This document shows, piece by piece, positions 1-32,000 of a stretch of 32,000 nucleotides of DNA. The notes under the pieces were generated by a model. The model was not told the DNA's origin, ran no database searches, and saw nothing but the letters and a program-made list of their open reading frames with translations. The DNA lies in NCBI GenBank assembly GCA_019056805.1, contig DXJG01000002.1, positions 223,103-255,102 on the forward strand. The letters are read 5' to 3'. How positions within the stretch are numbered: the first letter of the stretch is position 1; every line of letters starts with the position of its first letter. Made by a program: the position numbers and the translations under genes. This stretch comes from Candidatus Baldrarchaeota archaeon (GTDB lineage: Archaea; Asgardarchaeota; Baldrarchaeia; Baldrarchaeales; DXJG01).

Positions 1-61
1 TTAATTTCAGAATATATAAAGGCCAAAAAGCGAGGAATTGCACAATTTTAATTTAGGTGTG

Positions 62-1207
62 ATGAAATTGAAGCTTGTTAAAATTATGAGAATAATATCA
101 GCAACAATGCTGCTCTATTCAATGTATTTGATCTTAAAGTATTCACCTGAAGATATTTGGAATCTAAGTTATACTTATGCTTGGTTTTCCTTTCTTCGCT
201 CCTCGATAATCTTTTTCTTATATCTTTTCCTTCTTTATCTCTCATTTTTTTCCTTCTTTTTTGTATACATCTTCACTCAAGAAATTCCAAATACATTTTA
301 CGTAGGTCAATTACTATTTCAGGGCTATTTCCAAAAAATATTAAATGCACCAACATTGGAAACTAGCATCGATATAAAAACGATATTAAAACCAGCATAT
401 GTATTCTCAGTACAAATAATAGTTGTTTTTATGATTCTTAGTTTTATTTTGTTTTTATTTAGATGTGACTATTCTAACGCCTACAAGGTTACGCTTTTCG
501 AAGGAAGCCTTCTCTTTCTCTATAAACTCGGTGAATTTTTGAAATTTATCAATCCACTATGGGAAGAACATTCTCTCTTAACGATGTCCATATGGAGTTT
601 TATTACAAACCCTCTTATACATAATCTTCTTGCAGTTTACATCGCTTTTGATTTAGCTCTCCAAACATCTTATGTACGCAGCGTCTTTTCACTACAAATC
701 AGAAAAGGTAGTAAACTTGAAGAACAAATAGAAGAATCGCAAACAAGAGAAGAAGCACCAGTAAGTAGCCTTTCAATGTTTATGGCTAAAAGATTTTTAA
801 CATCGGACGTTATTCAGTATTTACGAGAGATTGTAGAAAAACGTTTTTCTCGCAAGCGAAAAGAATTAACAAAAGGCATAGATTCAACAAGACTTAAAAT
901 ATTCTTAGAAAATCTTTACCAAATGGATCCAGAGGCAAAATCATCCCTAGAAGCTGAAGTGACATTTCCATCAGAAAGAAAAACACTTATCTCTATAGCA
1001 TTAAGTACTCTTTATCGACTACTTGCATTAATTGTCTTATCTTATATAGCAATTCATCCACAACTCATTTTCTCATTTTTAGGCGCTCCAGAACCGATAA
1101 TCCGAAGCTTAGAATTATTACAACCTGAAGCGATACTTTTAATTTTGCTTCCCCTACTCTTAACAACAGTATTAATAGGACTATTGCTTCCTACGAGAAA
1201 GGATTAA
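62..1207 (+). CDS. Uncharacterised multi-pass membrane protein
   Basis: Long ORF (track start TTG 38; ATG 62 or TTG 68 follow AGGTG at 55-59). Hydrophobic N-terminal block of about 5-6 helices, charged central segment, then 2-3 C-terminal hydrophobic helices. No recognisable family motif. Confidence 0.8.
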   Translation: MKLKLVKIMRIISATMLLYSMYLILKYSPEDIWNLSYTYAWFSFLRSSIIFFLYLFLLYLSFFSFFFVYIFTQEIPNTFYVGQLLFQGYFQKILNAPTLETSIDIKTILKPAYVFSVQIIVVFMILSFILFLFRCDYSNAYKVTLFEGSLLFLYKLGEFLKFINPLWEEHSLLTMSIWSFITNPLIHNLLAVYIAFDLALQTSYVRSVFSLQIRKGSKLEEQIEESQTREEAPVSSLSMFMAKRFLTSDVIQYLREIVEKRFSRKRKELTKGIDSTRLKIFLENLYQMDPEAKSSLEAEVTFPSERKTLISIALSTLYRLLALIVLSYIAIHPQLIFSFLGAPEPIIRSLELLQPEAILLILLPLLLTTVLIGLLLPTRKD

Positions 1208-1389
1208 AATACTAATCAAAAAGACAATCTATTCATAAGCGAGAACGATTTTATTTTAAAAAACTGTAAATTAAGAATCGACATAGGTCAATCCTAAATT
1301 CACATAACATTTATAAGTCAAAGTACATCTTTACGCTTTAGCTTTTAAGCTTCAATATTCATGGAGATTGTTTTAACTAGGTGAGCTTC

Positions 1390-1995
1390 ATGAGTGAAAT
1401 TAAACTCTTTGGAAAATGGAACTACGATGGCATAGAAGTATCAGATCCAGGACTAAAAAGATACATTTGCTTAAAACCAGTATATATACCGCATACTGGA
1501 GGAAGACACGAACATAAAAAGTTCGGTAAAGCAGAAGTGCCAATTGTAGAAAGACTAATTAACAAACTTATGAACCCAGGGCTTGCGAAAGGAAAGGGAG
1601 GAAAAGTACTTAAACACGGTAGATGTGCAGGCAAAAAACACAAAGCTTACAACATCGTAAAAACAGCATTCGAGATAATACACCTAAAAACAGGTGAAAA
1701 CCCTATACAAGTTTTAATCAGAGCTATTGAAAACGCTGCACCAAGAGAAGAAACAACAACAGTAGCCTACGGAGGAATTAGATACCACTTAGCGGTTGAC
1801 GTTGCACCACAGCGTAGAGTAGACCTAGCACTAAGATTCATAGTACAAGGAGCTGCAAGAGCCGCTTTCAATAATCCAAAACCTATAGAGGAATGTTTAG
1901 CAGACGAAATAATTCTTGCATCGAAAAACGATCCAAAGAGCCACGCAATAAGAAGAAAAGAGGAGATAGAAAGAATAGCGTTATCAGCTCGATAA
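1390..1995 (+). CDS. rps7: 30S ribosomal protein uS7 (archaeal S7)
   Basis: [68 protein letters not shown] are uS7/S5e motifs. RBS GGTGA lies 5 nt before ATG 1390. Confidence 0.97.
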
Positions 1996-2038
1996 ACAAC
2001 TATTCTACAATACTTGCTTTTCCCATTTTAACATGATT

Positions 2039-2839
2039 CTATTTTGATAAAGTATTGTTATCTTCGTTTGGCTCTTTCCAAATAACAATTCTCCCTTTTT
2101 GCCAATCACGTAGAATAATCTTTGCTATTTCCTCTACATCAGGTATTCCGCCTTTTAACAGTCGTCCACGCTTTATTGCTAATTTTTCTAAAAAATCGAT
2201 ATCATCACTTGGTTCTATGCCGTAGACTTTTACCAGCTGATCCGGATCTTTCTCCTTAATAAACTTTAAGAGTTCCAAAGCTTGAGTAACTGGGTCCTCG
2301 ATTTTTTCCACTTCTAAAGCGCTCTTAAGCATTAATGACATTTCATCTTCGGGTGGATATACACCAGGAGTATCTAAAATTAAAATTTTAGGGCTTATTC
2401 GGAAGAGTTGACTGTGTTTAGTGAATCCTGGAATTGGACTTGTAGCAGCACTATGTTTTCCTTTTAAAACATTAATTATTGAACTTTTCCCAACATTAGG
2501 ATATCCTACTAGAGCAACTTTGACAGGTATTTTTGGAGCATATTTTAAAATTGTTTTTCTTAGAATTCTAGTTCCATGTCTATCTTTTGAACTCATATAC
2601 ACGGTAGGATATTCTTTTTCTAATTTTTTCTTCCATTTTTCCACTATTTCCCTTGGTACAAGGTCGGTCTTATTTATTACAAGGATAAGCTTCTTCCCTT
2701 GTTTAGTAACAATCTGTTCTATTTTCTTATTTCTGAAACTTTCAGGGTCTCTAGAATCTAAAATTTCAAGTACAATATCTGCTTCTTCTATAACTTTAAA
2801 AACAGCTTTCCGTGTCCTTTTATTTGGTAATATTTTCAT
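2039..2839 (-). CDS. Circularly permuted ribosome-biogenesis GTPase (RbgA/YlqF family)
   Basis: G4 NKTD precedes G1 GYPNVGKSS, G2 T (PGFTK) and G3 DTPG; C-terminal ILRDWQKG. Start set at ATG 2839 downstream of GGTGGAG rather than the track start 2887. Confidence 0.93.
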   Translation of the reverse strand: MKILPNKRTRKAVFKVIEEADIVLEILDSRDPESFRNKKIEQIVTKQGKKLILVINKTDLVPREIVEKWKKKLEKEYPTVYMSSKDRHGTRILRKTILKYAPKIPVKVALVGYPNVGKSSIINVLKGKHSAATSPIPGFTKHSQLFRISPKILILDTPGVYPPEDEMSLMLKSALEVEKIEDPVTQALELLKFIKEKDPDQLVKVYGIEPSDDIDFLEKLAIKRGRLLKGGIPDVEEIAKIILRDWQKGRIVIWKEPNEDNNTLSK

Positions 2840-2907
2840 AAGTAGATACTCCACCGATTGTATATTACTAAAAGCAAGGAAAGCCAAACTATCTTATTTT
2901 TGTAATT

Positions 2908-3144
2908 TTAGGTATGAAAATCTTCTTTAAGTAATTCAGCCATTTCTTGCCAGATTTTAAGTGTTTCTTCAGCTTCTTTTTTCTCTATTTTTTGGATAGC
3001 AAAACCTACATGGATTAAGACATAGTCTCCTACCTTTACGTTATCGACTAAGGATAAGCTTACTTCTCTGCGAATTCCTCCAAAATCTACGATCCCTTTG
3101 TCTCCTTTTATTTCCAAAACCTTCGCTGGTACCGCTAAACACAC
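2908..3144 (-). CDS. hypC: [NiFe]-hydrogenase maturation chaperone HypC
   Basis: N-terminal MCLAVP, VDFGG..REV, GDYVL.HVGFA, EAEETL; 78 aa; RBS GGTGA upstream of GTG. Confidence 0.96.
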   Translation of the reverse strand: MCLAVPAKVLEIKGDKGIVDFGGIRREVSLSLVDNVKVGDYVLIHVGFAIQKIEKKEAEETLKIWQEMAELLKEDFHT

Positions 3145-3363
3145 AATAATTCACCTTTTCTCCGGATATTTCTCTTCGAATATTGTATAAAATCTTTGTA
3201 ATTTAAATTTAGCAGTTATATTTATCAATAATTACCTTTGAGTTTTATAACCGTAAAACTCTCATTGCCAAGTATTCTTTGAGTATAAAATAGTTCTTCG
3301 TTTATTTGTTAATAATGATTTTTTTATCTTACCTTTGTCGAAACTACAACCAATAGTTGAGTA

Positions 3364-3377
3364 GAAACCTTTAATAA
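3364..3377 (+). promoter_or_regulatory. Candidate BRE-TATA promoter of the HMGS-thiolase-DUF35 operon
   Basis: GAAACCTTTAATAA; the same GAAACCTTTAA core precedes the Lrp gene at 8074. Confidence 0.5.
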
Positions 3378-3438
3378 CCTATTATACACCTCCATTGAAT
3401 ACATACTAATATTTTACTTCTGTTTGGAGAGGACATGT

Positions 3439-4479
3439 ATGACTAAAGAAGCTGGTATAATAGGGTATGGAGCTTACATACCAATATATAGGATCAAAGC
3501 ACAGGAAATAGCAAGAATGTGGGGCAACAATAACGGCCATGTACCAATAATGGAAAAAGCAGTGGCAGGAATCGATGAAGACCTTGTAACAATAGCTGTT
3601 GAAGCAGCAAAATACGCTATAAGAAGAGCAAAAATAGATCCAAGAGAAATAGGAGCTGTATATGTCGGTACCGAAAGCAAACCCTACGCAGTTAAGCCAT
3701 CTGGTACTATCGTGGCAGAAGCGATAGGAGCAACACCACTTGTAGTAACAGCAGATTTCGAATTTGCATGTAAGGCTGGAACAGAAGCATTCCATGCATG
3801 CATGGATCACGTCTTAGCTGGAAGAATGAAATACGCAATGGCTATAGGTGCTGATACAGCTCAAGGTCGTCCTGGAGACCAATTAGAATATACAGCAGCA
3901 TCAGGAGGAGCAGCTTTCATCTTTACTAAGAAATCAGATAAAACACTAGCCTATTGTGAAGGTGCAGTTTCATTCGTTACGGATACTCCAGACTTTTGGA
4001 GGAGAGCGCATGAACATTATCCTATGCACGCTGAAAGATTCACCGGGAAACCAGCTTATTTTCACCACATAGTAAGTTCAGTGAAAACTTTAATGGAGAC
4101 TACGGGACTAAGACCAAGCGACTTTAAATATGCCGTATTCCACCAACCCAATGCCAAATTCCCAGTAAAAGTTGCAAAGATGCTAGGATTCACACTAGAT
4201 CAAATAAAACCTGGACTACTATCTCCTGAAATAGGAAATTGTTATGCAGGTTCATCTCTCGTGGGATTCGCAGCAACCCTAGACGTAGCAAATCCAGACG
4301 ACAGGATACTTTTAGCATCGTACGGCTCTGGAGCTGGAAGTGATGCATTCAGTTTTGTCGTTCAAGACACAATTTTAGAGAAAAGAAACCCTATACCATC
4401 GGTTAGAAGCTTAATTAGCGAGAGAAAATATATAGACTACTCAATGTATGTAAAGTTCAGAGGAAAGATAAGGGCGTGA
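3439..4479 (+). CDS. mvaS: Hydroxymethylglutaryl-CoA synthase (archaeal type)
   Basis: Catalytic residues present: Glu (GTESKPY), Cys (FACKAGT), His (FHQPN); also [10 protein letters not shown]. First gene of the canonical archaeal trio. ATG 3439 follows GAGAGGA. Confidence 0.95.
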
Positions 4480-4485
4480 GTTAAT

Positions 4486-5643
4486 TTGAGAAAAGTCGCT
4501 GTCATTGCTGTCGGTTATACAAAGGTTAGTGAGCATTGGAATTTATCGATAAGAGAGTTGTTTACAGAAGCAGCGTTAATGGCTTTAAACGAAGCAAACA
4601 TCGACCAAATAGATGCACTTTACATAGGGAATATGTTTTCTGGATACTGTCAACATCAAGAACACTTAGGAGTGTTAATGGCTGACTATATTGGTTTAAA
4701 ATCACCTCCAGCTGTAAAAATAGAAGCAGCGGGCGCATCAGGTGGGATGGCATTAAGAGAAGGTGTGCAAGCAGTTGCATCTGGGCTTCATGACCTCGTT
4801 GTTGTAGGTGGAGTTGAAAAAATGACAGATGTGTTATCGCCAGACATAACCTCCGCGTTAGCCATGGCAACAGACCAAGAATACGAAGCCTTCATAGGAG
4901 CAACCTTTGTTGCTTTAAATGCCATGGTTAAAAGAGCATACCAACATAAATATGGAGTTTCAGACGAATTAATAGCAACACTGCCAGTACACTGTCATGA
5001 AATGGCGTCAAAAAACCCCTATGCACAGCATCCATTTAAAATAACCGTGGAACAGGTTTTATCATCACCCTTCATCGCGGAACCATTAAGACTTCTTGAA
5101 TGCTCACCTGTCGGTGACGGAGCCGCAGTGTTAATGCTTTGCCCACTAGAAAAAGCTAAAAACTTCACAGATGCTCCCATCGAGATTGCGGGGATGGGTG
5201 CAGCGACTGATACTATCGCACTTTACCAGAGAGATGACTTGACCACATTTAAAGCAACTATCGAGGCAGCCGAAATAGCCTATAAAATGGCACATATAAA
5301 GCCCGACGATGTTGATGTAGCGGAAATTCACGATGCTTTCAGCATAACTGGTATAATATCCCTTGAAGACCTTGGATTTTTCGAAAAAGGAAAAGCAGCA
5401 GAAGCTGTTTCAGAGGGACAAATAGCGCCAGGAGGAAAAGTAGCAGTAAACACTTTTGGGGGATTAAAAGCCAGAGGCCACCCAGTAGGTGCAACGGGAG
5501 TATATCAGGCAGTTGAAGTAGTGAAGCAACTACGAGGGGACGCCGGGAAAAACCAAGTTGATGGTGCTGAAATAGGTTTGACACAAAATGTTGGAGGAGT
5601 TGGCGGAACGGTAACTGTTCACATATTCAGGAGGTTAGGATAA
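4486..5643 (+). CDS. Thiolase-family protein (acetyl-CoA acetyltransferase position of the mevalonate cluster); nucleophilic Cys replaced by Gly
   Basis: VVGGVEKM, CSPVGDGAA, EIHDAF, GHPVGATG, N.GG.G motifs; the EAAC(A)S motif reads EAAGAS. Sits between HMGS and DUF35. Confidence 0.92.
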   Translation: MRKVAVIAVGYTKVSEHWNLSIRELFTEAALMALNEANIDQIDALYIGNMFSGYCQHQEHLGVLMADYIGLKSPPAVKIEAAGASGGMALREGVQAVASGLHDLVVVGGVEKMTDVLSPDITSALAMATDQEYEAFIGATFVALNAMVKRAYQHKYGVSDELIATLPVHCHEMASKNPYAQHPFKITVEQVLSSPFIAEPLRLLECSPVGDGAAVLMLCPLEKAKNFTDAPIEIAGMGAATDTIALYQRDDLTTFKATIEAAEIAYKMAHIKPDDVDVAEIHDAFSITGIISLEDLGFFEKGKAAEAVSEGQIAPGGKVAVNTFGGLKARGHPVGATGVYQAVEVVKQLRGDAGKNQVDGAEIGLTQNVGGVGGTVTVHIFRRLG

Positions 5644-6036
5644 ATGTCTGTGCCAAGACACTGGAGGGAAATTCCGAAACGTTATAGATTAATTGGAAGT
5701 AAATGTTCAAATTGTGGAAGAACATATTTCCCGCCAAGGAACGTATGTAGAGAATGCGGAACCACAAAATTAGAGGAAGTAAAACTAAGTGAAACAGGAA
5801 GAATCATTACCTGGTCAGTTGTACATGAACCACCTCGGGGATTTGAAAGGTATGTTCCATATGTTATTGCTATAGTTGAATTAGATGATGGTACTAGGTT
5901 GATGTCTCAAATAACTGATTGCGAACCAGAAGAATTACAAATTGGAACAAGGGTTCATGCTGTTTTCCGTAAAATAAGAGAGGAAGGAGAAAGTGGAATA
6001 ATTTATTATGGATACAAATTTAAACCCATTAAATGA
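5644..6036 (+). CDS. DUF35 Zn-ribbon/OB-fold scaffold protein
   Basis: CSNCG...FPPRNVCREC zinc ribbon followed by an OB fold (PYVIAIVELDDG, YGYKF). ATG directly follows the thiolase TAA. Confidence 0.95.
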   Translation: MSVPRHWREIPKRYRLIGSKCSNCGRTYFPPRNVCRECGTTKLEEVKLSETGRIITWSVVHEPPRGFERYVPYVIAIVELDDGTRLMSQITDCEPEELQIGTRVHAVFRKIREEGESGIIYYGYKFKPIK

Positions 6037-6191
6037 ATTTTCTTAGTCTTCTTTTCTAATTTTATCTACTCATATTGTTATTTATTTTCATTAGATTTAT
6101 CAAGAAAACTGCATCTACTTAAGATTGGCTAAAATTTAAAAACATGTAAAAATTTTATTCAACAGTAATCGTTAATCCAAAGGTGTCCCAA

Positions 6192-6509
6192 TTGGTGAAA
6201 GTTAAAGTAAAACTTTTCGCTTCCTTCAGAGAATTGATAGGCACAGGGATTGTTATCCTAAATAAATCTCAAGAACTAACAGTATTAGATGTAATAAAAG
6301 AAATCTCTAAACAATATAACCCTAATTTCGAAAAAGAAATTTTAAAAAATTCAAAAGAATTAAAACCTTACGTAAAAATCCTCGTTAATGGTAGATCCAT
6401 TGAATTTCTTAACGGTCTAAATACAAAATTAAAGAATGAAGACACCGTGGCAATATTTCCACCGGTTGGAGGCGGTTCACAGAGAAATTATTTACAAAAT
6501 TCAACATAA
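6192..6509 (+). CDS. MoaD/ThiS/SAMP-family ubiquitin-like protein with a 10-aa extension after the GGG motif
   Basis: VKVKLFA.FRE, ILVNG, L...D.VAIFPPVGGG beta-grasp pattern, then SQRNYLQNST before the stop. TTG 6192 lies 6 nt after GGTG. Confidence 0.9.
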   Translation: MVKVKVKLFASFRELIGTGIVILNKSQELTVLDVIKEISKQYNPNFEKEILKNSKELKPYVKILVNGRSIEFLNGLNTKLKNEDTVAIFPPVGGGSQRNYLQNST

Positions 6510-6525
6510 ACTATGAGGGATTTCC

Positions 6526-7185
6526 GTGAGTTCGCAGCGTTTTAAAGTCGTCGTATTTGACATGGACGGTACGCTAGTAGAAGAATCCAGTTGTTGGGAA
6601 ACACTTCATAAATATTTTGGGGCAAATCCTCAATTAGTTAGGAAAAATATGGAAGATTACTTAACAGGTAGGATAAATTACTGCGAATGGATGCGTAGAG
6701 ATCTCCTTCTCTGGAAACGAAATAACAAATTACCACACATCTCTGAAATAAAGACGGCTTTACAGAATTATAAAATTATAAAAGGAGCATACGAAACAGT
6801 GCAAGAGTTAAAAAAACGAGGATATATAACGGCTATTGTTACAAGTGGACTAGATGTATTGGCCAAAGAAGTTGCAAAAAAATTAAACATTGACTACACA
6901 TACGCCAACAGTTTTGAAACCGATGAAAACGGATATTTAACAGAAAAAGTTAAATGTAAAGTAAAACTTCTCGAAAAAGACAAAAATTTAAAGGATTTAT
7001 CAAAAAAATTAAAAATTCCCCTTTCAGCTTTCATTGCAATAGGAGACACATGGTTCGATCTTAGCATGCTTCAAGTAGCAGGTCTTAGCATAGCATTTAA
7101 CCCAAAGGATGAAGAAATTAGAAAAAAGGCAAGCATAGTAATTGAAAACAAAAACCTCACCGAAATTCTCAAATATATACCATAA
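6526..7185 (+). CDS. HAD-superfamily phosphatase (phosphoserine phosphatase-like)
   Basis: Motif I DMDGTL, motif II VTSG, motif III K, motif IV GDTWFD.SM. Confidence 0.88.
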   Translation: MSSQRFKVVVFDMDGTLVEESSCWETLHKYFGANPQLVRKNMEDYLTGRINYCEWMRRDLLLWKRNNKLPHISEIKTALQNYKIIKGAYETVQELKKRGYITAIVTSGLDVLAKEVAKKLNIDYTYANSFETDENGYLTEKVKCKVKLLEKDKNLKDLSKKLKIPLSAFIAIGDTWFDLSMLQVAGLSIAFNPKDEEIRKKASIVIENKNLTEILKYIP

Positions 7186-7207
7186 AAACCTAGATTCTAT
7201 CCTAAAG

Positions 7208-8014
7208 CTAAAAATTAGAATGCACAACCTTAACTCTTTTATAAACTTCTTCTCTTCTATCAGACAATACAGTAATTTTTCTTCTAACATCATCAATAAG
7301 ATCTAAATCAATAACACCAACCATTACATTTTCTATACGACCAGCTCCAGCAATAACATCACCTAGAGGGTTCACAATCAAACTTCCACCACCATATACC
7401 TTATCCTCGCCCGGACCAACACGATTTACAGCCACATGAAAAACTTGATTCTCAACCGCTCTCGCCTTAGCCAGAAGCATAAAATGATCAACTCTTTCCA
7501 AGGGAAAAGCAGCTAAAGAGAAAATAATTTTTGCACCATTCAATGTTAACGCTCTAGAAATTTCTGGAAACCTAATCTCATAACAAATTTGCAAACCTAC
7601 TCTATATTTTCCAATGTTAACCACAAATAATGTATCACCGCTACTAAAATGATCTTTCTCTTCTTGAAACAGATGAGTTTTCCTATAAACACATAACACT
7701 TTTCCCTGAGGCCCGATTAACACAGCAGAATCAAATATTTTTCCCTCATACTTTTCAGCGATCCCAGCAATAACATAACTACCAAACTCTTCAGCAAAAT
7801 TAGAAAGAGCATTTACAGTTTCGCCTGGAATTTCTTCAGCAATCAAATTTAGGTGTGTATAATCAAAACCCGTATCAAAAAGTTCCGGAAGACAGAAAAA
7901 ATCAACCTCCCTCTCTTTATCAGCAACGGCCTTTAGAATATTTAAAGCTTTCATCAAGTTTTCTTTTTTCTTCCCATCTCTTAACTCAAGTTGTAAGCCA
8001 ACGATTTTTAGCAC
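7208..8014 (-). CDS. Carbon-nitrogen hydrolase (nitrilase family)
   Basis: Glu-Lys-Cys triad: LPELF, YRKTHL, ICYEIRFPE; also ARAVENQ. Start GTG 8014 or 8026. Confidence 0.93.
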   Translation of the reverse strand: MLKIVGLQLELRDGKKKENLMKALNILKAVADKEREVDFFCLPELFDTGFDYTHLNLIAEEIPGETVNALSNFAEEFGSYVIAGIAEKYEGKIFDSAVLIGPQGKVLCVYRKTHLFQEEKDHFSSGDTLFVVNIGKYRVGLQICYEIRFPEISRALTLNGAKIIFSLAAFPLERVDHFMLLAKARAVENQVFHVAVNRVGPGEDKVYGGGSLIVNPLGDVIAGAGRIENVMVGVIDLDLIDDVRRKITVLSDRREEVYKRVKVVHSNF

Positions 8015-8073
8015 TTTTAGGTACACCCCTAGTATTTTACATATTACAGATTTAATACGTCAAAAGTTATAGG

Positions 8074-8087
8074 GAAACCTTTAAAAT
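8074..8087 (+). promoter_or_regulatory. Candidate BRE-TATA promoter of the Lrp RAM-domain gene
   Basis: GAAACCTTTAAAAT about 50 nt upstream of ATG 8137; GGGAGG RBS downstream. Confidence 0.5.
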
Positions 8088-8136
8088 ATTATTTCATTAA
8101 AAAGCATAAGGTCTTAATCTAGGGAGGCTTTTCTCA

Positions 8137-8367
8137 ATGCCAACAATAACAGCGTTTGTATTAATCCTCGTGAAATCGGGAGAAGAGGACACGGTACTGG
8201 AAGAACTAAGAAAAATGAAAGAAGTGAAGGAAGCTAGAATAGTATATGGTCCTTGGGATTTAATATGTAGGATCGAAGTTGAACATATTAATCAGCTTCA
8301 AACATTCATTTACGAATTACGAAAAATACCAGGAGTTGAACAAACCACGACTCTAATATCCACATAA
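8137..8367 (+). CDS. Stand-alone Lrp/AsnC ligand-binding (RAM) domain protein, no HTH
   Basis: 76 aa; AFVLI.V, V.EA.IVYGPWDLI.RIE, IRKIPGVEQTTTLI-type pattern; RBS GGGAGG. Confidence 0.9.
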   Translation: MPTITAFVLILVKSGEEDTVLEELRKMKEVKEARIVYGPWDLICRIEVEHINQLQTFIYELRKIPGVEQTTTLIST

Positions 8368-8550
8368 CATTACTTCTTAAAAATGCTTTAACGGTAGTTT
8401 CTAAGTTTTCCTATATTCTAAACCCTATATACAATAAGGACTTAAATTTTCTAATAGAGTTTTAGCCAAAACGATAAATAAGAAAATCTTAGATAAAACC
8501 TGTGTTAAGTAAAACAGACGTTACAAGTAAACAGAATTTATCTCGAAAAC

Positions 8551-8889
8551 TCACATAAAATCTAGACCTGTTATTTTCTTCTTTTTCTCTTCACGTAATT
8601 CTTCCAACAAGTTTCTCAAGTTTTCTAAAAATTCCGGATTTATTCTCCACTCAGCAGTTTCTACACCAACTTTTTTCTGCAAAATTTCATTACCTACAAT
8701 ATTTTGAATCTGTTCAAGAGCCACGCCTACACCTACAATACCTATAAATTTTCTCACACTTCTTGCCGCTCTCCATAGATCAACTGTAGAATGCCAATCA
8801 CCATCAGAAAGAGCTTCAAGTATAGCTATTTTTGCATCATCCTTCGCTAACATTTCCCTAATTTTCTTAGCAGCGTCTTCGCTCAGCAT
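8551..8889 (-). CDS. Hypothetical protein, probable winged helix-turn-helix fold
   Basis: ATG 8889 lies 6 nt after GGTG. KIAILEALSDG.WHST.DL.R followed by helix and beta-hairpin (AEWRI) suggests wHTH; the fold is inferred. Confidence 0.7.
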   Translation of the reverse strand: MLSEDAAKKIREMLAKDDAKIAILEALSDGDWHSTVDLWRAARSVRKFIGIVGVGVALEQIQNIVGNEILQKKVGVETAEWRINPEFLENLRNLLEELREEKKKKITGLDFM

Positions 8890-9368
8890 GATTGTCACCA
8901 TTCAACATGTAACATTCATATTAAATTAACTCATGCACAAGAAAATAAAAGATACTATATGTCTTGTAGCAATACCATATATATTACTCTCACTAAGAAA
9001 CTATTAAATTTAATATCCAATTTAATTCTACCAAAAACTAGACAATAAAAAGATGTATATTGATACACTTAATCTTACTCCGTAATTTTTCTGGAAGTAA
9101 TTATCAATTTTCTAATAATTACCTTTAACTGGCAAATTTAAGCGACACTAAATAGACTGAACAATAAGCAGAGAACTACAAAACAAAAAGAACAAATAAT
9201 ATAATAAACATAGCATTACTTGAACCGAGCATCTACTATAAATGATAAAGATAAATTTCACTCACCAAATTTAAAAAGAAATTATAATTTCAGTACTTCA
9301 ACTCAAAATATAAACCCAAATGTATTTGTTATAGTATTTTGTGAAATAGTTGAGGAGTGGACTTTGTA

Positions 9369-10643
9369 ATGAGCGATTCAATAGAGAAATTCGCAGAGAT
9401 GTATGCAAAAACACCTGGCTACATCGTAGTGGGAAAACACAAACATTCTGCCGTAAAACCTTGTCACTGGTTTGAACAAAAATTGTTTACAGGTATGCGT
9501 CATTGTTACAAGGAAAGATTTTACGGAATAAGATCACATCAATGTTTACAAAACAGCCCTATGATTTTTTGCAATCACAAATGTATTTACTGCTGGAGAA
9601 TTCACCCTACAGATGTAGGCCTATTAATTAACGAAACAGCTCTAGAAAAATTAAGTCTAGATGAACCCAAAATAATAGTAGATGAGATGATTAAAGCTCA
9701 AAAACAAATAGTTAGAGATAAATATCCTCTCGAAAGACTACTTCAACACTATGAAAACATAGTTACGGTTTTTGAAATATTATTTAAAGAGAATCAACCA
9801 CTCTCTCTAGATATCCTTGTATCGAAAACCAAAATTTCCAAAAGAAAAATTAAAGATGCCTTAAGACATCTCTTAAGAGAAGAATATGTGATTAGGACAG
9901 AAAAAGAAATATACGCCCTATCAAAGAATATAAAAAATGAAATTACCAACATTAAAGACATCGAGGAACTCGTTAAAAGAAAATTAGTTAACCCAGAACT
10001 TGTAAAGAAAGTTTGGAAGGAGGCTACTAGTCCAAAACATGCCGCTATTTCTTTGACTGGTGAGCCAATGATGTATCCTTACATTGACGACCTTGTATCC
10101 GAATTCCATAAAAGAGGATTCACAACATTCATTGTAACAAATGGAACATTTCCCGAAAGATTAAGCGAAATGAACGAACTTCCAACTCAACTCTATGTCA
10201 CTTTACCCGCTCCAAACGAAACAATCTACAAAAAAGTATGTGTTCCCTATATTAGAGATGGATGGAAAAAACTTAATCAAACATTAGAACTACTTCAAAC
10301 TCTAAATTGCCGAACAGTAATTAGAATAACTGCAGTGAAAAATTTGAACATGACCGAGCCAGAAAAATACGCAAAAATCATAGAAAAAGCAAATCCAAAT
10401 TTTCTAGAGGTAAAGGGATTTTCCCTTCTGGGAGGAGCTAGATTAAGACTTGAAAAATATGCTGAAAGAAAGGGATTGAACACCGAAGATATTGCCAAGA
10501 TATTTCAACCTAAACATGAAGATATCATGGAATTTGCATACAAAATCTGTAAAGTGTCAGGTTTTCCCGTTGTAGATCAATTTAAACCTAGTGCAGTTGC
10601 ATTAATAACCGTAAATTGGGATAAAAAATCTACAAAATTTTAA
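9369..10643 (+). CDS. tyw1: 4-demethylwyosine synthase TYW1/Taw1 (radical SAM tRNA wyosine enzyme) with an internal insertion
   Basis: HSAVKPCHW, CYKERFYGI.SHQC (cluster II Cys residues and Schiff-base Lys), CNHKCIYC radical SAM motif, PKHAAISLTGEP, TFIVTNGT, PTQLYVTL, P.FLEVK. Confidence 0.95.
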   Translation: MSDSIEKFAEMYAKTPGYIVVGKHKHSAVKPCHWFEQKLFTGMRHCYKERFYGIRSHQCLQNSPMIFCNHKCIYCWRIHPTDVGLLINETALEKLSLDEPKIIVDEMIKAQKQIVRDKYPLERLLQHYENIVTVFEILFKENQPLSLDILVSKTKISKRKIKDALRHLLREEYVIRTEKEIYALSKNIKNEITNIKDIEELVKRKLVNPELVKKVWKEATSPKHAAISLTGEPMMYPYIDDLVSEFHKRGFTTFIVTNGTFPERLSEMNELPTQLYVTLPAPNETIYKKVCVPYIRDGWKKLNQTLELLQTLNCRTVIRITAVKNLNMTEPEKYAKIIEKANPNFLEVKGFSLLGGARLRLEKYAERKGLNTEDIAKIFQPKHEDIMEFAYKICKVSGFPVVDQFKPSAVALITVNWDKKSTKF

Positions 10644-10663
10644 GGTATTGGAGAGACTGACCA

Positions 10664-11554
10664 GTGACCAAAGTTAGATTTGGTCCAAGCGGATCAACAA
10701 AAACCCTAGAACCTTTAGAAGCATTGGAGTATATTACCAGTGATTTTACGGAGTTAAAAGCTTTCGAAGTTCCCTTCACAATGTATCAGTATCAACTACC
10801 TTCGTATTCCTCCGAGTATAAAGAAAATTTTCAAAAGCTTCTTCAAAAACATGAAATATATGCTTCTTGTCATGCTCCGTTTACTATCAGTTTAACTAAT
10901 TTAAGACAGTTTCGTTCTTACGGTAAAAAACGTCTTTTAAAAGTTATGAAATTAGCTAAGGGACTGGGATGTAGTATTGTAGTTATTCACCCAGGAGGAT
11001 ACCAAGAGGGATTAAAGAAAGAAAATCATATTAAAATAGTTGTTAAACATTGTAAAGAGGTTTTAAGTGAAATTCAAAATATATACTTGGGTTTAGAAAC
11101 TACAGGCAAGCATAGACAGTTTGGCAAGCTTGAAGAACTTCTCGAGGTTGTTCAACAAGTTGAAAAAGTCAAGATAGTTCTTGACTGGGCTCATATTCAT
11201 GCAAGGGGTGGAGGAGTCTTAAAAAACTTGGATGATGCAATAAATGTCCTTCAGAAACTTGAGAATACTTTAGGAAACGACGTTCTTAAAGATTTACACA
11301 TGCATTTTACTGGTGTCGAATTTACAATTATACAGCAACCCACACTTTCACTAGAAACATTTCTAACTGGTAAAAAGGAAATTATAAGAGAAGGATCTGA
11401 GAAAAAACATTTACCGATCAACCAGAATAGTCCTGACCCTAAACTTATTCTAAAAGCTATAAAAGAATTCAATGTGTCTGGAACTATAATATGTGAAAGC
11501 CCACTAAGAGAGATAGACGCTTTGCAACTGTTTAAAATATACGAAACATTATGA
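10664..11554 (+). CDS. nfo: Endonuclease IV (AP endonuclease family 2, TIM barrel)
   Basis: RFGPSG, HAP, HPG, GLETTGK, DWAHIHAR, HMHFTG, KHLP, ICESP metal-binding pattern of archaeal Nfo. 20 nt downstream of tyw1. Confidence 0.85.
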   Translation: MTKVRFGPSGSTKTLEPLEALEYITSDFTELKAFEVPFTMYQYQLPSYSSEYKENFQKLLQKHEIYASCHAPFTISLTNLRQFRSYGKKRLLKVMKLAKGLGCSIVVIHPGGYQEGLKKENHIKIVVKHCKEVLSEIQNIYLGLETTGKHRQFGKLEELLEVVQQVEKVKIVLDWAHIHARGGGVLKNLDDAINVLQKLENTLGNDVLKDLHMHFTGVEFTIIQQPTLSLETFLTGKKEIIREGSEKKHLPINQNSPDPKLILKAIKEFNVSGTIICESPLREIDALQLFKIYETL

Positions 11555-11563
11555 CATGATATT

Positions 11564-12334
11564 TTAATCATTAGTAGATTCTAATCCAAAAAGGTTAAGT
11601 GCATTCTTAGTTGTGATTTCAGCTATTTTCCCTAAAGGTTCGTTTTTAATTTCAGCTACTTTTACTGCCGCGTAAAATACATTTGCTGGTTCATTCCTCT
11701 GACCTCTAAAAGGTGAGAGGAAAGGGCTATCAGTTTCCAAAACCATGTGATTTAACGAAACAATTTTAGCTATAGGATGAAACTGCGGTCGATTGACCAC
11801 GGCAGTAGGAATGGAAATGAGCCAACCATGTTCCATAGCTATTTTTGCATCTTCTTGATTCCCTGTGAAACAATGTAACACAACGTTATCAGCATCCTCT
11901 TCTTTCAATATGTCAAGAGTAAGTTTCATAGCATCCCTGCTATGAACCACCAAGGGAAGCTCAAATTTTTTAGAAAGCCTTATAAATTCCCTAAATGTTT
12001 CCTGTTGAAGTTTTCTCAAATCTTCAGACTTAACATGATAAAAATCAAGTCCAACCTCACCAACCCCTAAAATATTTCTTTTATATTTCTCAATCAGTTT
12101 TACGGTCTGTTTGAAGGTTTCCCTAGTTACTCCCGGAGGATGAAGACCTAAGGTAACATAAACATAATCTTTGTATTTTTCCATAATTTTAAGGGATGAA
12201 AAGAAATCCTCTGGCGATATAGACGAAGTCACAATCAAAATTAGCCCTCTTTCTTTTGCTCTTAAAATGACATGGTCTATATCTTTCCTAAAATGTCTTA
12301 TTGTTAAATGACAGTGGGTATCGACTAGATTCAT
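11564..12334 (-). CDS. tatD: TatD-family metal-dependent nuclease/hydrolase
   Basis: DTHCHL, GLHP, GEVGLD, HSR, HCF, ETDSPFL, NEP. ATG 12334 lies 6 nt after GGTG. Confidence 0.95.
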   Translation of the reverse strand: MNLVDTHCHLTIRHFRKDIDHVILRAKERGLILIVTSSISPEDFFSSLKIMEKYKDYVYVTLGLHPPGVTRETFKQTVKLIEKYKRNILGVGEVGLDFYHVKSEDLRKLQQETFREFIRLSKKFELPLVVHSRDAMKLTLDILKEEDADNVVLHCFTGNQEDAKIAMEHGWLISIPTAVVNRPQFHPIAKIVSLNHMVLETDSPFLSPFRGQRNEPANVFYAAVKVAEIKNEPLGKIAEITTKNALNLFGLESTND

Positions 12335-12409
12335 TATCAACACCTTATTAAGCACACTTTTAATCTTAAGTTATGTAAATTGTGCGGTACCTTAACTAGG
12401 TGGCTTATA

Positions 12410-13885
12410 GTGGATATTAAAAAGCTTCGAAAAGTCAAAAATTTAGCTTTAAGAATGGTAAAGCCTACCAAATATGAAATAGAGGAACAAAAAGAAGTTA
12501 TTAATGGTCTTAAAAAATCTATTGAGAAAATAGCAAAAAAAGCAGGATATAAATTTCTTTTTATTGAAGCGGAAGGTAGCACAGGTATCAAACAAACCCA
12601 ACTAAGAGGTGCAAGTGACATAGATATTTTTGTTGCTCTATCCCCTAATGATTATCAAAATATATTAAGACTTCCAACGAAGAAGATGATAAAAGAAAAA
12701 TTACATAAGGAATTTGAAATAATTGTTGAAAAATGGTTTAAACCTGCAGCTAAAGATGCTGGTTGCACAGACATTAAAATAACATACGCTGAGCATCCTT
12801 ATCTTTCCGCTAAAATTAGAGGCTTTGACGTAGATATCGTAGCTGGTTTTTGGTTAGAACCGCAAGAATTGTTAAGACATGGCCCAATAACCGCGGTCGA
12901 TAGAACCCCTCATCACACTCAATTCGTACACAAAAATCTTTCGATGGAGCAAAGAGATGAAGTAAGACTTTTAAAAGCTTTTTTAAAGGCATGTCATGTA
13001 TATGGAGATAAATGTGCTATAGGGAGAAGCGGATTCACCGGTTTCAGCGTCGAGCTCCTAATTTTTTTCTATAAAACTTTTGAAAACACGCTGATAAATC
13101 TTAAAAATCTACCTCAACAGCCAATCGATTTCTTCGGTAGAAAAAAGGAGGAACTAAGGAAACATCCTAAATTTGGAAGAGATTTTCTAATTATTATAGA
13201 TCCGACTGATCCAAATAGAAATGTTGCAGCAAGTATTGACAAGCGGGCGTATCTATATGTCAATCACGTATCACAAAAATTTCTTGAAGAACCTTCAATT
13301 GATTACTTCATCGAGAAACCTATCGAACCTCTTTCATTAGAAGAGGAAGAAAAATACAAAGGGCACCTAGTAGTTGTAGAGTTCGAAAATACAAAAAACA
13401 TGCATTACGTAATTCTCAGGGATAAATTATATAAATTAGCGTCACATGTTGCTTTTCTTTTAGAAAAAGAGGAAACGGGAGAAGAAAGATTTGGAAAAGC
13501 AATATATGAAGTTTATTTTGAAGATCCAATCTATGCTGTAGGTTTTTATTGTATGAAAAGTGAACTAGAACCGTATTTTTTAAGAAAAGGACCGCCTAGT
13601 AACATTGTAGACTATGTAAGAGATTTTTTGAAAAAACATCCTGATGCTTTTGAGAAAAACGGTTTTTATTGGGCGAAAATTAAAAGAAAGTATACTAAGC
13701 CATTAGACCTTGTTTTTGATTGTTTGATTAAGGATGAAGGGGTGCTATCCCAAATAAGTCTCAGAGACACAAAATTTTTGGGAGTTTCCAACATAGGTCT
13801 TACAATTGTAGGGAAAAGAGTGGCGACAGTGATTGTTAAGATGTTATTACCAGTTATTTATCCCGAACTTTGTTTTTCAACATAG
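12410..13885 (+). CDS. cca: CCA-adding enzyme (class I archaeal tRNA nucleotidyltransferase)
   Basis: GS...DIDIF nucleotidyltransferase signature, YAEHPY, DRTPHH, EVRLLK.F.K, GF.G...ELL..FY, DP.DPNRNVAA. GTG 12410 follows AGGTG. Confidence 0.92.
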   Translation: MDIKKLRKVKNLALRMVKPTKYEIEEQKEVINGLKKSIEKIAKKAGYKFLFIEAEGSTGIKQTQLRGASDIDIFVALSPNDYQNILRLPTKKMIKEKLHKEFEIIVEKWFKPAAKDAGCTDIKITYAEHPYLSAKIRGFDVDIVAGFWLEPQELLRHGPITAVDRTPHHTQFVHKNLSMEQRDEVRLLKAFLKACHVYGDKCAIGRSGFTGFSVELLIFFYKTFENTLINLKNLPQQPIDFFGRKKEELRKHPKFGRDFLIIIDPTDPNRNVAASIDKRAYLYVNHVSQKFLEEPSIDYFIEKPIEPLSLEEEEKYKGHLVVVEFENTKNMHYVILRDKLYKLASHVAFLLEKEETGEERFGKAIYEVYFEDPIYAVGFYCMKSELEPYFLRKGPPSNIVDYVRDFLKKHPDAFEKNGFYWAKIKRKYTKPLDLVFDCLIKDEGVLSQISLRDTKFLGVSNIGLTIVGKRVATVIVKMLLPVIYPELCFST

Positions 13886-14234
13886 TTTCTTCTAAGAAGT
13901 CGGATAATGTTGCATACCATTCCTTAATTTTTTCATTTATTTTTTCCTTTATAATATTTAGGGAAACAGCTTTGTACTCAAAATAGTATCCACCGTTTTT
14001 CATAGTTTTGGATTCCCTAATTGCTAAACCTTTGTTAACTAAATTTGCCAACGCTCTTTGAATAGTACTCCTGTTACAATTTAATTTACTCGATAACTCT
14101 TTAACAGTAGTTTCACCTTCCAATAACTTAAAGTAAACATCGACATCTAAACTACGCAAATTTAAGACGCACTTCATTAAACTCTGAAAATCAATTTTAC
14201 CATTTAACATAACCTTTCTATTTTTAACTTCCAT
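13854..14234 (-). CDS. Winged-HTH transcriptional regulator (TrmB/COG3355-like)
   Basis: C.L.L..LD..VY..LL, L....RST.QRAL.NL..KGL..R, GGYYF.Y pattern. RBS GGTGA. Overlaps the cca 3' end by 32 nt (convergent). Confidence 0.88.
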   Translation of the reverse strand: MEVKNRKVMLNGKIDFQSLMKCVLNLRSLDVDVYFKLLEGETTVKELSSKLNCNRSTIQRALANLVNKGLAIRESKTMKNGGYYFEYKAVSLNIIKEKINEKIKEWYATLSDFLEETMLKNKVRDK

Positions 14235-14502
14235 GTAATCACCGTTTTAATGACATTTCAGGTGATGTTATTACGCATTCAAAAGTTTACCCTAGGATTT
14301 CATGTATAAAACTCATTTATTCAAACTTCTTAATTAATATGTCCATTAATTTAACAGGTCTAATGTTGTAAAGTAGATTCGGTGATTAAATAGATTTAAA
14401 TTAAGATTCTACGTAAAATTAGTTTACTATTAGATGCTTCCACATAGTATTTTGTTAATAAAACCATGTAGTAGATGTAATATAGAGCGGTAAGAATAAA
14501 AG

Positions 14503-14510
14503 TTAATAAG
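14503..14510 (+). promoter_or_regulatory. Candidate TATA box of psmB
   Basis: TTAATAAG preceded by purine-rich AATAAAAG; AGGAGG RBS at about 14542. Confidence 0.45.
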
Positions 14511-14555
14511 AGTAACGTCACATTGACTACTAACATGTAGAAGGAGGATAAAACT

Positions 14556-15182
14556 TTGACATTTCTATCTCCCGAAGATAAATATCCACAACCAATTGTT
14601 ACAGGAACAACAACAGTAGGTATAGTTTGTGATGGCGGCGTCGTACTAGCTACGGAATCTCAAGCAACGATGGGATATCTAGTTGCAAGTCATAAAGCAA
14701 CAAAAATACATAAAATAACAGACCACATAGCGATGACAATTTCGGGGTCAGTAGCAGATGCACAACAATTAATTAGAATCATTAGGGCAAACGTAAACCT
14801 AAGAAGACTAGAATTAGGAAGAGAAATAAGTGTAAGAGCAGTATCACAGCTCACAGCAGTAATGTTATTTCAAAACAGATTGTTCCCGCTAATAACAATG
14901 CTCATTGTCGGAGGAGTAGATGAAGAAGGTCCACATATATTCACCTTAGACCCATTGGGAAGTGTTCTTGAAGAAGATAAATTCGCAGCCACGGGATCTG
15001 GTAGTGTAATAGCTTATGGAGTACTTGAAGACGGGTATCGTGAAAAAATGTCAATCGACGAAGCGGTCGAATTAGCAAAAAGGGCAGTAAAAGCAGCCAG
15101 AAGAAGAGATATAGCATCAGGCGGTGTAATACAACTCGCAGTTATAACCAAAGACGGCATAAAAATGGAAGTAACAGATTAA
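14556..15182 (+). CDS. psmB: Proteasome beta subunit
   Basis: Propeptide ending in G followed by TTTVG (catalytic Thr1), KIHKI, SGSVADAQ, ATGSGS, RDIASG. Confidence 0.97.
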   Translation: MTFLSPEDKYPQPIVTGTTTVGIVCDGGVVLATESQATMGYLVASHKATKIHKITDHIAMTISGSVADAQQLIRIIRANVNLRRLELGREISVRAVSQLTAVMLFQNRLFPLITMLIVGGVDEEGPHIFTLDPLGSVLEEDKFAATGSGSVIAYGVLEDGYREKMSIDEAVELAKRAVKAARRRDIASGGVIQLAVITKDGIKMEVTD

Positions 15183-15193
15183 TTAATCTCTTT

Positions 15194-16720
15194 TTATCGG
15201 TATTCTGGTATTCGTTGCAATAACATACCCTCAACCGTTATGGGTTGTAATTTCATCGCAAGTGCATAAGCTTCGGAAAGTCTAGATTCCCTCTCTGCAC
15301 AAATTTCTAAAATTGGCTCTCCTCTCTTTACTTTATGACCACGTTTACCATAAAGAATAATACCAGCACCCTTATCCATGGGGGCACCAGCAGCCCTAGC
15401 AATTTTCTTAATTGCATCGTTACTTACATCAGTTATGTACCCATCGCATGGAGCTTCGATACGCACTCTATGTTCCCCGACAGGGATATCTTCAGGTTCA
15501 ACATTTGGATCCCCACCTTGTGCCTCTATGATTTCTCTCATCTTTTTTAATGCCTTTCCACTTGTTAAAATCTCCATAGCAATTCCTTTTCCTTTTCCTC
15601 GCATTGCTAAACCACCAAGTTCCAAGAGTATACCAGCAAGAGCAGTAGATTTTTCAATCAAACTAGTAGGACCTTTACCCTGAAGAGCAAGCAGAGCTTC
15701 CCTTGCCTCTAACGCTGGCCCAACTACATGCCCAACTGGTTGCCCACCATAAGTTATTCCACATTCAACGTGAATTCCCAATCTTTCACCGAGTTCAACA
15801 AATTTTCTAGCTAATGTTCTTGCTTCGTTCATGGTTTCAACTTTTGCTCCCTTTCCAGTTGGAATGTCAAGAACAAGAAAATCTACTCCCACGGCTAATT
15901 TCTTAGACATTATACTTGCTAACATTTGACTCTCGGGATCTAAAGCTAAGGGATATTCAACTCTGATGAATATATCATCAGCTGGGGCAATATTTAATCC
16001 ACCTCCCCATACAATGGCGCCACGAACCTTCTTTGCTATATCTTTAAGTTCCTGTGCTGTAAATTTTACTGGAGCAAGCACTTCCATAGTATCTGCGGTT
16101 CCAGCCGGACTTGTAATCGCCTTACTGCTTGTTTTTGGAATAAGTAGACCTGCAGCAGCAACTATAGGCACTATTAATAAACTAACCTTGTTACCGGGTA
16201 CACCACCAATTGAATGTTTATCATACACAGGTTCTTCGAAATCGATTTTTTCACCGACATCTGCCATAGCTCGTGCCATGTATTCTACTTCTTCCATGCT
16301 CATGCCATAAAATTCTTCAGCAAGAAGATATGCCGCGATTTCCAAGTCGCTAAGATTTCCCTCAACAACGTCTCTAACAATAGCAAAAATCTCATCTTTG
16401 GAAAGTGTAACTCCTTTTAATTTTTTCCTTATGTACTCTAAAGATTCGGGATAAGAGGCTAGCCGAATATTAACTTCATCCCCATCTTTTACATGTAATT
16501 TTTCCGCTATATCTTTCATAATTCCGATTTGACCAGAGTCGATAAAAGTAGCGGTTACCTGAACTATCGCTGTTATTTGGTTAGAACCAGACTGCACCCT
16601 TACACGGTCGTGTACATGGACTCCTATTTTCTCTGCATCCTCACGATTTAATATAATTGTTTGCTTGCCTGCGAGAATGTCAAGTAATTTTACTTTTAGT
16701 TTTGTCAAATTTAACCCCAA
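15194..16720 (-). CDS. deoA: AMP phosphorylase (archaeal NMP phosphorylase, thymidine phosphorylase family)
   Basis: N-terminal beta-barrel extension, DKHSIGGVPGNK, PKTSSKAITSPAGTAD, SIMSKK, DIPTG.GAK, GPALEAREAL; 508 aa. Confidence 0.95.
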   Translation of the reverse strand: MGLNLTKLKVKLLDILAGKQTIILNREDAEKIGVHVHDRVRVQSGSNQITAIVQVTATFIDSGQIGIMKDIAEKLHVKDGDEVNIRLASYPESLEYIRKKLKGVTLSKDEIFAIVRDVVEGNLSDLEIAAYLLAEEFYGMSMEEVEYMARAMADVGEKIDFEEPVYDKHSIGGVPGNKVSLLIVPIVAAAGLLIPKTSSKAITSPAGTADTMEVLAPVKFTAQELKDIAKKVRGAIVWGGGLNIAPADDIFIRVEYPLALDPESQMLASIMSKKLAVGVDFLVLDIPTGKGAKVETMNEARTLARKFVELGERLGIHVECGITYGGQPVGHVVGPALEAREALLALQGKGPTSLIEKSTALAGILLELGGLAMRGKGKGIAMEILTSGKALKKMREIIEAQGGDPNVEPEDIPVGEHRVRIEAPCDGYITDVSNDAIKKIARAAGAPMDKGAGIILYGKRGHKVKRGEPILEICAERESRLSEAYALAMKLQPITVEGMLLQRIPEYR

Positions 16721-17164
16721 ATATGTTGTTTATAATCAAAGGGAGATTTATTATTGTAAATTTTAAATATAAGAATATCGAAACAAAAACACGATTATTT
16801 AGGTGGCAAAATATAAAAAATTGAAATGTATGCATTTATTTCAGCAAATCATTATGTTATTTTCTCTTGATTGTCATTTTTCGTTCAAAACACCATTAAA
16901 GAGTTTAGGGCAAATGATTGTAGTATTTAAAATAATTTATACTGAATATATACCAGATTTCTATGTTTAAAATTTAAAATATCAATTTATATTATTTTAT
17001 AACGTGTTTTCGTTTGCAGACTTTATATTTTAGCTATCTCTTTCTAGCTAAAATGTCCTAAACACGTAGCTACTTCAACAGTTAAAGTGGAAATCTTCAA
17101 ATAGATTAAGCAAATATTAGATATGATAAATTTAATGACGACATAGCTTGGAGGCTTCCTAAAT

Positions 17165-18919
17165 TTGAAATATACAAAAATTGTAGAATTCTACGAAAAA
17201 ATTGAACAAACAACCAAAAGACTTGAAATGACAGATTACCTTGTAAGACTTTTTAAGGAAACACCTAAAGAAATAATTGATAAAGTAGTTTATTTAACAC
17301 AAGGGAAAATATATCCCGATTTTGTTGAACTTGAACTTGGCGTGGCCGAAAAAATGGCCATGAGAGCGATAGCAAACGCCACAGGAGCAACAATAAAGGA
17401 CATAGAAGAAGATTTTAGAAAAACCGGAGACCTAGGTTTAACTGCTGAAAACTTCATTAAAAAGAAAAGACAACTAACTCTTTTTGCAAAACCCCTGACG
17501 GTTGATCACGTTTATAACGTTTTTGATAAGATAGCAAAAGCTACGGGTGAAGGATCCCAAGACTTAAAAATTAGACTACTTTCCGGTTTACTCACTAATG
17601 CACAACCTAAGGAAGGCAAATATATAATTAGAACAGTTACTGGTAGATTAAGACTCGGTATAGCAGATATGACCATACTGGACGCATTAGCAATAGCTTT
17701 TACTGGTAGTAAAGAAAATAGACCTGTACTCGAGAGAGCATATAATCTTTGCAGCGACTTAGGTGAAGTCGCGAAAACAGTTGCTGAAAAAGGGCTTGAA
17801 GGAGTAAAACAATTCGAAATCAGAGTGGGAAGACCCATAAGACCCATGTTAGCTCAAAGATTATCAACTCCTGAAGAAATTCTAGAAAAACTTAGTGGAA
17901 AAGCAGCTTGTGAGTGGAAATTTGACGGGGAAAGAGTACAAATACATAAAGATGGAAGCAATGTACAACTTTTTTCAAGAAGACTTGAAAACATTACAGA
18001 ACAGTATCCAGATGTACAAGACTATGTGAGAAAACATATTAAACCAAATGAAGTCATTGTTGAGGGAGAAATAGTAGCAATTGACCCAGAAACAGAAGAA
18101 ATGCTCCCATTTCAAGAATTAATGCATAGAAGAAGAAAATATGAAATAGAAAAAGCAATAGAAATGTACCCGGTTAATGTATACCTTTTTGATATACTGT
18201 ATGTAGATGGAGAAGATCTTACAACAAAACCATATACAGAAAGACGAAACCGCCTTAAAGAAATTGTAGAAGAAAACAACATAAAAATAGCACCAGCAAT
18301 CATTACCGACGATATCAAGGAAATAGAAAAATTCTTCGAAGAGGCTATAGAAAACGGATGTGAGGGATTAGTACTTAAATCAGTTAAATCAGACAGTATA
18401 TATCAAGCAGGAGCAAGAGGATGGCTTTGGATAAAACTAAAACGTAGCTATCAATCAAAGATGGTTGAACCCATAGACGTCGTTATAGTAGGAGCATTTG
18501 CAGGCAAAGGAAAACGAGCAGGAACATACGGCGCTTTACTCGTAGCAGCATATAACAAAGAAAAAGATGTATTCGAAACGATATGTAAAGTTGGAAGCGG
18601 ATTTACAGACGAAGATCTAGAAAATCTACCAAAAATTCTAGAAAAATATAAAGTAGAACATCGGCATCCTAGAGTTATATCAAAATTAGAACCTGATTTC
18701 TGGTTTGTTCCAGCTAAGGTCATTGAGATAATTGGCGATGAACTTACTCTTTCACCGGTCCATACATGTGCATGGGGAGTAATTAAAGAGGAGACAGGAA
18801 TAGCTGTTAGGTTTCCACGATTTACTGGTAGATGGAGAGACGATAAAGCCCCAGAAGATGCAACAACAACACAAGAAATCATACAGATGTATAAAGCTCA
18901 GCTTAAAACAATTTCATAA
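17165..18919 (+). CDS. lig: ATP-dependent DNA ligase (archaeal Lig1 type)
   Basis: PMLAQR, motif I EWKFDGER (adenylated Lys), EGE, FDILY, EGLV.K, WIK.K, OB domain, RFPRF; RBS GGAGG. Confidence 0.97.
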   Translation: MKYTKIVEFYEKIEQTTKRLEMTDYLVRLFKETPKEIIDKVVYLTQGKIYPDFVELELGVAEKMAMRAIANATGATIKDIEEDFRKTGDLGLTAENFIKKKRQLTLFAKPLTVDHVYNVFDKIAKATGEGSQDLKIRLLSGLLTNAQPKEGKYIIRTVTGRLRLGIADMTILDALAIAFTGSKENRPVLERAYNLCSDLGEVAKTVAEKGLEGVKQFEIRVGRPIRPMLAQRLSTPEEILEKLSGKAACEWKFDGERVQIHKDGSNVQLFSRRLENITEQYPDVQDYVRKHIKPNEVIVEGEIVAIDPETEEMLPFQELMHRRRKYEIEKAIEMYPVNVYLFDILYVDGEDLTTKPYTERRNRLKEIVEENNIKIAPAIITDDIKEIEKFFEEAIENGCEGLVLKSVKSDSIYQAGARGWLWIKLKRSYQSKMVEPIDVVIVGAFAGKGKRAGTYGALLVAAYNKEKDVFETICKVGSGFTDEDLENLPKILEKYKVEHRHPRVISKLEPDFWFVPAKVIEIIGDELTLSPVHTCAWGVIKEETGIAVRFPRFTGRWRDDKAPEDATTTQEIIQMYKAQLKTIS

Positions 18920-18950
18920 CCACATATAAGGATTGCAAAAATTAGAAATA

Positions 18951-18970
18951 ATATTAAAATAAAAAGAGAG
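18951..18970 (-). terminator. Candidate oligo-T terminator of the 16-aa peptide gene
   Basis: Minus strand reads CTCTCTTTTTATTTTAATAT about 10 nt after the TAA. Confidence 0.45.
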
Positions 18971-18979
18971 TCGTTGGTT

Positions 18980-19030
18980 TTAGAGTGGAAATGGTGCATC
19001 TCCTGGTCCAACAGGTCCTCCTGGAGGCAT
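18980..19030 (-). CDS. Putative 16-aa Pro/Gly-rich microprotein MPPGGPVGPGDAPFPL
   Basis: Minus strand reads GGTGA-ATAAA-ATG CCT CCA GGA GGA CCT GTT GGA CCA GGA GAT GCA CCA TTT CCA CTC TAA. RBS spacing matches most genes in the window. TATA upstream, T-tract downstream, GC-rich island in AT-rich intergenic DNA. Confidence 0.6.
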   Translation of the reverse strand: MPPGGPVGPGDAPFPL

Positions 19031-19061
19031 TTTATTCACCATTAAAGAATTTAAAAGAAAG

Positions 19062-19069
19062 TATTTAAA
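19062..19069 (-). promoter_or_regulatory. Candidate TATA box of the 16-aa peptide gene
   Basis: TTTAAATA on the minus strand about 30 nt upstream of the GGTGA RBS. Confidence 0.45.
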
Positions 19070-19149
19070 TTCCAATAATTTTCTTCAATTAGATGTAACC
19101 ACTTTATACAGTCAACTTATTATCTTAGATAAAGCCTTCGAACTTCTAT

Positions 19150-19164
19150 AAGCAAATTTATAAA
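19150..19164 (+). promoter_or_regulatory. Candidate BRE-TATA promoter of the zinc-finger microprotein
   Basis: AAGCAAA-TTTATAAA; predicts a start site near 19187. Confidence 0.5.
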
Positions 19165-19220
19165 AGTAGTAGCATTTAAACATCTTACTTTAGCATGGTG
19201 CTCAAAAAGCATTCAGCGAG

Positions 19221-19331
19221 GTGGTGCTCATACCGAGAATTAGACGTTGCCCATACTGTGGTAAGAATCTTGAAAACTTCTGGGTAGAAATCAGGAAAAA
19301 ACACATAGAGCAGTGCAAGAAATCCAAGTAA
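19221..19331 (+). CDS. Putative 33-36-aa CCHC zinc-finger microprotein
   Basis: (V)VLIPRIRRCPYCGKNLENFWVEIRKKHIEQCKKSK*; C-x2-C-x14-H-x3-C. GAGGTG at 19218-19223. Start is uncertain (GTG 19221, GTG 19224 or ATA 19230). Confidence 0.65.
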   Translation: MVLIPRIRRCPYCGKNLENFWVEIRKKHIEQCKKSK

Positions 19332-19472
19332 TTATTTGTTCATACAAACATTTTTAAACAACCTCTACAAAAGAAAACGTCATCAATATATTGTTATGAT
19401 AGATATAACAAATTAATAAAATAACTTATTTGTCACCAATCCTTAATTAAATGATTAATACGAGGAATGAAC

Positions 19473-20717
19473 ATGAAAAAAATCCGATCATATACCCTTT
19501 CATTAGTTGCACTATATGTAGCAACGTTTTTATTAAGATCATCTTTTTCTGCTACTCTTCTAGTATTTGGAAGGTATTTAAATGTCATTGGAAAAGATCC
19601 CCTAGAGATAGCAATCATAGACATATCATATTCAATCAGTGAAATGCTCACAGCCGCATACTTTGGAGTACTGTCAGACAAAATAGGCCGCAAACCTGTC
19701 ATGCTTTATGGTACATTACTTGCAGGCATGACCGTTGCAATAATACCCATCTCAAATTCAACCATATGGTTATTAACAATACATGCAATAGTAGGATTAG
19801 GTGCTGCAGCAAAAGTAAGTTCCACTCTCGCACTAATATCCGATTGTGCTCCGCCAGATCAAAGAGGAAGATTAATGGGCTTTTATGACTACTCAACAAT
19901 ATCAGGATACATAGCAGGCTTCCTATACGGCGGCTTCTTCTACGACTTTTTTGATGTAAGCAACAATCTATCAAACATAATCTACTGTTTCCTTTCCATC
20001 TCAGCACCACTTTTCATAGCAGCAATAACAATTTTACTTCTGGTAGTCGAATATGGAACCAGAAGAGAAAGAGCGGAAATAGAATCAATATCATCAATAA
20101 AAGATCTTAAACTTGTTTGGCAAAACGAGAAATTAAGAAATCTTCTCCCCTTATGGCTTTGTATCACAACATTATTTGGTATGGCATCAACCTTCGGACC
20201 CGTAATATCCGAAGAAGCTGGTGTAAGCGGTCTTCAAACAGGTCTCTTATTCGCTGCAGCAGGCACAGCCTTTGGACTTTTACAACCAATTTGGGGCCAC
20301 ATATCAGACAAAATTGGAAGAGTAAAAGTCCTGATCATAGGCGTACTAAGTTTAACAGGACTAATAACTCTAATACCTATAACACTCATAGCATTTCCAA
20401 ACATAAGAAGCCTAATGGACATACCACTGCCCATACTTGCATTAATCGGAATACTAGTAGTAGGTGTAGGTGCATTACCACCTGCAGCTCTTGCATCTGT
20501 TGTTGATGAAACCCCAGAGGACAAACGTGGACCAGTAATGGGAGTATATAGCATGATGTTAGGCCTCGGAGACACACTAGGAGGACTTGTAGGAGGCTTT
20601 TTCGTAAAAGCACTTGGCTGGATAGGACTAATATACTTCGCTGCTTTACTCGTCGCTATAGCAATGATTTCAACATCTAAGTATGCTATCAAATCCCTTA
20701 TTCACAAAATCAAATAG
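19473..20717 (+). CDS. Major facilitator superfamily transporter
   Basis: About 12 hydrophobic segments; MFS motif A twice (GVLSDKIGRK, GHISDKIGRVK); P.DQRGR.MG and P.DKRG.VMG. Start ATG 19467 or 19473. Confidence 0.93.
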   Translation: MKKIRSYTLSLVALYVATFLLRSSFSATLLVFGRYLNVIGKDPLEIAIIDISYSISEMLTAAYFGVLSDKIGRKPVMLYGTLLAGMTVAIIPISNSTIWLLTIHAIVGLGAAAKVSSTLALISDCAPPDQRGRLMGFYDYSTISGYIAGFLYGGFFYDFFDVSNNLSNIIYCFLSISAPLFIAAITILLLVVEYGTRRERAEIESISSIKDLKLVWQNEKLRNLLPLWLCITTLFGMASTFGPVISEEAGVSGLQTGLLFAAAGTAFGLLQPIWGHISDKIGRVKVLIIGVLSLTGLITLIPITLIAFPNIRSLMDIPLPILALIGILVVGVGALPPAALASVVDETPEDKRGPVMGVYSMMLGLGDTLGGLVGGFFVKALGWIGLIYFAALLVAIAMISTSKYAIKSLIHKIK

Positions 20718-20877
20718 TTCAAAAACTAAATAATCGATATAGCACAAAATTTCACTTGGACAACTTTATTTAACCATAAAGGTACCTAGGTATTCACGTT
20801 CGCTGAAAGAAATCTACGGCAGAAACACAACTTCAAATAAAATGAAAACACGTAAATTTTATTTTAAGCGAGAAAAA

Positions 20878-20885
20878 TTATTATA
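20878..20885 (+). promoter_or_regulatory. Candidate TATA box of the aminotransferase gene
   Basis: GAGAAAAA-TTATTATA, 59-66 nt upstream of ATG 20944. Confidence 0.45.
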
Positions 20886-20943
20886 ATGGTTGATTATTTT
20901 AGTCTACATGTAAACAAGAGGAAGAGGAAGAGTTGAATATGAC

Positions 20944-22245
20944 ATGACCTCAAAAATAGAATTTTTTGATTTTGCTGCTTGGACACAATTCATACCAGAA
21001 TCGGAGATAAGAAGACTGCTAAGATATAATGTTCCATATTATTTTGCAGGCGGGAAACCTGGAGCAATACCCGTAGAAGTTTTTGCAAATATACTAATCG
21101 AAATTGGGACTGAACAACTAGAAAAAATAAAACGAGGGCCAGAAGGGAAACAAGAAATTATAGATGAATATAACTATGGACCAACAGCAGGGATAAGGGC
21201 CTTCAGAGAAGTATTAGCCAAGTATCTACGTGAAAAGGATGGAATACCAATCAGTAAGGAAGACGGCTGGCAAGAAGTTGTAATAACAACAGGTTCTCAA
21301 CAAGCAATATATGCAATACTTGACACATTAATCGATCCAGGAGATGCCATACTTGCACCAGCACCAGTTTATCTAGGTTTTGTTACACCAGCAGAAAAAC
21401 TAGGAGCAAAAGTAATTTGCGTACCAACAGATCTAAACGGAATAATACCCGAATATGTTGAAGAAACTCTTCAAGCAACAGAAAAGTCAGATGAAATAAA
21501 AAAACCACCAGAAATACTATACGTTATCGCCGATTCAGATAATCCAAAAGGCACAACCCTACCAACAAAGAGAAGAAAACAACTCTACGACATAGCTGAG
21601 ACCTGGAATCTCTTAATAATAGAAGATGCTGCTTATAGAGAAATACAATTCAAAAACGAAAAACTTCCAGCCATAAAAAGCTTTGACAAAGAAAACCGAA
21701 GAGTAGCATACTTAAGAACCACCTCGAAGGAAGCCGCACCTTTCAGAGTGGGATATTCAGTTATGCCAGCAGCATTAAGAGAACAAGTGATAAAAGATAA
21801 AGGATACTTAGATTTATGCACACCAACCATAATACAAAAAATTCTAGCCCTATACTATAGCAAATATATGGAAAAAAGCCTACCAGAAATTTTGAAAACT
21901 TATGAAAAACGATGCAAAGCGATGTGCGAAGCAATAGATGAAACATTTCCAGAAGGAGAGAGGACAAATCCGACAGGAGGATTCTTTGTATGGTGGCAAT
22001 CCAAGAAAATGTTTGATGCAAAGAAGTTCCTAGAAGAAGTAGCCCTTCAAAACCAAATACTCTACGTACCAGGACATTCCTTCTATCCAATAAAAGGATA
22101 TACTTACAACCCAGATACGAAAAAAATAGAGAAAAGCTCGCCAGCTATTAATACGATGCGTTTAGGGTTTAGCTATAGAAACGCAGAAATCATAAGAACC
22201 GGGGTAAAAAAACTAGGACAACTACTAACAGAATACCTAAAATAA
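20944..22245 (+). CDS. PLP-dependent aminotransferase, class I/II (MocR/ARO8-like subgroup)
   Basis: SEIRRLL, AGG.P, YGPTAG...R, ITTGSQQA, P.YLG, NPKGTT, IIEDAAY, TTSK (PLP Lys), RVGY, P.GGFF.W, PG..F, MRL.FS. Confidence 0.93.
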   Translation: MTSKIEFFDFAAWTQFIPESEIRRLLRYNVPYYFAGGKPGAIPVEVFANILIEIGTEQLEKIKRGPEGKQEIIDEYNYGPTAGIRAFREVLAKYLREKDGIPISKEDGWQEVVITTGSQQAIYAILDTLIDPGDAILAPAPVYLGFVTPAEKLGAKVICVPTDLNGIIPEYVEETLQATEKSDEIKKPPEILYVIADSDNPKGTTLPTKRRKQLYDIAETWNLLIIEDAAYREIQFKNEKLPAIKSFDKENRRVAYLRTTSKEAAPFRVGYSVMPAALREQVIKDKGYLDLCTPTIIQKILALYYSKYMEKSLPEILKTYEKRCKAMCEAIDETFPEGERTNPTGGFFVWWQSKKMFDAKKFLEEVALQNQILYVPGHSFYPIKGYTYNPDTKKIEKSSPAINTMRLGFSYRNAEIIRTGVKKLGQLLTEYLK

Positions 22246-22256
22246 GAATCAAACTA

Positions 22257-22931
22257 TTACTTCATTTTCTTTTTGAGAAATTGCAAGAAACTCTTTAAAT
22301 TATCGAAAACACTAACTGCATTTTCCCTTTTAAGGTCATCTTTATCATGTATACCAGTTTCAACTCCAAAAAATAACACACCAGCTTTCTTAGCTGCACG
22401 AGCATCAATAATACTATCGCCCACAAAAATGGCTTCTTTTGGAGATACATTAAGGGCTGACAATAGTAAATGAAGACCAGTAGGATCGGGTTTGAGAGTT
22501 TTTGTTTCATCTCTTGTAATGATGATATCAAAGTACTTAGCTATGCCATGTTTTTCTAAAACAATGTTTGTGGCCAATCTACCATTATTAGTTAAAAGAC
22601 CCACTTTTAATCCAAGCTCCCTAACACCTTTAAGAACTAGTTCTGCGTCTTCAATTAATTCGCTAATTTTAGCTGCTCTTACTTCAAATTCATCGGCAGC
22701 ACTGAACACTTCAGAAATAACTTTAGCTGCTAAATCTTTACGTCCCATCTTTAAAAGATAATTTTTAGAGATCTCAATCATTTCTGCAACTTTAACATTC
22801 AAATTAAGAAGATTCCTAGCAACATTAAGTTTTAAAAGCCTGCGAATAATTTCCTTTTTCATTCCAACTATATCTAACTTAAATGTTATTAAAGTCCCAT
22901 CAAGATCAAAAATTACTGCTTTAACTTTCAC
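22257..22931 (-). CDS. HAD-family hydrolase (phosphoglycolate phosphatase-like)
   Basis: VIFDLDGTL, LLTNN, KPDP, FVGDS..D..AA. Start GTG 22931. Confidence 0.92.
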   Translation of the reverse strand: MKVKAVIFDLDGTLITFKLDIVGMKKEIIRRLLKLNVARNLLNLNVKVAEMIEISKNYLLKMGRKDLAAKVISEVFSAADEFEVRAAKISELIEDAELVLKGVRELGLKVGLLTNNGRLATNIVLEKHGIAKYFDIIITRDETKTLKPDPTGLHLLLSALNVSPKEAIFVGDSIIDARAAKKAGVLFFGVETGIHDKDDLKRENAVSVFDNLKSFLQFLKKKMK

Positions 22932-23216
22932 ACGTATCCCGCCTTCACACAAAATATTCAATTAATAATTTCACGTTGCGTTAAAATATATCAGGTCATT
23001 AAACCCTTAAGTCGTAATCATGATAAGAGCAACAAAAATTATCCTATGGAAAAACTTTTAAGTTATGACATTAGAATTCATGTAGTCAAATTTCGGAGTC
23101 TGGTTGGGATGCCCTGCCAATTTTAATAACAAAAAAGAAAAGACTTCTTTTCAAGGATAGTACGTACTATCTCAACCAATGTTCTACACTAATTTTAATC
23201 ATCCAAATCACCGTTA

Positions 23217-24779
23217 GTGGAGGTGCCAAACATAACTCAAGAGAACATAACTGAAATAGAAATCTACCCTGTCGAGAGAAAAACACTTAACGCACTATAT
23301 AATCTTGAAGGCAAGGCAACTCCTAAAGAAATATCAAAACAAGCAAAAATACCACTAAAAAAAGTATTAACAGCAGTATATTCGCTTCAAAACAAAAATC
23401 TAGTCGAAGTACATGAAAGAGAAATAACAAGAATCGAATTGACAAAAGAGGGTTTAGAGTACGCCGAAAAGGGACTACCCGAATACAGGTTGTTAAAATT
23501 TCTCCTAAAAAAGACAAAAACATCGATAAGAGAGCTTCTAGAAAAAGATATCGAAGGGCTGGAGAAAAAACAAGTAAATCTAGCCATAGGTCATCTCAGA
23601 AGTAGAAACTGGGCAAAAATCATAAAAGATAAAGAAGTATACGTCACAATCACGGAGGAAGGGAAGAAGGTAGCAGAAGAAGGATTACCAGAGCAAGAAA
23701 TTCTCAAATTTATAAGAAAAAAAGGACAAACTACTTTAGAAGAGGTAGGAAAACCAACAATCATCGACGAACTAGTCAAGAGAAAACTTATAATCGCAAA
23801 AACTGAAACACTACGAACAGTAATCATTACAGAACTGGGTAAAAAAGTTGTAGAAGGCAAAATTATAATACCAGAAACCGTTAAAAAACTCACACGAGAA
23901 TTAATTGTAACAGGAAAGTGGAAAGAAGTAAAACTAAAAAAATACGACGTAACTATTGAACCTCCAAAGATATATCCAGGTAAAAAACATCCTTATCTTG
24001 AATTTTTAGAAGAAGTTAGGAAGGCACTGATAGGCTTAGGATTCCAAGAAGCAAAAGGACCATATGTGGAATTAGAATTTTATAATTTCGATCTTCTATT
24101 CCAAGCACAAGATCATCCTGCAAGAGAAATTCACGATTCATACATACTAAAATTTCCCGACAAGGGCGATATAAAGTCTAAAGAACTTGTAGAAAGAGTA
24201 AAGGCAACACACGAAAACGGTTGGATAACAGGGTCAAGAGGATGGGGATACAAATGGTCCTTTGACATTGCACGACGATTAATTCTAAGATCGCAAACAA
24301 CAGCAGTGAGCATGAGATACCTAATCAAGCACAAAAAACCACCAATTAAAATGTTCTGTATAGACAGAGTATTCAGACCAGATATACTCGATGCTACACA
24401 TAGCATGGAATTCTGTCAATGCGAGGGAATAGTAGTTGACAAAGGCTTAACTTTAAGACACCTACTAGGAGCCTTAAAAGAAATACTACAGGCATTAGGC
24501 TTCAAAGAATTCAAATTTAAACCAGGATACTTTCCATTCACAGAACCAAGCGTAGAATGTTTCATAAAACATCCAAAACTCGGTTGGATAGAAGTAGCAG
24601 GCTCAGGACTTTTCAGACCAGAAGTGCTAATTCCACTAGATATACCACATCCAGAGATTCAAGTATTAGCATGGGGCATAGGAGTTGAAAGACTTGCAAT
24701 GACAGCATTAGGTGTAAACGACATAAGATACCTACGCACACACGACCTAGAATGGTTAAGAGAAAAGGAGGTGCTCTAA
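23217..24779 (+). CDS. pheS: Phenylalanyl-tRNA synthetase alpha subunit (archaeal/eukaryotic type)
   Basis: N-terminal wHTH repeats (GLPE), HP motif 1, FYNFD.LF.AQDHPARE.HD, LRSQTT, RVFR, H..EF.Q.EG, FPFTEPS, G.G.ERL. Confidence 0.97.
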   Translation: MEVPNITQENITEIEIYPVERKTLNALYNLEGKATPKEISKQAKIPLKKVLTAVYSLQNKNLVEVHEREITRIELTKEGLEYAEKGLPEYRLLKFLLKKTKTSIRELLEKDIEGLEKKQVNLAIGHLRSRNWAKIIKDKEVYVTITEEGKKVAEEGLPEQEILKFIRKKGQTTLEEVGKPTIIDELVKRKLIIAKTETLRTVIITELGKKVVEGKIIIPETVKKLTRELIVTGKWKEVKLKKYDVTIEPPKIYPGKKHPYLEFLEEVRKALIGLGFQEAKGPYVELEFYNFDLLFQAQDHPAREIHDSYILKFPDKGDIKSKELVERVKATHENGWITGSRGWGYKWSFDIARRLILRSQTTAVSMRYLIKHKKPPIKMFCIDRVFRPDILDATHSMEFCQCEGIVVDKGLTLRHLLGALKEILQALGFKEFKFKPGYFPFTEPSVECFIKHPKLGWIEVAGSGLFRPEVLIPLDIPHPEIQVLAWGIGVERLAMTALGVNDIRYLRTHDLEWLREKEVL

Positions 24780-26467
24780 TGCCAACAATACAAGTACTAT
24801 ATAATGATTTATGTCAATTAATCAGAAAACAAATATCTCTTGAAGACCTGAAAGAATACATCTTGTTAATCAAAGGAGAAGTAGAAAAAACTACACCAAT
24901 AGAAGAAGGAGGAAAAATAACTGATTATGAACTATCCATAGAAATAACCAGTGATCGGCCAGACATGCTTTCAACAGAAGGACTAGCAAGAGTACTAAAA
25001 GGCTTTCTTGAAATAGAGGTAGGTTTACCAAACTATGAGATAAAAGACTCAAACATCGCTGTGAAAGTCGATACTTCGGTCCTTTCCATAAGGCCATATA
25101 TTGCTTGTGCAATACTCAGAGGAATAGAAATGTCAGATCCATTAATCAGACAACTAATGCAACTACAAGAAAAATTACATACAACACACTGCAGAAATAG
25201 AAGAAAAGCATCAATAGGAATTCACGATTTAGATAACGTAGAGCCGCCATTTACATACTACGCTGAAGATCCCGAAAAAATAAAGTTCATACCACTAGGT
25301 GAAACGAGAGAAATGACAGGGAGAGAAATTTTACAAAGACATCCGAAAGGAATAGAGTATGGAAAAATCATAGAGAAATACGATAAATATCCACTGTTAG
25401 TAGATAAAAACGGTGAAGTTTTGTCGTTACCACCAATAATTAATGGAATAGCTACACAAGTCACAGAAAAAACAAAAAACATCTTTATAGATGTGACAGG
25501 AACAGACTGGAGGATAGTTACAACTACTTTAAATATCGTAGCTTCCAATATCGCAGAGCGAACTGGTTGCATAGAATCGGTCAAAATGATCTACCCAGAT
25601 AAAGAGTTAAAAACACCAGACTTTAAACTAACCGAAATGACGGTCGATGCCAGTTATGCAAATAAAATTTTGGGCATCAACTTATCACCAAGTCAAATAG
25701 TAAAATGTCTCCAAAAAGTGAGATTAGATGCAAAACAAATAGGCAATGAAAAGATAAAGGTTGAAATACCGCCATTTAGAGTAGATTTTCTTCATCCCAT
25801 CGACATAGTCGAGGACATTGCAATAGGCTACGGATATAATAAATTTGAACCAGAACTACCACCAACACTAACTGTAGGCAAAGAACTCGTTGAAACAAAA
25901 ATAACAAGAAAAATCAGAGACCTAATGGTAGGTCTAGGTTTTCAAGAAGTATTTTACTATACAATGTCGAGCGAAGAGGTACAAGTAAAGAAAATGAGAC
26001 TAAAAGATGTAAACCTAGTAAAAATAGCTAACCCTGTATCAAAAGAATATTCTGTAATGCGACATTCATTACTACCAGGACTATTAAACATAATAAGTAA
26101 AAATGCACACGTAGAACTCCCACATAAAATATTCGAAACAGGGGACGTCATAGTAATAGACGAGCAAAGCGAATCAAGAACAAGGAACAATTTAAACCTA
26201 GCAGCCTTGATAAGCGACTATTCAGTAAGCTATGAAGACATACAAGCAGTACTCTACGCATTACTAAGAAATCTAAAAATAAAATTTAAATTAAAACCAG
26301 TAAAACACCCGTCATTTATCGAAGGACGAACAGCGAACATAATCATAAACAACAAAGACGCAGGAATAATAGGGGAAGTACATCCAGAAGTATTAGAAAA
26401 CTTCAAAATAGAAAACCCAACGGCAGCCTTTGAAATAAATGTACAAGAATTAATAAAACAACTATAA
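24779..26467 (+). CDS. pheT: Phenylalanyl-tRNA synthetase beta subunit (archaeal type)
   Basis: MPTI, DRPD.LS.EG.AR, QEKLH....RNR, IG.HD, LPPIIN, PPFRVD.LHP.DIVEDIAI.YGY, NP.S..Y, FETG. Overlaps the pheS stop (TAATG); RBS GGAGGTG. Confidence 0.97.
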   Translation: MPTIQVLYNDLCQLIRKQISLEDLKEYILLIKGEVEKTTPIEEGGKITDYELSIEITSDRPDMLSTEGLARVLKGFLEIEVGLPNYEIKDSNIAVKVDTSVLSIRPYIACAILRGIEMSDPLIRQLMQLQEKLHTTHCRNRRKASIGIHDLDNVEPPFTYYAEDPEKIKFIPLGETREMTGREILQRHPKGIEYGKIIEKYDKYPLLVDKNGEVLSLPPIINGIATQVTEKTKNIFIDVTGTDWRIVTTTLNIVASNIAERTGCIESVKMIYPDKELKTPDFKLTEMTVDASYANKILGINLSPSQIVKCLQKVRLDAKQIGNEKIKVEIPPFRVDFLHPIDIVEDIAIGYGYNKFEPELPPTLTVGKELVETKITRKIRDLMVGLGFQEVFYYTMSSEEVQVKKMRLKDVNLVKIANPVSKEYSVMRHSLLPGLLNIISKNAHVELPHKIFETGDVIVIDEQSESRTRNNLNLAALISDYSVSYEDIQAVLYALLRNLKIKFKLKPVKHPSFIEGRTANIIINNKDAGIIGEVHPEVLENFKIENPTAAFEINVQELIKQL

Positions 26468-26530
26468 CTCCTTTTCTTAGCGCTTTAACATTAAAAAATA
26501 AAAATAAAGGGGTTATTTTTTACTCCAGTC
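26468..26530. terminator. Candidate bidirectional T-rich terminator region between pheT and the histone gene
   Basis: CTCCTTTTCTT after pheT on the plus strand; CCCCTTTATTTTTATTTTTT on the minus strand after the histone gene. Confidence 0.4.
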
Positions 26531-26533
26531 TTG

Positions 26534-26758
26534 TTATCTCTTGAATGCTTGTGAGTATGCTAGTTTGATGTCAGCACCAGTAACAGTCTTTCGTCCAGCA
26601 TGTGCAGCAATTGCTCTTGCTCTCTTTGCAATATCAACGGCAATATCTTCTACTATTTCTCTTAAGGCCTCAGCTGCGGACGCACTTACCCTTTTTGCGC
26701 CCGCTTTTCTGATTATCCTATCAACTGGAGCTAATGGTAGTTCTGCTTCTTTTGCCAT
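26534..26758 (-). CDS. Archaeal histone (HMf-like)
   Basis: ELP.AP..RIIR.AGA.RVS..A...L, A...A.HAGRKTV...DI.LA; 74 aa; RBS GGGAGG. Confidence 0.96.
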
Positions 26759-27398
26759 ATCTTACATCCTCCCATAGATTGTATATGCATATGTTCTTAT
26801 TACTTCCAGTATACAACATGTGTATATCTCCTTTATTAATTTAACGCTTTCATTCAGTAATACTTGAGGTCCACTAGGTCCATCATCAAGTGGGTGAAAC
26901 ATGAGTAAGATACATTTCATATTACTGTGAGTAATGATTATACATAATCGTGCACATAAAATTAAGAGGTTTGGGTCTCAAACACTAGTTAATAATTTTT
27001 GATTGAAAAAGAAAAATAATAAAAATAAAACTATTTTTTTACAAACATTTTTGCTATAAAATATGCATAATTATGACATTATCATTTTCTCCAATAGAAG
27101 CTTCTGAGCATATAACCTGTAAAAACAAGATGTGTATGACATATTATTTTACGACGATATAATATAGGGAAGTTCTTTACTACATAAACCATCAAACCAT
27201 AGGTTACAAAATTGTTGTTTATCATACAAAATCAAAACCTACTAAAAAAGAACAAATATATCCAATAACTTCAAAATACGTGTTTTAGTAGTAAATGTTC
27301 GCAAATACCAAAATATGTTTTAATAAAACTTAATAAGAAGAATTAAGAAATAAATACAATTATAGAATTTAGTAAACCTTAGACAAAAGGGATTATCA

Positions 27399-27992
27399 TT
27401 GTTTAAAGAATATGAGGTAAAAGTCCATGTTCGTAATGTTAATGAAACTTCTAAATTATTGAAGAAAGAAGCTATTTTGCTTAAAAGAGTAGTACAGCTC
27501 GACATATATTACGATTATATGAAGAAATTATTTTCAAAAGATGAACATTTACGTCTAAGAATAGAGTACGAAGCCGATAATAAACAAGTAAGGTACATCG
27601 AGTTCACATGGAAAGGACCTAGACAAGGAAGAAATATAGAGATTAGAAGAGATATATCGGTTCAAGTACTACCTAACGATCTTAAAAATCTGAAAAGAAT
27701 ACTTGAGAAGTTAGGATTTAAACCATTAGTAATAATTAGAAAACTACGTGAAAGATATAAAATGAACAATATAGAATTGGAGTTCGATAAACAGGTCGAA
27801 CTAATAAAAAATGGAAATAAAAGTATACCTTTAGGATCTTTCTTACAGGCAAGCATCGAAACATATATGCAGAAAAATCACAAAACTATAAAAAACAAGT
27901 TATGGAAATATTTACACAAATTAGGATTCAAACATAATGATTGGATTGAAAAAAGCTATATTGAACTTGCAATCGAAAAACTTGAAAAATAA
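27399..27992 (+). CDS. cyaB: CYTH-domain protein (class IV adenylate cyclase/triphosphate tunnel enzyme)
   Basis: N-terminal ExExK (EYEVK), Q.D.YY, LRLR, T.KGP, LGF......K.R..Y, SY.EL. Confidence 0.88.
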   Translation: MFKEYEVKVHVRNVNETSKLLKKEAILLKRVVQLDIYYDYMKKLFSKDEHLRLRIEYEADNKQVRYIEFTWKGPRQGRNIEIRRDISVQVLPNDLKNLKRILEKLGFKPLVIIRKLRERYKMNNIELEFDKQVELIKNGNKSIPLGSFLQASIETYMQKNHKTIKNKLWKYLHKLGFKHNDWIEKSYIELAIEKLEK

Positions 27993-27995
27993 ACG

Positions 27996-29258
27996 GTGAA
28001 TAAGTTGTCAGCTGTCTCTTTAACTGAATTTCAAAAAAGAATTGAAAAATTAACAGATAAAAAAGTCAAAAAAATTAGGAAGAAAGCTTACCATCTTATA
28101 AAGATCATCAAGAAGATTTTAGAAAGTTTAGAAGAAGAAGCGGAAGACATGATTAAAAAAAGCAAAGAAGAATTAAAGGAAGGAGTAGAAACTCTCGCAA
28201 AAAAGAAGGCAGGATATCTCGATGCTGTACGTTCACTAGAGAAATTTGGAGAAACCATAACAAACATTGTGCCGAATATAAGGATGCCAACAGAAATAAA
28301 TCATAAAAACCTATTAGAATTCCATAAAAATGTCATAGAAAACTTTACAATCCTAGTGAAAACAAAAAACAAACTAGATCATAAAATTCATCCCTATTTT
28401 ATTTTATTAAGATCGCGTGTCAAAGGCTTAATTAAAAAACTTGAAGAGGCATCTTATTCACTAAAAAAATTCATTGAAGCAGAATACAGTGAAGTTGAAC
28501 TAATAGAACAATTATATAACGAATTAGATAACATGAGAAAACTGTTAAATCAATTAAACGACCTTAAAGAACAAATCACAAATTTAGAAAGAAAAATCGA
28601 TTTAGAAGAAACAGAAATCTCAAAAATGAAACAGAAACTCACAGAAATGGAGAATCAAGAAATATTTCAATCGCTTACCAAAATAGAGGAAGAAATAAGG
28701 ATTACAAAAACTAAAATAATGAATATTTTAAACAGTTTCAGAAAACCATTCAAAAAATTTCTCAATCTAGTAACAAGTGGAGAAGCAACTCTAAAATTAG
28801 ATGAAAAAGACGTATTAGTTAAATATATTAACAACCCATTTAACATGTTCATTAATGAAGATAAAGATGCATCAAAACTCAAAATACTACTTTTGAAAAT
28901 GGATGTTCTTATACGGGAAGAAAAATTAGGATTAGAAAAAAGATTGATTAAAAGACTTCAAAGAGCTTCAGAATCTATAATTAATCAAGATGCGTTGATA
29001 AAGTTATCGGAAAAATATTTTAATATGTTAAAAGAACGAGAACATCTTCTACAAAAACAGGAGATACAAAAACTAATTAATGAGAAAAAACTAATCGAAG
29101 AAAAGGTTAAGGAACTTACTAAACTTAAAGATTCGCTCAGAAGATTACAGGAGAATGTTTTAGAAATTCGAGAGAAAATAGAAGAAATAAAAACAAAAAT
29201 CGAAGACATGGCCCAAAAGGTCACAGGTATCCCACTAAAACTATCGGTAGAGCGTTAA
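27996..29258 (+). CDS. Uncharacterised coiled-coil protein
   Basis: 420-aa K/E/L-rich ORF 3 nt after cyaB; long heptad segments flanking a globular stretch; no Walker A motif. Confidence 0.85.
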   Translation: MNKLSAVSLTEFQKRIEKLTDKKVKKIRKKAYHLIKIIKKILESLEEEAEDMIKKSKEELKEGVETLAKKKAGYLDAVRSLEKFGETITNIVPNIRMPTEINHKNLLEFHKNVIENFTILVKTKNKLDHKIHPYFILLRSRVKGLIKKLEEASYSLKKFIEAEYSEVELIEQLYNELDNMRKLLNQLNDLKEQITNLERKIDLEETEISKMKQKLTEMENQEIFQSLTKIEEEIRITKTKIMNILNSFRKPFKKFLNLVTSGEATLKLDEKDVLVKYINNPFNMFINEDKDASKLKILLLKMDVLIREEKLGLEKRLIKRLQRASESIINQDALIKLSEKYFNMLKEREHLLQKQEIQKLINEKKLIEEKVKELTKLKDSLRRLQENVLEIREKIEEIKTKIEDMAQKVTGIPLKLSVER

Positions 29259-29390
29259 ATAAATTTTGAAAGCCCGCAAACTGTAAAATATAACACTACA
29301 TCTGTACTACCTACTATAATATTAAAATACACAGATTTTCACCATTTTTATTCGCATTACAACCAAAGGTATAACATAATTTTTATTAAC

Positions 29391-29404
29391 CAAAGCTTTA
29401 TAAA
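29391..29404 (+). promoter_or_regulatory. Candidate BRE-TATA promoter upstream of ileS
   Basis: CAAAGC-TTTATAAA; implies a leader of about 215 nt. Confidence 0.45.
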
Positions 29405-29640
29405 AGAAAAGTTCACATTTTCTGAAGGTGAACTCCGGTGAGGGATTATCAAATTCAGCACTCAACAACTGTTTTTAAATAGCAAATATACCGTAAAGTA
29501 TCTAGAAAGTTTTTTAACACAAAAAAAGGTTTACTTTTTAACACAAGTACAAACACAAATTGATGATTTTTCATTAAAACCAGACATAACATGCAGCATA
29601 CACGTTTTTATCCTAAAAATCTTAAATGGCGGTGTAAAAC

Positions 29641-32000
29641 ATGGAAAAATATGTTAAAGCAATAACAGGAGTCTATGAACCTAAGAAAATCGAACAAGAA
29701 ATATTTCAATTATGGAAAAAGGAAAAAGCATACCAAAAAGCAAAAGACAAAAACAAAGATAAAAAGAAATTCTATTTTCTAGATGGCCCTCCATATGCAT
29801 CTTCAGCGGGAATACACCTTGGAACGGCTCTAAACAAGATTTTAAAGGACGTAATCATAAGATACAAAAGAATGAAAGGGTTCTTCTTAAGAGATCAGCC
29901 GGGAGTAGATTGTCACGGTCTTCCAATAGAAGTTCAAGTTGAAAAAATACTTGGATTCAAAAAGAAGGCAGACATAGAAAAATTCGGTATAGACAAATTT
30001 GTAAAAAAATGTAAAGAAATTGCATTACATAATGCTAATCAATTATCAGAACAATTTAAAAACCTAGGAGTTTGGATGGACTGGGAAAATCCTTACCTAA
30101 CATTGAAAGATGAATATATCGAATCTGCGTGGTGGTTAATTAAAAAAGCCTGGGAAAATAACTTACTATATCAAGGAGAGCGAGTAGTCCATTGGTGTCC
30201 ACGTTGTGAAACAGTTTTATCAGGATATGAGGTTGCTCAAGAATATAGAGAAGTCTCGGACCCCTCAATCTACGTAAAATTTCCCGTAAAAGGAAAAGAC
30301 AAGGAGTTTATCTTAATATGGACCACTACACCATGGACATTGCCAAGTAACACGGGAGTAATGGTCCATCCAGAGTTTACCTATGCCAGAGTTAAAGTAG
30401 ATGACGAAGTTTATATTTTAGCCCTAGAACGTTGCGAAGAGGTCTTTAGGGAAGTAAACAAAGAATTTGAAGTTTTAGAGACATTTCCAGGACGAAAACT
30501 AGAGGGATTAAAATATCTTCCTCCATTGCTTGAAGAAGTTCCTCTTCAGCGCAAATTACTTGAAGAAGGTAAAGCTTATCGCGTAGTTTTAAGTGAAGAA
30601 TACGTTTCACTAGAAGAAGGTACTGGTTGTGTACATAGTGCTCCGGGTCATGGTGAAGAGGACTTTGAAGTCGGTTTAACTTACGGTTTACCTGCAGTAT
30701 GCCCCGTAGACGGTAAAGGAGTATTTACCGAAGAAGCAGGTAAATATGCTGGTTTATTCGTAAAAGATGCAGACAAAAAAATAATTGAAGACTTGAAGAA
30801 CAAGGGCCTTTTGCTATGGGCTGGCAAAGTCACACACCGTTATCCTCATTGCTGGCGATGTAAAACTCCTCTGCTCTTACGTCTAGCTAAACAATGGTTC
30901 ATAAAAGTTTCAGCATTTAAAGACAAAATGTTGGAAGAAAATGAAAAAGTAAAATGGATTCCAGAATGGGCTGGTGCCAGTAGATTCAGAAACTGGTTGG
31001 AAAGTGCGAGAGATTGGGTTATATCAAGGCAAAGATACTGGGGTATACCCCTACCAATTTGGATATGCAACAAATGTGGAAAGAAAATGGTAATTGGATC
31101 GAAGGATGAACTACTCAAGATGGCAGTAAGTGTACCAAGCGAGTTTGAACTTCATAGACCATGGGTTGATGAAGTTATCTTAAACTGTGACTGTGGCGGT
31201 GAAATGAGACGTGTTCCAGATGTCATTGATGTATGGCTTGACTCAGGAATAGCATCCTTTGCATGTCTAGGTTATCCCTGCAAGGAAGAAGAGTTTAAAC
31301 AATGGTGGCCTGCTGATGTCGTTTTAGAAGGGCATGATCAAACTCGTGGTTGGTTCTACACACTCCTATGTACATCTATGATAGCTTTTGACCGAAGACC
31401 CTACGAAACTGTGGTAATGCATGGATTTACCTTGGACGCAGAAGGTAGAGAAATGCATAAAAGCCTAGGAAACTACATTGCACCCGAAGAAGTCATAGAA
31501 AAGTATGGAAGAGATCCCCTGCGCCTATATGAGCTCCAATGTACTTTTTGGGAAGATATACGCTTTAATTGGAACGGTGTAAAAGAAGCGCTCAGAGATT
31601 TAAACATATTATGGAACATATACGTTTTTGCATCAACTTACATGGAAATGGATAAATTCGATCCACTAAAACATTCACTAAGAGATCTCTTACCATTCAT
31701 GAAGATTGAAGATAGATGGATCCTTTCGAGACTACAAAACGTAATTGACAAAGTTACAAACTACATGGATGAATATCTATTTCACGAAGCCCTGAGGTTG
31801 CTTTTAGACTTCATACTAGAAGACGTCAGTAGATGGTATATCAGACTTGTTAGACGTAGAGTATGGATAGAAACCGAAGCTAAGGAAAAACTTGCGGCAT
31901 ACACAGTTCTATACACAGTTCTAAAGAACTGTTTACTTCTACTTGCACCCTTCATACCCTTTGCAACAGAAGCTCTATATCAAAGATTCGTTAAACCGGT
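29641..32000 (+). CDS. ileS: Isoleucyl-tRNA synthetase (3'-truncated by the window edge; missing from the ORF track)
   Basis: Frame from ATG 29641 (6 nt after GGTG) is still open at the window end: DGPPYA, HLGT (HIGH), DCHGLPIE, WTTTPWTLP, GTG.VH.APGHG, YPHCWRC, DW.ISRQRYWG.P, EG.DQ.RGWF, EMHKS (KMSKS). Confidence 0.97.
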   Translation, partial: MEKYVKAITGVYEPKKIEQEIFQLWKKEKAYQKAKDKNKDKKKFYFLDGPPYASSAGIHLGTALNKILKDVIIRYKRMKGFFLRDQPGVDCHGLPIEVQVEKILGFKKKADIEKFGIDKFVKKCKEIALHNANQLSEQFKNLGVWMDWENPYLTLKDEYIESAWWLIKKAWENNLLYQGERVVHWCPRCETVLSGYEVAQEYREVSDPSIYVKFPVKGKDKEFILIWTTTPWTLPSNTGVMVHPEFTYARVKVDDEVYILALERCEEVFREVNKEFEVLETFPGRKLEGLKYLPPLLEEVPLQRKLLEEGKAYRVVLSEEYVSLEEGTGCVHSAPGHGEEDFEVGLTYGLPAVCPVDGKGVFTEEAGKYAGLFVKDADKKIIEDLKNKGLLLWAGKVTHRYPHCWRCKTPLLLRLAKQWFIKVSAFKDKMLEENEKVKWIPEWAGASRFRNWLESARDWVISRQRYWGIPLPIWICNKCGKKMVIGSKDELLKMAVSVPSEFELHRPWVDEVILNCDCGGEMRRVPDVIDVWLDSGIASFACLGYPCKEEEFKQWWPADVVLEGHDQTRGWFYTLLCTSMIAFDRRPYETVVMHGFTLDAEGREMHKSLGNYIAPEEVIEKYGRDPLRLYELQCTFWEDIRFNWNGVKEALRDLNILWNIYVFASTYMEMDKFDPLKHSLRDLLPFMKIEDRWILSRLQNVIDKVTNYMDEYLFHEALRLLLDFILEDVSRWYIRLVRRRVWIETEAKEKLAAYTVLYTVLKNCLLLLAPFIPFATEALYQRFVKP

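Follow-up and report, generated by a model that had tools for sequence, protein, structure and literature searches.

A frame at positions 19221-19331 of the window (the whole 32,000-nucleotide stretch analysed here, from Candidatus Baldrarchaeota archaeon) raises two questions: whether so short a frame encodes a protein at all and, if it does, what the single CCHC finger that it spells would bind. A preliminary description, made from the sequence letters, had proposed a minimal finger for ubiquitin, a ubiquitin-like protein (Ubl) or nucleic acid in an Asgard-like host. The host is indeed an Asgard archaeon (Baldrarchaeia), and the frame, the ligand pattern C-x2-C-x14-H-x3-C, the BRE-TATA box and the GAGGTG motif that had been listed were all recovered in place (Table 1). 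The microprotein is best read as a lineage-specific, previously unannotated family among the archaeal small CPxCG-type zinc-finger proteins, with a UBZ-like architecture. As to its function, we put at roughly 50% the probability that it is a small finger which binds nucleic acid or an acidic partner in the manner of the CPxCG type, and is not a canonical ubiquitin reader.

The frame, its signals and its conservation

The frame lies in the interval between the genes for an ATP-dependent DNA ligase (17165-18919) and an MFS transporter (19467-20717). Its product would have 36 aa if read from GTG 19221, 35 aa from GTG 19224 and 33 aa from an invariant ATA at 19230; residues are numbered here from GTG 19224. 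Under this numbering the ligand pattern is C9-P-Y-C12-G...H27-I-E-Q-C31, i.e., CPYCG-x13-HIEQC. To judge from the archaeal consensus, the GCAAATTTATAAAAG box would act as the promoter; an analogous box (TTTTAAAT / CTTTAAAAT) is found 50-55 nt upstream in the second genus of the order, at a distance similar to that of GCAAATTTATAAAAG, and the Shine-Dalgarno-like site there is GGAGGTG or GGGGGTG.

Table 1. Positions of the microprotein gene, its zinc-ligand motifs and its putative expression signals in the window
Feature	Position	Strand	Details
BRE/TATA-like box GCAAATTTATAAAAG, putative promoter	19152..19166	+	identical in 5/5 same-genus sequences; flanking intergenic DNA diverged
Box TTTAACA(T/C)CTT.CTT, likely transcription start region (putative TSS)	19175..19191	+	conserved in same-genus sequences L001-L004; ~25 nt 3' of the TATA box
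Shine-Dalgarno-like GAGGTG	19218..19223	+	in 5/5 same-genus sequences
Zinc-finger microprotein frame	19221..19331	+	GTG start, 36 codons; from the letters and the ORF list
Coding sequence from second GTG	19224..19331	+	35 aa; stop TAA 19329-19331
Zinc knuckle C9-P-Y-C12, beta-hairpin	19248..19259	+	invariant in 7/7 sequences; residues 8 and 15 are bridge partners in the model
Helix ligands H27...C31 (H-x3-C)	19302..19316	+	invariant in 7/7 sequences; within predicted helix 21-34
T-rich run TTATTTGTT, likely archaeal oligo-T terminator (putative)	19332..19340	+	directly 3' of the stop; T-rich runs there in 5/5 same-genus sequences

Among 41 related genomes searched in six frames, all three of the same genus have this frame at 85-89% identity, each time again between the ligase and the MFS gene, and the other genus of the order has an orthologue at 57-59% identity with different neighbours. 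Each of the five Baldrarchaeia genomes of the collection (the class total there) carries one copy. Scans of 185,579 species genomes and of the JGI metagenomes added two more distinct sequences and no orthologue outside the Baldrarchaeia lineage, while among 400 Asgard genomes nothing outside Baldrarchaeia scored better than E about 4e-5. The search for homologues suggested in the preliminary description therefore yields seven distinct orthologues, all from Baldrarchaeia. In their alignment (A2) 19 of 35 positions are invariant at identities down to 57%: 15 residues and the four putative ligands C9, C12, H27 and C31, whose conservation the earlier proposal had presupposed and which are unchanged in 7/7 sequences.

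Substitutions counted by codon position were 3/0/16 between L001 and L002 (p=1e-5), 0/1/8 between L003 and L004, and 5/1/15 between L005 and L060 (p=6e-4), the last pair being from the second genus. An overlapping frame from ATG 19195, which had been named as the competitor, lacks its ATG and is closed by stops in 4/4 other same-genus sequences, which favours the zinc-finger frame. As for an RNA element, the locus has no Rfam match and its RNA fold (z = +0.99) is nothing unusual. Together, the invariant ligands, the third-position substitutions, the closure of the rival frame and the absence of an RNA signal argue for a real coding gene; on these sequence comparisons, the frame is taken to be a protein-coding gene under purifying selection.

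A word-indexed search of 5.8 billion predicted proteins with the 45-aa stop-to-stop query returned no candidate, so the microprotein has never been called by gene finders. Searches of Pfam with the window protein and five members returned sub-threshold knuckle matches only, and a search of the ESM Atlas unnamed micro-protein clusters only. The microprotein thereby adds a well-supported, never-annotated gene to Asgard genomes; this is a gain in annotation, and nothing in it overturns current views.

Gene context was considered as a guide to function and set aside, since the neighbours differ between the two genera: in one they are the DNA ligase, a divergent Pro/Gly micro-gene of 16-20 codons and the MFS transporter; the other genus has a NAD kinase-MarR fusion and a DHOD-B-like Fe-S protein instead. 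The Pro/Gly-rich frame (18983-19045 of the window, minus strand) is itself conserved and runs divergently from the zinc-finger gene; it has 20 codons (16 from its second ATG), the species differ in it by synonymous changes, and a TATA-like box lies about 25 nt ahead of it.

Predicted fold and sequence relatives

AlphaFold2 with alignment A2 predicted that a short hairpin surrounds the CPYCG knuckle and that residues 21-34 form a helix (mean pLDDT 80.5). A Foldseek search of the PDB placed the FAAP20 UBZ (3wwq) first (E 0.65) and the TAX1BP1 UBZ third (E 4.3), both non-significant. In a VIA-align search of 48,161 representative chains the FAAP20 UBZ 2muq was again the top match (Z 3.1), followed by the MOZ CCHC finger (2.8), TAX1BP1 UBZ2 (2.7), the NDP52 UBZ (2.4), classical C2H2 fingers (2.2-2.4) and the RAD18 UBZ (2.1), the top scores of UBZ, MOZ CCHC and classical C2H2 fingers being statistically tied. 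When the Foldseek list was realigned, 3wwq_F gave Z 4.1 with an rmsd of 1.4 A over 32 residues at 25% identity. The helix ligands H27 and C31 of the model superpose on the FAAP20 helix that carries H166 and C170 (numbering from PMC4267625). With Foldseek E of at least 0.65 and VIA Z of at most 4.1, UBZ and other beta-beta-alpha fingers are inseparable by score; the microprotein is thus predicted to be a beta-beta-alpha CCHC finger to which the UBZ subclass is nearest, at scores too low to set it apart from other such fingers. As a predicted autonomous fold it is among the smallest, for the whole protein is one beta-beta-alpha C2HC finger.

The spacing of the ligands points the same way. The C-x2-C...H-x3-C spacer is x14 in the microprotein and in the Pol kappa UBZ, x11 in RAD18 and x15 in the FAAP20 UBZ (PMC4267625). 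The UBZ-like ligand spacing noted in the preliminary description was thereby borne out by the spacer shared with Pol kappa; with the closeness of the predicted fold to FAAP20, a UBZ-like architecture of the microprotein is supported at the level of these models.

Profile comparisons, which had been suggested as a check, were less decisive. No Pfam UBZ model (zf-WRNIP1_ubi PF18279, zf_UBZ PF18439) matched any of five members at E<=10; as controls, however, a human RAD18 UBZ fragment scored 22.7 bits on zf-WRNIP1_ubi, below the cut-off of 26.4, and both Pol kappa UBZs matched no UBZ model in Pfam, so this test has little power. A sequence-profile search of the PDB found no UBZ, and CPxCG knuckles only (LysW, Rpo12, L24e, aS34, Nop10).

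Three known finger families were tried and rejected: i) the classical C2H2 finger (PF00096), as the fourth ligand is Cys in all members and no match appeared at E<=10; ii) zf-C2HC_2 (PF13913), which reached only E = 3.5 in three of five members, at a cut-off of 27 bits; and iii) the C4 zinc ribbon of two CxxC knuckles (Rpo12, L24e, LysW-like), as each member has three Cys and the matches span the first knuckle only.

A HMMER search of 1.84 billion representative proteins returned eight matches: two from a triple-finger family (P0001, E 2e-8; P0006, E 5e-4), five plain repeated knuckles or membrane proteins, and one Zn_ribbon_TFIIB protein (P0005). The E of 2e-8 for P0001 adds up over three repeats that score about 15 bits apiece, and matches of similar E are plain repeated knuckles. 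The best PDB sequence matches of P0001 are the RAD18 UBZ (E 0.044) and the Pol kappa UBZs, and P0006 lies nearest a eukaryotic Atlas cluster, 50% of which carries zf_UBZ. The links that lead from the microprotein through P0001/P0006 to the RAD18 and Pol kappa UBZs are weak, if suggestive.

The triple-finger proteins (P0001 and P0006, with P0010-P0016) form a metagenomic family of about 200 aa with three tandem C-x2-C-x14-H-x3-C fingers. P0001 and P0006 (209-223 aa) have the ligand spacing of the microprotein, each finger aligns with it gap-free at 37-39% identity, and the motifs C-P-x-C-G-x-N-(L/I) and K-H-I-x-x-C are common to both. Unlike the microprotein, they have three fingers, acidic or neutral, and a further, unrelated region at the C-terminus; all the Atlas clusters nearest to them are eukaryotic, and the score per finger is too low to prove homology.

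Within the phylum, the best matches outside the class (E 4e-5 to 1e-2) belong to a family of 83-100-aa proteins that begin with a CPYCG C2H2 finger and end in a conserved helical domain, examples being L006:1480-1728, L007:1480-1728, L008:1357-1608 (-), L009:1441-1731 and L079:348-611. The family is widespread in one large Asgard family, where most of the matches in 80 of 135 genomes fall on open frames of this size; no Pfam family scored above its cut-off on them, zf-Di19 being the best lead. As in the microprotein, the CPYCG knuckle of these proteins leads into (F/Y)-W and a His-bearing helix, but their ligands are C, C, H(W+2) and H(W+7), a C2H2 set in another register, and they have an extra domain of 50 aa.

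Asgard NYN RNases of the Zc3h12a type (L010:1096-1617 (-), L011:1468-1989 (+) and L076:284-874 (-)) carry an N-terminal C-x2-C-x11-H-x3-C finger, which is fused to the RNase, whereas the microprotein has x14 and stands alone. The two fingers share (I/V)-P-(R/K)-x-x-R-CPYCG-(K/R), an H-V-x-x-C-R-R end and basic flanks; they are only weakly similar (E about 4e-3 to 9e-3 per genome), with a 3-residue indel between them. On Pfam zf-C2HC_2 the RNase finger scores 22.5 bits, compared with only E 3.5 for the microprotein family.

In another Asgard genus, membrane proteins with an N-terminal C4 zinc ribbon (L072:323-784, L074:283-804, L075:278-1222 and L077:301-1242, all on the minus strand) have a second knuckle and helix (C-G-x-x-V-V-S-F-W-x-E-x-N-K-K-H or C-G-E-N-L-E...K-x-K-H-L) that closely resemble residues 12-28 of the microprotein. 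This likeness may reflect a shared knuckle-plus-helix module, or convergence.

Candidate roles of the basic finger

The family is strongly basic: its pI is 9.6-10.2 and its net charge +5 to +8, with 9-12 Lys and Arg against 3-4 Asp and Glu, and R5, R7, R8, R24 and K26 are invariant in the seven sequences. This invariant basic surface and the net charge favour binding to nucleic acid or to an acidic partner, and the nucleic-acid-binding finger that the preliminary description had given as its other option is a candidate that fits the charge better than ubiquitin binding does.

Small archaeal proteins of such a kind are known. The CPxCG class comprises proteins of fewer than 100 aa with one CPxCG motif and, 7-40 residues away, a second Cys/His pair with 2-3 residues between its members; CPxCG-related proteins make up about 8% of small archaeal proteins, interaction with DNA or RNA has been proposed for them, and one of the class, Brz of Halobacterium salinarum, regulates transcription (PMC2253796). 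The microprotein has 33-36 aa, CPYCG at residues 9-13 and H27-x3-C31 14 residues past C12. Like it, the CPxCG small zinc-finger proteins (Tarasov et al. 2008, PMC2253796) are archaeal and often missed by annotation; the class is one of motif and not a homologous family, and most of its members have 50-70 aa. The microprotein has no detectable homology to Brz, and the beta-beta-alpha C2HC geometry and the length of 33-36 aa are specific to its own family.

We therefore propose the following scheme. An independently transcribed micro-gene restricted to Baldrarchaeia would yield a product of 33-36 residues, in which one zinc ion would be held by C9 and C12 of the beta-hairpin knuckle and by H27 and C31 of the C-terminal helix. 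The product would be a stand-alone beta-beta-alpha C2HC finger with the architecture of eukaryotic UBZ4 fingers, and would expose an invariant basic surface made of the arm P4-R5-x-R7-R8, of R24 and K26 on the helix and of a Lys/Arg-rich tail. This surface may serve as a module that binds RNA, DNA or an acidic partner, as has been proposed for archaeal CPxCG proteins such as Brz. We infer the zinc binding, the target and a regulatory or structural role from the features described above.

That the nearest same-phylum CCHC finger sits on an NYN RNase, i.e., in an RNA context, counts for the nucleic-acid reading. Several points speak against it: a positive charge by itself says little about binding to nucleic acid, the fingers that match best in structure bind ubiquitin and not DNA, and the C2HC finger of RAD18 was shown not to bind DNA (PMC2034485).

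A different role for the same basic protein would be that of a lineage-specific small subunit of a large machine (ribosome, RNA polymerase, replisome or chromatin), with the zinc finger only a staple that stabilises the fold. Many small zinc proteins of archaeal ribosomes and RNAP have zinc fingers of this staple type. All genomes of the class have the gene, in a single copy, its promoter and Shine-Dalgarno site are strong and conserved, its product is tiny and very basic, and the PDB sequence matches are Rpo12, L24e, aS34 and Nop10, all of which would suit such a subunit. Those matches, however, span the CPxCG knuckle alone, and the families concerned lack a C2HC beta-beta-alpha finger; moreover the microprotein is limited to one class, although subunits of core machines are usually more widespread, and its gene lies in no ribosomal or RNAP gene cluster. 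We consider this role unlikely.

It is slightly less likely still that the microprotein reads ubiquitin, or a ThiS/Urm1-type Ubl, as a UBZ4-like finger that stands alone, in which case its helix would dock on the hydrophobic patch of Baldrarchaeal ubiquitin; such a microprotein might possibly act as a free adaptor or competitor in the Asgard ubiquitin pathway, perhaps near DNA repair. UBZ4 fingers (FAAP20, RAD18, WRNIP1 and Pol kappa; 3WWQ, 2MUQ, 2MRF, 5VF0) are, like the microprotein, beta-beta-alpha folds with Cys-Cys-His-Cys ligands in the pattern C-x2-C-x(11-15)-H-x3-C. Several lines of evidence would fit the idea: i) the ligand pattern and spacing are those of UBZ4 fingers; ii) the FAAP20 UBZ tops three structure comparisons; iii) hydrophobic-core positions are common to both, those of FAAP20 (C1-3, fingertip, C2+4, C2+8 and H+1) being all hydrophobic and conserved in the microprotein; iv) H-(I/V)-E-x-C of one genus resembles HLDSC of RAD18; v) the best full-length matches, the triple-finger proteins, are nearest the RAD18 and Pol kappa UBZs; vi) an operon of ubiquitin and E2 is present in 5/5 Baldrarchaeia genomes, whose ubiquitin has a C-terminal GG and a V/K/Q-L-E-D stretch like the I44 region; and vii) a DNA ligase gene adjoins the microprotein gene in one genus.

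The contact residues speak against it. In the FAAP20 UBZ, whose ligands are C147/C150/H166/C170, the helix residues D164, A168 and L171 are needed for ubiquitin binding, and A168Y abolishes it (PMC4267625). With the ligands aligned, these D(-4)-A(0)-L(+3) contacts map to K/Q25, E/L29 and K/R32 of the microprotein. Position H+2, which is Asp in HLDSC of RAD18, is Glu in five sequences and Leu in two, split by genus, and thus varies where most of this highly conserved protein does not. The charge differs as well: the RAD18 and Pol kappa UBZ pieces are acidic (pI 4.8-6.0), unlike the microprotein, and Baldrarchaeal ubiquitin has Arg and Lys around its hydrophobic patch, as in eukaryotes. The earlier proposal of a ubiquitin-binding finger is not supported by these comparisons.

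Nor do the remaining data link the microprotein to a ubiquitin system. UBZ4 fingers are modules of large DNA-repair proteins, whereas the microprotein is a whole protein and archaeal, and no direct sequence-profile match connects it to any PDB UBZ; the one low E among its relatives, 2e-8, is a sum over three fingers of a kind that plain repeated knuckles reach alike. The ubiquitin and E2 operon is on another contig than the microprotein gene, and the ligase adjacency holds in one genus only, with the divergent micro-gene in between. Ubiquitin systems are common across Asgard lineages, yet the family is found in Baldrarchaeia only. Thus the contact positions, the basic charge and the unlinked operon leave a ubiquitin-reader function of the microprotein unsupported on present sequence data, and a free-standing archaeal UBZ4-type reader of ubiquitin (or Ubl) working in the Baldrarchaeal ubiquitin/E2 system is improbable. 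If it were true, the microprotein would be the first UBZ from a prokaryote and a candidate forerunner of those fingers by which the proteins of eukaryotic DNA-damage tolerance bind ubiquitin, and Asgard archaea would possess a module with which eukaryotes read ubiquitin signals; our search of the literature found no paper linking UBZ fingers to Asgard or other archaea.

Two loci for ubiquitin-like proteins were recorded. On contig 17 of G000 (167832-169801; L064, L071) a eukaryote-like ubiquitin gene (168296-168499, minus strand) adjoins an E2 (UQ_con) gene, with a second UQ_con-like gene near; all five Baldrarchaeia genomes show this arrangement. In the window, a ThiS/MoaD/Urm1-type protein (PF02597, 4e-15) is encoded at 6183-6509 (+) and followed by a HAD hydrolase gene. 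The Ubl that the preliminary description placed in the window is this gene, of the ThiS/Urm1 type and not ubiquitin; it lies 13 kb away and was set aside as a link to the microprotein.

Start codon and translation

The exact start codon is uncertain. Among the same-genus sequences the codon aligned with 19224 is ATG in two species (G001/G002) and GTG in three, and GAGGTG abuts this ATG or GTG at a spacing of ~0-2 nt, while other genes of the window have GGTG or GGAGG 5-10 nt ahead of the start. The invariant ATA (19230-19232) of the window's genus lies 6 nt past GAGGTG, which is the usual Shine-Dalgarno distance. Depending on the start, a product of 33-36 aa would result in the first genus; that of the second would have about 39 aa.

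In the second genus (L005/L052/L061 and L060) the stretch from the upstream stop to Cys9 contains none of the codons ATG, GTG and TTG in frame, and the frame still bears the coding signature seen between L005 and L060. The lack of a canonical start together with this third-position bias calls for a near-cognate start; as far as the sequences tell, translation must begin from a near-cognate codon at least in the Baldrarchaeum yapensis clade. Orthologues which lack a canonical start and yet show selection at the protein level offer a natural case for near-cognate (AUC/AUA) initiation in archaea.

The missing canonical start, the unusual first-genus spacing and the silence of gene callers would also suit a frame that is no functional protein, either a regulatory upstream ORF or leader of which the translation and not the product matters, or a frame left untranslated; this is scarcely credible given the third-position bias in both genera (5/1/15 in the second), 19/35 invariant residues with all four ligands, a promoter and T-rich tail of its own, and a downstream gene which differs between the genera, so that the frame is not the leader of one particular gene.

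At the putative start of the Baldrarchaeum yapensis clade (L005:1480-1520 and L060:1180-1215), a spacer of 4 nt separates the full Shine-Dalgarno site GGAGGTG or GGGGGTG from ATC, which in L060 stands directly behind a TAA stop.
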